Below are positions 1 through 64,000 of a DNA stretch of 64,000 nucleotides, in pieces. Position 1 is the first letter of the stretch. Every line of letters begins with the position of its first letter. Both the position numbers and the translations under genes were made by a program. This DNA is from Candidatus Latescibacterota bacterium (lineage in GTDB: Bacteria > Latescibacterota > UBA2968 > UBA8231): NCBI GenBank assembly GCA_965200315.1, contig OZ241362.1:3872001-3936000 (forward strand), given 5' to 3'. The notes below the pieces were generated by a model, which was not told the origin of the DNA, made no database searches, and saw nothing but the letters and a program-made list of their open reading frames with translations.

Positions 1-978
1 CTCGGCCATGCCGCTGGGCGCGAGAAAAAGCAAATTGGCCACCGGCAGCAGGCACGCGCCAAAGAACGCGATGGCAAAGGTGAGAAAACGCGAGCGCCCC
101 ACCCAAGGCAGCGCGACCAACGCGGCCATACATACCAAGCCAGCGATAAACCACCAATCCCAAGGCGACATCACTGGGAGAATCGACGCATAGGAGTAAT
201 CAGCCGACAAATGCAGCGGCGCGGCGATCAGCAGCAAATAGCGCGGCAGAATGGCCACTGCCGTGCCGAGCCGCTGCCACAGACCAAGGTCGGCCAAAAA
301 ATTGGTAGAGACCGGCCCGGCCGGGGCGTCGGCCAATGCCAGCCAACGCAACGCCAAGACGCCGAGCAGAGCCAAAGCATACCCCCAGTGTCGTTTACAC
401 CAAGCCACTACCCCTTCCCGTGAGTCGGCCAAGAACAGCGCGACCGGCAAAACCATCGCCGTCTCCTTCGCCAAGCACGCCCCTGCGTACAGCAAATAGG
501 CTAGTACGCGCCGCCGCCGATGCGCTAGCAACGCACTCAGCGACAATAGGCTAGCCAGCAAGTCGCCCCGCGCCGAGACCCAAGCCACCACTTCGGTCTG
601 GAGGGGATGACTCGCGTACAACAAAGCAGCCCACAGCGCAGCGCGATCTTCGCCGAGCAGGTCTCGGGCCAAGGCGTACAGGAGCAGGCTATTGACCGCG
701 TGCAACAGGACGTTGGTCAAATGATAGCCCCACGGGGCTTCTCCGAAGAGCTGGAAATCGAGGCCGAGCGAGAGCAAGGTGAGCGGCCGGTATAGCTCCA
801 ACCCCATCCAATTGGAACAAAAGATGTCGCTGATCGCCAACTTCCGCACTGCGTCGCTAGCGAGGTACGCGGAGTCGTCGAACACAAAGCCGTTGCCCAA
901 GGTGTTGGCGTAACACGCCAAGGCCAACGCTGCTATACAAATGGTGTGTGAAGCTGAAAACCGGATGCTAAAGCGCAT
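1..978 (-). CDS. TMTC-like (GT-C) membrane glycosyltransferase, 5' part; runs off the window edge
   Basis: Absent from the ORF track. Manual translation from ATG 978: MRFSIRF...CYANTLGNGFVFDD...LYRPLTLLS...WGYHLTNVLLH...HPLQTEVVAWVSAR...LAKE...HLSADY...GMAE, motifs typical of TMTC/DUF1736 proteins. AAGGAA RBS upstream. Confidence 0.85.
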   Translation of the reverse strand, partial: MRFSIRFSASHTICIAALALACYANTLGNGFVFDDSAYLASDAVRKLAISDIFCSNWMGLELYRPLTLLSLGLDFQLFGEAPWGYHLTNVLLHAVNSLLLYALARDLLGEDRAALWAALLYASHPLQTEVVAWVSARGDLLASLLSLSALLAHRRRRVLAYLLYAGACLAKETAMVLPVALFLADSREGVVAWCKRHWGYALALLGVLALRWLALADAPAGPVSTNFLADLGLWQRLGTAVAILPRYLLLIAAPLHLSADYSYASILPVMSPWDWWFIAGLVCMAALVALPWVGRSRFLTFAIAFFGACLLPVANLLFLAPSGMAE

Positions 979-1026
979 GACGGCATTTCCTTAAACAAAT
1001 GTTTCTTTGTATAATGCAAAGTAATT

Positions 1027-2691
1027 ATGAACATTCTAAGCAGAAATTTTTTGCGGCGCAGATGCGCCTCGGCGTGGGCGGTGCTGGCCCTGTCGGTCGC
1101 GTGCAGCCAGCAAAACGAGCCGCCAGTAGCCCTAGTCGGCGATGTGCCCATCACGGGCGCTGAGTTGCGCCAATTTGCATTAAACGTGCTGCCGGGGCTG
1201 CGTCCGGCCCAACAGGGACCAGCCGCGCGGCAGGACTATTTGCAAACCTTGATTGACCGTCAGCTCATGCTGCGTCAAGCGCACGAAATGGGGCTAGACC
1301 GCGAACCAGCCGTGTGGGTCGAGCAGCTACTTCAGCGGCGCACCTATCTGGCGAACCTGTACCGCAAGCGCGACCTGCATCCCCAAGCGCAAGTTACAGA
1401 CGCGGACATTGACCGCTTTTTCGCCGAACACGATCTCGGGCGCGAGCGTCTCCTGACGGCCATTCTGGTCCAGACCAAGGCCGAAGCACAAGCGATCCAG
1501 CGTCAACTCGCAGCCGGTGCTTCCTTTGAAGAACTGTCTGCCCAGCACACGCTCGACCCGCGTGCGGCCGCTCAGCGCGGTCGGATCGGTTTTATCAATC
1601 GCTCCATGGCCAGCCACCTTGGGGTGCCAGAAGTCGTATTCGATCACCAACCGACCGGCGTCGTATCCGAGCCGTTGCCCTTGGGCCGGCGATTTCACTT
1701 GGTGCGCTTTATAGAGGATCGCCAAGTAGAGGTCGATAGCCAGCGAGACTTGCTCGCCCGCGAGCTAGCCAAAGCCAAGAGGCGGGAGGTGGAAAAAAAG
1801 CAGGTCGAGCTCCTCGCCTATGAATTGGGCTGGCATTTGACCCCACAGGGCCTAGCCGCCCTGCCATCGCGCGCCAATGCACCCCTGTTCTCATACGCCA
1901 GAGGACAAGTCTCCACCGAAGAATATCTAGAAGTTATTAAGAGGCATCGGGTAACGCGCCCAGAGGCGCTGCAAGACAGCGCGACCATTGCGGCCTTTGC
2001 GCGCCGCACCATCCTGCCAGAGCTCGTTTTAGCCGACGCGGCCGAAAAGGCGGGCTATCACCAAGAGTTAGAGGCCGCAGCACATTTAGCCCAAGCCGCC
2101 GAAGAGTTGCTGCTCAAAGCCGCGTATCAACGCCAAGTAAGCGACTCTGTCACTGTAGCCACAGCCGATGTAGAGCGCTATATCACAGCGCATCCCGAGC
2201 AATTCACCATCCCGGAGTCCATCTGTTTTGACGAGTTGATCGCGCCCAGCCTACAAGAGGCCCGCCAGCTCAAAGACACCTTGACCGGCCAAGAGGATTT
2301 GGCCGCCCTAGCCAAGGCTCGCGGCTTCCCGCTGCGGCCGCGCCGCGCCGATGGCCTCGTCTGCATGCACCGCTACAACAGCGTCCCGTACCCCCAACTC
2401 TGGCCTGCCTTGCAACAGGCCGAGATCGGCGTCCTAAACGGCCCAGTGCGAACTCGCGAGGGATTTGCCTTATTCGTGGTGATCCGCATTGAGCCCGCTC
2501 ACCCAGAGTCGCCACAGCAGTCCGAGCAACGGGCGCGGGCGGCCCTCGTGCAGCAAGCTGAACAAGTGCGCTTTGACCAATGGATTGCGTTGCTGCGAAA
2601 AAAATACCGCGACGAAATCGACATATCCGCCGAGCAACTCGCCGTTGCCCTGCCCGATTCGCTGTTGGCTAGCCTAATACAGCGCGAGTAA
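1027..2691 (+). CDS. Peptidyl-prolyl cis-trans isomerase (SurA/PrsA-like, two parvulin-type domains), probable lipoprotein
   Basis: Lipobox-like LSVAC; SurA-N-like segment (LQTLIDRQLM); parvulin motif GASFEELSAQHT..GRIGF and a second degenerate copy. Confidence 0.8.
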   Translation: MNILSRNFLRRRCASAWAVLALSVACSQQNEPPVALVGDVPITGAELRQFALNVLPGLRPAQQGPAARQDYLQTLIDRQLMLRQAHEMGLDREPAVWVEQLLQRRTYLANLYRKRDLHPQAQVTDADIDRFFAEHDLGRERLLTAILVQTKAEAQAIQRQLAAGASFEELSAQHTLDPRAAAQRGRIGFINRSMASHLGVPEVVFDHQPTGVVSEPLPLGRRFHLVRFIEDRQVEVDSQRDLLARELAKAKRREVEKKQVELLAYELGWHLTPQGLAALPSRANAPLFSYARGQVSTEEYLEVIKRHRVTRPEALQDSATIAAFARRTILPELVLADAAEKAGYHQELEAAAHLAQAAEELLLKAAYQRQVSDSVTVATADVERYITAHPEQFTIPESICFDELIAPSLQEARQLKDTLTGQEDLAALAKARGFPLRPRRADGLVCMHRYNSVPYPQLWPALQQAEIGVLNGPVRTREGFALFVVIRIEPAHPESPQQSEQRARAALVQQAEQVRFDQWIALLRKKYRDEIDISAEQLAVALPDSLLASLIQRE

Positions 2692-2710
2692 AACCTTGGA
2701 GCAAATTCAA

Positions 2711-5700
2711 ATGACCATCCAACGCATACCCCTAAGCTGGGGCCTGCCGTTGCTCCTTTTCTTGAGCCATGCGGGAGCACAAGAGGGGTTTGAGCTAACC
2801 GCCGATGGCGTGACCATAAATCGCGCCGCGCAATGGGAACACTGGACGCAGCCCAAACACGCCGTACACATCGACCTCCAAACCCACGCCCTCACTCCGC
2901 GCCGCATCGACCAAGCGACCAATGCCATCCTAGACATCGAGCACTTCCAGACCCTGATCGGCGACCAGAAGGCATACGACAAGATAGTCAAGGAATTAAA
3001 CCGCGCCGACCGCCCCGTACCACTCAACATCCGCACGGCGCCAGCCACGGTGGCCGGAGTGCCGATCGTCTATCTAAAGGCCAACACAAAAAAGAACATT
3101 GAGGTCGGCGATCCGATCATCTGGTACTACTATCACGGTGGCATCCGCCACGCTGGCACCAGCGTCGAAACCGCCGCCGCCATTCTCGACGCTGATCCCA
3201 CGACCTATTGGGAACCCAGCACCTTGGTCTCCCGCGCCGAGTACGACGATCTCGCGCCGGCCGCTAAAGGGCCTATCTACTATGTTGTCAAAGGCGACGA
3301 TGGCCTAGAGCAGCGGGTAGATGAGGCCACCTATGACGCCGCCCCGGGCGATCGCCGCGTCGAATACCACAACCACTCGCTCGAAAATTGGACTGTTGAT
3401 ATCGACCTCGGCCGGCTGGTCCCCGTCGCCAAGGTGGTGCTGCGCTTCCTAGATCCCAGCGAAGGCGAGCCTTTCCGCCAAGTGCGCTTGCTCGGAACGC
3501 CTTCGGATGCGCGGAATGCGGCTTTGTCGCTCATAGACCGCACTATTGCTCCCGTCGAAAACGAAACCGCGGTGGAGTTCAACCTCGACCCGGACGACGC
3601 GGGTATTTACCAGCAACTCCACATCCTCCGCATCGCAGTCACAGACAGCAAGCTAGACAAGTTCGCGGTCGTGCCGGAAGCCGAGTTTGCGGCCCTGCCG
3701 CTCAACGAACAGGGCGGCATTGACTACTACATAGTCAACGCGGCCGGGACCGAGACCAAGGTCGCCCGCAGCATATACGAGGACGTCGCTCCCGAGCGCC
3801 GCGGTCGCCTCGTTCACTACCGCCGCGAGCGGCCCCGCCTAGCGGCTGTAGAAGTGTGGAGCCAAGGCGACAACATCGCCCTCGACATTATCAATGGCGG
3901 CGGTAGCGTCGAGCTGACCGGCACCTTCGGCGGCCTGCCCGGGTTCGACGGCCGCTACGAGAGTAACTTCCTCCAATTCGTCTGGTCGCCCGACCCTCGC
4001 TTTGAAGACCGCGGTATTATGATCCTCGACCTTGGGGCGCGCTTCTGGCTCAATTACTTCCGCATGGTCGGCAGCATCAGCGGAGTCGATGAAATGGTCG
4101 TCCGCATCTCCGACGGCACCCGGGATTCCAACGGCAGCCTAAAGTGGAGCGAGATGCACCGCCAAAACGGCGGCACCGTGGAGAGCGAGTTTGAACAGCT
4201 AGAGCAAGTGCGCTATCTCACCAGCCAGATATACACCAGCCAAGCGGGTCGCGCTGGCGGATACAACGCCGGCGACCGCATCCGCGAGGTGCAGCTATTC
4301 GGCGCGGGCTATCCCTCTGAGGTCACGCTCACCTCGCCGATGATTGAGCTGCCCGGCTCAATCATTCTCGGCCGCATTGAGTGGGAGGCCGATCTGCCGG
4401 ATTCAGCCCTAGTCGATGTACAAATCCGAACGCGCACCGGCGACCGCCTCGTGGAAACCGTCGAGTACTTCGGCAACGGCGGCGATCCCAAAACTGAAAC
4501 CGACTACAACAACCTGCCGACTAGTTTTAAGGGGCCGGTCGTGAATCGACTACAGCCCGGCGGCGGCTGGAGCAGTTGGAGCCAGCGCTATACGCGCCCG
4601 GGCCAGCTTGTGACCTCCCCCAGCCCGCGCCGCTTCTTGCAACTCCAAGCGCGGCTGCTCTCCACCTCGCCCGAGGTGGCGGCGAGCCTGCGCTCCATTG
4701 CCGTGGAATTCCTGCCTCCAATAGCCCAGCGGACTGTCGCCGAAATTTGGCCCAATACAGTCGAGCCGCGGGCAATGGGCGAGTTCGCGCTTTACCTCAA
4801 ACCCACCTTTGTGGAGCACCAGCCCGAAGGACCGCCCAGCCGGCGCTTTGACGAGATTTGGCTGGACGCCGCGCCGATAGAGACGCTTTCCATCGTCGAC
4901 GTAGCACTCGGCCGGGAGGAGGATTTTGCTCGAGGCCAACCCCGCCATCTCTTTTCCGCCTCTGACGCAGACGTGCTGATCAATGCGGCCACGGGCGATT
5001 CCCTGAAGGTCTTCCCGGCGGACACCGGCTCCGGCCTGCGGTTGCTCCTCCCCGAAAAGGTGGCCTTGCAGGCCGCCGGCGACGACACCCGCACCTATTA
5101 TCGGGTCGTAACAGAGGAGGGCGAGCAGGTGCCCGTAGATGGCGATGGCCGCATACTCAACGAGCTAACCTATCTCGGTCTGCCGCCCGAGGCGCAGGGC
5201 GACCTCCTCTACTTCGCCCTGCGCGGCCACGACGCGGATGGCAACCCCATTACCGAAACCGTAGAGGAGTTCGCATACCGGAGCTTGGCCGATTCGCTCC
5301 AAGGCGAGATTCGCTACTTTCGTCGGTTGATAGGTAAAGGCGGGGAATTCCCTTTTGACCAACAGGGGAACCCATTGACCCAAGCCGCGTACAACGCCCT
5401 GCCCCGGAGCCAGCGGGGCTCCATCGCCGCAGCCGGCGAACTGGTAAGGGTGCGCTTTCACGCCTCGGTGCTGCTCAACGGCACCACAATAGATGCCGCA
5501 ATCCGCGATTCGGCTTTTCCCGCTATCTACCAGCAAGTCGATCCAGGCGACGCCACGCCCCTGACACCCGGCACCGCCCTGAGCATCTCCGTGCCCTTGT
5601 CCAACCGCGTCGTACAGGGCGTCGCCATTGTGCCGAATCCTTTTACCCCAAATGGAGACGGCACCAACGATCAAGCCCACATACGCTTTGCACTCGGCAA

Positions 5701-5929
5701 TCTCAATGCCGAGCGCACCATCGAGGTGCGCATCTTCGACTTGGCTGGACATCCCGTGTGGAGCGGGCATCGGCAGAGCTTTGGTGAGCAGGTATTCACT
5801 TGGGACGGACGTGGCAACGACGGGCAACTCGTGCCGCCGGGGACGTATCTCTGCAAGATAGACGCCGACGTAGATGCAGCTTCTGCGTCCCATACGAGTG
5901 AGACGCATTTGATCGGGGTGGCGTACTGA
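2711..5929 (+). CDS. Large secreted protein with C-terminal FlgD-Ig/CTD-like domain
   Basis: Signal peptide; discoidin-like DIDLGR motifs; C-terminus PNPFTPNGDGTND...IFDLAG...WDGRGNDGQLVPPGTY...VAY. Start could be TTG 2696. Confidence 0.8.
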   Translation: MTIQRIPLSWGLPLLLFLSHAGAQEGFELTADGVTINRAAQWEHWTQPKHAVHIDLQTHALTPRRIDQATNAILDIEHFQTLIGDQKAYDKIVKELNRADRPVPLNIRTAPATVAGVPIVYLKANTKKNIEVGDPIIWYYYHGGIRHAGTSVETAAAILDADPTTYWEPSTLVSRAEYDDLAPAAKGPIYYVVKGDDGLEQRVDEATYDAAPGDRRVEYHNHSLENWTVDIDLGRLVPVAKVVLRFLDPSEGEPFRQVRLLGTPSDARNAALSLIDRTIAPVENETAVEFNLDPDDAGIYQQLHILRIAVTDSKLDKFAVVPEAEFAALPLNEQGGIDYYIVNAAGTETKVARSIYEDVAPERRGRLVHYRRERPRLAAVEVWSQGDNIALDIINGGGSVELTGTFGGLPGFDGRYESNFLQFVWSPDPRFEDRGIMILDLGARFWLNYFRMVGSISGVDEMVVRISDGTRDSNGSLKWSEMHRQNGGTVESEFEQLEQVRYLTSQIYTSQAGRAGGYNAGDRIREVQLFGAGYPSEVTLTSPMIELPGSIILGRIEWEADLPDSALVDVQIRTRTGDRLVETVEYFGNGGDPKTETDYNNLPTSFKGPVVNRLQPGGGWSSWSQRYTRPGQLVTSPSPRRFLQLQARLLSTSPEVAASLRSIAVEFLPPIAQRTVAEIWPNTVEPRAMGEFALYLKPTFVEHQPEGPPSRRFDEIWLDAAPIETLSIVDVALGREEDFARGQPRHLFSASDADVLINAATGDSLKVFPADTGSGLRLLLPEKVALQAAGDDTRTYYRVVTEEGEQVPVDGDGRILNELTYLGLPPEAQGDLLYFALRGHDADGNPITETVEEFAYRSLADSLQGEIRYFRRLIGKGGEFPFDQQGNPLTQAAYNALPRSQRGSIAAAGELVRVRFHASVLLNGTTIDAAIRDSAFPAIYQQVDPGDATPLTPGTALSISVPLSNRVVQGVAIVPNPFTPNGDGTNDQAHIRFALGNLNAERTIEVRIFDLAGHPVWSGHRQSFGEQVFTWDGRGNDGQLVPPGTYLCKIDADVDAASASHTSETHLIGVAY

Positions 5930-5993
5930 TAGCACCACTCCCATTCATTATAGATGTCTTCATGAAGCCATCCCCCGACCTTCACCCCATCCC

Positions 5994-7946
5994 TTGAGCG
6001 CGATTTCACCAACGGCACAGCGGCCCGGCCTCCGTGCCCTCCTCGTCGGCGCAGCCGGTGCTGGGGCTATTGGTGCCGGCGTTCCGTATTGCAACATGGT
6101 GCTCCACGGCTCCCGGATCGCCTCGTACTTCAATACGCCGGCCGCCATTATCCTCTTCTTCCTGCTCGTCTTTGTCGTCAACACCCTGTTGGGCTTGGCT
6201 CGCCGCTCGTGGATGTTCAATCGAGCCGAACTGGCCCTGATCTACATCATGTGGATCGTCGCCACTGCCATCCCCGAATGGGGTCTGACCGCCTTCTTGC
6301 TACCCGATATCACCAGCCTGATCTACTATGCCACCCCCGAGAACAACTGGAACGAACTAGTCCTGCCTTATGTGCCGGACTGGATAATTCCGCACCACGA
6401 TTTCACCCGCATCCAACACTTCTACGAAGGGGCTCCCCAAGGCCAAGCTATACCTTGGAATTTGTGGCTCCGGCCGCTGGCCTACTGGTTGCCCTTTATT
6501 TTGGCGCTCTATCTGGCCATGATCACCTCCATGGTCATTCTGCGCCGTCAATGGGTTGAGCGCGAGCGCCTGATTTTCCCTTTGGTGCAGGTGCCGCTGT
6601 CCATGCTCCAAGGGGATGAAGACAGCCGCTCGCTGCTCAAGCCCTTCTTCCGCAATCCACTCATGTGGGTCGGCTTTGCCCTGCCGGCCATCCTGCAAAG
6701 CCTCAACGGTCTCAACCACTATTTCCCCTTTGTACCCACAATCAGTCTCGACGCCTCGGTATCCCTTTTCCGCGACACCATCCACATTCCGTTGCGCATT
6801 AGTTTCCAAATGATCGGATTCTCCTATTTCGTCAACCCCGATATCGCCTTTGGCCTGTGTTTCTTCTATCTGCTCAATACCGTGCAGCAGGGCCTTTTCA
6901 ACGTCTTGGGCTTCCAGACCATAGACCCTGTCCTCGGCGTGTACAGCGCCTATACCGGCTCCATTGTCGTGCATCAAGGCTTTGGTGCCATTCTAGTGCT
7001 GGTGCTCTTTGGTCTGTGGACTGCCCGGGGGCACTTGAAGGCCGTCGTCGGCAAAGCCTTGGGCCTCAACCCCAAAGTCGACGACGGAGATGAGATTCTC
7101 TCCTACCGGACCGCCTTCTTCCTGTTGTTGGGCAGCCTTGCATTCATGGGCGTCTGGCTGTGGAAATCGGGGCTACCGGCCTGGATCACGCCGATCTACC
7201 TGCTCTTGGTTTTCTTACTATTCATCGGCATCACCCGGGTGGTCGCCGAAGGGGGGCTCGCCTTTATCTTCGCGCCCATGATCGCCTCGGATTTCGTCGC
7301 GGCCGGTTTTGGCACCCGCGCCTTAGGCCCCACTGGCACCGTCGCCTTGGCCTTCACCTATGTCTGGGCCTCGGACATTCTCACCTTTGTCATGGCCTCT
7401 TGCGCCAACGGCCTCAGGCTGGTCGAAGAGACCATCTCCAAAGGCCGTCGGCTGGTCTTTTGGGCCATGCTAGTGGCTATTGTCGCGACCCTGGGGGCGT
7501 CGATCTGGGCTATCATCGACTTGGCCTACCGCTACGGCGGCATCAATACCGACCAGTTCTTTTTTGGCGGAGCCGCCCGCTATCCCTTTGACAATGCGGC
7601 CGCCCGCATTGCCGCTCCCACGGGTCCCAATTGGGCCAACTGGGGCTACACGGGAATTGGTGCCGGGTTTATGGGGTTACTCATGCTGGCGCGGCAGCGA
7701 TTTTTATGGTGGCCTTTCCATCCCTTGGGCTTTCCCATCAGCGCTGTTTTCGGCACCATGTTCTTCAGCGTCTTTTTGGCTTGGTTGCTCAAGACCGTAG
7801 TGATGAAATACGGCGGGCCCCGGCTCTATCTAAAGACCAAGCCCTTCTTTCTCGGTCTGATCCTCGGCCAATTCGTCACCGCCGGCCTCTGGTACGCCAT
7901 CGACCACTTGGCCGGCGAGAGCGGCAACGCGGTTATGATTTGGTAG
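5994..7946 (+). CDS. DUF6785/DUF6784-type polytopic membrane protein (putative transporter)
   Basis: Many TM segments; motifs RRQWVERERLIFPL, RVVAEGG, WWPFHPLGF, KPFFLGLILG. Paralog at 51702-53663. Confidence 0.75.
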   Translation: MSAISPTAQRPGLRALLVGAAGAGAIGAGVPYCNMVLHGSRIASYFNTPAAIILFFLLVFVVNTLLGLARRSWMFNRAELALIYIMWIVATAIPEWGLTAFLLPDITSLIYYATPENNWNELVLPYVPDWIIPHHDFTRIQHFYEGAPQGQAIPWNLWLRPLAYWLPFILALYLAMITSMVILRRQWVERERLIFPLVQVPLSMLQGDEDSRSLLKPFFRNPLMWVGFALPAILQSLNGLNHYFPFVPTISLDASVSLFRDTIHIPLRISFQMIGFSYFVNPDIAFGLCFFYLLNTVQQGLFNVLGFQTIDPVLGVYSAYTGSIVVHQGFGAILVLVLFGLWTARGHLKAVVGKALGLNPKVDDGDEILSYRTAFFLLLGSLAFMGVWLWKSGLPAWITPIYLLLVFLLFIGITRVVAEGGLAFIFAPMIASDFVAAGFGTRALGPTGTVALAFTYVWASDILTFVMASCANGLRLVEETISKGRRLVFWAMLVAIVATLGASIWAIIDLAYRYGGINTDQFFFGGAARYPFDNAAARIAAPTGPNWANWGYTGIGAGFMGLLMLARQRFLWWPFHPLGFPISAVFGTMFFSVFLAWLLKTVVMKYGGPRLYLKTKPFFLGLILGQFVTAGLWYAIDHLAGESGNAVMIW

Positions 7947-7998
7947 GGCGGCACTGCTGGCGGCGGTTGCCGCCGTATTTTAATTTCAACTAACGCAG

Positions 7999-10900
7999 AT
8001 GACCACTCCACCCCTCCAATCCATACTCGCGCCGCTAACTGTCCTGCGCCGCCGCGCCCTCGCCTTCGCCCTCGGTTCTGGAGTAGCCCTGTGCCTAGCT
8101 GCCGGTCTGAGCCTCGGCTTGCTGTGGGTCCTGCTTGAAGCCCTGTTTTTTTTCTCGCCGCCTTGGCGCACGGGCCTCGGCCTTACTGCATTCGGAGGAA
8201 CTTGTGGGGTGCTGGCATTTGCTCTCAGGCGGCACTTGCCCGTTCTCCTCTCGCAGCACCGCTTCGCCCTCTTCGTCGAAAGGCGCTGTACCCCGCTCCA
8301 ACAGCAGCTAATTAGTGCCTTGGAGCTATCCGATGCAGACTCAGCTCAGCACTCGCCGGCGTTGCTTGCGGCTGCAAGCGAGCGGGCCGCCGCGCTCTTG
8401 CGCGCTACCAACCCTTCCCAAATCCTCGACCGTCGGCCGCTCTATGCCTACCTGCGCCTGCTTGGCGGCTCAGCAGCCGTCGCGCTCCTCTGCGGTGCGC
8501 TGTTGGGCGACGACCTCACCCAAGCGGTCTATCGCTGCGCCCATCCCCTCACCGCGTACGAGCGGCCGCCGCGTACCCTGATCACCGTCCAGCCCGGCGA
8601 CCTCGAAGTCATCAAGGGCGACGACGCCACCCTGCAAGTGCATTTTGCCGGCGACAAGCCGCGCCGCGCCCGCATCGTGCGCCGTGCGAGCGCAGAAGCA
8701 CCCTACCAGAGCGAAGAACTCGTAATCGATCGCGCCGACTCAGTCGCTTATACCTTCCCCCAAGTCCAGCGCTCCTTCCGCTACGCCATCGCGGCTGGCG
8801 ACGACCGCTCGCCCGAGTACGAGGTACTCGTCATCGACCCTCCGGCCGTCAAGCACTTGCGCTTGCACTACCAGTATCCGGCGTATAGCCAACTACCCGC
8901 CCGCATCGATTTGGAAGGCGGCGACATAGAGGGCTTGCCCGGCACCCACGTCGCCCTCGAAATCGCGGCCAACAAACCCCTGTCCAAGGCCACCTTGGTC
9001 CTCGACGACACCCTAGCGACCTCCGCCCAACTCGACGGAGCGAGTGCCCGCGTCGCCTTCCAAATCGAGCGCCCGGGCGCGTACCACATCGCCCTCGTCG
9101 ATCGCAAGGGCGCGACAAACCGCGACCCCATCCGCTACGCCATCCAAGTGCGCGAAGACCAAAAGCCAGTGGTCACCATCGTCGATCCCGGCCGCGACAG
9201 CGACCTGCCCGAATCCCTCAAGGTGCTGCTCAAGGCCGAGGCCAGCGATGACTTTTCCGTCGAGGAAATAGCCTTAGTCTATCGAGTCAACAGCGGCCCC
9301 GAACAGCACCGAGCTTTACCCATCAACCCTCAGCGCGAGGTGCTCGTCAGCCACATCTGGGACCTCTCGGCCACCAACCTTCAGCTGAGCTCAGGTCGAA
9401 GCCTCTTGCCCGAAGACCGCATCTACTACCACCTAGAGGCCCTCGACAACAATCAAGTAGCCGGTCCGCAAAAGGGTCAGAGCCGCCAGTACGTATTGCG
9501 CTTCCCCTCCCTGCACGAACTCTACTCAGAGGCCGACCAAGCCCAAGAGGAACAACTATCCTCCTTGGAAGAGCTAGCGGCCGAAGGACAGGCTCATCAG
9601 GAGTACATAGAACGGGTGCGCCGCGAGTTGCTCAAAAGCGAGGAGCTGAGTTGGGAGCAAAAAAAGGAACTCGAAGCGACGCTCGCGGCCGAAGCCGAGC
9701 GCGCCCGCGCCGTAGAGGAGTTGGCGGCTGAGTTGGAAAAATCCATCGATTCCATGCAGGCCGAGGACACGGGTGCCGAAGAGCTGCTCGACAAGCTCAA
9801 CCACATCCGCGAGCTCATGGGCGACATCGCCACCCCCGAAATGCAGCAGGCCCTCGCCGACCTGCAAAAAGCCGCCAGCAACCCAGACCCCCAAGCCCTC
9901 GCCGACGCCCTCAAGCGCTTTAACGAAGACCAGCAAGCCTTCCAGCAACGGCTCGACCGCACCATTGCCCTGCTTGAACAGGTGCGGACCGAGCAGCAGC
10001 TTCGCGCCATCGTCGAGCAAGCCGCAGAGCTAGCCCGACGCCAGAGCCAGATAAACCGCGAGCTTGCGGACGGCCAGAGCGGCCTGCGCCAGCAACTACA
10101 GGAAGGCAGTTTGCAGCGCGATACCGAGCGGCTCGCCGAGCAGCTCCAAGACCTGAGCGAATCCACAGCCGAGCAAAACCCCGCGCTCTCCGAACAGCTA
10201 GCCCACCGCGCCGAGGACATAGAGCGCAAGGCACTCGCCGAGCGGATGCGTCAGATGGTGAACCAGATTCGGGCCAAATCCCCAAGTGCGGCCCAGCAGA
10301 GCGGACAGGCCCTAGCCGCCGATCTCGACTCGCTAGCCGAGGGCTTGCAGCAACTGCAAGACGAATACCTCTCTGAAGAAAAAGACCAACTCAGCCGCGA
10401 ACTGCGCCGCGCCATGCGCGATCTCATCCAACTATCTCAACGCCAAGAGAGCCTATTCGCCGACACCCGAGCCCAAGACCAATTCGCGCTTATGCAAGGC
10501 ACCAGTCAGGTCGTGGAGCGCATCGCCACCGTGGGCCGGCGCACCCTAGCCCTCGCCCCCGATTTGAGCGCAACCGTCGGCTACGCCCTGCGCGATATGC
10601 AACACGCAGCCCAGCGCCTCGGCCAGCGCGACGTGCAAGGGGCGCACCATTTCCAGCGCAAGGCCATGCGCTATCTCAATGAGACCGTGCTCCTCTTGCG
10701 CGAGAGCCTCGACAACCTCGCCAAGGCGCAGACCCCTTCGGCCTTTGCCGAGGCCATGCAGCAGCTACTCGGCCTCTCCGAGCAGCAAAACCAACTAAAC
10801 CAAGCCTCCGAGCAGGTCATGGGCCAAACGCCAAGCCCTGCGCTCCAAGGGCAAATCGCGCGCCTCAGCTCCCAACAGCAGGGCCTCATGCAAACGCTCG

Positions 10901-11295
10901 ACGAGATCGCCCGCTCGCTGCGCGGGCACCGAGGAGCGCAACAGCGAGTGCAGGCCATCGAGGACGAGGTGCGGGACGTGCTCGCCGACTTACAGCGCGG
11001 TCGGCTCACCCGGCGCACGCGGCAAAATCAAGAGCGCATCTATCAGCGCATGCTCGACGCCAGCCGCTCCATCCACAGCCGCGGCTTTGACGAAAAGCGG
11101 CGCAGCATCGCGGCTACCGACCAGCCCTACGCCGGCCCAACCGCCCTACCCACCGGTCGCGGGCAGACGCCCGACCTGTGGCGCGAGGCCCTGCGCCAAG
11201 CGCTCGCTGGTCCTTATCCCGAAGAGTACCGCGCCTTGCTCCGGCACTACTACGACCAAATCTACCAAGACCTACAAGCGCACGAAGCCCCATGA
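7999..11295 (+). CDS. DUF4175-like membrane-anchored protein (Ig-like domains plus long coiled coil)
   Basis: N-terminal TMs; YQYPAYSQLP and EASDDFSV motifs; Q/E/L-rich coiled coil; C-terminal PEEYRALLRHYY. Confidence 0.75.
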   Translation: MTTPPLQSILAPLTVLRRRALAFALGSGVALCLAAGLSLGLLWVLLEALFFFSPPWRTGLGLTAFGGTCGVLAFALRRHLPVLLSQHRFALFVERRCTPLQQQLISALELSDADSAQHSPALLAAASERAAALLRATNPSQILDRRPLYAYLRLLGGSAAVALLCGALLGDDLTQAVYRCAHPLTAYERPPRTLITVQPGDLEVIKGDDATLQVHFAGDKPRRARIVRRASAEAPYQSEELVIDRADSVAYTFPQVQRSFRYAIAAGDDRSPEYEVLVIDPPAVKHLRLHYQYPAYSQLPARIDLEGGDIEGLPGTHVALEIAANKPLSKATLVLDDTLATSAQLDGASARVAFQIERPGAYHIALVDRKGATNRDPIRYAIQVREDQKPVVTIVDPGRDSDLPESLKVLLKAEASDDFSVEEIALVYRVNSGPEQHRALPINPQREVLVSHIWDLSATNLQLSSGRSLLPEDRIYYHLEALDNNQVAGPQKGQSRQYVLRFPSLHELYSEADQAQEEQLSSLEELAAEGQAHQEYIERVRRELLKSEELSWEQKKELEATLAAEAERARAVEELAAELEKSIDSMQAEDTGAEELLDKLNHIRELMGDIATPEMQQALADLQKAASNPDPQALADALKRFNEDQQAFQQRLDRTIALLEQVRTEQQLRAIVEQAAELARRQSQINRELADGQSGLRQQLQEGSLQRDTERLAEQLQDLSESTAEQNPALSEQLAHRAEDIERKALAERMRQMVNQIRAKSPSAAQQSGQALAADLDSLAEGLQQLQDEYLSEEKDQLSRELRRAMRDLIQLSQRQESLFADTRAQDQFALMQGTSQVVERIATVGRRTLALAPDLSATVGYALRDMQHAAQRLGQRDVQGAHHFQRKAMRYLNETVLLLRESLDNLAKAQTPSAFAEAMQQLLGLSEQQNQLNQASEQVMGQTPSPALQGQIARLSSQQQGLMQTLDEIARSLRGHRGAQQRVQAIEDEVRDVLADLQRGRLTRRTRQNQERIYQRMLDASRSIHSRGFDEKRRSIAATDQPYAGPTALPTGRGQTPDLWREALRQALAGPYPEEYRALLRHYYDQIYQDLQAHEAP
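9382..9402 (-). repeat. REP-like palindromic element inside a CDS
   Basis: Minus strand reads GCTTCGACCTGAGCTCAGCTG, related to CTTCGACAAGCTTAG at 16614 and CTTCGGCAAGCTCAG at 11368. Confidence 0.55.
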
Positions 11296-12155
11296 AAATA
11301 CCCGCCCTCATCTGCGCCCTCGGCCTGTGGAGCACGGCTGCCGCAGCCGCCGACCTGCCAGCTCAGACTTCGGCAAGCTCAGTCGAGCAGTCGAGCAAGC
11401 GAGCAGTCGAGCAAGCGCACCTATTGCTAGAGCACGATGCCCGAGGCGCTTGCACCGCCCTGCAAGCGGTGATCAAAGCCCCGCAGCACGGGCCGTGGAC
11501 CGAGCCGGCCCAACTGCTGTTCGCCGAGTGCAGCCTGCGCCTCGGCGACCTAGACCGCGCCGATAGCTTGTGGGCCCACTTGGAACAGCGCGGCGGTCCG
11601 GCTGTATACGCGGCTCGCTATCACCGCGCCGAACTGCTTTACTTCCGCGGCGACTTTGCCGCAGCTATAGTCGCCTTGGCCACGCTGGCCACAGCCGACG
11701 ACGCGGGCCATGACTTTGCCAACGATGTCCTCGCCCTACTCGCCATCTGCGAAGAGTACGCCGCGGCCGATGGCCTCGCCGATCTCAGCCGCGCTCAGCT
11801 CTTAGAGCGGCAAGGACAGAGCGCAGCGGCCGACGCGCACTGGGCTACCCTCGAAGACGGTGCCGACCCGGGCCTTGCCGAGTGGAGCTTGCTCCTCCGC
11901 GCCGAATTGTGCGCTCAACAAGATCGTCTCGACGAGGCCGGCGCCCTATATCAGCGCCAAATCGCCCGCTTCCCCCAAGGCGAGCACATCGTCGCCGCCC
12001 ACCTCGGCCTAGCCGCGATCTACGAGCGCCAAGGCGCGATTGAGCAAGCCCTCAAAACCTACGAGACCGCGCTCCTCCAGCACCCACACGATGCCCGCGC
12101 CCCAGAGGCGCGCCTACACATTGAGCGGCTCCGTCACCTGCGCGAAAGCGGCTGA
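11292..12155 (+). CDS. Secreted tetratricopeptide-repeat protein
   Basis: ATG 11292 overlaps the upstream stop (ATGA); signal peptide; TPR helices (AHLGLAAIYERQGAIEQALKTYE). Confidence 0.8.
   Translation: MKIPALICALGLWSTAAAAADLPAQTSASSVEQSSKRAVEQAHLLLEHDARGACTALQAVIKAPQHGPWTEPAQLLFAECSLRLGDLDRADSLWAHLEQRGGPAVYAARYHRAELLYFRGDFAAAIVALATLATADDAGHDFANDVLALLAICEEYAAADGLADLSRAQLLERQGQSAAADAHWATLEDGADPGLAEWSLLLRAELCAQQDRLDEAGALYQRQIARFPQGEHIVAAHLGLAAIYERQGAIEQALKTYETALLQHPHDARAPEARLHIERLRHLRESG
11368..11416 (+). repeat. REP-like element plus 16-bp tandem duplication inside a CDS
   Basis: CTTCGGCAAGCTCAGTCGAGC at 11368-11388; GAGCAGTCGAGCAAGC twice (11385-11400, 11401-11416). Confidence 0.65.
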
Positions 12156-12159
12156 TCTC

Positions 12160-13419
12160 ATGCCCATTTTCATTGCCCTAGCCCTTGGCACCCTCGCCCT
12201 CCTCCCGGCCCGCGCCGAGCAGATCCTCGTGCCCATGGACACCTCTCAGCGCGACCACCTGCGGGCCTACGGCCTCGCTTTTTGGACCTTGGAACGCGGC
12301 ATTCCGGTTGCGTGGCTGCTCAACTACCGCGGCGGCGCATTCCTCGTCGAAGCACACGCCCTCATCGCCAGCGAAGCCATCCTGCGCGGCATCAGCACCG
12401 AGCACATCTCCGAGGCCCAAGCCGCCCAGATCTACGCGGAGATCGATGCGTCCAACATGGAAGTCGTGCGCTTGGAAAAGGTGCCGAAGATCGCCGTGTA
12501 CACGCCGCCGAACAAACAGCCTTGGGACGACGCGGTGACCCTTGCGCTGGAATACGCCCAAATCGACTACGAAAAAATCTGGGACGACGAAGTGCTCCAA
12601 GGTGCGCTCGACAACTACGATTGGCTGCACCTGCACCACGAGGACTTCACCGGCCAGTACGGCAAGTTCTACGGCTCCTACAGCAATCAGGCTTGGTACC
12701 GCGAACAGCAGACCGCGTACGAGCAGATGGCGCACCGCCTCGGCTATGCCAAGGTCTCCGCGCAAAAGAAGGCCGTGGTCGTCAAGATCTACGAATATAT
12801 GGCAGCGGGTGGCTTCCTCTTCGCCATGTGCTCGGCCACCGATACCTTTGACATCGCCCTCGCCGCGCTCTCCGTGGATATATGCCACGCGGTTTTTGAC
12901 GGCGACGCGGCCGACCCCAACGCCCAAGCCCAACTCGACTTCAGCCGCACCGTGGCCTTTGAGAACTTCGTGCTCGAAACCAACCCGCTCGTGTACGAAT
13001 TCTCAAACATCGACACCACGCCAGACGACATGCGCCGGGTCCGCACGGCTGAGGCCGAGTATTTCACGCTGTTTGAGTTTTCCGCCAAATACGACCCGGT
13101 GCCGACGATGCTCACCCAGTGTCACACCAACATCGTCGATGGCTTCCTCGGCCAGACCACGGCCTTCCGCCGGTCGCTGATCAAGGACTCGGTCATCCTC
13201 CTCGGCCAAGAAGAGGGCACCGACAGCGTCAAGTACATCCACGGCCGCGTCGGCAAGGGCACCTTTACCTTCTACGCCGGTCACGACCCAGAAGACCACA
13301 GGCACCACGTCTATGATCCGCCGACCAACCTCACCCTGCATCCCAACTCGCCCGGCTACCGGCTCATTTTGAACAACGTGCTCTTCCCGGCGGCCAAGAA
13401 AAAGGAGCGCAAGACCTGA
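12160..13419 (+). CDS. Conserved secreted protein with class-I GATase-like fold (family often auto-annotated 'asparagine synthetase B')
   Basis: Signal peptide; WLLNYRGG, WLHLHHEDFTGQYGKFY, GGFLFAMCSATD, GHDPED, PGYRLILNNVLFPAA motifs. Confidence 0.75.
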   Translation: MPIFIALALGTLALLPARAEQILVPMDTSQRDHLRAYGLAFWTLERGIPVAWLLNYRGGAFLVEAHALIASEAILRGISTEHISEAQAAQIYAEIDASNMEVVRLEKVPKIAVYTPPNKQPWDDAVTLALEYAQIDYEKIWDDEVLQGALDNYDWLHLHHEDFTGQYGKFYGSYSNQAWYREQQTAYEQMAHRLGYAKVSAQKKAVVVKIYEYMAAGGFLFAMCSATDTFDIALAALSVDICHAVFDGDAADPNAQAQLDFSRTVAFENFVLETNPLVYEFSNIDTTPDDMRRVRTAEAEYFTLFEFSAKYDPVPTMLTQCHTNIVDGFLGQTTAFRRSLIKDSVILLGQEEGTDSVKYIHGRVGKGTFTFYAGHDPEDHRHHVYDPPTNLTLHPNSPGYRLILNNVLFPAAKKKERKT

Positions 13420-13420
13420 G
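13360..13420 (+). repeat. Direct repeat copy 1 (3' end of the GATase-like gene)
   Basis: 58/61 identical to 14047-14107; 48-bp perfect core 13373-13420 = 14060-14107. Confidence 0.95.
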
Positions 13421-13470
13421 CGAGGAAAGGGAACTGCTATGAAGCCGTTTTCTCATAGGAGGGATTGACT

Positions 13471-13713
13471 ATGCCCATGATAGCTGTGCCCGCCCATTTT
13501 GATGGGAAGCGCATTTGCTTGGATGAACCATTTGACTTAGCACCGAATGCAAAACTGATCGTCACCATTCTACCAAATCAGGAGTCCGATAGTGAGCATT
13601 CAGCTTGGTCGCGTTTATCCGGTCAAAGACTAAAAGACGCCTATGGGGAAAACGAGCCTGAGTATTCATCGGATTTGCTCAAAGAGGTGAATCCCGACTA
13701 TGAAGGAAGGTGA
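13471..13713 (+). CDS. Putative type II antitoxin
   Basis: Small protein overlapping the PemK-like toxin start; AGGAGGG RBS; AHFDG..ICLDEP and AYGENEPEY motifs. Confidence 0.7.
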   Translation: MPMIAVPAHFDGKRICLDEPFDLAPNAKLIVTILPNQESDSEHSAWSRLSGQRLKDAYGENEPEYSSDLLKEVNPDYEGR

Positions 13714-14053
13714 CGTCGTTATTACACCAGTACCTCAGGCTGATGGAGAACTAAAGGACCGACCTGCCATTTTTCTACGGGAAATGCCATTCTATCGCGA
13801 TCTGCTTGTTTGCGGTGTAAGCACTCAGTTCCATCAGTATGTCGAGGAATTTGATGAAGTCATTTCCCTTGCCGACGCGGATTTCAAGTCGAGTGGTCTG
13901 CGCTCAAAATCTCTGATTCGACTAGGCTTTCTCGCTGTGTTACCGCGTCATCGCGTACTTGGCTCTATAGGGTCTATTTCGCCTGAACGGCACAGACGTC
14001 TATTGAGCAAGCTGAGTGATTACCTTCTCAAGGCCGCAAGAGGAATCGGCTGA
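13700..14053 (+). CDS. PemK/MazF-family toxin
   Basis: MKEGDVV...KDRPAIFL...LLVCGVST...SGLRSKSLIR...GSIS, a PemK-like pattern. Confidence 0.8.
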   Translation: MKEGDVVITPVPQADGELKDRPAIFLREMPFYRDLLVCGVSTQFHQYVEEFDEVISLADADFKSSGLRSKSLIRLGFLAVLPRHRVLGSIGSISPERHRRLLSKLSDYLLKAARGIG

Positions 14054-14107
14054 TCTTGGACAACGTGCTCTTCCCGGCGGCCAAGAAAAAGGAGCGCAAG
14101 ACCTGAG
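14047..14107 (+). repeat. Direct repeat copy 2 (orphan copy of the gene 3' end, RLILDNVLFPAAKKKERKT*)
   Basis: See 13360-13420. Confidence 0.95.
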
Positions 14108-14376
14108 TAGGCATGCCGTCCTAAATGAGTTGAAAGCATGGAACGTTCAGCGGCTCCGTCTTCGCTGCGTTCCCGGCCATAGACCAGCGGACGAGACGCC
14201 CGCGCATCCAGCCATACTTCGCATCTTATGAATGACGGAGGATTGCTATAGGCCCAGACCACTCAAAACGGTCTGGGCTGTTGTTGCGTGAGGCGGGGGT
14301 GAAAATCGCCGACTCCGAGGCGCAGCTATTGGTAGGCTCTGTTGCGGAGTTCCTTTGGACTCCTTTAGAACAAGAA

Positions 14377-14419
14377 CATATAGAGGCTGGGCCTACTCAT
14401 AAGGCCCAGCCTCTATATG
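14377..14419. terminator. Perfect 18-bp inverted repeat (hairpin; terminator or REP)
   Basis: CATATAGAGGCTGGGCCT-actcata-AGGCCCAGCCTCTATATG, just downstream of the minus-strand Bor-like remnant. Confidence 0.6.
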
Positions 14420-14434
14420 CTATGCTGCGACCAG

Positions 14435-14605
14435 CTACTTGGCCACCGTGCGCGACGTGACAGCCGGCACGAAAATCGCAATGATCACATCGACGAAATT
14501 GGCTTCCGTCTCAATGGTATAGTCGGTGGCCTCCCCGGGCATGGCTTTTGTATCCACCTCGTTGATCGGTGCCAAGTCGAGGATGTACCACCTGGCTGTG
14601 ATTGC
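14435..14605 (-). pseudogene. Bor/Iss-like lipoprotein remnant
   Basis: ITARWYILDLAPINEVDTKAMPGEATDYTIETEANFVDVIIAIFVPAVTSRTVAK* resembles the Bor-family C-terminus; no signal peptide or lipobox upstream. Confidence 0.5.
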
Positions 14606-14717
14606 CCGAGAACATTGAGGCCGCAGAACGGGCACGAATGGCTTGCAAACTGGCCAAGCAGCACCTTCTCCCATATCTTCTGCCAATTCACTTACCCGTT
14701 GCATTGAAAGGAAGTAC

Positions 14718-15707
14718 ATGTCGGATGTCGAGGCCGTAGCCCAACTCGGCCAAATCAGGGACCGCATCTACGGCGAGATCGGCCAAGTAATTATCGGCCA
14801 GAAGCAGATTGTCGAAGAGCTGCTCATAGCCTTGCTCGCCGGCGGCCACTGCCTGCTCGTAGGTGTACCTGGCCTAGCCAAAACTACGCTCATCCAAACC
14901 CTCGCCCGCACGCTCGACCTCTCCTTTGGCCGCATCCAATTCACTCCGGATCTGATGCCCTCGGACATCACCGGCACCGAGGTACTCGAAGAGGACATCG
15001 ACACCGGCCGCAAGGCATTTCGCTTCATCCGCGGGCCCCTGTTTGCCAACGTCATCCTCGCCGACGAAATCAACCGCACGCCGCCCAAGACCCAAGCGGC
15101 CCTGCTCCAAGCCATGCAGGAACACGCGGTCACCGCGGCTGGTGAGACCATGCAGCTCAGCGAGCCATTCTTCGTGCTCGCCACCCAAAACCCCATTGAG
15201 CAGGAAGGGACCTACCCCCTGCCCGAAGCCCAGCTCGACCGCTTTATCTTCGAGCTATGGATCGACTATCCCAGCGACCGCGAGGAAGAGGACATCGTCC
15301 GCGCCACCACCAGCGTCGCCCAAGCAACTGTCCGCCAAGTCGTCGATGCCGAGCAGATCGTCGAGCTGCAACAACTCGTGCGCCGGGTGCCCGTGGCCGA
15401 TCACTGCGTCCGCTACGCCGTCTCGCTGGTGCGCTCCTCCCGGCCCGGGGACGCCCAAGCACCGGACTACATCCGCGAAATGGTCAGTTGGGGTGCCGGG
15501 CCGCGAGCCTCCCAGTACTTGGTCTTAGCGGCCAAGGCGCGGGCCATCCTCGCCGGGCGGCACTCGGTCGCCATCGAGGACATCCTCGCCGTGGCGCTGC
15601 CGGTGATGCGCCACCGCATGGTCGTCAACTTCCACGCCGAAGCGCAAAACATCAGCGCGGTTGGCCTGATTCAACGCCTGCTCGCCGACGTGGAGCCAGA
15701 GTCCTGA
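14718..15707 (+). CDS. moxR: MoxR-family AAA+ ATPase
   Basis: GVPGLAKT, RIQFTPDLMPSDITG, LADEINR, ATQNPIEQEGTYPLPEAQLDRF. Confidence 0.95.
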   Translation: MSDVEAVAQLGQIRDRIYGEIGQVIIGQKQIVEELLIALLAGGHCLLVGVPGLAKTTLIQTLARTLDLSFGRIQFTPDLMPSDITGTEVLEEDIDTGRKAFRFIRGPLFANVILADEINRTPPKTQAALLQAMQEHAVTAAGETMQLSEPFFVLATQNPIEQEGTYPLPEAQLDRFIFELWIDYPSDREEEDIVRATTSVAQATVRQVVDAEQIVELQQLVRRVPVADHCVRYAVSLVRSSRPGDAQAPDYIREMVSWGAGPRASQYLVLAAKARAILAGRHSVAIEDILAVALPVMRHRMVVNFHAEAQNISAVGLIQRLLADVEPES

Positions 15708-15708
15708 C

Positions 15709-16608
15709 GTGAGCGAAGCCGTCTCCTATCTCCACCCGGAAACCATCTCGCGCCTCGCGCGCCTCGACCTGATTGCGCGGCTCGTGGTCGAAGGCTTTAT
15801 CACCGGCCTGCACCGCAGCCCGTATCACGGCTTCTCGGTCGAATTCTCCGAGCACCGCCCCTACCTGCCGGGTGACCCTCTGCGCGACCTCGATTGGAAG
15901 GCATACGCCAAGTCTGGCCGCCTGTACGTCAAACAGTACGAAGAGGAAACCAACCTCAAAGCCTATCTGCTGCTCGACGTGTCCGGCTCCATGGACTTTG
16001 CGGCCGGCGCGCCGCTGAGCAAGTTTCGCTACGCGGCCTCTTTGGCGGCCGCCCTGTCTTACCTCATGCTCAAGCAGCGCGACGCGGTCGGCTTGTTGCT
16101 CTACCATCACCAGACCTCAGCATACGTGCCGCCGCGCTCGGTGCAAAGCCACCTCCAAGTGCTCCTCAAGACCATTGACCAAGCAAGGCCACACAGCGAG
16201 ACGAGCATGGCCCCGGCCTTCCACGACCTCGCCGAGCGCATCCGCCGTCGCGGCCTCGTCATCGTGCTGTCCGACCTGCTCGACGCGCCCGACCAAGTCC
16301 TCGAAGGGCTGCGCCACTTCCGCCACCTGCGGCACGAAGTGATCGTCTTCCACCTGCTCGACCCCCGCGAGCGCGACCTCGCCTTCCGCGACCAGACTCG
16401 CTTCTACGCCCTCGAAGCCCCAGACCAAACCCTCACCACCCAGCCTTGGCACATCCAGCACGAATACCGCGCGCTGATGGACGAGCTGATCCAAACCTAT
16501 CGGCTCGGGTGCGCCGAGGCCGGCATCGACTACGCCCTGCTCGACACGGCGACTCCCTTTGACGTGGCCCTATCGCGCTACTTAGCGCAGCGCAAAAAAA
16601 TGGGTTAG
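15709..16608 (+). CDS. DUF58 family protein (MoxR partner)
   Basis: GLHRSPYHGFSVEFSEHRPYLPGD, DWKAYAK, YEEETN, LDVSGSM. Confidence 0.92.
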   Translation: MSEAVSYLHPETISRLARLDLIARLVVEGFITGLHRSPYHGFSVEFSEHRPYLPGDPLRDLDWKAYAKSGRLYVKQYEEETNLKAYLLLDVSGSMDFAAGAPLSKFRYAASLAAALSYLMLKQRDAVGLLLYHHQTSAYVPPRSVQSHLQVLLKTIDQARPHSETSMAPAFHDLAERIRRRGLVIVLSDLLDAPDQVLEGLRHFRHLRHEVIVFHLLDPRERDLAFRDQTRFYALEAPDQTLTTQPWHIQHEYRALMDELIQTYRLGCAEAGIDYALLDTATPFDVALSRYLAQRKKMG

Positions 16609-16613
16609 CCGTC

Positions 16614-16659
16614 CTTCGACAAGCTTAGGGGCGCCGCCCTTGGGCTGAGCCGGTCGAAG
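16614..16659. repeat. Intergenic REP-like inverted pair
   Basis: CTTCGACAAGCTTAG (16614-16628) and CTGAGCCGGTCGAAG (16645-16659), an imperfect inverted repeat. Confidence 0.65.
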
Positions 16660-16668
16660 CCCGCCCTG

Positions 16669-16700
16669 AAACTTGACTTTTTTGTACAGATTTCTAAGTT
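16669..16700 (+). promoter_or_regulatory. Putative suf promoter with overlapping IscR-type-1-like operator
   Basis: TTGACT (16673)-N16-TAAGTT (16695). AAACTTGACT matches the left half of the E. coli IscR type 1 consensus; the right half is weak. Confidence 0.4.
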
Positions 16701-16732
16701 CTTGAGACTGCGCATACATACAAGGAGCCACC

Positions 16733-18196
16733 ATGAGCGAAAGCACCCAAACCCTAGAGCAATTTGCCAACCGCGACTACGAGTGGGGATTCGTCACCGA
16801 CGTGGAGGCTGACTCGGCCCCGCCCGGCCTCAACGAAGAGATCATCCGCTTCATCTCCGCCAAAAAGGACGAGCCTGAGTTCATGCTCGAGTGGCGGCTC
16901 AAAGCCTATCGCCGCTGGCTTGCCATGGATGATCCAACGCGCCGCAAAGAGAGCCAGCGCTGGGCCATGGTCCACTATCCCAACATCAACTACCAAGACA
17001 TCGTTTACTACTCGGCCCCCAAGAAGAAACAGCTCGACAGCCTCGACGAGGTTGATCCTGAAATTTTGGCCACCTACCAGAAGCTCGGTATCCCGCTTGA
17101 AGAGCAGAAAATGCTCTCCGGCGTGGCCGTGGACGCCGTCTTCGACAGCGTCTCGGTGGCCACCACGTTCAAGGACAAGCTAGCCGAGTTAGGCATCGTC
17201 TTCTGCTCCATGTCCGAAGCCATCCACAATCACCCCGCGCTCGTGCAAAAGTACCTCGGCTCGGTCGTGCCCTATTCCGACAATTTCTTCGCCACCCTCA
17301 ATTCCGCGGTCTTTACCGACGGCTCCTTCGTGTACGTACCTCCGGGCGTGCGCTGCCCCATGGAGCTATCGACGTACTTCCGCATCAACGCGGCGAACAC
17401 CGGCCAATTCGAGCGCACCTTGGTCATCGCCGACGAAGGGGCGTATGTGTCGTATTTAGAGGGCTGTACGGCGCCCATGCGCGACGAAAACCAGCTCCAC
17501 GCGGCCGTCGTCGAGCTCGTAGCCCTCGGCGATGCGCAGATCAAGTACTCCACCGTGCAGAACTGGTACCCCGGCGATGAAAACGGCAAAGGCGGGATCT
17601 ACAACTTCGTCACCAAGCGCGGTGCCTGTCGCGGCGACCGCTCCAAGATTTCGTGGACCCAAGTCGAGACCGGCTCGGCCATCACCTGGAAGTACCCAAG
17701 CTGCATCCTCCAAGGCGACGACTCGATCGGCGAATTTTACTCGGTGGCCGTCACGTCCAAGCGGCAGCAGGCCGACACCGGTACCAAGATGCACCACATC
17801 GGCAAAAACACCCGCAGCACCATCGTCTCCAAGGGCATTTCGGCCCAGCGCGGCCAAAACACCTATCGCGGCAAGGTCCAAGTGCTCAAAAACGCGACCG
17901 GTGCCCGCAACTTCACCCAGTGCGATTCCATGCTCATCGGCGACCAATGCGGCGCGCATACCTTTCCCTACATCGAGGTGCGCAATCCCACCGCCCACGT
18001 CGAGCACGAGGCTTCTACCTCCAAGATCGGCGAGGACCAAATTTTCTACTGCAACCAGCGCGGAATTTCCACGGAAGACGCCATCTCCATGATCGTCAAC
18101 GGCTTCTGCAAGGAAGTCCTCGCTGAGCTGCCGATGGAATTCGCCGTCGAAGCGCAAAAGCTGCTCGGCATTAGCCTCGAAGGCAGCGTTGGGTAG
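16733..18196 (+). CDS. sufB: Fe-S cluster assembly protein SufB
   Basis: [55 protein letters not shown]. Confidence 0.98.
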
Positions 18197-18264
18197 ATAA
18201 GTCAGAACGAACTCACCTAGTTCGTCGCAGATATCCCTTGACCAAAACAGTACGAGGTTGAACC

Positions 18265-19287
18265 ATGTCTAGCACCATCCCGTACCAAGAGCACACCACC
18301 GAATCAGTCGATCTAGCAGAGGCAGGGGTGCCCACCATTATGTTGCCCAATGGCGAGCGGTTGGAGTTTCCCGGCTGCCGCGCCTACAAGATGTCCCTAT
18401 CCGAACTGGAAGAGTACGAGGGCCGATACGAGTATTGGTATGGTCCCACCGAAACCCTCATCGTCGTGGCCGAGGAACCCAGAGTTAGCGGGGACCACGA
18501 ACTGCCCGCGTCCTATCTGATGCAACTAGTTCAACAAATTGCCGACGAGTGCGGGGCGCACTTTGTCCCCTTTGGCACGGTCAGCATCTGGGATGCAAAT
18601 GCCGAAGGCGTCCCCCGGGTCGTCCTGCGTCCCGATCAATGCCTTTACTTGCGTCCCGAGTCGGCGCGATTGCCCGCAAAGGACGGGTTGAAGTTGGGCT
18701 TTCACACCTTGCCCGATGTGGTGTTGGAAGTCGATCACACGACCGACATTCGGCGGGGGAAGCTGCATCAGTACGCGTTGTGGGGCTTTCCCGAAGTGTG
18801 GGTCGAAGTCCCCGAGGCGTACACGCCTAGCCGACGGGCCGGCAAGCCTCGACTGACGATCTATGTATTGGAAGGCAGGCAATATCGCGAGGTCGCGGCG
18901 AGCCGGGCGTTGGCGGGTTGGACGGCGAAAGAAATACACCGGGCACTCAACGAGCGGTTGAGGTGGTCGTCGGAGACGACAGCGGCACTGTTGAGGGTGG
19001 CGCGGGCGCTAACGGCGCGTTTGGGCACGGCTGGGCCTGAAGGTACGCCGCGCTTGCGAATGCACCGTGAAGAAGGCCGTGAAGAAGGCCGTGAAGAAGG
19101 CCGTGAAGAAGGTAAGCGGGCTTTGTGCTATCAAGCAGCACTGCGGTTTGGCGAGGATGTGGCCAAGGATTTGGCGTCATTGCTCGCAGGCGTGTCGGGT
19201 GAAAACCTGACGCATGTGGGCGGCTGGATCGTAACATCCCACAGTGGCGATGAACTACTCAGCCGAGTGCGAGAGAATAGGGCCTAG
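18265..19287 (+). CDS. Uma2/DUF820-type PD-(D/E)XK nuclease-fold protein with Rpn-like REEG-repeat tail
   Basis: RPDQCLY, PDVVLEVDHT, YALWGFPEVWV motifs; C-terminal (REEG)4 plus helical tail. Confidence 0.75.
   Translation: MSSTIPYQEHTTESVDLAEAGVPTIMLPNGERLEFPGCRAYKMSLSELEEYEGRYEYWYGPTETLIVVAEEPRVSGDHELPASYLMQLVQQIADECGAHFVPFGTVSIWDANAEGVPRVVLRPDQCLYLRPESARLPAKDGLKLGFHTLPDVVLEVDHTTDIRRGKLHQYALWGFPEVWVEVPEAYTPSRRAGKPRLTIYVLEGRQYREVAASRALAGWTAKEIHRALNERLRWSSETTAALLRVARALTARLGTAGPEGTPRLRMHREEGREEGREEGREEGKRALCYQAALRFGEDVAKDLASLLAGVSGENLTHVGGWIVTSHSGDELLSRVRENRA
19065..19112 (+). repeat. 12-bp tandem repeat x4 (CCGTGAAGAAGG)
   Basis: Four perfect units encoding REEG. Confidence 0.95.
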
Positions 19288-19331
19288 CTTGGCATTGATT
19301 TTGAATAAATGCTGTGAAATGGAGACACCCC

Positions 19332-22300
19332 GTGAACACGACCATTGACCGCCCCAATAGAGACGCGCTCAACAAGGCGTTGGACATCTACCGCGACGCC
19401 ATGCGGCCCTTCATCATCCGCACCCTAAAGAGAGTTCGGGGCCAGCAGGTCGAAGATGCGATACGCCGCATCCTAAACGACCGACAGGCCGAGCAGTTCA
19501 GCCAGAATCTGAATAAGAATGGGCACAATGCAGAAGCCTCAATAGATATTGGCGACTTTCCCCACCTGATCAATAGAAAATGGAAAGAGGTCTTCCAACA
19601 GCCGTTCAGAGACGAGAGGGGCGTCCAAAGTGCGCTATGGCTGATAAAGGAAGCACGAGATAAAGCGGCTCATCCTAGCCCACAGGACATCGATACAGAG
19701 TTCGCTAGAACCCACCTGTTTCACATCGCCGATGTGCTCGGCAAAATCAATGCGCCGGAGCAGAAGCAGGCCGTGGAAGCGATTCGGGATCAACTCGCCA
19801 GCCCTACTAGCCAACCCGATACCCCCTCACCAGCACCTGCCAAGAGCCAACCCAAAACGCCGTCATCCCGTCTCGCCCCTTGGCGGACGGTCATCCGTCC
19901 CAACCCTGATGTAGCCCTAGGCAACTTCCAAGAGGCCGAGTTTGCCGCTGACCTTCAACAGGTCCACGACGGACGCGCCGACGCGACTCAATACTGCAAT
20001 CCGGTCAGCTTCTTCAATCATACGTACATCACTCCGGGCATCCGCACTCTGCTAGTGAACACGTTGAAGCGGCTCAGTGGCAACGGGGGCGATCCGGTTA
20101 TCCAGACCAAAACGGGCTTTGGCGGCGGCAAGACGCACAGCCTCATCGCGCTCTATCACCTAGTGAATAGCACCGACGCCTTGACCAATCCGAGCGGAAA
20201 TAGCCAATCCGAGCAAACCCACAACGAGATACACAACATTATAGAAGAGGCCGGGCTGGAGCCAAGCACTGGCGTTCAGGCCCACATCTCCGTGCTCGAC
20301 GGCACGTTTCTTTCGCCCACCGATGCAGCCAAAACCCCAAACGGCGATCCGCTTAATACCCTGTGGGGCGTGATGGCGTACCAACTCGGTCGCCAAGACG
20401 CCTACGACCTAGTCGGCCAAGCAGCGCGGCAAGGGACCGCGCCCGGCGGCGCTCAGCTCGACCAGCTATTCGCACACGTCGGGCCGTGCGTCATCCTCAT
20501 CGACGAGCTTGTGGCATATATCCGCAACGCCGGAAGCGCACAGGATAGCATCTTAACTTTCGTTCAGGCCCTCACCCAAGCAGTCCGTAGAAACAGCAAC
20601 ACGGCTCTTGTAGTAACCCTGCCCGAAAGCAATGTCGAGGCGGGAAGCGAGGCCGGTATGGCGGCCCTCAATCGGCTTGAGCACCTGTTGGGGCGTATTG
20701 AGGCTGTGTGGGAACCCCTTGAGACTAACGAAGCATTTGAGGTGGTGCGCCGCAGATTGTTCGGGAATGACATCGACGAGGCCGCCAGGGATCGCACCTG
20801 TGAAGCCTTCGCCGCTATGTACAGTAGGGCAAGAAACGAGTACCCCCGCGAGGTCGGCGAGCAGCACTACCTCGAGCGGCTGCGAGCCTGCTACCCCATC
20901 CACCCAGAGATTTTCGACCGCCTCTATTTGGATTGGTCTTCTATTACCCAGTTCCAGCGCACGCGCGGGGTCCTGCGGATGATGGCCAACTGCGTCAGCC
21001 GTCTGTTTTTGGACAATGATCCTTCCCCGCTGATCATGCCAGCCAATCTGACCTTGAGCGATACGGCATTGGCCAACGAGTTTGTCCGGCTGCTTGGTAG
21101 CCAATGGGGCCCCGTCCTGTCAGAAATAGATAGCAACAACTCCAAGACCGACAACATCGACCGCACATCCCAGCGATTCGGCGAGGTCGGCGGGGCCGCC
21201 CGGCGCATAGCGCGCACAATTTTCCTCGGCAGCTCTGGCAGCGGGGCCGTCAAAGGCATTGATGACCGTCAGATCCGCCTCGGGGTGGTCCAGCCTAAAC
21301 ACGGCGTCTCGGTGTACAATGATGCTCTCAGCAAAATTAGCGGCGGTCTCTACTACCTTTATAGTAGTGAGGGGCGGTACTACTTTCACGCTGAAGAAAA
21401 CCTCAACAAGGTCGCCACCGATCGCGCCGCGGCCCTGAGCGGAAGAGCCATTAACGATCACATAGTCGCGCAGTTGCAAGAGGCAGTCGGACGACGATCA
21501 GACGTTATTGTCTGCCCAGCTAACTCCGGGGATGTACCCGACGCGGATGCAGTACGCCTCGTACTTTTGCTCCCTGATATGTCCCTGCCGAGTCGAGCCA
21601 GCGAGAAAGACGACGCCGAGCTAGAAGTGCAGCAGATACTACAGTACTGCGGTGACAACCCCCGAGTTCGCCGGAATACCTTGCTCTTTCTAGCGGCGAG
21701 AAAAGACGAGGTTCGCGATCTGAACAACAGGGTTAAGACGTTCCTCGCGTGGCATTCCATCGTCAACGGTGAGCGCCGAATCGAAAACCTCTCAGGCGAC
21801 CGTCTTAAACAGGCTCAGAGCAGTCTCTCGACGGTAGAAACAGAAGTGCGATCTGCCTTAGTCAGAGCCTATCGCTGGGCCATCGCCCCGGTCCAAGACG
21901 ACCCCCAGCAGGCTGAATACCGCTTGGTTGTCTCTCAAATTGACGCCACAGATGGTGAGATCATCAACAATGCCTTCGACAAGTTCATTGGAGACGAGGC
22001 TCTCGTAGAGAACATAAGCCCTTCGGCACTAGCTACCATGTTGAAGCAGTACGTATGGAACAATCCCAACCATCGAGACCACATTAGCATAGATATCTTG
22101 TGGGATATAATGACCCGCTATATGTACATGCACCGTCTGCGGAGCAGAAAGGTCCTCCAACATTGTATCGACCAAGGTGTGCCCGACGGGGCTTTCGGCT
22201 ACGCCGAGTCCTACGCTGACGATCAGTACAAGGGGATGCGCTTCCGCGAGCCGATAAACGGCTCGGCATCTACTGCGAGCGAGCGCAGCACCACGCTTTT

Positions 22301-22691
22301 GGTCAATCCCGAGATGGCAGCACTTGTAAAGGAGGAAGGAGCAACGCCAGAGAGGCAGTCAGCGCAAGGGCTACCGCCGGATGATATGCCTACCGAGCAA
22401 TCGTCCGCAGCCGCAGACGAGTCAGCACCGCATAGCCCCACACGCATCGTCGCCAGCAAGATAGCCGCAGACGACGTGTCGCTGGACGACTTCAACCTGT
22501 TGCGCGAGGAAATTATCCGCACCTTGCGCGACGGTGGCGGCACAGTGACCGTTACCATCACCATCGCGGCGGACAACACCGATAGCTTTTCCGCAAGCAC
22601 GGTCCGCGCCGTGTGCGAAAACGGCCATCAGTTGGGCGTCAGCGTTCAAACGGGGGATCAAGCAGTTGCTGCACACCACCATACCACCTAG
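19332..22691 (+). CDS. DUF499 family ATPase with N-terminal Swt1-like HEPN domain
   Basis: HEPN RxxxxH (RDKAAH); PWRTVIRP..DV, EFAADL, Walker A GFGGGKTHS, Walker B ILIDE, YPIHPE, FQRTRGVLR; GGAG RBS before GTG 19332. Confidence 0.88.
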   Translation: MNTTIDRPNRDALNKALDIYRDAMRPFIIRTLKRVRGQQVEDAIRRILNDRQAEQFSQNLNKNGHNAEASIDIGDFPHLINRKWKEVFQQPFRDERGVQSALWLIKEARDKAAHPSPQDIDTEFARTHLFHIADVLGKINAPEQKQAVEAIRDQLASPTSQPDTPSPAPAKSQPKTPSSRLAPWRTVIRPNPDVALGNFQEAEFAADLQQVHDGRADATQYCNPVSFFNHTYITPGIRTLLVNTLKRLSGNGGDPVIQTKTGFGGGKTHSLIALYHLVNSTDALTNPSGNSQSEQTHNEIHNIIEEAGLEPSTGVQAHISVLDGTFLSPTDAAKTPNGDPLNTLWGVMAYQLGRQDAYDLVGQAARQGTAPGGAQLDQLFAHVGPCVILIDELVAYIRNAGSAQDSILTFVQALTQAVRRNSNTALVVTLPESNVEAGSEAGMAALNRLEHLLGRIEAVWEPLETNEAFEVVRRRLFGNDIDEAARDRTCEAFAAMYSRARNEYPREVGEQHYLERLRACYPIHPEIFDRLYLDWSSITQFQRTRGVLRMMANCVSRLFLDNDPSPLIMPANLTLSDTALANEFVRLLGSQWGPVLSEIDSNNSKTDNIDRTSQRFGEVGGAARRIARTIFLGSSGSGAVKGIDDRQIRLGVVQPKHGVSVYNDALSKISGGLYYLYSSEGRYYFHAEENLNKVATDRAAALSGRAINDHIVAQLQEAVGRRSDVIVCPANSGDVPDADAVRLVLLLPDMSLPSRASEKDDAELEVQQILQYCGDNPRVRRNTLLFLAARKDEVRDLNNRVKTFLAWHSIVNGERRIENLSGDRLKQAQSSLSTVETEVRSALVRAYRWAIAPVQDDPQQAEYRLVVSQIDATDGEIINNAFDKFIGDEALVENISPSALATMLKQYVWNNPNHRDHISIDILWDIMTRYMYMHRLRSRKVLQHCIDQGVPDGAFGYAESYADDQYKGMRFREPINGSASTASERSTTLLVNPEMAALVKEEGATPERQSAQGLPPDDMPTEQSSAAADESAPHSPTRIVASKIAADDVSLDDFNLLREEIIRTLRDGGGTVTVTITIAADNTDSFSASTVRAVCENGHQLGVSVQTGDQAVAAHHHTT

Positions 22692-22806
22692 GCACAGCTC
22701 AACGCACCAAGAGCGAACAAACTCGTTGGGGCGCAATGGGACGATATGAGATCTGGCAAGATCATTCCGCCGCAATCGCCGACTGCTGTAGAGGGCCCAA
22801 CCTGTC

Positions 22807-23709
22807 ATGGCCGATATTGACACCATTTCCAAGCGTCTGATCCAAGCCTACCCGGCTGACTTCGTCCGCTTCAGCCTCAAGCGAGACGATGTTGAATTCG
22901 TCGAAGTCCTCGACACCGAGCTGCCCACGGTCGAAGCCCGCCGCGCCGACAGCCTCATTCTGGTCCGCAGCCACGGCGAGAAGGTCTTAGTCCACACCGA
23001 GTTTCAGACCACCGACCACACCAACCCACCTATGCCCCGCCGCATGGCCGGCTACATCGGCCGGATTATTGAGCACTACGGTCTGCCGGTATGGGCCCAC
23101 GTTATCTACCTGCGTCCCGAGGCTGGTCGGCGCGACCCGGGGCACTACATACAGGAGCACACTAGCTACCAAGTGACCGTGCGCTACCAAGTGATTCGGC
23201 TCGTTGAGTTGGAAGGCCAAAGCGTCTTCGCCGCGTCGGCGTGGGGTCTGCTTCCGTTTGCGCCGCTGATGCAGCCGCCGGCCGGGCTGACGGCGGAGGC
23301 GTGGTTGCAGCAGTGCGTTCAAGCAGCCCACGCACTGCCGATGGGCCGGTCCGACAAAGCCGACTTTCTCGCGGGTCTGACGCTTTTAGGCGGACTGGCG
23401 TACGAACCGCAGACCATTAGAACTATCATTTCCAAGGAGAACCTCATGGACCTCATCCGCGAATCTTCCTTTGCCCAATATCTCACTCAACAGGGCATCG
23501 AACAGGGCATCGAACAGGGCGAAAGAAAGCGGGCTGTCAAAGACATTCTCGACGTGTTGGTCCTTCGATTCCAGCCAGCCGCCGCAGAGACCGCGGCCAA
23601 CCGTTTAGTCGCCATCGACGATTTGCAGCAGCTCGAGCAGTTGCTATCCGCCGCCATACAAGCGAACAGCATAGACGAATTCTGCGAGCGGTTAGAAGCC
23701 TGCGGATAA
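22807..23709 (+). CDS. Rpn/YhgA-like PD-(D/E)XK nuclease family protein
   Basis: D.ISKRL, RADSL..V....VHTEFQT, MPRRMAGY, LLPFAPL; C-terminal (EQGI)n and helical tail. Confidence 0.78.
   Translation: MADIDTISKRLIQAYPADFVRFSLKRDDVEFVEVLDTELPTVEARRADSLILVRSHGEKVLVHTEFQTTDHTNPPMPRRMAGYIGRIIEHYGLPVWAHVIYLRPEAGRRDPGHYIQEHTSYQVTVRYQVIRLVELEGQSVFAASAWGLLPFAPLMQPPAGLTAEAWLQQCVQAAHALPMGRSDKADFLAGLTLLGGLAYEPQTIRTIISKENLMDLIRESSFAQYLTQQGIEQGIEQGERKRAVKDILDVLVLRFQPAAAETAANRLVAIDDLQQLEQLLSAAIQANSIDEFCERLEACG
23489..23520 (+). repeat. 12-bp tandem repeat (AACAGGGCATCG, about 2.7 units)
   Basis: Encodes QQGIEQGIEQG. Confidence 0.9.
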
Positions 23710-23754
23710 AAGGCTTTCTTCGCGTCTTCGCCCCCTTGCTCAAACAAAAAGGCC

Positions 23755-26565
23755 ATGAACTACCGCCGCAAACTCATCGAGATTGACCTGCCGCTCGACG
23801 CCATCAACGCCGAGTCGGCCCGCGAGAAGTCCATTCGGCACGGCCATCCTTCGACTTTGCACTTGTGGTGGGCGCGGCGTCCGTTGGCGGCTTGCCGTGC
23901 CGTTATTTTTGCCAGCATGGTGGACGACCCGGCCGATTGCCCCGAGTTCGCCACTGATGCGGAGAAACGCGCCGAGCGCGGGCGGCTCCACGACATCATT
24001 CGGCGACTTGTCCGATGGGAGAACACGGACGAAAGTAAAACCGCAGGCAGGGAACTCTGGGCGGAAGCGCGATACGAAATTGCTCGCTCCGTGGCGCGTA
24101 CACGCGGCGAAACCGCGCCCACCGATCCGGCGGAAGTGCTGCGCTATCTCAACGACAATGTCCGACCAATCTACGACCCCTTCGCTGGCGGCGGCTCCAT
24201 ACCCCTAGAAGCGCAACGGCTTGGGCTGCGGGCGGTCGCCTCTGACCTTAACCCGGTCGCCGTGCTCATCAACAAGGCCCTTCTCGAATTGCCGCCCAAA
24301 TTCAAGGGCCGCCCGCCCGTCAACCCCGATGCGGACCCCATGGCAATGACCGTCGGTAAGGGCAAGCAGCAACAGCGTCTCCCTTGGCGCGGCGCAGCGG
24401 GACTAGCCGACGACATCCGCTACTACGGGCGTTGGCTGCGCGAGGCGGCGTTTGAGCGGATCGGCCATCTTTATCCGCAGGTGAAACTGCCCGATGGTAG
24501 CGACGCTACCGTAATTGCGTGGCTTTGGGCGCGAACCGTTCCCTGTCCGAATCCGGCGTGTGGCATCGCCATGCCGCTAATGGCCACGTTCCAACTGTCA
24601 AAAAAGAAAGGCAACGAACACTGGATCAAACCCGTCATTGACCGCGAAAAAAGCAGCATCTCTTTTGTGGTACAGAACCACACTGACGGTGTCCCCGAAA
24701 GCGGCACAGTAAACAGAAACGGCGCGACCTGTCTCGGCTGCGGCAACACGGTAAAACTGCCCTACGTGCGTGAGCAAGGACGAGCAGGTAACATAGGCGA
24801 GCAAATGACGGCGATTGTCGCCGAGGGAAACCGCAAGCGGCTGTTCCTGTCGCCTACCGACGAACATATCCAAGCCGCTCAGGAAGCTACCCCCGCTTGG
24901 CGGCCTAGCGGAAGTCTGCCTGAGCGGGCATTGAGCATTCGTGCACAGATTTACGGGTTCACGGAATGGTACAAACTTTTCACTGAACGTCAGCTAACCG
25001 CGCTGACCACGTTCAGCGATTTGCTGCCAGAAGTTCGTAGATTGATTCTGGAACACGGAGCGTCTGTGGAATATGCCGATGCGATTTGCACGTATCTTGG
25101 ACTTGCTGTTGGCAGGACTGCCGCAAGTGGTTGCAGCTTTGCTAGATGGGGTAGTTCCCGTGATATTGTCGCCGGGGTTTTCGGAAGACAAGGAATTGGG
25201 ATGATTTGGGATTTCGCCGAAGCTAATATCTTCTCTACTTCAACACAGAACTGGCTGGGCCAGATTGAATGGGTCGCTGAGGCTGTCGAACATCTGCCCT
25301 CCGACGTAAACGGTGGCGAGGCGCATCAGGCCGACGCATCCACCACCATTCACGCGCATAACGGCCCGGTCATCGTCACCGATCCACCCTATTACGACAA
25401 CATACACTATGCTGATTCATCAGACTTTTTCTATGTCTGGCTGCGCCCCTTGCTCCGAGACACCTACCCCGACTTGTTTGCTGGCATACTGACCCCCAAG
25501 AACGAGGAAATGGTTGCCAACCGATTCCGTTTTGAAAATTACAGTCAACAATTTGAGGACCAGCTAAGCAAGACGCTGCGGTTGATACGGGAACGCTGCT
25601 CGGCTGAGTTCCCATCGTCCATTTTCTACGCCTACAAGCAACAGGAGGAAGAGCGTACAGGCAGAGCCTCCACCGGCTGGGAAACCATGTTGAGCGCCAT
25701 CGTCTCGACAGGCTTTCAGATAGTCGGTACTTGGCCGACGCGTACCGAATTAGGCAATCGCCCAAATTCAATGGGTACAAACGCCCTCGCCACCTCCGTC
25801 GTCCTCGTCTGCCGTCCGCGCCCCAAGGATGCGCCCGTTGCCACGCGCCGCCAATTTATCGACGCACTCAATCGAGAACTGCCCGCGGCCCTCAATCAAC
25901 TCACCCGCGAAGGCCACATTGCCCCAACCGATTTAGCGCAAGCTGCCATCGGGCCGGGAATGCAGATTTACTCCCGCTACAGCCGCGTGGAGACCATAAG
26001 CGGCGAGCCGGTGCCGGTACGCGAGGCCTTGGCGGCCATCAACCGCGCCATTGCCGATTACGACGAGCAACAAGAGGGCGATCTGGATTCCGAGAGCCGC
26101 TTCTGCCTCGATTGGCTCAAACAGCACGGCTATTCGGAGGGTGCCTACGGCGACGCCGAGACCTTGTCCCGCGCCAAGAACGTCGCCATCGGCAAGCTAG
26201 CTGACTTCGACCGCCTGCTCACCGCTGAAAGCGGACGTGTAAGACTGCTGCCTCTTGATGAGTTTGGCGACAGTCGCCCCTCAACCCTCGACGGCATGAC
26301 CGCGTGGGAAGGCTGCTTCCGCATGGCGTACCACCTCAACCACGAGCATGGCGGCGGCATCGAAGGCGCGGCGTATGTCGCTCAGGCAATGGGCGGCAAC
26401 GTCGAATCCGTCGAGCGGCTAGCGCGCATTCTCTACAACCACTATGACCGCAAAGCCGATTCACCAAACGCGGCCGTCTTCAACAAGCTCGTCTCCGCGT
26501 GGCAAGACATCCTTTCTGCCCTCTCAAGGACGAAAGAAGATGAACAGGGTCAGCTGTTCCAATAA
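23755..26565 (+). CDS. DUF1156 adenine-specific DNA methyltransferase
   Basis: REKSIRHGHPSTLHLWWARRPLA, motif I DPFAGGGSIPLEA, Zn-ribbon CPNPAC/CLGC, catalytic TDPPYYD. Confidence 0.92.
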   Translation: MNYRRKLIEIDLPLDAINAESAREKSIRHGHPSTLHLWWARRPLAACRAVIFASMVDDPADCPEFATDAEKRAERGRLHDIIRRLVRWENTDESKTAGRELWAEARYEIARSVARTRGETAPTDPAEVLRYLNDNVRPIYDPFAGGGSIPLEAQRLGLRAVASDLNPVAVLINKALLELPPKFKGRPPVNPDADPMAMTVGKGKQQQRLPWRGAAGLADDIRYYGRWLREAAFERIGHLYPQVKLPDGSDATVIAWLWARTVPCPNPACGIAMPLMATFQLSKKKGNEHWIKPVIDREKSSISFVVQNHTDGVPESGTVNRNGATCLGCGNTVKLPYVREQGRAGNIGEQMTAIVAEGNRKRLFLSPTDEHIQAAQEATPAWRPSGSLPERALSIRAQIYGFTEWYKLFTERQLTALTTFSDLLPEVRRLILEHGASVEYADAICTYLGLAVGRTAASGCSFARWGSSRDIVAGVFGRQGIGMIWDFAEANIFSTSTQNWLGQIEWVAEAVEHLPSDVNGGEAHQADASTTIHAHNGPVIVTDPPYYDNIHYADSSDFFYVWLRPLLRDTYPDLFAGILTPKNEEMVANRFRFENYSQQFEDQLSKTLRLIRERCSAEFPSSIFYAYKQQEEERTGRASTGWETMLSAIVSTGFQIVGTWPTRTELGNRPNSMGTNALATSVVLVCRPRPKDAPVATRRQFIDALNRELPAALNQLTREGHIAPTDLAQAAIGPGMQIYSRYSRVETISGEPVPVREALAAINRAIADYDEQQEGDLDSESRFCLDWLKQHGYSEGAYGDAETLSRAKNVAIGKLADFDRLLTAESGRVRLLPLDEFGDSRPSTLDGMTAWEGCFRMAYHLNHEHGGGIEGAAYVAQAMGGNVESVERLARILYNHYDRKADSPNAAVFNKLVSAWQDILSALSRTKEDEQGQLFQ

Positions 26566-26911
26566 TTTGTTCGCCAAAAAGTATCAACTAGAACGTACCT
26601 TGCGCCCATTCAATCGGGAGGAGGTACAAAGGCTGCCCAAGGGCCGCTGTGGCCTATATGCCCTGTGGCTGCCCACAGCCGATGCCCCCGACAGACTCTA
26701 CATCGGTATGTCCAAAACCTGCGTCCGCCGCCGCCTGCTCGAACATCTCGCCAACGAAGCTAATCCCGCACTTTGCCGCCAACTTAGCCTGTTCGCCGAC
26801 CTAGTAGCGTTTTCGGTAACATTCACCGAAAATGAGCGAGAAACCCGCGAGTTAGAGGCCGCCCTCATCCGAGCTTGGCAACCTGAAACCAACCGCAAGC
26901 TGCTGTCATAA
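26540..26911 (+). CDS. Small GIY-YIG nuclease-family protein
   Basis: GLYALW...LYIGMS...RRRLLEH...LEAALI...PETN; overlaps the methylase 3' end. Confidence 0.75.
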   Translation: MNRVSCSNNLFAKKYQLERTLRPFNREEVQRLPKGRCGLYALWLPTADAPDRLYIGMSKTCVRRRLLEHLANEANPALCRQLSLFADLVAFSVTFTENERETRELEAALIRAWQPETNRKLLS

Positions 26912-26941
26912 CTCCCTTACAACCCCAACCGAAAGCACACC

Positions 26942-27687
<746 letters not shown>

Positions 27688-27691
<4 letters not shown>

Positions 27692-28962
27692 ACGGCGTTG
27701 CCCATTACCAGTCCTGCTTTAACGACCTCGCCGACACGGGCGCGTTGCTGTCGCGGCGGCAAAAGGCCATTGAGCACTTTGCCGCCGCTGGATTTCCCAC
27801 GACCAAAGACGAGGAATGGGCTTTTACCAACATCGGCCCGCTGACTCGGATCAAATTCAAACTAGCCGCGTCCGCGCTCGCACCGGTCGCTTTCGACGAC
27901 TACCGCTACGGGCTCGAAGGGCTGGTCTTTGTTGATGGCCACTTTGCCGCCGCCCCCGAACTCAACGGCCTGCCCGCTGGGGTGCGCGTCGAGAGCTTGA
28001 GCGAAAACGGCGTAGTCGCGGACTTCTTGGGCCGAGCCGCCACCACCGAGGACGCGGCCTTCACCGCGCTCAATACCGCCTTTTTGCAAGACGGTGCGGT
28101 CGTCTATCTGCCTCGGGGTGCGGTCGTCGAGCAGCCCATTCACTTGCTGTTTGTCTCCACTGGCCAACGCGCCAACGTCGTCTCCCATCCGCGCGTCCTC
28201 GTAGTCGCCGAAGCCAACGCCCAAGCGACGATAATAGAAAGCTACGTCGGCTTGGATTCGGAACCGTATCTGACCAACAGCGTCAGCGAATTCTTCGTCG
28301 GCCCCAATGCCGCGCTCGATCACTACCGAATCCAGCGCGAGTCCGCCGCCGCCTTTCACATCGCAGCGACCCACGTCCGCGAGGAACGCGCCGCCCAATT
28401 CCGCTCGACCGCCATCACCTTGGGCGGACGCCTGACCCGTCACCACATCCACACCGCGCTAGAAGGCGAAGGCGTCGACTCCACGCTCAACGGCCTCTAC
28501 ATCGAAGACGGAGCGCAACACGTCGATAACCACACGCTCATCGAACACGCCCAGCCGCACTGCCAGAGCCACGAGTTCTACAAGGGCATCCTCGGCGGCC
28601 GAGCCACCGGCGTCTTCCGCGGCAAAATCCACGTTCACCAAGCCGCGCAAAAAACCGACGCCTATCAGGCCAACCAAAACCTCCTGCTGTCGGAAACGGC
28701 CCAAATCAACACCAAGCCCCAGCTCGAAATCTACGCCGACGACGTCAAGTGTTCGCACGGAGCCACCATCGGCCAACTCGACGAAGACGCGCTCTTTTAC
28801 CTGCGCTCCCGCGGCATCGGCCACCAAGAAGCTGTCCGGGTGCTGACGCGGGCCTTTGCCGGCGAAGTCCTCGACCGCGTACGCGTCCCGGTCCTCAAAA
28901 ACCAACTCGACCAGCTAGTAAATCATCGGCTGGACCAAGCCGCCGCCGGAGTTGCCCGATGA
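27688..28962 (+). CDS. sufD: Fe-S cluster assembly protein SufD
   Basis: [48 protein letters not shown]; ATG overlaps the sufC stop. Confidence 0.95.
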
Positions 28963-30188
28963 CCGCTTCCTTTGACATCGACAAGATTCGTTGCGACTTC
29001 CCCGTACTCGACGAGAAAATCCGCGGCAAAGATCTCGTCTATTTCGACAACGGCGCAACCACCCAAAAGCCGCTGACGGTCCTCTACGCGCTCCAGCGCT
29101 ACTACGCCCGCGAAAACGCCAACATCCACCGCGGCGTCCACTTCCTCAGCCAACAGGCGACCTTTGCCTACGAGCGGGCGCGCGGCCGGGTCGGCCAGTT
29201 CATCAACGCCGGCGAGAGCAACGAAGTCGTCTTCGTGCGCGGCACCACCGAGGCGCTCAATCTCGTCGCCCACAGCTACGGCCGGCCGCAGCTCGGCCCG
29301 GACGACGAGATCATCGTCTCCCAGCTAGAGCACCATTCCAACATCGTACCGTGGCAAATGCTGTGCGAGGAAAAGGGGGCGCGCCTGCGGGTAGTGCCCA
29401 TCAGCGATACAGGCGAGTTCCGCTTCGACGAGTACGAGCGTCTGCTGTCCGAGCGCACCCGCATCGTGGCCGTCGCCCACGCTTCCAACGCCCTCGGCAC
29501 GATCCTGCCGGTGCAGGAAATCGCCGCCTTGGCCCATCAGCACGGCGCAGTTGTCGTCGTCGATGGGGCGCAAGGAGTGCCCCACTTGCCGGTGGACGTG
29601 CAGGAACTCGACTGCGACTTCTACGCCTTTTCCGGGCACAAGCTCTTCGGCCCCACCGGCATCGGCGTACTCTACGGCAAGCAGGCCCTTTTACACGCCA
29701 TGCCGCCATACCAAGGCGGCGGCTCCATGATCGAGAAGGTGAGCTTTGCCGGCACCACGTATGCTCCCCCGCCGATGCGCTTTGAGGCCGGCACGCCGCA
29801 CATCGCCGGCGTCATTGGCTTGGAGACCGCCATTGATTACGTCAACTCGGTGGGCCGCGAGCAAATCGCGGCGTACGAGGCCGACTTGCTCGCGTACGCA
29901 GACGCAGCCCTTGCCAGCATTCCGGGACTGCGCCTGATCGGCACGGCCCGCGAGCGCGTGGCCGTGATCTCCTTCGCGCTCGACGACATCCACCCGCACG
30001 ACATCGGCACCATTCTCGACGCCGAGGGCATTGCCGTGCGCGCTGGCCACCACTGCGCCCAGCCGACCATGCAGTTTTACCAAGTGCCCGCTACAGTGCG
30101 CGCCTCGTTGGCTTTTTACAACACGCACGCGGAAATCGACGCCCTAGTCGCGGCGTTACACAAGGTCAAGAAGGTGTTTGGGGCGTGA
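28959..30188 (+). CDS. sufS: Cysteine desulfurase SufS
   Basis: YFDNGATTQKP, EHHSNIVPW, FSGHKLFGPTG, RAGHHCAQP. Confidence 0.97.
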   Translation: MTASFDIDKIRCDFPVLDEKIRGKDLVYFDNGATTQKPLTVLYALQRYYARENANIHRGVHFLSQQATFAYERARGRVGQFINAGESNEVVFVRGTTEALNLVAHSYGRPQLGPDDEIIVSQLEHHSNIVPWQMLCEEKGARLRVVPISDTGEFRFDEYERLLSERTRIVAVAHASNALGTILPVQEIAALAHQHGAVVVVDGAQGVPHLPVDVQELDCDFYAFSGHKLFGPTGIGVLYGKQALLHAMPPYQGGGSMIEKVSFAGTTYAPPPMRFEAGTPHIAGVIGLETAIDYVNSVGREQIAAYEADLLAYADAALASIPGLRLIGTARERVAVISFALDDIHPHDIGTILDAEGIAVRAGHHCAQPTMQFYQVPATVRASLAFYNTHAEIDALVAALHKVKKVFGA

Positions 30189-30232
30189 GGAATAGATAGT
30201 GATTTACACAACATCCACAAGGTTTTTTAACC

Positions 30233-30685
30233 ATGACTGAGCTTCGCGAGCTGTACCAGCAGATCATCCTCGACCACAACAAAAATCCGCGCAACTTCGG
30301 CAAGCTGCCCGCGGCCAATCGCAGGCAAGAAGGCTACAATCCCCTGTGCGGCGATCACTTGCACATCTATCTCCATGTGGCCGACGAGCGCATTGCCGAC
30401 ATCAGCTTTGACGGGTCGGGTTGCGCCATTTCCAAAGCCTCGGCTTCCCTGATGACCGCCGCGCTCAAAGGCAAGCGTCCCGACGAGGCGGTCGAGCTGT
30501 TCGAGCAGTTCCAGCAGATGGTGACTGCGGAGCCGGACGCGCCCGTTGATCACCAAGCCTTGGGCAAGATGGCCGTCTTCGCTGGGGTGCGCGAATTCCC
30601 CATGCGCGTCAAGTGCGCGACCCTCGCTTGGCACGCCGCCAAAGCAGCCATAGAACAAGACCCGTCGCCTGCATCCACCGAATAG
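30233..30685 (+). CDS. sufU: SufU (SUF-system NifU-family protein)
   Basis: LYQQIILDH..NPRN, NPLCGD, GCAISKAS, RVKCATL. Confidence 0.95.
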   Translation: MTELRELYQQIILDHNKNPRNFGKLPAANRRQEGYNPLCGDHLHIYLHVADERIADISFDGSGCAISKASASLMTAALKGKRPDEAVELFEQFQQMVTAEPDAPVDHQALGKMAVFAGVREFPMRVKCATLAWHAAKAAIEQDPSPASTE

Positions 30686-30713
30686 CAAAGCACCATTTAA
30701 AAAGGAGTCCTCC

Positions 30714-31052
30714 ATGGAACTGTTGCACGAAAAAACCTTCCCCCCCGACTCTACCGAGGCCAAAGTCGTAGCCGTGCTCAAGACCTGCTACGACCCCGAG
30801 ATTCCGGTCGATATCTTTGCCCTCGGCCTAATCTACGACATCGAGGTCAGCGACTCGCAGGACGTCCACGTGACCATGACCTTGACCTCGCCAGCCTGTC
30901 CGGTCGCTGGTACGCTACCGCCAGAAATTGAGCACAAAATCAAGGACCATGTCCCGGGCATCGCCACGGCCTTGGTCGAGGTCGTGTGGGATCCGCCGTG
31001 GACGATCGACATGATGACCGAGGGGGCCAAACTCGAACTAGGCATGATGTAG
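30714..31052 (+). CDS. sufT: DUF59/SufT Fe-S assembly protein
   Basis: YDPEIPVDI..LGLIY, MTLTSPACP, VWDPPW. Confidence 0.88.
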   Translation: MELLHEKTFPPDSTEAKVVAVLKTCYDPEIPVDIFALGLIYDIEVSDSQDVHVTMTLTSPACPVAGTLPPEIEHKIKDHVPGIATALVEVVWDPPWTIDMMTEGAKLELGMM

Positions 31053-31056
31053 AAAG

Positions 31057-31116
31057 GCAGTGGTTAGTGATCAGTGGCCGGTAATCAGTCCGGGGCCACT
31101 GGCTACTGACCTCTGC
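31057..31116. repeat. Imperfect inverted repeat built from 7-mer units
   Basis: GCAGTGGTTAGTGATCAGTGGCC (31057-31079) versus GGCCACTGGCTACTGACCTCTGC (31094-31116). Confidence 0.55.
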
Positions 31117-31133
31117 TCAGTGGAGAGATTGTT

Positions 31134-31577
31134 ATGAAACTCAACTCGAGCGAAGAATACGGCTTGCGTTGCCTCTTGCAACTAGCGCGCCAAGCCCCCG
31201 GCAGCCTGACCATCCCGGAAATCAGCCAAGCCGAGGGCATCACCCATCACAACGTCGCCAAGCTCTTGCGCATTCTCCGGCAGGGCGGCTTTGTGGCAAG
31301 CGCCCGCGGCCAGCAAGGCGGCTACGCCCTCGCCAAGCCCCCCCACCAAATCCCCGTAGCTGACGCGCTCGCCACGCTGGGTGGTCGCCTCTTCGACGAC
31401 GATTTCTGCGATCACTTTGCCGGCAGCGCGGATTGCTGTACACACTCGCTCACCGCGTGCTCGGTGCGCGCCCTGTGGGGGCAAGTGCAGCAGGCCGTCG
31501 ATCAAATTTTATCGCGCACAACCCTCGCCGACCTGCTGGAGGCCGACGAAGAGGCCCTGCTCGATATATCGGCTTAG
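31134..31577 (+). CDS. Rrf2-family (IscR-like) transcriptional regulator
   Basis: EYGLRCLLQLA, SARGQQGGYALAK, Cys cluster FCDHF...DCCTH...ACSV. Confidence 0.92.
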   Translation: MKLNSSEEYGLRCLLQLARQAPGSLTIPEISQAEGITHHNVAKLLRILRQGGFVASARGQQGGYALAKPPHQIPVADALATLGGRLFDDDFCDHFAGSADCCTHSLTACSVRALWGQVQQAVDQILSRTTLADLLEADEEALLDISA

Positions 31578-31592
31578 AGATAGTACGCTAAG

Positions 31593-33115
31593 ATGAAAAA
31601 AGTTTTGCTGTGCTGGATTGGCACTACAGATTTGTGTGCCTCACAAGGCGATGATGTTGGCCAGGGTCCTATTGCACAGGCCGTGGAGCAGCGCGGGTTT
31701 GACGAGGTATTTTTGATCTCAAACTACTTGGAGCGAGAGGACCAGTATCCGTGTAGCCGCGTACGTCGAATGGGCAAAGAAACGGAGCTCGACGCCACAC
31801 CAATTATATGAGGAGAAGCTATCAGGCCCGACCCATTTCGGCGAAATCTACAAAGCGGCGAGGCGCGTTTGCGAAAAGGCTTTGGGCGGACAGCACGATC
31901 AAGTGGAATTGACGTTTCACCTGAGTCCTGGGACGCCGGCCATGGCCGCGGTGTGGATCATCTTAGCGAAAACGCGCTTTCCCGCTGAATTGATTGAGTC
32001 TTCAAGAGAATACGGCGTTCAAACAGCGTCTGTTCCCTTCGATATTTCGGCCGAATTCTTGCCCGATCTCTTACGCAAACCCGACGCCCAACTCCGCTCG
32101 GCCAGCGCAGAGAAACCCACAGAATCGGCAAGTTTTGCCAACATACTCTACCGCAGTCCGATCATGGCGCGTTTGGTCAAAAAAGCGCAGCGAGTCGCAG
32201 TGCGGAACGTTCCCGTTTTGCTCGAAGGCGAATCCGGCACCGGGAAAGAGCTTTTTGCCCGCGCCATTCACAAAGACAGTCTGCGAAAGAATAAACCGTT
32301 TATCGCGGTAAACTGCGGTGCAATTCCGCCAAGTCTCGTAGAATCCGAACTGTTTGGACATGAAAAAGGCGCGTTTACCGGCGCAAATGCGCCGGCGCAA
32401 AGGTCATTTTGAAGCGGCCAATAGTGGGACGCTCTTTTTGGATGAAATCGGCGAGTTGCCCAAAGACATGCAGGTCAAATTGTTGCGCGTCCTCCAAGAG
32501 GGCGAGGTCGTCCGCCTCGGTGCATCCGAACCTATTTCCGTAAATGTACGCATTGTGGTGGCAACTAACCGGAATCTCGTGGAGGAAGTGCGCGAAGGAC
32601 GATTTCGCGAGGACTTGTTTTATCGGATTGCCGTGGCCTATCTCAAAGTGCCGCCCTTGCGGGACCGCGAGGGAGATGTGGGGCGGCTGATTGACCATTT
32701 GGTTGAACAGATCAACCAAGAAAACGAAAAACAGTCCGGACAGCCCGGCTATAAACGTAAAGAAATTTCCGCTGGAGCAAGAAATCTTCTTCTAAATCAC
32801 TCTTGGCCGGGCAATATACGCGAATTGCAAAACACACTGAGACGCGCCATGGTGTGGGCCGACGGCGAAATGCTCGACAAACAAGATATTGAAGAGGCAC
32901 TCTTGCCCCCTTACGACAAGGGCGGCGATATACTGAACCGCCCATTAGGTGGGGGATTTAGTCTAGAAGAGCTCCTTGGCGAAGTGGCCAGACACTATCT
33001 TCAGCGTGCCAACCAAGCGGCTGCGACGAAAAAGAAAGCGGCTGAACTAGTGGGAGCAACGAGTCCGCAGACATTTACCAACTGGCTGGCGAAGTACAAG
33101 GTGGAATGGACGTGA
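31593..33115 (+). pseudogene. Sigma-54-dependent activator with N-terminal CARF/RtcR-like sensor; two +1 frameshifts
   Basis: Fragments join as VLLCWIGTTDL..GPI / ..[34 protein letters not shown] / KGHFE..LFLDEIGEL..FREDLFYR..WPGNIREL..HTH. Shifts near 31730-31745 and 32388-32393. Confidence 0.85.
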
Positions 33116-33156
33116 GGTTTGGGGCAGGCCCTAGTTGTGCCGGCTTTACTCGCAAC

Positions 33157-33188
33157 GGTGAGTATCGAGTGATACTCACCATTTTTTT
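33157..33188 (+). terminator. Rho-independent terminator
   Basis: GGTGAGTATC-gagt-GATACTCACC followed by ATTTTTTT. Confidence 0.85.
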
Positions 33189-33488
33189 GTCTGATAAGTA
33201 ACCTCACCTAGGTGCGCGAGCGTTCTGCCCCCTGTGCAAGCCTCTGGCTCGCGCACCCAAGGGCAGGAGAAAAGACCGGCATGTAGAGCAGGCGTCGTGT
33301 ACTTAGGTCTGGAAAACTAATTTGATAGACCGAAATCATCTAAAAAATTACGCTGACGCAAAAAAATTTACGTTCAATCACCGCCTCGATCTGAATTAGC
33401 GAAGAGGCCAGCGCGTTTCGGGCGTGAAGATTGGCACAAAACAAGGAAAAGTTGCCAAAGATCGAAAAAAATCAGGTTCAACTCGAAT

Positions 33489-33503
33489 TGGCACGGTATT
33501 TGC
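33489..33503 (+). promoter_or_regulatory. Sigma-54 (-24/-12) promoter
   Basis: TGGCAC-GGTAT-TTGC, exact consensus spacing, about 370 bp downstream of the sigma-54 activator gene. Confidence 0.85.
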
Positions 33504-33560
33504 GAGTAAATAGCGCGTAAACCAACTCCTAACTCTCAAATAGAAAGGAGGTAATCAATT

Positions 33561-33632
33561 ATGTGGCCAGCCATATTCCTCACATTGTTTATATATGCCG
33601 GCGAACGCATCATCGACAAGATCCTTGATTAG
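33561..33632 (+). CDS. Micro-ORF 1, 23-aa hydrophobic/amphipathic peptide MWPAIFLTLFIYAGERIIDKILD
   Basis: SD AGAAAGGAGGT 8 nt upstream; first ORF after the sigma-54 promoter; below the ORF-track cutoff. Confidence 0.6.
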   Translation: MWPAIFLTLFIYAGERIIDKILD

Positions 33633-33730
33633 CGGCTTTATAGCGTAGAGCTCAACATCTCGCAGGGCAGCACCAACTCGTTGCCCTGCGATGATTCATC
33701 CCTTTAAGCCTCAATAGAAAGGAGCCGATA

Positions 33731-33889
33731 ATGGCGCGAAGAATTCGCAGCGACGCACGAATAAGAACCGTCGAGAAGAAGCTGGGCATCGGGAACAGCC
33801 TTACGAACCCCAACGGACGAAATGCTCGTTCCGATAAAAAACTTGGGAACCTGCGTAAGAGTTGGGAGAAATCTGGTAGGAAGAAATGA
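33731..33889 (+). CDS. Micro-ORF 2, 52-aa basic protein MARRIRSDARIRTVEKKLGIGNSLTNPNGRNARSDKKLGNLRKSWEKSGRKK
   Basis: SD AGAAAGGAG 6 nt upstream; internally duplicated RSD motif. Confidence 0.72.
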   Translation: MARRIRSDARIRTVEKKLGIGNSLTNPNGRNARSDKKLGNLRKSWEKSGRKK

Positions 33890-33925
33890 GGTATCGCAAA
33901 TACTATAATGAAAGGAGGTGATTCT

Positions 33926-34003
33926 ATGAAAAAATGGCTACCACTTGCTATCCAGATAGCTATTGCCCTGCTAGACAATTGGCCGTCGAAGCGGCACTCG
34001 TAG
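33926..34003 (+). CDS. Micro-ORF 3, 25-aa hydrophobic peptide MKKWLPLAIQIAIALLDNWPSKRHS
   Basis: SD AAAGGAGGTGA 4 nt upstream; followed by a GC hairpin. Confidence 0.6.
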   Translation: MKKWLPLAIQIAIALLDNWPSKRHS

Positions 34004-34016
34004 CGTGGGCACTTAT

Positions 34017-34044
34017 CGGGGGCGGGGATTCATGCCCGCCCCCG
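34017..34044 (+). terminator. GC-rich hairpin closing the micro-ORF unit
   Basis: CGGGGGCGGG-gattcatg-CCCGCCCCCG; weak U-tract. Confidence 0.55.
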
Positions 34045-34055
34045 GGTACAGTTTC

Positions 34056-34084
34056 TTGACAAAGCGGCTAGTTGATTATAGACT
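34056..34084 (+). promoter_or_regulatory. Sigma-70 promoter for the ATPase gene pair
   Basis: TTGACA-N17-TAGACT, 32 bp upstream of ATG 34117. Confidence 0.75.
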
Positions 34085-34116
34085 AGCATTCTTTCCCCTG
34101 AACTTGAGAGAACATC

Positions 34117-35640
34117 ATGGCTCTTACATCTATTACCATAGAAAACTTTAAGTGCATCGGCGACGCCGTGACCATTCCCATCCGCCCGATCACCTTGCTG
34201 TTTGGCAAAAACAGCTCGGGGAAATCGACGGTGTTGCAAGCCCTGTTATATATGCGAGAACGATTTATACCTTTCCATCAAGGCGAGACATTTGGCGTGG
34301 CAATCGCTCCGAGGGATTTGAAACCTATGAAAAACATACCTATTACGCTGGGAGACTTCCCTTCCTTAGTACATCGCCATGATATGAATCGAAAGATCCG
34401 TATCTGTCTTGAATTTGACTTAAAGGGAAAAAAATATGATTCTGTGGAGATAGAATTAGTAGTGGGTTGGGATGAAACAAAACAGATTGATTCTGTTGAG
34501 TCATATACATACACTTTGAATGGTGAAAAATCATTTCATGCTTTGAAAAAATCCCATCCGCTAGCTAAAGATCAGCAACTGAATGAGATAGAGGGTCGTC
34601 ATTATTCTATATCTGACGACAAACACGATGAGGAAGGATATGTATTTTTTTCAAATGGGGATTCTTCAATTATAAAAAAAACAGAAGAGTCCCCCTCAAA
34701 GACGCCTGAATCATACAAGTATAGACCTCGATTGGATTTAAGAGAGTGTCTTAATGACATTATAAAAGAATTAAACGACACTCGGCATATAGGCCCAACC
34801 CGAGAAGTGCCTCCTCGTCATTATATTGCACTCCAAAGGTCTGATGAGTCTCGGTGGGGAACCGGACTGGCAGCTTGGGATGCAATAGCACAAGATGCAG
34901 AATTGGCCAAAAAAGTAAATAGCTATGCTAAAAAGTTAAAACTTGGATACAGTTTCTTGCAGTCAACTAGAGTTTATCTTGATTTGAACGGCGAAATTAT
35001 AGCATATCTAAAGGAAATCTGCTCCTCTGATAAAGATATTAAAGTTAGTAACCTAAAAGAGCACGTTCTCGATCCTCTTGAGTCGCTATCTCGCCAGTAT
35101 CCGGTTCTACTTCAGGATGAAAACAGCAGTATAGAAGTACATCCCTTAGATGTTGGTTCTGGCATTTCTCAAGTCTTTCCGGTTCTCGTAGGTGCGCTAG
35201 ACCATAGTTCTAAAATATTTGCGGTTGAACAGCCGGAGCTTCATATTCATCCTGCTGTTCAAGTGGCATTAGGCGATATGTTTATTGATGGCATACGAAA
35301 TAGCAATCGCCCTATGCTCATCGAAACGCATTCTGAGCACTTGCTGTTGCGACTACTGCGGCGCGTACGTGAGACTAACATTCAAAACGAGAAAAAGTAC
35401 GAATGGAGACAAAGTGAAATGACCCCGCTGGTACGGGAGATGTCAGAGGACGCTATTCGGGACGCAGAAAACCAAAACTCGAAGGCTCACCAATTGACGC
35501 CAGAGGAGTTATCTGTGGTTTATGTTCGACCAACGCCAGAAGGAGTTAAATTCATCCCAATCAGCGTAACGCATGACGGAGACTTCTATGCCCCTTGGCC
35601 AGAAGGCTTCTTCGACGAACGCGTGAAGGAGCTTTTCTAA
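34117..35640 (+). CDS. ABC-type ATPase (AAA_15/AAA_21-like) with C-terminal DUF3696-like motif
   Basis: IENFKCI, GKNSSGKST, GSGISQ, VEQPELHIHP, IETHSEH, WPEGFFD; AT-rich DNA. Confidence 0.88.
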   Translation: MALTSITIENFKCIGDAVTIPIRPITLLFGKNSSGKSTVLQALLYMRERFIPFHQGETFGVAIAPRDLKPMKNIPITLGDFPSLVHRHDMNRKIRICLEFDLKGKKYDSVEIELVVGWDETKQIDSVESYTYTLNGEKSFHALKKSHPLAKDQQLNEIEGRHYSISDDKHDEEGYVFFSNGDSSIIKKTEESPSKTPESYKYRPRLDLRECLNDIIKELNDTRHIGPTREVPPRHYIALQRSDESRWGTGLAAWDAIAQDAELAKKVNSYAKKLKLGYSFLQSTRVYLDLNGEIIAYLKEICSSDKDIKVSNLKEHVLDPLESLSRQYPVLLQDENSSIEVHPLDVGSGISQVFPVLVGALDHSSKIFAVEQPELHIHPAVQVALGDMFIDGIRNSNRPMLIETHSEHLLLRLLRRVRETNIQNEKKYEWRQSEMTPLVREMSEDAIRDAENQNSKAHQLTPEELSVVYVRPTPEGVKFIPISVTHDGDFYAPWPEGFFDERVKELF

Positions 35641-35642
35641 TA

Positions 35643-36608
35643 ATGATCTGTGAATACGCCTTGGAGCCAGAACTTGTCGCAACGTGGTACGACGATCTAC
35701 ATTACCACTACTTTATCACACGTTTCGGTTTTGATCCTCAGGATGGTCGCGCAACGGGCCGTGTAGTAACTCAATATCCCAGCAGGAGTTGGAAGAAAAA
35801 AGTCTGGAATGCGTTTAATGCAAACTCTGGACAATCTAACTCCCGAATTGAACGGGGACGGATTACAGAGCTACTGAAACAGTTGGGGACACCAAGTACC
35901 AGTCGTTCCGCCAACACTTGGAAAGATCATCAATCTTGGCTTGAAAATGCTGAACAAGAGAATAAACGTCATCCATTTCATGCGATTTTGGCCCTTGACA
36001 ACCCACGAAACAATCCCCAAGTCGTGCGTGGGAACGATATGATCGAGAAGCCCCCGCCTCCAATTTGGCAGGTGCCTGGTGAAACCCCGATACAGAGTTC
36101 TGCTATTTCAATGGCAACACGCCTCGAGCCAATGCTGCGCTGTGCAACGCGAATACTCTTTATTGATCCATATTTTAGGGCGTCAGAATCGAGATGGCAG
36201 GACCCTTTACAAGAGTTCCTAAAGATCATCTGTGACGGTAGCCGTGAGGTTACACTCGAATACCACGCTTCAGCCAGCTACAAAGGGGCACCGAGTTGGA
36301 AACATTTTTCTAGGGAATGCCGATGTCGTCTTAGCCCTCTCATCCCCCAGGGTTTCACGCTCACTGTCCATCGTTGGGAGAATAGGAATAACGGACAACA
36401 GTTACATAATCGCTATATCCTTACTGACATCGGCGGCGTACTGTTCGGCGCCGGGCTCGCCGAAAGCGCTCCATATGATAAAGATGATATCCACCGCTTA
36501 TCCTATGAAGCCTGGCAGCAACGGTTAAATGATTACGGCAATTCTAATCCTGCATTTGATCCGGATCCGGATGGAGATCCAATAGTTATCAGAGGCACTA
36601 AACCATGA
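35643..36608 (+). CDS. Uncharacterised ATPase partner with PLD-like C-terminal motifs
   Basis: ATG 2 nt after the ATPase stop; MICEYALEPE, FIDPYF, LHNRYILTDIGGVLFGAGL. Confidence 0.65.
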   Translation: MICEYALEPELVATWYDDLHYHYFITRFGFDPQDGRATGRVVTQYPSRSWKKKVWNAFNANSGQSNSRIERGRITELLKQLGTPSTSRSANTWKDHQSWLENAEQENKRHPFHAILALDNPRNNPQVVRGNDMIEKPPPPIWQVPGETPIQSSAISMATRLEPMLRCATRILFIDPYFRASESRWQDPLQEFLKIICDGSREVTLEYHASASYKGAPSWKHFSRECRCRLSPLIPQGFTLTVHRWENRNNGQQLHNRYILTDIGGVLFGAGLAESAPYDKDDIHRLSYEAWQQRLNDYGNSNPAFDPDPDGDPIVIRGTKP

Positions 36609-36679
36609 GAAAAGAAACAAGAGGCGGGCACATCCATTAAGACTTGTCACGCACAACGGGCTATAAGCGTTAACCCCCC

Positions 36680-37522
36680 TCACCCCCTAAACCCATCCTC
36701 CTCCCCCTCGGCCCGATGCCTGTACAGCAGCTTGACCGCCTCCGGCAGAGCCTCGTAGGCCGCCCGCGGCACAATCGCATTGTTGCGCCCGCCAAATTCC
36801 ACGCTCAACCACCACGGACAATAGCGCGTGATAATAGCCACCCTCGGCTCCGGGCTGGGGTTCGCCGCGGTCGAATGCCAAATTCGGCTGTCCATCACCA
36901 GCGCACTGCCCGCCGGGCCGACGACCTGGATCTCCCCGCGAATCGGCTTGAACTGATCGATCCGCTCTTTTAGCCCTTCGGGCGTCTGGTGCATCCGCGG
37001 ATTGAGCGGGTCGCGGTGGCTGCGCGGCACCACCCACGTCCCGCCCGTCTGCGGGCCAAACGGCGACAACATCCACAACACCGATAGCTGCATGGTCGCG
37101 TCCGGGAAGGGCTGCGCCACCCGGCCGGCAAAGTCCCGGTCGGTCAGGTCGTGTGGCCAATCCGAGTGAAAGCCGCGCCAGTCCAAGTCTTCGCGGTCGG
37201 GCACTTGCGTCTTAAACTCGGTCTGCGCGATCCGCACGTGCCCGCCAAAGACCGCCTGAGCCACCCCCAACAAACGCTCGTCGCCCAAATACGGAGCAAA
37301 CGCCGGCAAATACGCGATCAAGCAAACGCCCGGCTCGCCGTTGGGGCCGGTCTGCCGCCCGATGTGCCCGCCCATAGCCTCGTAGTCCTGCTGCGCCTTT
37401 GCGTGCGCTTCTTGCACGTGCGCCCGCACACGGTCTATGGCGTCCTCTGGAATAATTCGCTCCAAGACGCACCAACCCTCGCGGCGCAATTGATCCACTT
37501 TCTCCTTTATCTCAGCGTCCAT
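36680..37522 (-). CDS. Phytanoyl-CoA dioxygenase (PhyH) family Fe(II)/2OG enzyme
   Basis: EGWCVL, FHSD (HxD), GGTWVVPRSH, DSRIWHST; start taken at MDAEIK. Confidence 0.88.
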   Translation of the reverse strand: MDAEIKEKVDQLRREGWCVLERIIPEDAIDRVRAHVQEAHAKAQQDYEAMGGHIGRQTGPNGEPGVCLIAYLPAFAPYLGDERLLGVAQAVFGGHVRIAQTEFKTQVPDREDLDWRGFHSDWPHDLTDRDFAGRVAQPFPDATMQLSVLWMLSPFGPQTGGTWVVPRSHRDPLNPRMHQTPEGLKERIDQFKPIRGEIQVVGPAGSALVMDSRIWHSTAANPSPEPRVAIITRYCPWWLSVEFGGRNNAIVPRAAYEALPEAVKLLYRHRAEGEEDGFRG

Positions 37523-37541
37523 AAGACCTCTCATTTCCCGG

Positions 37542-37570
37542 TTGCCGAAGCAGTCACGTACTGCTATACT
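37542..37570 (+). promoter_or_regulatory. Putative sigma-70 promoter
   Basis: TTGCCG-N17-TATACT in the divergent intergenic gap. Confidence 0.5.
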
Positions 37571-37613
37571 AGCCACATAGCGAATGTATCCCATCCTTTC
37601 CCCGGCCCTCCTA

Positions 37614-38882
37614 ATGCACATCACCGACATCGAAGTCCACGCCATCTGCCCGCCGTATTGCGACTTCAACGCCCTACAGTTGGCCCGCTACCACGGCGCA
37701 CGCATCCAACGCCGCGCCATCCTCGTCGTCCACACCGACAACGGCCTAGAGGGCCTCGGCGAGACCATCGGCGACGCACCCGACAGCGACGCCTTGCGCG
37801 CCAAATACATCGGAACCTCGCCCTTTGACTGGATCAACGCCGAGCAGGACCTCGCCATGAACATGGCTTGCTACGACCTAATGGGCAAGCACCTCGGCAT
37901 CCCTGTGTGGAAACTGATCGGCCCCAAGGTCCGCTCGTGGATTCCGATCGCCGCTTGGACCGTGGCCCAAGCCCCAGACGCCATGGCCGAAGAAGTGCGC
38001 CAAGCTGCCGCTCGCGGCTATCACTGGATCAAATACCACGTCGATGAAATGCAGGACGTCATCGCCCAAACCGAGGCCATGCAGGAGGCCGCCCCACCCT
38101 ATTTCAAGGTCCACTACGACTTCAACGCCAACAGCAACTACTACACCATGCGCACCATTCTCGCCGAGTTGGTCAAATTCCGCGTCGCCGGGCGCTTTGA
38201 AGACGTAGTCCAAGGCACGGACGAAGATGCCTACCGCATGTTGCGCGAGCAGTGCCCGCTGCCCATCATCGGCCATCACGTCCCGGCCGAAGCCATGACC
38301 AAGCGCTACGTCGATGGAACCATGGCCGGGCACGCTCCCATCGGCAGTGCCGTCAAGCAAGCCGCCATTGCCGAGCGGCTCAACATGCCCCTCATGTACC
38401 AACAGACCGGCGGCACCATCAACCAAGCCTTCTTGGCCCACGAAGTCGCGGTTTTCAAAATGGCCACCATCGACCACGTCAATTGCTGCCACCTGTGGCA
38501 GGAGGACGTGGTCAAAGACCCCATGCCTGTAGTCGACGGCAGCGTCGCCGTGCCCGCCGGACCGGGTTTGGGGGTCGAACTCGATCGCGCACAATTGAAA
38601 AAATTGGCCAGCGCGGCTCCGATCGCTAAAGGCCGCTTCTTGATCCGCATCCACTCCGCAGGCGGTCTCACCGCGTATGTGCGCCACGACCCCGAGCCGA
38701 GCGGCTCTACCGACAATCTGCGCTTCCACGACCGCCTGCACCGCCAAGGTATCCCCGGCCGACCGCCTTCGTACGCCAACCCGCTCACCACTGAATTCTG
38801 GGACGCGGACAAAGACCCCGAGCACTTTGAGGAGCTCTGGCAGGCTACGGCCGACGGCCCTTTATGGAAAGAGGAAGGTTAG
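37614..38882 (+). CDS. Mandelate racemase/muconate lactonising enzyme family (enolase superfamily)
   Basis: VHTDNGLEGLGE, YDLMGKHLGIPVWKLIG, IKYH, YDFN, PAGPGLGVELD. Confidence 0.88.
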   Translation: MHITDIEVHAICPPYCDFNALQLARYHGARIQRRAILVVHTDNGLEGLGETIGDAPDSDALRAKYIGTSPFDWINAEQDLAMNMACYDLMGKHLGIPVWKLIGPKVRSWIPIAAWTVAQAPDAMAEEVRQAAARGYHWIKYHVDEMQDVIAQTEAMQEAAPPYFKVHYDFNANSNYYTMRTILAELVKFRVAGRFEDVVQGTDEDAYRMLREQCPLPIIGHHVPAEAMTKRYVDGTMAGHAPIGSAVKQAAIAERLNMPLMYQQTGGTINQAFLAHEVAVFKMATIDHVNCCHLWQEDVVKDPMPVVDGSVAVPAGPGLGVELDRAQLKKLASAAPIAKGRFLIRIHSAGGLTAYVRHDPEPSGSTDNLRFHDRLHRQGIPGRPPSYANPLTTEFWDADKDPEHFEELWQATADGPLWKEEG

Positions 38883-38884
38883 AG

Positions 38885-39694
38885 ATGAACGAAGACGAAA
38901 AGTATTTCTTCGACCTCAACGGCTACATCGTCGTGCGCAACGTCTTGTCAGCCGAGGACATCGTGCTGGCCAACGAAGCCATTGACCGTCATGCTGATCA
39001 GATCCACGAGCGCACGGGTGAGTTGTCGCTATCGGCCGGTTCCAAGGCGCTCGAAGGCGTCACCGGCCGCGGCGACCTCGGCGGCGCACTCGCATGGCCC
39101 GACCCGCATGGCCGCCCCTTCCGCGACATGCTGGTCAACCCCAAGGTCGTGCCCTATTTGCACGAGATTTTGGGCACCGGCTTCCGCCTCGACCACAACC
39201 TCGGCATCATCACCATGCGCAAAGGGGCCGAGGGCCACCTCCTGCACGGATCGTCTGGCCCCGGCTTTGACCGCCACCAGTATTACATCTTCAAAGACGG
39301 CAAAATGCACAACGGCCTGACCGTAGCCGCCTATCAGCTCGCGGACGTGCGCGAGGGCGACGGGGGCTTGTGCTTGATCCCCGGCAGCCACAAGGGCAAC
39401 TATCCCTGCCCGCTGGCGCTCCGGCGCGGCGAGGCGTACCGCGAGTTCATCAAGCAGATTACCTGCAACGCCGGCGACTGCGTCCTATTCACCGAGGCCA
39501 CCACCCACGGCACCCTGCCTTGGACCGCCGACCACGACCGCCGCACCGCCCTCTTCCGCTTCTCACCGGGCAACCTCGCCTACGTAGCTCATAACTGGCC
39601 CGAAGACATGCTCGCCCTAATGACCGACGAGCAGCGCAAGGTTCTCGAACCACCCTATCACGCACGGCTGGATCGTCCTGTCTTGGGAGTGTAG
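38885..39694 (+). CDS. PhyH-family Fe(II)/2OG enzyme with atypical H-G-S motif
   Basis: FFDLNGYIVV, LLHGS, GGLCLIPGSHK, AGDCVLFTEATTHGTLPW. Confidence 0.85.
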   Translation: MNEDEKYFFDLNGYIVVRNVLSAEDIVLANEAIDRHADQIHERTGELSLSAGSKALEGVTGRGDLGGALAWPDPHGRPFRDMLVNPKVVPYLHEILGTGFRLDHNLGIITMRKGAEGHLLHGSSGPGFDRHQYYIFKDGKMHNGLTVAAYQLADVREGDGGLCLIPGSHKGNYPCPLALRRGEAYREFIKQITCNAGDCVLFTEATTHGTLPWTADHDRRTALFRFSPGNLAYVAHNWPEDMLALMTDEQRKVLEPPYHARLDRPVLGV

Positions 39695-39772
39695 CTATGT
39701 CCTATTGACGAAGCAATCGTGCCCCTCGCTTAACCCAAACCTTCAACAAAACTCACAGCTAAGGAAGCCTTC

Positions 39773-40606
39773 ATGTCTAAACGCAAAATCGTCATCACCG
39801 GTGCCGCCGGATATGTCGCCGGCCGCATGTTGCCGGCGCTACAGGCATGCTACGAAACCGTTCTCTTAGATGTGAAAACAACCAATCGCCAAGGCGAAGA
39901 GGTCTCAGGAGTCCACATCGCCGATCTGATAGAGAAAGACCGCGATTCCTACCGCGAACACTTCCGAGGTGCCGATGCGGTAGTCCACTGCGGCTTTGTC
40001 CGAACCGGGCAGGGCCAACAGCGCTTCTGGAACGAGGCCGACAATATCACCATGGCCCACAATGTGTACCGGGTCTGCCAAGACGAGGGCGTGCGGCGGG
40101 CCGTGATCGTCAGCTCCAATCACGCAGCCGATTACTACGAAAATTTGATCTGGTCGGGACACATGGACTTCGTCGCGCCCGACATGCTGCCGTTATCGGA
40201 CAATTTCTACGGCTGGGCCAAGGCTACGTATGAGCTGCTGGGATTCATGTTCGCCTGCGGCAAGGAAGGGCCAGCCCTCGAAAATGTGCAATTGCGCATC
40301 GGCGGTCCCCGCGAGACCGACATCGACGGTTGCGGCAACGACTTAGAGAAAATGCACCGAGGCTTGGGGGCCTATCTCAGCGTACGCGACCAAGTGCAAT
40401 TGGTCACCAAGAGCATTGAGACCGAAGACATCTGCGACGCCAACGGCATCCCTTTCCAGATTTTCTACGGCATCAGCGGCAACGCGCACAACTTCTGGAG
40501 CTTGGCCAACGCTCGGCGCACAATCGGCTACGCACCCCAAGACGACAGCCAAGTGCGCTTTGCCGACAAAATCGCGGCGATTACACAGGCCGCGCAAAAA
40601 AGGTAG
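39773..40606 (+). CDS. NAD(P)-dependent epimerase/dehydrogenase (uronate dehydrogenase-like SDR)
   Basis: ITGAAGYVA, SSNHA, YGWAK, YGISGN, IGYAPQD. Confidence 0.82.
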   Translation: MSKRKIVITGAAGYVAGRMLPALQACYETVLLDVKTTNRQGEEVSGVHIADLIEKDRDSYREHFRGADAVVHCGFVRTGQGQQRFWNEADNITMAHNVYRVCQDEGVRRAVIVSSNHAADYYENLIWSGHMDFVAPDMLPLSDNFYGWAKATYELLGFMFACGKEGPALENVQLRIGGPRETDIDGCGNDLEKMHRGLGAYLSVRDQVQLVTKSIETEDICDANGIPFQIFYGISGNAHNFWSLANARRTIGYAPQDDSQVRFADKIAAITQAAQKR

Positions 40607-40607
40607 G

Positions 40608-40751
40608 ATGAGCAAGTTGGACGACGAAATTCGCGTTGATTCAGCAGAACTACTGGAACTAGTCGTCGCCGTTTTCGAGCGGTGCGGCATGTCGCAAGCA
40701 GACGCCGCTTGGTTGGCCGATTTGACAGTGATCATTGGAAAAAGTGCCTGA
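40608..40751 (+). pseudogene. Truncated N-terminus of an Ldh_2-family oxidoreductase
   Basis: MSKLDDEIRVDSAELLELVVAVFERCGMSQADAAWLAD matches Ldh_2 first helices and ends before the GxxSHG motif. Confidence 0.6.
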
Positions 40752-40788
40752 CCTAGCATTTGCATTAATATCTTTCGCGGAGGGCAAT

Positions 40789-42177
40789 ATGGCCAATAAG
40801 GTAACGATCTTTGGCGCGGGTAGCGTGGTGTTTTCGCTCGGCTTGGTCAAGGATTTGTGTCTGACCAAGGCACTCAACGGCAGCCACGTTTGTTTTATGG
40901 ATATCAACGAGGAAGTGCTCGATGTCATTTATGCGCTCGGGCGGCGCTATGCCGAGGACTTGGGCGCGGATATGACGTTTGAGAAAACCACGAATCGGGA
41001 AACTGCGTTAAAAGACGCCAGTTTTGTAATCAATACGGCAACAATAACGCACAATGAGTACTTCATGCAGCGCCGGCGCAACACGACGGCCAAGCTCGGC
41101 TATTTTTACGACAGAACCGGCCTGCCCGAATATCACAATTTGCAACTGATGCTAAATGTGGCAAAGGACATGGAGAAGTTGTGTCCCGATGCGTGGATTT
41201 TGTTGGCGGGCAATCCGGTCTTTGACGGGGCGACATTGATGACGCGGGAGACGGGAATTAAAGTGTGCGGTTTGTGTCACGGGCATTACGGCTATGCGGG
41301 CGTGGCGCACACATTGGGGCTAGACCCCAATAAGGTAACATGGCAGGCACCAGGGTTGAACCACAACATCTGGTTGACGGATTTCATCTATGAAAACGAA
41401 GACATGTATCCTAAGCTAGATCAATGGATTGCCAAAGAAAGCGAGACGTATTGGGAGCAGATGACCCGAGAAGGCCGAGCGATTCCCACGCAAATGTCGT
41501 GCGCGGCGATCCATCAATACAAGATGTATGGCCTGATGCCCATTGGCGATACGCCTCGGCGGGGCGGCTGGTGGTATCACACGGATTTGGCGACGCGGAA
41601 ATACTGGTATGATCCCAATGGCGGCAAAGACACGCCGGCCGGGCGCGATGCGGTGCTGGCCGGCAAGGCAAAAAAATACGAGCAGATGAAGGCCGCGGCC
41701 TACGACGAGAACATTCGGCCCGTTGATCTGTTTGGCGATCAGATGACACACGAGCAGCACATTCCCATTATGAATGGACTAGTCAACAACGTGGAAGGTC
41801 AGTTTCAGGTCAATGTGCCCAACTGCGGCGCGCTGCCGGGCATTCCCGACGACGTGGCGGTGGAAGTCCCCGCGATTGTCAATAAGAAAGGCATTCAGCC
41901 TTTGCGGGTGCCGCCATTGCCAAAGAAAATCATGCTGGAGTGCATCTATCCCGATTGGCTTGAGATGGAACGCACCCTCGAAGCGGTCTTGTCGGGCGAT
42001 AAATCGATGATGCTATTTGGCGTGCTCGAAAGCAAAGAGACGAAATCGTACGAGCACGGGTTGGAGACGCTGGACGCGCTGTTTAATATTGAACCCAATG
42101 AACCGATGAAATACGTGGAAGATATCAACGCGCATTTTTCTTGGCCGAAAAACTGGTCACAAAGCAAGGTTGAATAG
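40789..42177 (+). CDS. Glycoside hydrolase family 4 (NAD+-dependent alpha-glycosidase)
   Basis: IFGAGSVVF, CFMDI, CPDAWIL.AGNP, GLCHG, GLNHNIW, VNVPNCG..DDVAVEVPA. Confidence 0.92.
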   Translation: MANKVTIFGAGSVVFSLGLVKDLCLTKALNGSHVCFMDINEEVLDVIYALGRRYAEDLGADMTFEKTTNRETALKDASFVINTATITHNEYFMQRRRNTTAKLGYFYDRTGLPEYHNLQLMLNVAKDMEKLCPDAWILLAGNPVFDGATLMTRETGIKVCGLCHGHYGYAGVAHTLGLDPNKVTWQAPGLNHNIWLTDFIYENEDMYPKLDQWIAKESETYWEQMTREGRAIPTQMSCAAIHQYKMYGLMPIGDTPRRGGWWYHTDLATRKYWYDPNGGKDTPAGRDAVLAGKAKKYEQMKAAAYDENIRPVDLFGDQMTHEQHIPIMNGLVNNVEGQFQVNVPNCGALPGIPDDVAVEVPAIVNKKGIQPLRVPPLPKKIMLECIYPDWLEMERTLEAVLSGDKSMMLFGVLESKETKSYEHGLETLDALFNIEPNEPMKYVEDINAHFSWPKNWSQSKVE

Positions 42178-42179
42178 CG

Positions 42180-43190
42180 ATGGGAGACACAGGTGGCACA
42201 GTGGCAGTGACCGGCGCTGCGGGCTTCCTCGGCAGCCATATATGCCGCGCCTTGTTGCACTGCGGATATGTCGTGTGCGCTGTTACGCGCGAGGGCAGCA
42301 ATCGCAAACTTCCCACTGACCTGAGCGAACAGGTAGAATGGCGGCCGGCCGATGTCCGCGATCCTGAGTCGTTAGATCAAGCATTCCAAAATGCGCACAT
42401 CGTCGTCCACAGTGCCGAGATTGTGACAATTGACGCTGATCCCAAAGGGTTGGCCGACGAGATCAACCTGACGGGCACCCGCAATGTGATTCAAGCATGT
42501 ATTGGCAGCGGCGTCCGCCGACTGGTACACATCAGTTCCATACACGCATTCAGCCCACTGCGCGGAACGACGCTAAGTGTCAGTTCAAAACTGGGTCAGA
42601 ACTCCAAGATCCCCTACACGGCCACCAAAGCCGAAGCGCATATAAGCGTACTCGACGCGGCGAGAAGCGGTTGGCTCAATGCATCTATCGTCTGTCCTTC
42701 AAATCTCATAGGTCCCGGCAACAACGAGCCGACCCGCGTAGGCAGCATGTTGCTCGCCATGGCTCGTAGGCAAATCCCGTGTCTCATCAACGGGGAATTT
42801 TGGTGGAGCGACGTGCGCGACACGGCGAATGCCATAGCCAACGCGGTAGAAGCGAGGGGATACGGCGGCGAGGTTTATTTCACTGCGGGGCAATACACAA
42901 AGACCAGACAACTGGCACGTCTATGTTCCCAAGTTCTGGGGCGTAAAGTAACGCGTCCCGTCGTACCCTATTTTATGGCTCGGGCAGCCTTGCCTCTGAT
43001 TAGATCACGTGCTGCGAAGCATAGCCTATCGTCTCTTTACTCCCGCAATTCGCTCAAACTCTTGCGCGACTGTCCGGCGTCCGTTGATGAATCCTTAGCG
43101 ATAAGTCAATTGGGATACGAGTCTCGGCCACTTGAAGAGTCGATTCGCGACGCCCTCAATTGGTTCGCAGAGCAGGGAATGCGTGTGTAA
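42180..43190 (+). CDS. NAD-dependent epimerase/dehydratase (dihydroflavonol-reductase-like)
   Basis: VTGAAGFLG, NLTGTRNV, HISS, YTATK. Confidence 0.85.
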   Translation: MGDTGGTVAVTGAAGFLGSHICRALLHCGYVVCAVTREGSNRKLPTDLSEQVEWRPADVRDPESLDQAFQNAHIVVHSAEIVTIDADPKGLADEINLTGTRNVIQACIGSGVRRLVHISSIHAFSPLRGTTLSVSSKLGQNSKIPYTATKAEAHISVLDAARSGWLNASIVCPSNLIGPGNNEPTRVGSMLLAMARRQIPCLINGEFWWSDVRDTANAIANAVEARGYGGEVYFTAGQYTKTRQLARLCSQVLGRKVTRPVVPYFMARAALPLIRSRAAKHSLSSLYSRNSLKLLRDCPASVDESLAISQLGYESRPLEESIRDALNWFAEQGMRV

Positions 43191-43211
43191 CCTTTGCGTT
43201 TCACGGCTCGT

Positions 43212-45032
43212 TTAGCGCTCAATAATGGGTAAAACCACCTGCGACGGGTGTTCGGGATCGTGATAAATCGCCTGCTCGGCAATCTCAAACCGCCGCTCAA
43301 TGCCCAAATTGCCGCCCGTGTTCGGATTCACGTCAAAGCGCGGCCAGTTGCTACTGGAAATGTCTAAGCGAATCCGATGTCCCTTCTTGAAGACATTAGA
43401 CGTTGGATATAGCTGAAAGACAAACTCGTACACCTTCCCCGGTTCCAACAACTCTGGCGCATCCCAACTGTTCCGGTAGCGGGCGCGGATGATGGAATCT
43501 GTCAGGTTGATCGCAAGCCCATCGGGATAGTCATCGCTCAACGGACAAACGTCGATCAGCTTAGCTGTAAAGTCCGTATCGCGGGCCGATGACGAGGCAT
43601 GCAGTTTAACCACAATGGGCCCCGTGACTTCCACATCCTTCTCTAACGGATCGGTCTGAAAAGTCAGCACATCGCTGCGGGCGTTGAGGGGGAGGGTGTC
43701 TTTGCAGCCAAAGAACTTGGCGTCCCCGCGCTGGTCAAACGCGCCAGCACTCATGATGGGGTCCGCCGCAGAGATGCCGCCACCGATGGTTGGAACGGGA
43801 TCGCGCGGATCAAAGCTAAAGCGGCTTGGTGCATGGCCAGCGGTAGGTAGCGCGGTGGATAGCTCGCCGTCGGCGTGCAGATAGTACGGCGCGAACTGGG
43901 TGTCGGGCAGGGGAAAGTCCTGCTCGTCGCGCCAATAGCCGCCGTGATGGAGGCGTCCCTGATAGTTGGCTGTTCCCTCGCCCGTGCCCATTGCGAAAAT
44001 TTTGACCGGCGACCAGTCGGCAACTTCTGTGTGCAGCCCCTTGAGGAAGTGGTCAAACCACGCCAGCCGCAGGTCGTTGTAATTAATAAAGGAGTGATTG
44101 CCGAAATCGACGTCGCCGGCATTAGATACACTCCAGCCGCCGTGCGTCCACGGCCCCATCAACAGCACCTGCCGCGACTTTTTCATTTTGCTCAATGCGG
44201 TAAAATTTTCGCAGGTCGCCCGCGCATACGAGTCATACCACCCGCCTAGATAGAGCGTCGGCACATCGGCGTGCTCTTCGTAATACTGGGAGATGGCATA
44301 CCCGCGTTGCTTCCAGTAATCGTCGTATTCCCCGTGCGTAAACAGATCGAGCACCCATTGTTCGTAATTAGGTAGCATCCGCAGTGGCGAGGTGCCTTTC
44401 TTGAGCGGAGCGGACAATACCCATTCGCCCACATTGGCAAACGCTTTGTCAACTGCGGCTTTGAGGTTGATGTTGGCAAGCGCTTCCTTGCTGGTGGTCG
44501 CCATGCGTAAGGCATAGATCATGAACCGTTGTTCGAGCGCACCGTTTTGCCGCATCGAACAGTGATAGTAATTCGACGCGCCAACAGCGACGATCATCGT
44601 CGTCAGGTGTGGCGGGTTGAGCGTTGCCAGCGCCGACTGGTCACTGCCACAATACGAGCCGCCCATCGTGCCAACCTTCCCATCACTCCACTCTTGTGCG
44701 CCGAGCCATTCCACCGTGTCGTAGCCATCGGGAGCTTCTTTGGCGAAGGGATACCACTCGCCTTCGCTGGCAAAGCGGCCGCGCACATCCTGAATCGCGC
44801 AGACGTAGCCGCGCCGAGCGAAGTACGCACCGTTCGTCACATTGCCCGCTGCCGCCTTATCGTAGGGGGTACGCTCCAAAATTACCGGGAATTTTCCCGC
44901 CGCCGGTTGACCTCTCAGCGCAGGAAAGTAAATGTCAGTGGCCAAGCAGACGCCATCCCGCGTCGGAATCATCACGTTGGATTGGCAGAGCGCGTCGTAC
45001 TGCTGATGAGAACCTCGATATGATTCGGTCAT
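43212..45032 (-). CDS. CocE/NonD family serine hydrolase
   Basis: RDGVCLATD, RTPY, QDVRGRFASEG, GGSYCG, GGWYD, MGPWTH, ISSSNWPRFDVNPNTG. Confidence 0.93.
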   Translation of the reverse strand: MTESYRGSHQQYDALCQSNVMIPTRDGVCLATDIYFPALRGQPAAGKFPVILERTPYDKAAAGNVTNGAYFARRGYVCAIQDVRGRFASEGEWYPFAKEAPDGYDTVEWLGAQEWSDGKVGTMGGSYCGSDQSALATLNPPHLTTMIVAVGASNYYHCSMRQNGALEQRFMIYALRMATTSKEALANINLKAAVDKAFANVGEWVLSAPLKKGTSPLRMLPNYEQWVLDLFTHGEYDDYWKQRGYAISQYYEEHADVPTLYLGGWYDSYARATCENFTALSKMKKSRQVLLMGPWTHGGWSVSNAGDVDFGNHSFINYNDLRLAWFDHFLKGLHTEVADWSPVKIFAMGTGEGTANYQGRLHHGGYWRDEQDFPLPDTQFAPYYLHADGELSTALPTAGHAPSRFSFDPRDPVPTIGGGISAADPIMSAGAFDQRGDAKFFGCKDTLPLNARSDVLTFQTDPLEKDVEVTGPIVVKLHASSSARDTDFTAKLIDVCPLSDDYPDGLAINLTDSIIRARYRNSWDAPELLEPGKVYEFVFQLYPTSNVFKKGHRIRLDISSSNWPRFDVNPNTGGNLGIERRFEIAEQAIYHDPEHPSQVVLPIIER

Positions 45033-45072
45033 GAATTTTCCTCTTAAAGCACTTTGGGCTTCAGGCAACTGC

Positions 45073-46485
45073 TCAATCCGGTAGCGGCTCTTCCCCCGCG
45101 TAGGGCTGGTCGCCCACTTTTTCCTGTAGGCGGCGCAATTCCCCGCGCAATTGGCGCACTACATCGGCGTAGGCCGGGTCGCGGTACACGTTGACCAACT
45201 CGCACGGGTCTTTTGCCAGATCGAACAACTCCCACTCCGGCTCTTTGGGCTCGTCTATGGCCCCAGGCTGGTCTAAGGAGTCGGCATAGTAGTAGATGAG
45301 CTTGTAGCGCAAAGTGCGGACTCCGTAGTGGGCGTACACGTGGTGGTGCGCCAAGTGCATCCAGTAGCGGTAGTACATCGCCGTCTGCCAGTCGTCCGGG
45401 GTTCGTCCCTCCAGCACGGGGCGCATGGAGCGTCTTTGGAAGGAATCGGGCATATCGACGCCGGCGTAGTCGAGGAACGTGGGGGCAAAGTCGACGTTGA
45501 GAATCATGTCGGCGCTGACGCTGCTGGCGGCAATGGCGCGCGGATAGCGAATGAGGAAGGGCATGCGCAGCGATTCCTCGTACATGAAGCGCTTGTCGTA
45601 CCAGCCGTGATCGCCGAGAAAAAAGCCCTGATCCGAGGTATAGACGACCATGGTGTCGTCGGCAATGCCCTCGGCGTCGAGATAGTCGAGCACACGACCA
45701 ACGTTGTCATCGACTGCGGCGACGCAGCGCAGATAGTCCTTTATGTAGCGCTGGTACTTCCACTTTTTCTCCTCTTCCGGCGTCAGCCCTTCGGGTACGG
45801 GCCGCTTGAGATCGGTGGCATTGAGGTCGCGGTCAACTCGCATTTTGGCGGCTCCGGCGGCTGCCGCTCGATTCTGGTAGTCGTCGTCAAAGGTCTCTGG
45901 CTCGGGGATATCTTCGTCTTCGTACAGATGGGCGTGTTTTTCGTCCGGCTCCCAAGGGCGGTGCGGAGCCTTGTGGTGATACATCAGGCAAAAGGGCCGC
46001 TCCTTGTCGCGCGCCTCGAGCCAGTCGAGCGACAGGTCGGTGATAATATCGGTCGTGTAGCCCTCGTATTGGACCTTGTCGCCGTTGTACACCATTTCCG
46101 GGTCGAAGTAAGGGCCTTGGCCTTGGAGGATGTTGTAGTAGTCAAAGCCGGTAGGCCAGTGAGCTGGCCCTTGGCCTAGATGCCATTTGCCGACGATGGC
46201 GGTCTGGTAGCCAACGCCCTGCAAGAGCTTGGCGAAGTTGAGCTGGCGATTGTCGTGGCGCGAGTCCAAGGTGGTCATGCCGTTGGCGTGATTGTACGTG
46301 CCGGTGAGGATCGTGGCGCGGGAAGGGCCGCAAATGGAATTGGTGCAAAAGCAGTTGTTAAAGCGCATGCCGCCCTCGGCAATGCGGTCGAGGTTGGGCG
46401 TGGTGTTGATGCGGCTGCCGTAGCAACTCATGGCGTGGGCCGCGTGATCGTCGGTCATAATAAAGAGGATATTGGGACGAGACAT
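45073..46485 (-). CDS. Formylglycine-dependent (S1) sulfatase
   Basis: PNILFIMTDDH, CGPSRATILTG (CxPxR), GKWHLG, HKAPH, SDQGFFLGDHG. Confidence 0.95.
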   Translation of the reverse strand: MSRPNILFIMTDDHAAHAMSCYGSRINTTPNLDRIAEGGMRFNNCFCTNSICGPSRATILTGTYNHANGMTTLDSRHDNRQLNFAKLLQGVGYQTAIVGKWHLGQGPAHWPTGFDYYNILQGQGPYFDPEMVYNGDKVQYEGYTTDIITDLSLDWLEARDKERPFCLMYHHKAPHRPWEPDEKHAHLYEDEDIPEPETFDDDYQNRAAAAGAAKMRVDRDLNATDLKRPVPEGLTPEEEKKWKYQRYIKDYLRCVAAVDDNVGRVLDYLDAEGIADDTMVVYTSDQGFFLGDHGWYDKRFMYEESLRMPFLIRYPRAIAASSVSADMILNVDFAPTFLDYAGVDMPDSFQRRSMRPVLEGRTPDDWQTAMYYRYWMHLAHHHVYAHYGVRTLRYKLIYYYADSLDQPGAIDEPKEPEWELFDLAKDPCELVNVYRDPAYADVVRQLRGELRRLQEKVGDQPYAGEEPLPD

Positions 46486-46504
46486 AGAACTCCTTGCTCA
46501 AGGG

Positions 46505-48841
46505 TTAGTAAATGACAGCGACGGGACGCATAGCCACGCTCTCACCGGCGGCGGCACCGAGATCAATGTGGCAGAGGTACAGCCCCGGAGGCACCAGCGC
46601 CCCTTGGGCATCGCGCCCAGACCACGTATAGGAGCCGATATCCTCGCCGGCGACCAACTCGACCACCAAGCGGCCCGCCAAGTCGAATACCCGCACCCGC
46701 GGCGTCGCTGTCTCTACCTTGAAGACCACGAAGCGGATATGCACTTGATCGTTGACCCCGTCGCCATTGGGCGTAAGGGTGGCCGGAGCCAGTTCTAGAT
46801 CGCCGATGAGTTGGTCGCTGCCGGTCAGAGCCGGCAGAAGCACCACATTGGCGCGCCGAGCAGCGGCCTCCACGGACTGCCACAGGCCCGGCCGGTCTCC
46901 ATGACCAAGCTCCGCACTGAAGACCGTGGCATTACGCCACAGACGCGCAGTGAAATGAACCTCTAGCGAATCGCCGCCAACGCGCTGACCCAAGTCCACG
47001 AATAAGGAATCGCCCCGCTGCGCGACCTCCTCCACGGCGATAGGCTCGCCGGCAAGGATTATTTCCACCGCTCCAGCCCCCAGCCAGCCGCCGGGAGCGA
47101 CGAGCCGCAGCCGGTCAAAGCCGCTGTCGTCTTCGGCAACCGTCGGCCACAGCTTATAAGTAAAGCGCGTGTCCTCGTTGGGCTGAGCCTCGCGCGGCCA
47201 GACCTGTCCCTTGACCTCGGTCACCAAGGCGTCCTCAAACTCGATCGACAGCGAGCGCAACACGGGCGCAACCCGCGGGTCTTCGGTCGAGAGCAGGGCC
47301 TCTAGCTGGATGAAGCGGCGCGGGCTATCCGACTGGAAGGCTTCGCCCGAGTGCTGATAGACATTGCTCCACGCGCCCCAATCTTCGCCTACGACCAGCG
47401 CGGTATCCACCCGGCCGCGCAGCACCTTGGGCGAGCTGAGCCACTTTTCTTCGGTTACTACTTCGCCGATCTTGTTGTGATATGTGTACTCCTCGCTGAG
47501 CCTTACGCCCGAGCGGGAGCGCAATTGCATCCGCGTTCCCACTGGCAAATCCGCATCCCACGACAAGTGCTTGATGGCCTTGGCCCGGCCATCGCCAACG
47601 ATCTCGCCCAAGTCGATAAAGCCCGAGCGCAGCACCACTTGCGCCGGGTAACCGGGCGAAAACAGCATCAGTTCGGCCGCACGTGCGTGCCACTCATGCG
47701 AAGTCAGGAAGCCGTGCCAGAACAGATAGCGCACTTTGCGCGGCTTGAACAGGTAGCGATAGTGCCGCTCAGGACCGGCGAAGGGATTTTGCTCGTTGCC
47801 GTGGCCCACCAAGCGATCGTAGTCGACCTCGCCCGAGGTAGTGCGCCGACCGTCCGAGACCAAGAAGGCGAATCCCGTGCCTCCGTTGCGCACCGAAGAG
47901 CCGGAAGCGCCCTCGCCCTGATTGTTGAAATAGAGGAATATCTCGTCAATCCAGAACTGGGCCCCTAGATCCAGTTCCCACCACAGCCCTTCGTTGCGCC
48001 AGCCAGAGGTGGCTCGATAGGTAGTGAACTTGTTGGCATAGGTATTCATGTCGCCGTCGACCAAACCCACCACGTCGCGGACGACTAGGCCGGTTTTAAA
48101 GGACCCACCGCGCTCTAGGACGCCGAGGCTGAAATTGTCACCGACAGCACTCACCTCAACCTCGGCGAGAGCCGCGTCTGCGCTCTGCTCATCAGCACCA
48201 ATGCGAATGTATTGGATAACCCGGAAACGCGCCGCGTCCTCAAACACCACATCTAGGCCGGGGTCTAGGACCCGCGTGATGTCGTTGCGCCCGCTCAGCC
48301 CGATGCGGATCTCGGTCTCTTCGTTGGGCAAGGTCGTCTGATACACCGATTCAAAGCGGAAGACATCCTTGCGGGGATCAATCGTCGCTCCAGTGGCCAC
48401 ATAAACCGTAAACTGCCGCAAGGGACGCGCGCCCTCTTGGTCGGGAAAGCGCAAGCGCAATTCTTGAGCCAACACCGCTCGGCCGAGATCAATCTCGACT
48501 TCCCATTTGGCCAGCGGATCGGCCGGGTCGGGCTGCCAGAAGGTGTTGTAATCACCGTCGATGATATTGGCGGCGTCGCTTGAGTTGGACCCAGCCCGGA
48601 AGATGCCGCCCGGCACGGCTTTCTGCTCCATTGTATCGTGGAAAAACCGGCTCGCATTGCGCACGGGGTCAATGTCTTTGCGGAACTTGGCCAGATCTAG
48701 ATGCCCGGACGGCCTGAGCTGCACCAGCCCTTGCGGCAGTTGCCAAGTCTGCCACTTCTCGGCGCTGTCAAAGGTAAACACCTCGGCCGCGAGGGGGTGG
48801 GCGAACAGGCTTAGAGCGGCACACCAGAAAAAGATCGCCAT
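46505..48841 (-). CDS. Secreted protein with C-terminal FlgD-Ig/CTD-like domain (paralog)
   Basis: Signal peptide from MAIFFW; EIDLGR, GYPAQV, SPRRFIQ, TPNGDGVND...VFDLAGR...PPGLYLC...VIY. Confidence 0.8.
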   Translation of the reverse strand: MAIFFWCAALSLFAHPLAAEVFTFDSAEKWQTWQLPQGLVQLRPSGHLDLAKFRKDIDPVRNASRFFHDTMEQKAVPGGIFRAGSNSSDAANIIDGDYNTFWQPDPADPLAKWEVEIDLGRAVLAQELRLRFPDQEGARPLRQFTVYVATGATIDPRKDVFRFESVYQTTLPNEETEIRIGLSGRNDITRVLDPGLDVVFEDAARFRVIQYIRIGADEQSADAALAEVEVSAVGDNFSLGVLERGGSFKTGLVVRDVVGLVDGDMNTYANKFTTYRATSGWRNEGLWWELDLGAQFWIDEIFLYFNNQGEGASGSSVRNGGTGFAFLVSDGRRTTSGEVDYDRLVGHGNEQNPFAGPERHYRYLFKPRKVRYLFWHGFLTSHEWHARAAELMLFSPGYPAQVVLRSGFIDLGEIVGDGRAKAIKHLSWDADLPVGTRMQLRSRSGVRLSEEYTYHNKIGEVVTEEKWLSSPKVLRGRVDTALVVGEDWGAWSNVYQHSGEAFQSDSPRRFIQLEALLSTEDPRVAPVLRSLSIEFEDALVTEVKGQVWPREAQPNEDTRFTYKLWPTVAEDDSGFDRLRLVAPGGWLGAGAVEIILAGEPIAVEEVAQRGDSLFVDLGQRVGGDSLEVHFTARLWRNATVFSAELGHGDRPGLWQSVEAAARRANVVLLPALTGSDQLIGDLELAPATLTPNGDGVNDQVHIRFVVFKVETATPRVRVFDLAGRLVVELVAGEDIGSYTWSGRDAQGALVPPGLYLCHIDLGAAAGESVAMRPVAVIY

Positions 48842-48852
48842 GCGTTGCTTCC

Positions 48853-50847
48853 TCAATAAGCCAAGCCAACGGGCAGGAACGCCCGCCCGCGTTGGGCCTC
48901 GGTCACCAGCGCCAGCTCCAATAAGTACAAGCCCGGCGGCAAAAGTGCGCCCTGCTCGTCGCGGCCATCCCAAAAGGCCCGTTGCGGGCCAGTGCCCTGC
49001 ATGCCGACCTTTAGGTGGGCGCGGCGGTTGCCCGCCAAGTCGTACACATCGAGCACCACCGGCACGGGCGCGGGCAGCAGGAAGAGCGCGTACTCTAGAG
49101 CTAAGCGGTCGTTGACCCCGTCGCCGTTGGGCGTGACCACTCCGCTCGACAAGCGCACGCGCTGGACGATCTCCGAGGCGGTGTCTGCAGCCCCGATCAC
49201 CCGCAGGCTATTGGTGGAGACAGCGGCACTGGCATCGCCCGGCTCAATCGGCTGCGGCAGGCGGTTCTCGTCCTCGGTCAACACCTCGCCGGTAAAGGTC
49301 GTCGCACGCGCAAAGACCTCTGAGGCAAAGACCACCCGCAGCGGATCGTTGGACTCGGCAGTCACTTTGCGCGGCAGGAGTACCTCCAAGCTCGCGTCGC
49401 CTTCGACCACGGCCAGCGGCTCAACGGCCGCGAGCGGATCGCCCATTTCCAAGCGCACGAACTCGGGCGCAATGCCCGTCTGGAGCCGCACCCGGTCAAA
49501 GCCCCCCTCGGCGGTGCTGGCAAACGAGGCGCGCACATCGTACACAAACGTCTCCCGCGCCCCCAACTCGACTTGAACAAAACCCGGAGCAGGCTGCATG
49601 TCGCCTGCGTGCGCGACTTCGCCCACGATCTGCGCGGCTAGCGGCGGCGAGGTTTCAATCCACAGCGAATCGAGCTCCACCCAATCGTCAAAAGCCCGGC
49701 TTTGCAGAGTGATTTGGATCTGTAAATGCGAGCCGTTGCGCAAGTCGAGCCAAGTGCCGGATTCTGTGATGGGACTGGACCAAAAAGACCAATTATCGCT
49801 GTCGTAGCCAATGGACGCGCGGATGCCGGGCTGGCGGTCAATTTGCAAAATCCCTTCGGTCTCGGGCAGGCGCAATTCGCCTTCGTAGCGCTCTCGCGTC
49901 ACCACAAACTCCCGGCCAGAGTCCGTGTACTCGTGGTATATGTTGGGGTCGCCGTCGCGGCCGGCCCGCACCTCCACCTCCACCCACGCCTCGGCATCTG
50001 ACACGACCACGGCCTCTTCGCCGACCATCCGCATGGTGTGCGCTGCCCACGCCAACCGGCCAAAGTTCGCTTTGTCCCCCAAGTCGAGGATTTTGCTGCG
50101 GTAGATAGCGCGTTTGGGTACGCCGCGGCCGGTGAGCACAAATTCGGCAATGGTGCCGCGCACCGTATTGCTGTCAGTAGTGCGCTGCTCGTCGAGCACG
50201 GATGCTTTGCGCTGGTAGCGCACAAAGCGCACGTATTGCTGGGGGAAATCGAGCTCGACCTCCGGTTCAAAGTTGACCGGCACGTCGGCGATGAGGGTGT
50301 TCAAGCGGTGATAGCCCCTTTGGGCGAAGATGTCGCCCGCCTCGGCGGCAATGCTCACCTCAAAGGCCGGCACCGGGTCTTGGTTGAGCGGCACACCGTC
50401 GGAGCGGACCCCCTCGGTCGGCGTGACAAACCCAAAGCGCCTAGCCGGCACGGGCACGCCGATGTCGATGGTCCACCAGCCGTCCCGGGCGGTGTTGTAG
50501 GTGCTTCGCAGCCCATCCACGTAGAGCGGGCTGTCGTAGTAGGAAGTTTGGTTGACATTGGTCCCGTCGGTGTACCACAGCCGCGGCTGATGCCCGTCGA
50601 TATACCCTAGCTCGCGCGGGACGATCAGCTCGGACCAACCCGCTACCGACAGGAACATGTTGTCGTCGTCGGCAAAATACACGGGCCGGATGCGCTCGGC
50701 GTTGATGTCCATGATGATCCGCGTGGTGTCGCTTCCATCCCACGCCAGCCCGGCCCCGCCGATTTGCCACAGCGCTATTTGCGCTTCCGCCGAGGAGCAC
50801 AGCGCAAGCGCGAGCAGTGCGATTCTGTACATCGATGCGCGTACCAT
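48853..50847 (-). CDS. Secreted protein with C-terminal FlgD-Ig/CTD-like domain (paralog)
   Basis: Signal peptide; ILDLGDKANFG, WSFWS, TPNGDGVND...YDLAG...WDGRD...PPGLY...LAY. Confidence 0.8.
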   Translation of the reverse strand: MVRASMYRIALLALALCSSAEAQIALWQIGGAGLAWDGSDTTRIIMDINAERIRPVYFADDDNMFLSVAGWSELIVPRELGYIDGHQPRLWYTDGTNVNQTSYYDSPLYVDGLRSTYNTARDGWWTIDIGVPVPARRFGFVTPTEGVRSDGVPLNQDPVPAFEVSIAAEAGDIFAQRGYHRLNTLIADVPVNFEPEVELDFPQQYVRFVRYQRKASVLDEQRTTDSNTVRGTIAEFVLTGRGVPKRAIYRSKILDLGDKANFGRLAWAAHTMRMVGEEAVVVSDAEAWVEVEVRAGRDGDPNIYHEYTDSGREFVVTRERYEGELRLPETEGILQIDRQPGIRASIGYDSDNWSFWSSPITESGTWLDLRNGSHLQIQITLQSRAFDDWVELDSLWIETSPPLAAQIVGEVAHAGDMQPAPGFVQVELGARETFVYDVRASFASTAEGGFDRVRLQTGIAPEFVRLEMGDPLAAVEPLAVVEGDASLEVLLPRKVTAESNDPLRVVFASEVFARATTFTGEVLTEDENRLPQPIEPGDASAAVSTNSLRVIGAADTASEIVQRVRLSSGVVTPNGDGVNDRLALEYALFLLPAPVPVVLDVYDLAGNRRAHLKVGMQGTGPQRAFWDGRDEQGALLPPGLYLLELALVTEAQRGRAFLPVGLAY

Positions 50848-50969
50848 CGCGCCCTCCTGTTAAACGGCTTTCAATATAATGCAATGCACAACGGCAAGCT
50901 ATTGACGCGAGCGCGTCCTGCTCCCTTTATATGCCAACCTATCCAACCCCAAACAAGGAGCTTTTCAAC

Positions 50970-51695
50970 ATGGGCAAATCAGGGTACGACGATACCCCTA
51001 TGCTACCCAACTCTCCCTATTGCGTCCACGATCACCGGCGGCCCGCCCCAGCGGTCGTAACGCCCGGCCGCGACAACAGCCCCCCCTCCGACGCGGTCGT
51101 CCTCTTCGACGGCACCAGCCTCGACGGCTGGCAGAGCACCACCGGCGGCGACGCCCCTTGGCAAGTGGCCGACGGCTACATGGAGGTCGCGCCTCGTTCC
51201 GGCGACATCGTCAGCACAGCGCACTTTGGCGACGCCCAGTACCATCTCGAATTTGCCTGCCCCAGCGAGGTCAAAGGCGAGAGCCAAGGGCGCGGCAACA
51301 GCGGCGTTTTTCTCATGAGCCTGTACGAGATTCAAGTCCTCGACGGGTACGACAACCCCACTTATGCCGACGGCACCACGGCCGCGGTCTATGGCGAGTA
51401 CCCGCCGCTGGTCAACGCCTGTCGCCCGCCCGGCGAATGGCAGACCTACGACATCTTCTGGACGGCCCCGCGCTTCGACGCTGCCGAGTTGGTCAGCCCA
51501 GCTTATCTCACCCTCATCCACAACGGCGTCTTGGTCCACCACCACGTCGAGGTCTTAGGCCCCACAGGCCACCGCGGCGTCTATCGCTACGAGGCGCATC
51601 CCCCCACCGGCCCACTCCGCTTGCAAGACCACGGCGACTTAGTGCGCTATCGCAATATCTGGGCGCGGCCCGTAAGGGGATACGACGAAGGCTGA
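50970..51695 (+). CDS. DUF1080 / 3-keto-disaccharide hydrolase family protein
   Basis: PPSDAVVLFDG, QGRGNSGVF, YEIQVLD, GEWQTYDI, LQDHG..VRYRNIW. Confidence 0.9.
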   Translation: MGKSGYDDTPMLPNSPYCVHDHRRPAPAVVTPGRDNSPPSDAVVLFDGTSLDGWQSTTGGDAPWQVADGYMEVAPRSGDIVSTAHFGDAQYHLEFACPSEVKGESQGRGNSGVFLMSLYEIQVLDGYDNPTYADGTTAAVYGEYPPLVNACRPPGEWQTYDIFWTAPRFDAAELVSPAYLTLIHNGVLVHHHVEVLGPTGHRGVYRYEAHPPTGPLRLQDHGDLVRYRNIWARPVRGYDEG

Positions 51696-51701
51696 GAGAG
51701 T

Positions 51702-53663
51702 CTATACCCAGTAAATGGAATTGCCGGTCATGCCCGTAAAGTAGTCGATAACCAGCCACATTCCGGCCACGGAAAACTGGCCCAGAATCAATCCCAAAAA
51801 GAAAGGACAAGCCAGCCGAAAATAGGCCGGGCCTCCGTACTTGAGAATGATGGCTTTGATGAGCCAAGCCAAAAAGACACTAAAAGAAATGTAGTTGGTC
51901 AGGTAGGTACTGGCGCTGACAACATACCCGAGCGGGTGCAGGGGCCACCAGAACAGGTGGTGACGTGCGATCATCAGCAGAGCCATGACCCCACCGCCGA
52001 CCAAGGTCGAGATCCAGCCCACCAGATCGGGGCCATCGAGCGTATGGAGTTCGCGCGCTACAAATTTGAAGGGCACTTGAGGGCCGCTGATAAAAAACCA
52101 AGGCTCTAGATTAACCCCTCCGTAGGCATAGCTCAGATAGAGTACGACCCAGATCGAAGCCCCCAAGCTAATACAGATGGCCAGTATGATGGCGGCAAAA
52201 AGTCCCCGTTTGCTCCCGCTCAAATACTCTTCGGCCAATTTGAGGCCATTGGCACAAGACGCTAGGACAAAGGTGCGGATGTCAGCAGCCCAAACATACG
52301 TGAAACTCAGCGCGGTGAGGGTCTGGCCGCCGAGCACTGCTGAGCCCAGACCCGAAGTGACAAAATCCGCGGCGATCAGCGGTGCTCGGGTGGCGGCAAT
52401 ACCGCCTTCGGCCACAACCCGAGTAATGCCGACAAACAGCGTGAACATGGCGAATAAATAGATGGGCACCACCCACCACGCCAGCCCCGCCAGTGCCAAC
52501 CAGACCCCGATAAAGAGGCTGGTGGCCATAAGGCCGAACACAGCGGTCCGGTAGGAGAGAACCTCGTCCGAATCATCGACATCCGAGAGCCCCCTAAACG
52601 CCTTGCGGAAAACCCTCACCAGATGCCTACGGGCCATCCACAGACTGAAAAACACCAGCACGATCATGGCACCCATGCCCTGGTGGGCGAAGATGGGAAA
52701 GGTGGCGAAATTGAGCTTTTCTGTGCTCGCCACCCCCAGAATGCCAAGGGTGCCTTCCTGGACGCGGCCGACTAGGTTAAAAAACCAGACGCTAAAAGCG
52801 ATATCGAGATTGACCAGAAAGGCAAAACCCACCATGGGGAAGCTCAGGGCTATCTGCAGGTTGGTGGTATTGCGGAAAAGCGGGATGCTGGTGACCAGAA
52901 CGATATCCGGGACAAAGTCATAGTAGTTGTGCAGGGCGCGGATGGAGCCGATGACGAAGGGAATTGCAAAGCCTGCCCACATAATCGGATTCTTAAAAAA
53001 GGGACTAAGTCTATCCGTTGGCTTGCCCTCGGCAATCATGGCGATGGGCACCTGAATGAGCGGAAAATTCAGGCGTTCGTCTTGGATCCAAGGGCGCCGC
53101 AAGATGACCGCAATGCAAATCATGGCCACGTACACGCACAGAATGAGAGGTATCCAAGCCAACAGGGGCACTAACCAAGCAGACCACGGTATGGGCATCC
53201 CCTGAGGTAGCCCCTCGTAGAAATACCGGGCTGCATCGTAGTCTTGCGGTACGAGCCAAGGGCGAACAAAAGGATGAATCAGCTCGGCCCACTCGTTTTC
53301 TGGAGTGGCATAGTAGAGCACACCGCTAATGATGGGCAGGAGATATTCGGTGAGCCCCATACTGGGGATGGCGCAGCCCACGATGGCCATGATATAGACG
53401 ACCACCAATTCCTCGCGTCGCAGGCTCAAGCCGGGATGCAGGGCCTTGAGCCCGGTTTGAATAAAAAACACAAAGAGAAAAAACAAAAAAATAGCGCCGG
53501 CCGTACTGAAATCGAGGGCAAAGTTCGAGCCGCGCAGGATCATATTGCTGTAGGGCGCTATGGTGCTGATACCCAAGGTCATCAAAGACCCCACCAGCAG
53601 GGAGCGCACCGTAACACCCGCTGCGGAAGCCGCGCCCTGATTTTTCTTTTTTATACCTTGCAT
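51702..53663 (-). CDS. DUF6785/DUF6784-type polytopic membrane protein (paralog of 5994-7946)
   Basis: YYATPENEW, ERLNFPL, RVVAEGG, ASCANGLKL, WWPLHPLGY, PFFLGLILG. Confidence 0.75.
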   Translation of the reverse strand: MQGIKKKNQGAASAAGVTVRSLLVGSLMTLGISTIAPYSNMILRGSNFALDFSTAGAIFLFFLFVFFIQTGLKALHPGLSLRREELVVVYIMAIVGCAIPSMGLTEYLLPIISGVLYYATPENEWAELIHPFVRPWLVPQDYDAARYFYEGLPQGMPIPWSAWLVPLLAWIPLILCVYVAMICIAVILRRPWIQDERLNFPLIQVPIAMIAEGKPTDRLSPFFKNPIMWAGFAIPFVIGSIRALHNYYDFVPDIVLVTSIPLFRNTTNLQIALSFPMVGFAFLVNLDIAFSVWFFNLVGRVQEGTLGILGVASTEKLNFATFPIFAHQGMGAMIVLVFFSLWMARRHLVRVFRKAFRGLSDVDDSDEVLSYRTAVFGLMATSLFIGVWLALAGLAWWVVPIYLFAMFTLFVGITRVVAEGGIAATRAPLIAADFVTSGLGSAVLGGQTLTALSFTYVWAADIRTFVLASCANGLKLAEEYLSGSKRGLFAAIILAICISLGASIWVVLYLSYAYGGVNLEPWFFISGPQVPFKFVARELHTLDGPDLVGWISTLVGGGVMALLMIARHHLFWWPLHPLGYVVSASTYLTNYISFSVFLAWLIKAIILKYGGPAYFRLACPFFLGLILGQFSVAGMWLVIDYFTGMTGNSIYWV

Positions 53664-53806
53664 CCGATAACTCTGATACTTGCGCCAAGGATGGAGCGGA
53701 GGCGCAATCTACGCAAAAGATGAAAACCTCTTGTGCTCTCAGGCCATATATACTATAAAATCGTTTCCTGCTTTTGCCAGTAAGCCCATTGACGGAAGGA
53801 AGTGCA

Positions 53807-55879
53807 ATGACTGTCTCTGCTGACCTCAAAGCTATTTTTACGAAAGCCGAGGAGATCTACGCTAGCGCCGCCAAGACGACGGATCTATGGATGGGTCGGC
53901 AGGACGAGGGCATTCGCCTGTTTCGCGGCCAAGTGGTCGAGAACGACGCGCCCGGCTCGGGCCGTTCAGACCAAGAAGGCATCGAGCCTTTTGTCGAACT
54001 GCACGGCCAGACGGTGTTCCGCAAAAACCTGCATTTGGACAATCCGGCTGTATTGGGAACCCAATTGGCGTTTATCGCCAAGGAATGCCAAGACAACCAG
54101 GCCACCCTCCAGTTTACAATAAACGGGCACCCGGTCCTGCGCTCCCCCTCGCGTCAAGCCGCACCCCGTGCCAACCAGTATTGGGAATTGATGGTCGGGG
54201 GATGGAGTTGGAGCCGCTGGTACTACGTGGATATTCCTCTGGAGACGCTACAGCTAGGCGACAACGCGATTGAAGTGGCCGCCGAAGATGGCTTGGCAGG
54301 CTGGCAGCTAATGGTGGCGGACTATCGCGATTTTTACAAAGGCATGGACGATCCTGTAACGCTTCCCTACGCCAGCCTCTATAGTACCGATGGCGGCCAA
54401 ACTTGGGAAGCAGAACGCGGGGAATACGTGTTGCGCCTAGTCCTCGACCGCTTTCGCAGCAACGGCGAGTTGGTCTCTAAGGTGATCGACGCAGCAGGCG
54501 AGTCGGACGACGCGGTTAAAAACAAGCGCAGCCTACAGCACATAACCCTAGACTGGGAAGCGGATATCCCCGAGGGCACCCGGCTCGATTGGGCTTTGCG
54601 AACCGGCTCTCGTCCCGTCTGGGATGCAGACCATTGGAGCACCTGGCAGGGCTATGACGGACAACCGGCAGCAGTCAGAGGCCGTTATATCCAGTGGAAA
54701 GTCAATTTTTCAACCGCGGACGGGTTGCAATCCCCTGTGCTCAAAAGCGTCCAAGTCAACGCCGACTTCGAGCAAGGAGAGCGGTTTGCAGGCCGCTTAG
54801 TCAGAGCTAAGAACGCCCAAATTCTACGGCCATCTATTCCCATGCCCTATGAAGACTATCGAGCCCAGATACTGCGGGATTTGCGCGAGCAATGCGAACT
54901 GGAAGCGGTGGTGGCTGGGGCACAGACCGAATTCGATACAATCGCACGGCTGCACCGCTGGGCGTATCACATCCCCCTGAGCGACTGCCGCCATTTTCCG
55001 TGGGATCCGCTCGCTTGGGTTCGCCTTGAACGGGACGAGAACGGCACCATTCGGATGAACCAGTACAAACAGCGGCGGCGCGACCACATGTGCCTTTATC
55101 CTAATGTGGTACTGGTAGCGGCCTGTCTGAGCATGGGCATTCCCGCCCGCCACCTCAATTTCCACAGCGAAGGAATGACCGGCCATGAAATCGCCGAGGT
55201 CTGGTCCAATGACTACGGCAAGTGGATGCACCTAGACGCTACCCGCGATTATTACTGGTACAATCCCAAGACTCTGGTGCCGCTAGACACCCAAGAAATC
55301 CACCAAGTGCTGGCCGAGCGGCTAGCGCGTCCCGAACGCTGGGATCGCCCTTATCTTTTTCATCAAGACTTGGAGGCGGTGGTAAAAAACCTGCCCATCT
55401 CCTTCTACGATGGAGACTACGAGCATTCCACCGAGGAGGGTTCACTCTTTTTGTTCCGCTCATTTTGCCACTTCCGCATCGTGCCGCGCTTCGACGTGTT
55501 CAGCCGGTCCCGCCCCCTGCCGGTGAGCCAAGGTACCGAAGTGTGGTCGTGGAACGGCTACCTCAACTGGGCCGACGACCAAGTCCCGCCACTACCCCAC
55601 TTTACCCAGCACACAAACCGGCGGGCGGATTTCTATCCGACGCTCAATCAAACGAAATATGTCGCCGAGGCCGTTGACGAACGCCAGCTACGCATTTATC
55701 TGGAGACGGAAACTCCCAGTTTTGCGACCTTCCAAGTGCGGACCGATGGACAGCCATGGCAGGAGTGTCCGGCCCAGATCAACTGGCCGCTACACGAAGG
55801 ACTGAACGTGCTAGAAATGCGCGCCTTGAATAGCATGGGCGTGCCGGGCGTAGTCAGCGCATTGAACGTCGAAATGTGA
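53807..55879 (+). CDS. Transglutaminase-like domain protein
   Basis: Cys-His-Asp pattern: HMC...SMGIPAR...GHEIAEVWSNDYGKWMHLDAT. Confidence 0.8.
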   Translation: MTVSADLKAIFTKAEEIYASAAKTTDLWMGRQDEGIRLFRGQVVENDAPGSGRSDQEGIEPFVELHGQTVFRKNLHLDNPAVLGTQLAFIAKECQDNQATLQFTINGHPVLRSPSRQAAPRANQYWELMVGGWSWSRWYYVDIPLETLQLGDNAIEVAAEDGLAGWQLMVADYRDFYKGMDDPVTLPYASLYSTDGGQTWEAERGEYVLRLVLDRFRSNGELVSKVIDAAGESDDAVKNKRSLQHITLDWEADIPEGTRLDWALRTGSRPVWDADHWSTWQGYDGQPAAVRGRYIQWKVNFSTADGLQSPVLKSVQVNADFEQGERFAGRLVRAKNAQILRPSIPMPYEDYRAQILRDLREQCELEAVVAGAQTEFDTIARLHRWAYHIPLSDCRHFPWDPLAWVRLERDENGTIRMNQYKQRRRDHMCLYPNVVLVAACLSMGIPARHLNFHSEGMTGHEIAEVWSNDYGKWMHLDATRDYYWYNPKTLVPLDTQEIHQVLAERLARPERWDRPYLFHQDLEAVVKNLPISFYDGDYEHSTEEGSLFLFRSFCHFRIVPRFDVFSRSRPLPVSQGTEVWSWNGYLNWADDQVPPLPHFTQHTNRRADFYPTLNQTKYVAEAVDERQLRIYLETETPSFATFQVRTDGQPWQECPAQINWPLHEGLNVLEMRALNSMGVPGVVSALNVEM

Positions 55880-55959
55880 AATCCGCGAGCGGTCTCCGAG
55901 TGTTCTTGCTCGAGTTCTTCAGTCCAAGGAGGATAAGCACAAATGACCGCAGAAAATTA

Positions 55960-55988
55960 TTGATAAAGAGAAAAAATCAACTTATCAT
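55960..55988 (+). promoter_or_regulatory. Putative sigma-70 promoter
   Basis: TTGATA-N17-TATCAT in an AT-rich gap. Confidence 0.5.
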
Positions 55989-56099
55989 AAACAACCCAAC
56001 CAACCGAAATCAATCCAGCTTTAGGAAAGGAGGCTTAAGGCATTGAATTTCGCTTTCTTTTTAACAAAAAATCACGCTTGACTAAACAAAGGAGAAGCA

Positions 56100-58004
56100 A
56101 TGCGATTCTTGAAAAGTATTATTGTCGGAGCGGCATCCCTGCTGCTTACGGCAGGAACGGCCAGTGCCCAGTTCGTCCATGCTGGTAACCCCGATGTCAC
56201 TAGCCTCGCCGATATGACCAGTGGCGGCAGTCCTACGGTTCTAGAGATCGAAGGCTTGTCGGATATATCCAGCTACGCTTTTGATGGTTCAGATCTAGAA
56301 ATCCCTTTTACCCTTTCAGGTAGCGGTGCCAAGGTCTGGCTGATCATCTACCATGCCGACGCGCATTCTCCTCTGACCATTACCGGCGAAGGGCCGGCAC
56401 CCTATAACGATCCCGAGCATCCCGATCCGGGCTGGCACGTGTACGAAGGGGTCAATCCCTTGGTGTTCAAGTCCAACGGCGAGCGCTTTGAAGAAGGCGA
56501 CAACGCCATCGTTTGGAACGGCCACGACAATGACGGCAATGTGGTGTCCGCAGGAAGCTACAAGCTATTCCTAGCCGCCTTTGACGACGAAGCCTCTCCT
56601 CATCTGGTGGCCGGTGCCGTCTTCCGCAAACTGGGGACTCCGGGTCGCTTCATCATCGACACGGCCAACAACCGCGTCTTCGACCATACTCGCAACAACA
56701 ATATGAACAACGACTGGATCGAGAACTTCGAGGGATTCGATATGATCGACCAAACCGCCATCATTGATGCGGGAGGTGGCGTACCACTATCCGGTGTGCC
56801 GCTCAACAGCGATATGACTGAGTTCATCGGTATCGGCCAGTCCAACCGCCTCATGCGCTGGACCGTGGACTGGGATTCCAATCGCCTAGCCCCGGAGGAG
56901 GACTGGGGCATTGACAACGGCGCCGAGGACGGCATCATCAACATTGAGGAACTGCCCGGCAGCCCAGGACAACGCACCCTCATCACCAATCCCGACAAGA
57001 CCGTCGCCTATGTCACCGCCGGCGTGACCGGCACGGTGGCTCAGATCGTCTCCTACGACGTCGAGACCGGTGCCAAGCTAGACACTTGGGACGTGACCGA
57101 CCTGTTTATCTACGATAATGCAGGCTCCGACCGCGTCGGTGGGCCGATGGAAACGGCCGCCTTTTACAATGGCGAGCCCCCTCCCGAAGGCATCACCACT
57201 ACCTCCCACCACACTTCGTGCATCGTGCGCCACAGCTACGCTGGCGATCTGATGTGGATGAACCGCAACGGCGACGGCTTTGGCGATACCCGCGCCTTCA
57301 ATTCGGAAGACGGCACGTTTGGCGACCTGCTCTACGGCCATACCGAAGCACCCAACTTCAAGTACTCGATTTTCGCCAATAAATGGGGCTGGGTCTCGGT
57401 TTGTGAAAACGGCTTAGACAACACCAGTTTTGGTGCCATGCTAGGTGAAGATGGTTCCGGCCTGTTTAAGTTCGAGCCCAAGCAGGCACCGCTGACTTGG
57501 TCGCAGCATGTGGCCGTGGTAGACGAGGGCGACGACTGGGACGGCGTGTACATGATTGTCGGCGGTTTCGGCGATGCCTTGGCTTCCAACGAATGGGTGC
57601 CCGAGGATGTCGGCGTAGTGCCGCCCACCCATCCGGTGGCCCAGTTCCCCTATGATCAGAAACAGGTTCTTTTGGGCTCGGCTAGCAGCACTGCGATCGA
57701 AGAGTTAGCCGGGGCCGCTACGCCCAACACGCCTGCTCTGGGCGATGCGTACCCCAATCCCTTCAATCCCGAGACCACGATTCGCTTCGACCTGCCCTGG
57801 CAAGCGCCGATCCAAATCAAGGTCTACAACCAGGCCGGCCAGTTGGTGCGCGTGTTGGCCGATCAGGCTATGGGGCCGGGTCAATTTTCTGTCACGTGGG
57901 ACGGCAGGGATGACAGTGGTGCAGAAGTATCCACTGGAGTGTACCTCTACCGGATTGAAGCACCCAATCTACAGTTGAGTAAAAAGGTCACATTCCTCAA
58001 ATAA
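56100..58004 (+). CDS. Secreted protein with N-terminal FlgD-like domain and C-terminal T9SS-type-A-like/FlgD domain
   Basis: AAAGGAG RBS; signal peptide; WNGHDNDGNVVSAGSY; YPNPFNPETTIRF...WDGRDDSG..VSTGVYLY...KKVTFLK. Confidence 0.85.
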   Translation: MRFLKSIIVGAASLLLTAGTASAQFVHAGNPDVTSLADMTSGGSPTVLEIEGLSDISSYAFDGSDLEIPFTLSGSGAKVWLIIYHADAHSPLTITGEGPAPYNDPEHPDPGWHVYEGVNPLVFKSNGERFEEGDNAIVWNGHDNDGNVVSAGSYKLFLAAFDDEASPHLVAGAVFRKLGTPGRFIIDTANNRVFDHTRNNNMNNDWIENFEGFDMIDQTAIIDAGGGVPLSGVPLNSDMTEFIGIGQSNRLMRWTVDWDSNRLAPEEDWGIDNGAEDGIINIEELPGSPGQRTLITNPDKTVAYVTAGVTGTVAQIVSYDVETGAKLDTWDVTDLFIYDNAGSDRVGGPMETAAFYNGEPPPEGITTTSHHTSCIVRHSYAGDLMWMNRNGDGFGDTRAFNSEDGTFGDLLYGHTEAPNFKYSIFANKWGWVSVCENGLDNTSFGAMLGEDGSGLFKFEPKQAPLTWSQHVAVVDEGDDWDGVYMIVGGFGDALASNEWVPEDVGVVPPTHPVAQFPYDQKQVLLGSASSTAIEELAGAATPNTPALGDAYPNPFNPETTIRFDLPWQAPIQIKVYNQAGQLVRVLADQAMGPGQFSVTWDGRDDSGAEVSTGVYLYRIEAPNLQLSKKVTFLK

Positions 58005-58016
58005 AGTGCCTGACTT

Positions 58017-58054
58017 AGTAAGTGCTGCCGGCTGGTAGGCCGGTAGCACTTACT
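58017..58054 (+). terminator. Intercistronic hairpin (terminator or mRNA stabiliser)
   Basis: AGTAAGTGCTGCCGGC-loop-GCCGGTAGCACTTACT, 16-bp stem with one G-U pair. Confidence 0.65.
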
Positions 58055-58072
58055 TTATGCAGGTAAACAACG

Positions 58073-60211
58073 GTGCGAATCGACACATTCTTTCGCCTGC
58101 CAGCGATCCTGATGGTCTTGGCGCTGCTGTGCAGCAGTAGCCTTTCTGCCCAAGGCCTCTCGCGTGCCACTATTTCTAGTTGGCCTACGACTACGTACTA
58201 TCTCGGCTTTTTTGAATTCACAAGCAAAACGGACGGCCAGATCCAGATTGTCGCCGGGGGCCACTATACTCTCTATCTCAATGGCGATATAGTAGGTAGC
58301 GATCAGGGGCCTGACGCGGCACAATCCTACGAAGTTTCCTTTAAACGCCGGGTGAATCACGTAGCCGTAATCGTCCAACACGATGGTAGGCAGAGTCCGT
58401 ACGGACTGTTCTGTGTGCTAGATGGAGGGGAAGAGCATTTTGTCAGTTCGCCCACGGATCGAGCCAATTCCTGGTTCTGGACCGGCACCCCCCTTCCCAA
58501 CGAGGAAGATGCGGATTGGATGACCATCCGCCAGAGGGATTTAGGGGATTACGAAGAAAATGGCGAAGCCGTGCGCTGGCAGCCCGTTCAGGCCGGCAGC
58601 CTCGATCTAGGTATCTATGCCGAATTTGCGGATTTGAATCTGACCAGAAATTGGAGTATGGCAGGGTTTGCCGGTGGTCTAGCCGGCCATCAAGGAGGAT
58701 TGCAACTGCGCGACTTGGCCGGCCAGAATATGGCCTTCAATACGCTGTCGACCGAGCCCAATATGGTGGATGGCAACCTCAGCACTTCGGTAAATTTTCG
58801 CAAGGGAGCCGGTGCGCTTTTACAGAGTGTTGAAACCGATCTGGGCCGCCTCTTCTCCATTGAGCGGGTGCGAGTAATCACCCAGCCCCCTTCGAGTAGA
58901 ACCAGTTACGAAGATCTGTCACTGCGCGGGTATAGCATTCTAGTGAGCAAGGACGGAGTCGGATTTCTAGAAGTCGGATCGCAGAATCAGATTACTACGT
59001 TCCAAGAGAGCGAAGTGGTCTTTCCGCCTATGCCCGCCCGGCACGTGCGCCTGACTATCACCGAGTTTTCCAATCGCAATGCTGCGCCGCGGATGGGCGA
59101 GTTGGAAGTCTACGTTCAAGGGCTGGACCAGCAGGGCACATACCGGTCTCCCCCACTGAATCTGGGCACCAATGACCTGAAGAATTTTGAACGGGTCCAA
59201 TGGTTCGGCCAAGTGCCGTCCAACGCGGAAATGAGTCTGCGCTTTCGCAGCGGCGACGATGGCCAAGTCTGGAGCACCTGGTCGGACTGGTCGCCGCACC
59301 TCGACAGACTGCTGGATGTTCCCGAGCCGCGCCATTTCCTGCAATTTGAATCCCGCCTTGCGACCCAAGCATTGATGGAGGGGCCAGTGCTAGACAGCTT
59401 AGTTGTCTTCTACGATAGCGGTCCCAGCCCAGCCACTCGGGCAGCGGCCTCAATTCTACCGCTGCACACTTCGATTGGTGTGGATACGCTTTTTACCTAT
59501 ACGCTTGAGTTGGACATCGGGGTGGATGATACCGGGATTGGACGTTTGGCGATTGTAACCCCGTGGCCAGCCAGTTTGGACAGAGCCGCTGTCCAAGGCC
59601 TAGGTAGTGCTGGCATTGCCGATGTGGTGGCCAGTAATGATTCCCTATTGTTGGTTTTCGACCCGCCTATTACCTCTGAAACTGGTACTACGGAACTGGT
59701 TGTACCCTTTACTACCCGGCTGCTAGCGGCTAGCCACGCCTTCCAAGGATTGCTCTTTCCGCCGGATGCGACTTCCTCGCTACGGGTCCAAGAGCGCGAG
59801 GGCACTGATCCAAATACTGGCTTGGCGTATTCTATCACCGCCTCGACAATCGATTTCGATATCGCTATCCTCGACGATGTGCAGGCCCATCCTGCAGCCT
59901 TCACGCCTAATGGCGACACCATCAACGACGAAGCCATTTTGGGCTTTGTTTTGGGGCGAGTGAACGATGCCCAGGTCCATTTTGAAATCTACGATCTGGG
60001 GGGCCGCTTGGTCCGCACTCTCCCCGCACGTGAACTCAATGCCGGTAACTATGTGCCTAGAGACGGGCTCGACGCGAATCTGCCCGGTCGCTGGGACGGA
60101 CGCGGAGATGACGGCGAAGTACTGCCGCCCGGCTTGTACGTGTTTCGTGTTGTCGTAGACCTGAAACCCGACAAAAAAGTGGGAACGGGCGTTATCGGAC
60201 TGGCTTACTGA
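58073..60211 (+). CDS. Secreted protein with discoidin-like domain and C-terminal FlgD-Ig/CTD-like domain (paralog)
   Basis: Signal peptide; TDLGRL..ARHVRLTI..MGELEVY; WSTWS; FTPNGDTIND...YDLGGR...WDGR...PPGLY...LAY. Confidence 0.8.
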   Translation: MRIDTFFRLPAILMVLALLCSSSLSAQGLSRATISSWPTTTYYLGFFEFTSKTDGQIQIVAGGHYTLYLNGDIVGSDQGPDAAQSYEVSFKRRVNHVAVIVQHDGRQSPYGLFCVLDGGEEHFVSSPTDRANSWFWTGTPLPNEEDADWMTIRQRDLGDYEENGEAVRWQPVQAGSLDLGIYAEFADLNLTRNWSMAGFAGGLAGHQGGLQLRDLAGQNMAFNTLSTEPNMVDGNLSTSVNFRKGAGALLQSVETDLGRLFSIERVRVITQPPSSRTSYEDLSLRGYSILVSKDGVGFLEVGSQNQITTFQESEVVFPPMPARHVRLTITEFSNRNAAPRMGELEVYVQGLDQQGTYRSPPLNLGTNDLKNFERVQWFGQVPSNAEMSLRFRSGDDGQVWSTWSDWSPHLDRLLDVPEPRHFLQFESRLATQALMEGPVLDSLVVFYDSGPSPATRAAASILPLHTSIGVDTLFTYTLELDIGVDDTGIGRLAIVTPWPASLDRAAVQGLGSAGIADVVASNDSLLLVFDPPITSETGTTELVVPFTTRLLAASHAFQGLLFPPDATSSLRVQEREGTDPNTGLAYSITASTIDFDIAILDDVQAHPAAFTPNGDTINDEAILGFVLGRVNDAQVHFEIYDLGGRLVRTLPARELNAGNYVPRDGLDANLPGRWDGRGDDGEVLPPGLYVFRVVVDLKPDKKVGTGVIGLAY

Positions 60212-60330
60212 AGCACGTAAGGTCAACGTGTTTGCGGTCGTTTGCTGTTCACCCGAAATATCTCGGGTAATTATTTTTCCGCCTCGTGTCCCGCATAAGA
60301 CTCGAGCCTTGGGCTATTGTAATTCACGTT

Positions 60331-63024
60331 ATGAAACGTGTACTTATGCACCATACTCTCAGCTATGCCCCTATCATTCTTTGCCTGCTGCTAGCGGTTG
60401 GCGTTGATCTAGTCGAGGCCCAATTTCTATCGCGGGACTACCGACGCTTGTGGACCAACGAATTATTTGAAAACTACGGTGCATCGGGCTATCGCGACTA
60501 TGACCTAGAAGATGAGAATCGCCGCTTCGACCTGTTTGGTGACCTGCTGATTGATGGCGTCGATGTGGTTGAGTACAGCGAAATTCGCCGCGACTCGCCC
60601 GGTATTAGGGGCAGTTTTGAATCCCGCAATGCGCGCTACGATCGCTTCTTCCAGAAGCTGATCATCGCCAACGAGGGCTTCGGGTCTTGGTCCACTCGCC
60701 TGATAATTGGAGACCACATCCGCACCTTCTTCACCCCGATGACTTTGAATCTGCCTAGCTATAGCGGCATTCGCTGGGACGGTTCTTCTCGCAAAAGCCG
60801 TTTTAGCATTATTGGCACGCATCTTACCGATCCGGTACTCGCGTCGGGTTTAGGATCCCTCGAACAAAACGCAACCCAACGCCGGATATTTGGTACGAGC
60901 CTGTTCGGTGGACACTGGGAGAGCCAGATTGGCGATATCCTTACGATAGGCTCCACTTATGTCAACGTGCATCGCTTTGACGCCGAAGCCAATGCCAAAA
61001 CCAACAGCTTGAGAGGCACCGTGCCTCAGGTGATGCAGGACGGCTTGCGCAAGGTATTCGTTTTTATTAGCGACGATGCACCGTACAGAGGTTCTGGTGC
61101 CGAAGTGCATCAACTGGATATGTTCGTAAACGACATCCCTATACTGCCTATGCGGGTGGGCCGGATCAACAATCTGCTCAAACACATCCCTGTGACTACA
61201 GATCTGAGTAGCACGATCTTGTTGCAGCCACACGAAATCGGCTATTTACGCCGCAACCGCGACTGGCTGCACTCAGTGGTTGATGCCAGTAATACACCTT
61301 TTTTTCGCTCTTTGTTGGCCGGTATTACCCAAGACATAGCCCCTGCAACTCAAGCTGCTCCTCTTAGCACCCACGACACGGACGTTATCTATTATGAATA
61401 TGTCGTGCCTGATACGGTGAGCCGGATCGATTTCAGTGCCGTCGTGGCCAATGACTACAGCGTAGATGTGGTCGGAGCTGTACAGGTGCCGCTATTGGCA
61501 CCAGGCGCTGACGATTTTTACTACGATTGGCACAATGCGGCACGCGCCACCGGCCAAGCCGACCAGCGCAGCAATTTGCGCCAAATCCGATTCAACTACG
61601 GTTTTCCCACTGGCCTCTCGCTACTAGGTCTTAATTTTGCAGCCACCTTTATGGGCTTTCAACTACAGGGGGAACTCGCCCGTAGCACGACCTTTTTCAA
61701 GGTGCCCGAAGCCAAGGGCAAGCGCTACAAGCGCGAAAGTTCCATGTATTACTTCAATATGCTACGTCCTGTATACGACCGAGCAGAGGTAGGCTTTGAG
61801 TTGTTCGACGTGCCGCACGACTACACTACAGATTTCTCTTTGTTTTTTGCTTCAAAGGTAGGACCCACCGTCGGCGGCCGACTCTACGATTCGTTCTCAT
61901 TAGTCGAGGATAACGACGACCTAGACGACTGGCCCGACCGAGTAGAACGCAACGATCCATTGGCACCGTATTTGAGTGCCAGCGGCCAAGGTCACGGCGT
62001 GTATCCAGGCTTCGATCCCAATGGCGACGGCGTCCTCGATTTCAACCTAGACTTGGATCGCGGATCCGATGCTACGCAGCCCTTTATAAGCTACTACTCT
62101 GAACTGCCCAGCTTGGTTTTCGGCGATGATTTCGACAACAACGGCATCGTCGATTTTCGCGAAAACGACAATCTACCCGATTACCTATATCCAGTGGACC
62201 ACCGCGGCTTTCACGGCTTTGTCTCGCTGCAACCTACTGACCGCACCCAGTTGCGGCTGGGCCTGTACCGGGTGCGGCAACCAGCCCTAGGTACGCGCAA
62301 TTACTCCCGTTATCTAGAAACCCAGTACCAACGCGACTGGCAAGATTGGGGCTATGCGCGCCTTGGTTACCGCATTAAGCGGGCGCAAGACAACATCCAG
62401 AATACGACCTTTTTCCCTACCTCCGATACCACTCTAAACCCAGATCGGCTGGAAAACAGAAACAGCCTCAACAATCAGATCTTTTTTGAGTGGGGCCTAA
62501 CGACCCTGCCGGCGTTGAACATGCGCAATATCATCTCTTTTACTCACATCGATCTGGAGGGACAGATCCTAGCTGATCCCGTAGCAGCCAAACCAGGCAC
62601 GATGACCCGTTTTGCCATGGTGAACAAGGCCGACTATACCATAAACCGGGGACGTTTCAGCATTCTTCCCCAGTTCAAGCATATCTACCAACGGCACAAG
62701 TCCCCCGAACTCCAGATCCCGGATACCCAGAGCCGCTGGCTCATGCCCATTCTGCGCGTGGACTATCGGTTGACGGTCAAGACCGTGCTCAAAACAGGAA
62801 TCCAAGGCTTGCCCTTCTGGCGTGAGCGCTTTCTCGATGCGGCCCGTCCAGAGAGCGAGTTTACGCGTCTGACCTACACGGCTTTTTTGCAGAACAAAAG
62901 CAATTACCGCGGCTACGACCTGACCATACTGTTGGGTACCTATCATACGACGAAGAAATTCACCGGCTCGACCCGGCCTAAAGACGGTTTTCTGGAATAT
63001 TTCTTTAGGGTCTACATTGGCTAA
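60331..63024 (+). CDS. Large exported protein, probable outer-membrane beta-rich protein with Ca-binding-like Asp loops
   Basis: Signal peptide; DNDDLDDWPD, DPNGDGVLD, DFDNNGIVD; alternating aromatic strands ending FFRVYIG. Start uncertain (60286-60346). Confidence 0.6.
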   Translation: MKRVLMHHTLSYAPIILCLLLAVGVDLVEAQFLSRDYRRLWTNELFENYGASGYRDYDLEDENRRFDLFGDLLIDGVDVVEYSEIRRDSPGIRGSFESRNARYDRFFQKLIIANEGFGSWSTRLIIGDHIRTFFTPMTLNLPSYSGIRWDGSSRKSRFSIIGTHLTDPVLASGLGSLEQNATQRRIFGTSLFGGHWESQIGDILTIGSTYVNVHRFDAEANAKTNSLRGTVPQVMQDGLRKVFVFISDDAPYRGSGAEVHQLDMFVNDIPILPMRVGRINNLLKHIPVTTDLSSTILLQPHEIGYLRRNRDWLHSVVDASNTPFFRSLLAGITQDIAPATQAAPLSTHDTDVIYYEYVVPDTVSRIDFSAVVANDYSVDVVGAVQVPLLAPGADDFYYDWHNAARATGQADQRSNLRQIRFNYGFPTGLSLLGLNFAATFMGFQLQGELARSTTFFKVPEAKGKRYKRESSMYYFNMLRPVYDRAEVGFELFDVPHDYTTDFSLFFASKVGPTVGGRLYDSFSLVEDNDDLDDWPDRVERNDPLAPYLSASGQGHGVYPGFDPNGDGVLDFNLDLDRGSDATQPFISYYSELPSLVFGDDFDNNGIVDFRENDNLPDYLYPVDHRGFHGFVSLQPTDRTQLRLGLYRVRQPALGTRNYSRYLETQYQRDWQDWGYARLGYRIKRAQDNIQNTTFFPTSDTTLNPDRLENRNSLNNQIFFEWGLTTLPALNMRNIISFTHIDLEGQILADPVAAKPGTMTRFAMVNKADYTINRGRFSILPQFKHIYQRHKSPELQIPDTQSRWLMPILRVDYRLTVKTVLKTGIQGLPFWRERFLDAARPESEFTRLTYTAFLQNKSNYRGYDLTILLGTYHTTKKFTGSTRPKDGFLEYFFRVYIG

Positions 63025-63039
63025 TATGGGCGGAATTAT

Positions 63040-64000
63040 ATGAGATTGTCTGCTACATTGGTCCTAGTAGGAGTGATATGGTCTGCCGCTGCCGAAGCAC
63101 AGCTACTATTCAGACCCGGCGAGCCCTATATCAACTATGCGTACGAAAGTTACCGCAGCTACGAAAACCTCATCTTCGGCCGGGACCGCACCCCCCAATT
63201 CGACCCCTTGGGACAGTTCGTGCTGAACGGAGCTACCGTGTTTCAGCTACAGGAGTTCCGCACCATCCGCCCGGCCGCCGGCAGCATCATTGCCAAACCT
63301 AGGCTCTACGAAGCCTATCTCAATCGGCTAGTGATCGCCAACGATTCGTATAAAGGTGCCAATTCACAGTTGATTGTTGGCGATCGGATTCGCACCAAGT
63401 ACACCTCGCTGACTCTAGACCTAGCGGCGATGAACGGGATCCGTTTGGACACTCATTTCAAGGGTGGTTCGGTGGTGCTGGCCACCTCCAGAGTGGACAA
63501 ACCTATTTTTGAATCCGTACTCAACGCCGACCACAGGATTCACGGCACGGAAGGCTCTGAATTCCGGCCGCGTTGGAGTACATATCTGATGTCAGGGGAT
63601 GTGCGCACTCAATTGCCTGGCCTAGACATGGGCTTGAGCTGGGTCAACCAATATCGCACGGACAGTTTTAAAAATCTTAGCGAAAACAGCTTCAAAGGGA
63701 CCCTGCCCACAACGGGCAGACCGCCGGAGTGGATTGTGGTGCGCGTATCGGATCAAGTGCCCGAAGACAATGCCGGCGTACGGGTGGTGCCGCCGGTACT
63801 AACGCTCAACGGACGCCAGATTACCCACGTGTTGGGTCCTTACAACAAGCTAGACGCCGAAACGCTGACGCTGACGGTTACAGCGCACGAAGATCGGACC
63901 ATCATTCCGGCCATAACGCGCGACACTAGTAACGATCTTATCATCGCTCACCCCCATGTCGAACCGACACCGCAGGGCTTTTACGAAACCCGGGGCCGAG
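63040..64000 (+). CDS. Paralog of the preceding exported protein, 5' part; runs off the window edge
   Basis: Absent from the ORF track. MRLSATLVLVGVIWSAAAEAQ...NYAYESYRSY...FDPLG...LVIAND...LIVGDRIRTKYTSLTL..MNGIRLD aligns with NYGASGYRDY...FDLFG...LIIANE...LIIGDHIRTFFTPMTL..YSGIRWD. Confidence 0.8.
   Translation, partial: MRLSATLVLVGVIWSAAAEAQLLFRPGEPYINYAYESYRSYENLIFGRDRTPQFDPLGQFVLNGATVFQLQEFRTIRPAAGSIIAKPRLYEAYLNRLVIANDSYKGANSQLIVGDRIRTKYTSLTLDLAAMNGIRLDTHFKGGSVVLATSRVDKPIFESVLNADHRIHGTEGSEFRPRWSTYLMSGDVRTQLPGLDMGLSWVNQYRTDSFKNLSENSFKGTLPTTGRPPEWIVVRVSDQVPEDNAGVRVVPPVLTLNGRQITHVLGPYNKLDAETLTLTVTAHEDRTIIPAITRDTSNDLIIAHPHVEPTPQGFYETRGR

Follow-up and report, generated by a model that had tools for sequence, protein, structure and literature searches.

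Organisation of the locus

The window analysed here is a 64-kb stretch of DNA (64,000 nucleotides) from a Candidatus Latescibacterota bacterium. It contains a locus whose genes all lie on the plus strand: an RtcR-like activator (31593..33115) is followed by a gap of about 1 kb holding micro-ORFs, then by an ATPase (34117..35640) and by a partner protein (35640..36608). On the same strand, the part of the gap between 33489 and 34046 carries a sigma-54 motif, three SD-led ORFs (of 23, 52 and 25 aa) and a pair of strong hairpins. The initial annotation had listed the promoter, the three ORFs with their SDs and a closing hairpin, all of which are present where it placed them. Beyond these, the gap also contains a terminator for the activator gene and a sigma-70-like promoter, both described below.

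This whole micro-ORF cassette is found in related Candidatus Latescibacterota genomes. The promoter, SDs, ORFs and hairpins can be aligned between the window and five other genomes of the same genus, and in the genus the locus lies between genes of the Rrf2 and PhyH types. The idea that the locus is a recently acquired low-GC island was dropped, since its chromosomal position is the same throughout the genus. The modules are mosaic: the closest relative of the window ORF2 is in genome G007 (96% identity), that of the ATPase is in G023 and G003 (61-65%), and that of the partner is in G140, G013 and G135 (51-60%). Identity to the relatives is 81-96% for ORF2, and 24-65% for the flanking ATPase and partner. 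In a search of the organism's own genome (5.36 Mb), the cassette and each of ORF1, ORF2 and ORF3 were found just once.

The activator

The activator is a CARF / sigma-54 AAA+ / HTH enhancer-binding protein, as identified using PADLOC and Pfam, in agreement with its earlier description as CARF-like. In this assembly it is spread over three frames (31593-31811, 31882-32412 and 32354-33115), and the PADLOC model RtcR_PspF2--CARF_AAA_HTH matches all three pieces, with E-values of 2e-8, 4e-71 and 3e-97. The CARF-like N-terminus is formed by residues 2-58 of the first piece, which align with positions 1-54 of PDLC01995 (2.1e-8) and likewise of CARF4 (7.2e-8). The second piece resumes at position 89 of the PADLOC model, and the match reaches the last position of the model, 481. 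Pfam identifies Sigma54_activat (4e-32 and 1.3e-33) and AAA_lid_14 (1.8e-20), and the GAFTGA loop is present in the translation of 31882-32412. The protein is not RtcR proper: it scores 118 and 199.7 bits against the NCBIfam RtcR equivalog, below the cut-off of 650, and in place of rtcA/rtcB its gene adjoins micro-ORFs and the genes for the AAA_15 ATPase and the PLD-fold protein.

The gene as it appears in the window carries two +1 indels, one at 32391 and the other near 31730-31747. It was considered as a pseudogene, a view that was abandoned once contigs from public sequencing runs proved free of the extra bases: four out of four runs omit a base at 32391, and three out of four omit a base at either 31744 or 31747. 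Because both frameshifts are missing from these short-read contigs, the activator gene is probably intact, and would not need the 'repair' originally suggested. Its homologues in relatives are intact, with lengths of 498-540 aa.

The sigma-54 promoter and its distribution

The promoter TGGCACGGTATTTGC lies at 33489..33503 on the plus strand and is conserved in the relatives. It is the 'perfect -24/-12 promoter' first reported, and the single match to TGGCAC-N5-TTGC in the window. The expected number in 64 kb is 0.14, and at least one match occurs in 13 of 100 shuffles; the 5.36-Mb genome has 29 matches and encodes rpoN. The motif includes the GG-N10-GC core, lies upstream of the genes and is oriented towards them. 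Transcription would be expected to start near 33515.

The position of the promoter, right after the activator gene, is part of the conserved synteny. The initial annotation proposed scanning downstream of activator homologues, and this was done for 30 full-length PDLC01995 homologues within the phylum. A sigma-54 motif (TGGCAC-N5-NTGC) follows directly after the activator in 24/30 loci, with no motif in the other 6/30. It is positioned between 15 nt before and 66 nt after the activator stop codon (347 nt in one locus). Behind the motif, micro-ORFs are found in 11 of the 24 loci, an AAA_15 ATPase directly in 7, an HsdR-like restriction gene in 4 and other genes in 2. In all 11 of the micro-ORF loci the sigma-54 promoter is directly before the micro-ORFs. 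This recurrence, together with the alignment in relatives, supports the conservation of the promoter and micro-ORFs and their tie to the activator.

The cargo differs among the 30 loci, so that the micro-ORFs are an insert carried by only some of them, within the proposed inducible leader of a defence-like operon. The proposal that the peptides are the output of the sensor stands in part: they do follow the promoter in 11 of the 30 loci, but in 7 the promoter meets the ATPase without micro-ORFs, so the peptides are an optional add-on and not the sole output.

ORF2 encodes a widespread basic microprotein

Three successive ORFs with near-perfect SDs had been predicted, and they are found at 33561-33632, 33731-33889 and 33926-34003. 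The sequence AAAGGAG precedes every micro-ORF start (at 33544, 33718 and 33911), accounting for 3 of the 14 copies in the window, where 6.9 +/- 2.8 would be expected. The SD, ATG and stop codon are kept in every micro-ORF copy except one.

ORF2 (33731..33889, plus strand, SD AAAGGAG at 33718) encodes a 52-aa protein that is indeed very basic, with a net charge of +13, and belongs to an unnamed family. Its dN/dS is 0.165, compared to 1.0-1.2 in shifted frames, and 30 of 55 variable columns fall at codon position 3. Homologues comprise 19 database proteins, and 229 clusters (at 50% identity) at E<=1e-3. They extend beyond the phylum to other phyla, a Thermodesulfobacteriota MAG, phage contigs and a plasmid. 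On the basis of its dN/dS, codon-position pattern and homologues, ORF2 is a real protein. Relatives in the genomes of family f2, the Thermodesulfobacteriota MAG, the phage contigs and the plasmid occur without such an activator, and the role of ORF2 therefore need not be tied to the CARF sensor. The context of the plasmid relative is uninformative.

The AlphaFold2 (AF2) model of ORF2 has a pLDDT of 89.8. Foldseek returned nothing at E<=0.001, the top matches being nearly all ubiquitin-like with E of 0.8-3, and a fold search across VIA gave a best Z of 4.5. Of 10 longer members of the family run against Pfam, just one gave any hints, to Ribosomal_L23 and Ub-Mut7C, and these were below threshold. 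A profile of ORF2 had no matches among PDB sequences at E<=10, and in the ESM Atlas it falls with three unnamed clusters at 0.91-0.92, giving no family.

These results bear on another explanation, namely that the gap is an ordinary intergenic spacer containing a non-coding RNA or chance ORFs. Pfam has no family for ORF1, ORF2 or ORF3, NCBIfam, PADLOC and PHROGs searches gave no family for ORF2, and strong RNA structures are present, all of which would fit such a spacer. The codon-position pattern and low dN/dS of ORF2, its protein homologues in several phyla and the retention of SD, ATG and stop codon nevertheless argue against it. So does Rfam, which on 33000-34200 (E-value mode) gave no family at its gathering score, the best being CC2171 at 19.9 bits against a required 75. 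For ORF2 this explanation is largely refuted, and for the gap as a whole we consider it very improbable indeed.

ORF1 and ORF3 are predicted short hydrophobic peptides

ORF1 (33561..33632, plus strand, SD 33544-33551) encodes 23 aa, hydrophobic over the N-terminal half and ending in a charged tail with the motif IYAGERIIDKI. It is present as 7 copies across 6 genomes, with SD, ATG and stop all kept. ORF3 (33926..34003, plus strand, SD AAAGGAGG at 33911-33918) encodes a 25-aa peptide of the form KWLP...Q.A....DNWPSKR(R/H). With a profile, it was matched in 13 of the 168 genomes searched. All of the ten best matches lie at activator/ATPase loci, as do both of the weaker ones that were inspected (in G047 and G053). 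ORF3 is present as 10 copies. The dN/dS of ORF1 is 0.335 (0.371 in frame +1) and that of ORF3 is 0.73, but for ORFs as short as these two a coding test cannot be firm. One copy of ORF3 has an in-frame TAG stop. Their probable coding status rests mainly on the retained SD, ATG and stop codon.

The description of ORF1 and ORF3 as hydrophobic helices with charged tails needs some modification. They are short hydrophobic peptides, but the longest uncharged runs are of 13-14 residues in most copies, with a maximum KD(13) of 1.8-2.7, and such cores are short for a membrane span; the dN/dS of ORF3 and its one interrupted copy also weaken the description.

The possibility has to be considered that the micro-ORFs are independent toxin or addiction modules, resembling type I toxin-antitoxin systems and located in a variable island beside the activator and ATPase pair by coincidence. 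Stress-induced type I toxins, among them TisB, Ibs, Ldr and Fst, are 20-35 aa long, with a hydrophobic core, charged ends, tight control and nearby hairpins. ORF1 and ORF3 are likewise small, with a hydrophobic core, charged ends and stable RNA hairpins adjacent, and their strong SDs add to the resemblance. The shuffling of modules between genomes would also be consistent with this, as would the f2 genomes, in which the companion of ORF2 is a hydrophobic ORF of another kind (40 aa) and no such activator is present within the +/-8 kb examined. They differ from type I toxins in having cores of only 13-14 residues, and in that control would be via the sigma-54 activator. No antisense RNA gene is evident, the lone promoter-like site on the minus strand (33930-33902) scoring 9/12 and the number of such sites being within shuffle expectation. 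Moreover, the confinement of ORF3-type peptides to activator/ATPase loci among the copies inspected, and the sigma-54 promoter that introduces every one of the 11 micro-ORF loci, make a coincidental association quite improbable.

Hairpins, terminator and sigma-70-like promoter

The activator gene ends in an intrinsic terminator (33157..33190, plus strand), with a 10-bp stem followed by ATTTTTTT (-17.7 kcal/mol, z -3.3). Between ORF1 and ORF2 there is a hairpin without a U-tract (33657..33695, plus strand; -30.5 kcal/mol, z -5.3). It hardly varies among six sequences, the window copy showing a single compensatory change from A-U to U-A, and is seen only where ORF1 is present. The closing GC hairpin (34016..34045, plus strand) was identified from its predicted fold and covariation. 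Over 12 loci, 96.1% of cells are paired, compared to 46-62% in slid controls, and both sides have changed in 7 of 13 pairs. It lacks a clean U-tract and is therefore not a canonical terminator; it may be a partial terminator or a stabiliser. Thus the closing hairpin of the initial annotation is present and covaries, but it is not a clean terminator, nor is it the strongest hairpin in the gap, that between ORF1 and ORF2 being stronger. In the aligned loci the sequence TTTCTTGACA is conserved 3' of the closing hairpin. The ATPase operon has a sigma-70-like promoter here, TTGACA-17-TAGACT (34056..34084, plus strand), which matches at 10 of 12 positions.

This arrangement raises the question of whether the peptides matter at all. 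ORF1 and ORF3 could be leader peptides or uORFs whose products are functionless, but whose translation, along with the two hairpins, tunes how much transcription from the sigma-54 promoter continues into the ATPase operon; ORF2 would be a separate passenger. There is a conserved hairpin after each hydrophobic ORF, and the two are gained or lost as units: ORF1 and its hairpin are duplicated in G004 and missing from G013, G135 and G140, while ORF3, its hairpin, the TTGACA element and the ATPase form a fixed unit, even where ORF3 has the in-frame stop. The dN/dS of ORF3 (0.73), and the loci that join the same promoter directly to the ATPase, point in the same direction. However, the peptide sequences are conserved (IYAGERIIDKI in ORF1; KWLP..Q......DNWPS in ORF3), their SDs are near-perfect, and the ATPase has a sigma-70-like promoter of its own between hairpin and gene. 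In addition, the distance from stop codon to stem in the window is 12 nt for ORF3 (core stem) and about 25 nt for ORF1, and roughly 20 nt for ORF3 in other loci; because of these distances, direct coupling between ribosome and hairpin is not obvious. We therefore regard a purely regulatory leader as unlikely.

Contigs from two metatranscriptome libraries (of one study) cover 33521-34080 and 33612-34107, and are sparse at 33210-33390 (0.7), where DNA runs are flat. They provide a weak hint that the cassette is expressed, one of them beginning at 33521. The RNA runs were picked for containing 33400-35000, so that contig depth cannot rank the genes; nor can contigs reveal transcript ends, and regions without cover are no evidence either way.

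The ATPase and its PLD-fold partner

The description of the pair as ATPase and nuclease is supported, for the second protein as regards its fold. The first protein (34117..35640, plus strand) is an ABC-type ATPase with an AAA_15 domain (Pfam, 7.8e-25) and a weakly matched DUF3696 tail (0.014). In PADLOC it matches PDC-M55A (1.1e-47), NsnB (4.3e-40) and AriA (1.2e-27). The 322-aa partner (35640..36608, plus strand) gave no usable family in Pfam, NCBIfam, PADLOC or PHROGs, and has 474 homologues. Its AF2 model (pLDDT 87.5) has a PLD/Nuc-like fold, matching 38 PDB chains at E<=1e-3, mostly of the PLD family and over roughly 140-200 aligned columns; these include Nuc, NucT, SauUSI, Zucchini and bacterial PLDs. 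Among 40 sequences, residues H256, R258, L261, T262, G265 and G266 are invariant. The motif is H-x-R-x4-D, with R258 replacing the lysine of H-x-K-x4-D, and the partner is a putative nuclease.

A two-gene arrangement of an AAA_15 ATPase and a nuclease-fold partner is shared with PARIS AriA/AriB, Gabija GajA, PDC-M55 and Menshen NsnB. The locus is not PARIS, since AriA is a weaker match than PDC-M55A or NsnB, and the partner has a PLD fold with H-x-R, unlike the Toprim/DUF4435 AriB. Of the PDC-M55 components, only A is matched, the partner having no match to any PADLOC model.

Relation to known systems

The phage-shock response, in which PspF and sigma-54 drive pspA-E and pspG, has some likeness to the present locus, in that small proteins associated with the membrane are switched on there by a sigma-54 activator of the PspF branch, in response to envelope stress or phage. 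To our knowledge PspF has no CARF domain, and Pfam identified no PspA-like gene among the neighbours of the locus. Type III CRISPR effectors such as Cam1 consist of a CARF domain fused to a membrane effector and act allosterically. Should ORF1 and ORF3 be membrane-active, a CARF sensor would here, too, be linked to an output at the membrane, but by way of transcription and with micro-peptides, apart from the sensor, as effectors.

A close comparison is with the RNA-repair regulon RtcR-rtcBA of E. coli and Salmonella, where a CARF-AAA+-HTH activator also lies beside its sigma-54 promoter (PMC4012209, PMC11090510, PMC7790460, PMC9650030). It differs in that the best PADLOC model here is RtcR_PspF2 and not RtcR, with scores below the equivalog cut-off, and in that the cargo is micro-ORFs and the ATPase/PLD pair, not RtcA/RtcB. 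RtcR-like CARF activators heading restriction or defence operons have been described (Makarova 2014, PMC4012209; Bell 2024, PMC11090510), the first of which also mentions PspF. In these R-M and CoCoNuT 'superoperons' the same kind of activator is found 5' of co-oriented defence genes, and RNA ending in a cyclic phosphate has been put forward as the signal; HsdR-like cargo, as in the R-M superoperons, occurs at 4/30 loci here. The available parts of both papers mention neither SD-led micro-ORFs between activator and cargo nor AAA_15/PLD-fold cargo. The initial claim that no described system has such a layout is thus too broad as regards defence operons led by RtcR-like activators, and holds for the micro-ORF insert, which is unpublished as far as was found. 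No description of a micro-ORF cassette was found in the literature, and the supplementary neighbourhood tables of PMC4012209 and PMC11090510 may list similar loci. The new part is the micro-ORF insert; RtcR-like activators at the head of defence operons were already known.

Proposed mechanism

Taken together, the gap is best explained as a conserved and inducible transcription unit, serving as leader operon to a defence-like locus, and we consider this explanation fairly probable. By analogy with RtcR, the CARF activator would sense a nucleotide- or RNA-derived signal, and would then open sigma-54 RNA polymerase at the promoter just past its own gene. The resulting transcript of about 540 nt would encode the hydrophobic peptides ORF1 and ORF3 and the conserved basic microprotein ORF2, and would stop at, or partly read through, the covarying GC hairpin. 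The sigma-70-like promoter beyond the hairpin would give basal expression of the ATPase and PLD-fold partner, to which read-through could add induced expression. As the related loci show, the micro-ORFs are optional, shuffled modules between promoter and cargo.

As to what the products do, the toxin-like role in dormancy or abortive infection suggested in the initial annotation is hypothetical, and we can only guess that ORF2 binds nucleic acid, and that ORF1 and ORF3 form a membrane-acting, induced growth-arrest or amplifier output. A more ambitious reading is that the CARF sensor releases micro-effectors via sigma-54 transcription and not by allostery: membrane peptides of 22-32 aa, and a near-universal nucleic-acid-binding microprotein of 50 aa with relatives in phage packaging modules. 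These would make up a reversible growth-arrest or alarm layer that acts first, ahead of the ATPase/PLD nuclease. We offer this as a speculative and rather unlikely possibility.

Annotation skips genes of less than 60 aa, and the 1-kb 'empty' gap is here the most conserved part of a defence-like locus. The cassette defines an unnamed and widespread family of basic proteins of about 50 aa, phage contigs included. The locus is also a concrete case of targets of an RtcR-like CARF activator outside RNA repair, which are raised as a prediction only in the available parts of PMC4012209 and PMC11090510. If the peptides are induced effectors or modulators, similar sensor-effector cassettes would be worth seeking in other defence islands; and if the micro-effector reading is true, such micro-ORF leader cassettes would be a new and overlooked class of output of defence islands.

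Organisation of the locus

The host genome is a single contig of 5.36 Mb, with the window spanning 3,872,001–3,936,000. The locus (31590–36650) has a G+C content of 38–53%, compared to 58–66% in the flanks. Reading along the plus strand, the activator gene (31593–33115) is followed by a canonical intrinsic terminator (33157–33190) and then by a sigma-54 motif, TGGCACGGTATTTGC (33489–33503). Behind this come the three micro-ORFs, namely ORF1 (23 aa, 33561–33632), ORF2 (52 aa, 33731–33889) and ORF3 (25 aa, 33926–34003). Each has an AAAGGAG upstream (33544, 33718 and 33911), a word that the window contains 14 times, 6.9 ± 2.8 being expected. A hairpin without a U-tract separates ORF1 from ORF2 (33657–33695; −30.5 kcal/mol, z −5.3), and a GC hairpin closes the set (34016–34045). 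There is then a separate sigma-70-like promoter, TTGACA-17-TAGACT (34056–34084), in front of an AAA_15 ATPase (34117–35640), in which Pfam also finds a weak DUF3696 tail, and a 322-aa partner protein (35640–36608). There is a single sigma-54 motif in the window (0.14 expected; at least one in 13 of 100 shuffles) and there are 29 genome-wide, and the genome encodes rpoN. The anatomy described in the initial annotation, of a promoter, three SD-led ORFs and a closing GC hairpin, is therefore correct, all of its elements having been located.

The spacer of about 300 nt between terminator and promoter (33190–33488) is absent from most relatives. It contains a second TGGCAC at 33432, without the GC at −12, a TTGGCA...TGCCAA palindrome (33431–33458) and repeated TTACG words, and could be a site for the enhancer elements of the activator. 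Genome G124 (locus L069) has a spacer of comparable length, in which there is a second GG-N10-GC element. A 45-nt stretch within the spacer (33246–33290) is 84% identical to contig C77 of genome G008, and may be a short repeated element.

Conservation and coding potential

Of 61 related genomes searched at the DNA level, 12 matched, G000 among them. Six sequences were aligned, and the promoter and both hairpins are in register, as are the SD, start codon and stop codon of each of the three ORFs. Eight wider loci, compared by tblastn, share a single gene order: Rrf2-type gene, activator, micro-ORFs, ATPase, partner and PhyH-type gene. Since this order is constant, the locus has kept one chromosomal position throughout the genus and is not newly acquired. 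The variable locus is flanked across the genus by the Rrf2-type regulator and the PhyH-type dioxygenase gene (36680–37669, minus strand); the ORFs upstream (27169–31577) we take by eye to be a Suf-like Fe-S cluster assembly operon, with the Rrf2-type regulator last. Protein identity to relatives is 81–96% for ORF2, 66–91% for the activator pieces, 33–65% for the ATPase and 24–60% for the partner. The modules form a mosaic with differing nearest relatives: G007 for ORF2, G023 and G003 for the ATPase, and G140, G013 and G135 for the partner.

Codon analysis clearly marks ORF2 as coding, with a dN/dS over eight copies of 0.165 in frame versus 1.24 and 1.04 in the shifted frames, and with third codon positions making up 30 of the 55 variable columns. 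The same test is weak for ORF1 (seven copies; 0.335 in frame versus 0.371 in frame +1) and for ORF3 (ten copies; 0.73 in frame versus 0.38 and 1.20 shifted). The in-frame value of ORF3 would suit the highest-rated rival explanation, that ORF1 and ORF3 are leader elements only, which tune read-through. Both ORFs have nevertheless kept their SD, ATG and stop, together with the conserved motifs IYAGERIIDKI and KWLP..Q......DNWPS, which suggests that they are coding. We regard the leader explanation as rather unlikely, and treat ORF1 and ORF3 as candidate peptides.

The closing hairpin covaries: over 12 loci, 96.1% of cells are paired, compared to 46–62% in slid controls, and both sides have changed in 7 of 13 pairs. 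The ORF1–ORF2 hairpin is near-invariant, with a single compensatory swap, in the window copy.

Promoter and cargo across the phylum

The PADLOC model PDLC01995 (RtcR_PspF2--CARF_AAA_HTH) was searched against 168 genomes, giving 30 full-length loci, extracted with 1.5-kb flanks. In 24 of these, TGGCAC-N5-NTGC (TGGTAC in one) is found right after the gene for the CARF enhancer-binding protein. Its position ranges from 15 nt before to 66 nt after the activator stop, with a single outlier at 347 nt. The remaining six loci, all from family f4, have no such motif and have a HAD hydrolase downstream. The cargo behind the motif is variable and of defence type. At least one micro-ORF is present in 11 loci, the AAA_15 ATPase follows directly in seven, and a HSDR_N/ResIII restriction subunit in four, one type being fused to a Peptidase_S24 domain. 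One locus has an unassigned 327-aa protein, and one (G124, L069) a small protein (IFRRGRPSRQEPPNRPG.YRFR...GE.VNIARR) and then an insertion sequence.

The micro-ORFs are of four types, three of them represented by ORF1, ORF2 and ORF3, in sets that vary among loci. The fourth, MSK..ARLAAELAVAILNVLLGRSK (29–32 aa), is found in G023 (L017) and G003 (L018), which have neither ORF1 nor ORF2; it lies between ORF3 and the ATPase, has a SD and a hairpin to itself, and is trailed by a long inverted repeat. G004 has a tandem duplication of ORF1 and hairpin (L012, 7628–7848) and a divergent ORF3, MIIWQPTGPYIALAILKSLYKWLAKRR. An ORF3 profile gave matches in 13 of the 168 genomes; the top ten matches, and both weaker ones inspected, are all at activator/ATPase loci, one of the weaker ones after an activator remnant. 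In the other, from G047 (L089), ORF3 is a pseudogene with an in-frame TAG, before a second ATPase cassette and with hairpin and TTGACA retained. The small protein IFRRGRPSRQEPPNRPG.YRFR...GE.VNIARR is also seen there, upstream of both.

The encoded proteins

The three pieces of the activator cover positions 1–481 of the PADLOC model (E 2e-8, 4e-71 and 3e-97), and Pfam identifies Sigma54_activat and AAA_lid_14 domains; against the RtcR equivalog its score is far under the cut-off. In relatives the gene is one open frame of 498–540 aa, compared to which the window copy has two surplus bases, both outside homopolymers: one within a 10-base insert near 31730–31739, and a G at 32391. Contigs from four public runs (X1, X2, X5 and X6, from two studies) were compared. 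Base 32391 is omitted, at full depth, in all four. All contigs of X6 and X1, and also X2, omit one base at either 31744 or 31747; X5, a single low-depth contig, omits neither 31744 nor 31747 among the rows listed. Because the public contigs omit the surplus bases, the frameshifts are most easily explained as assembly errors or as a rare variant present in this assembly, and the activator gene is probably intact. These contigs are also 2 nt shorter between the SD and ATG of ORF1 (33550–33560), which gives the spacing found in L006 and L007, two of the relatives in the alignment. Comparable false frameshifts may exist in other genes of the genome.

The best PADLOC models for the ATPase are PDC-M55A, NsnB, HEC-03B and AriA. 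Its partner has 474 homologues, none of them named. The partner model is confident (pLDDT 87.5), and a structure search with a cut-off of E ≤ 1e-3 returned 38 PDB chains, most of which belong to the PLD family, including Nuc, NucT, SauUSI and Zucchini. A nuclease is plausible, and is put no higher because the conserved motif is H-x-R-x4-D in place of H-x-K.

ORF2 has 19 database relatives (49–82 aa, 57–92% identity), one of them, from a Gemmatimonadota MAG, labelled hypothetical protein. Among 1.84 billion representatives, its profile matched 229 clusters with a cut-off of E ≤ 1e-3, of which 71 stay within E ≤ 1e-10; the longer members have Lys/Ala/Pro-rich tails or a tandem domain copy. Pfam and PHROG searches gave no family match. 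AlphaFold predicts its structure with confidence (pLDDT 89.8), and the resemblance of the model to ubiquitin-like β-grasp folds is below significance. Family members are also present where there is no activator: alone in one Thermodesulfobacteriota MAG, in one phage record, on one Paenibacillus plasmid, on three IMG/VR contigs, and in two f2 genomes (G048 and G050; L035 and L043), where a different 40-aa hydrophobic ORF follows. On the viral contigs L091 (4001–4153) and L092 (2797–2964) the gene lies between what we read as terminase large subunit and portal genes, and on L093 it adjoins presumed DNA methyltransferases. With a net charge of +13 and these contexts, ORF2 may bind nucleic acid. 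In L035 and L043 it is downstream of a 433-aa protein, with an N-terminus that looks like an XRE-type HTH, and neighbouring small genes are by appearance toxin-antitoxin types; upstream, a GG-N10-GC element (TGGATATGTTTTAGC) overlaps a TTGACA-16-TATGTT site.

Expression and possible function

Seven public runs contain the stretch, two of them metatranscriptomic, from one study; these two were selected for containing it. Their contigs cover 33521–34080 (depth 11.3) and 33612–34107 (depth 9.2), and depth at 33210–33390 is 0.7, compared to a flat 20 and 37 in DNA runs. This cover is a weak hint of expression and fits a transcript start near 33515, contig ends being unable to prove transcript ends.

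We suggest that the CARF domain would sense a ligand, by analogy with RtcR, that the sigma-54 promoter would be transcribed in dependence on the activator, that the transcript would partly read through into the ATPase operon, and that ORF1 and ORF3 may act on the membrane. Dormancy or abortive infection brought about by membrane peptides, as put forward in the initial annotation, would be one possible output.

RtcR-like activators have been described as adjoining restriction-modification systems and heading CoCoNuT superoperons (PMC4012209, PMC11090510), so the regulatory principle was already known as a prediction, and the initial view that no such layout had been described does not hold for the activator. 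It would stand for the micro-ORFs, of which the literature searched, passages of both papers included, gave no example between an RtcR-like activator and its cargo. On the comparative evidence the micro-ORF cassette locus is a real and conserved feature, and what appears to be new is the presence of micro-ORFs in this position, behind an activator predicted to head a defence-like operon.
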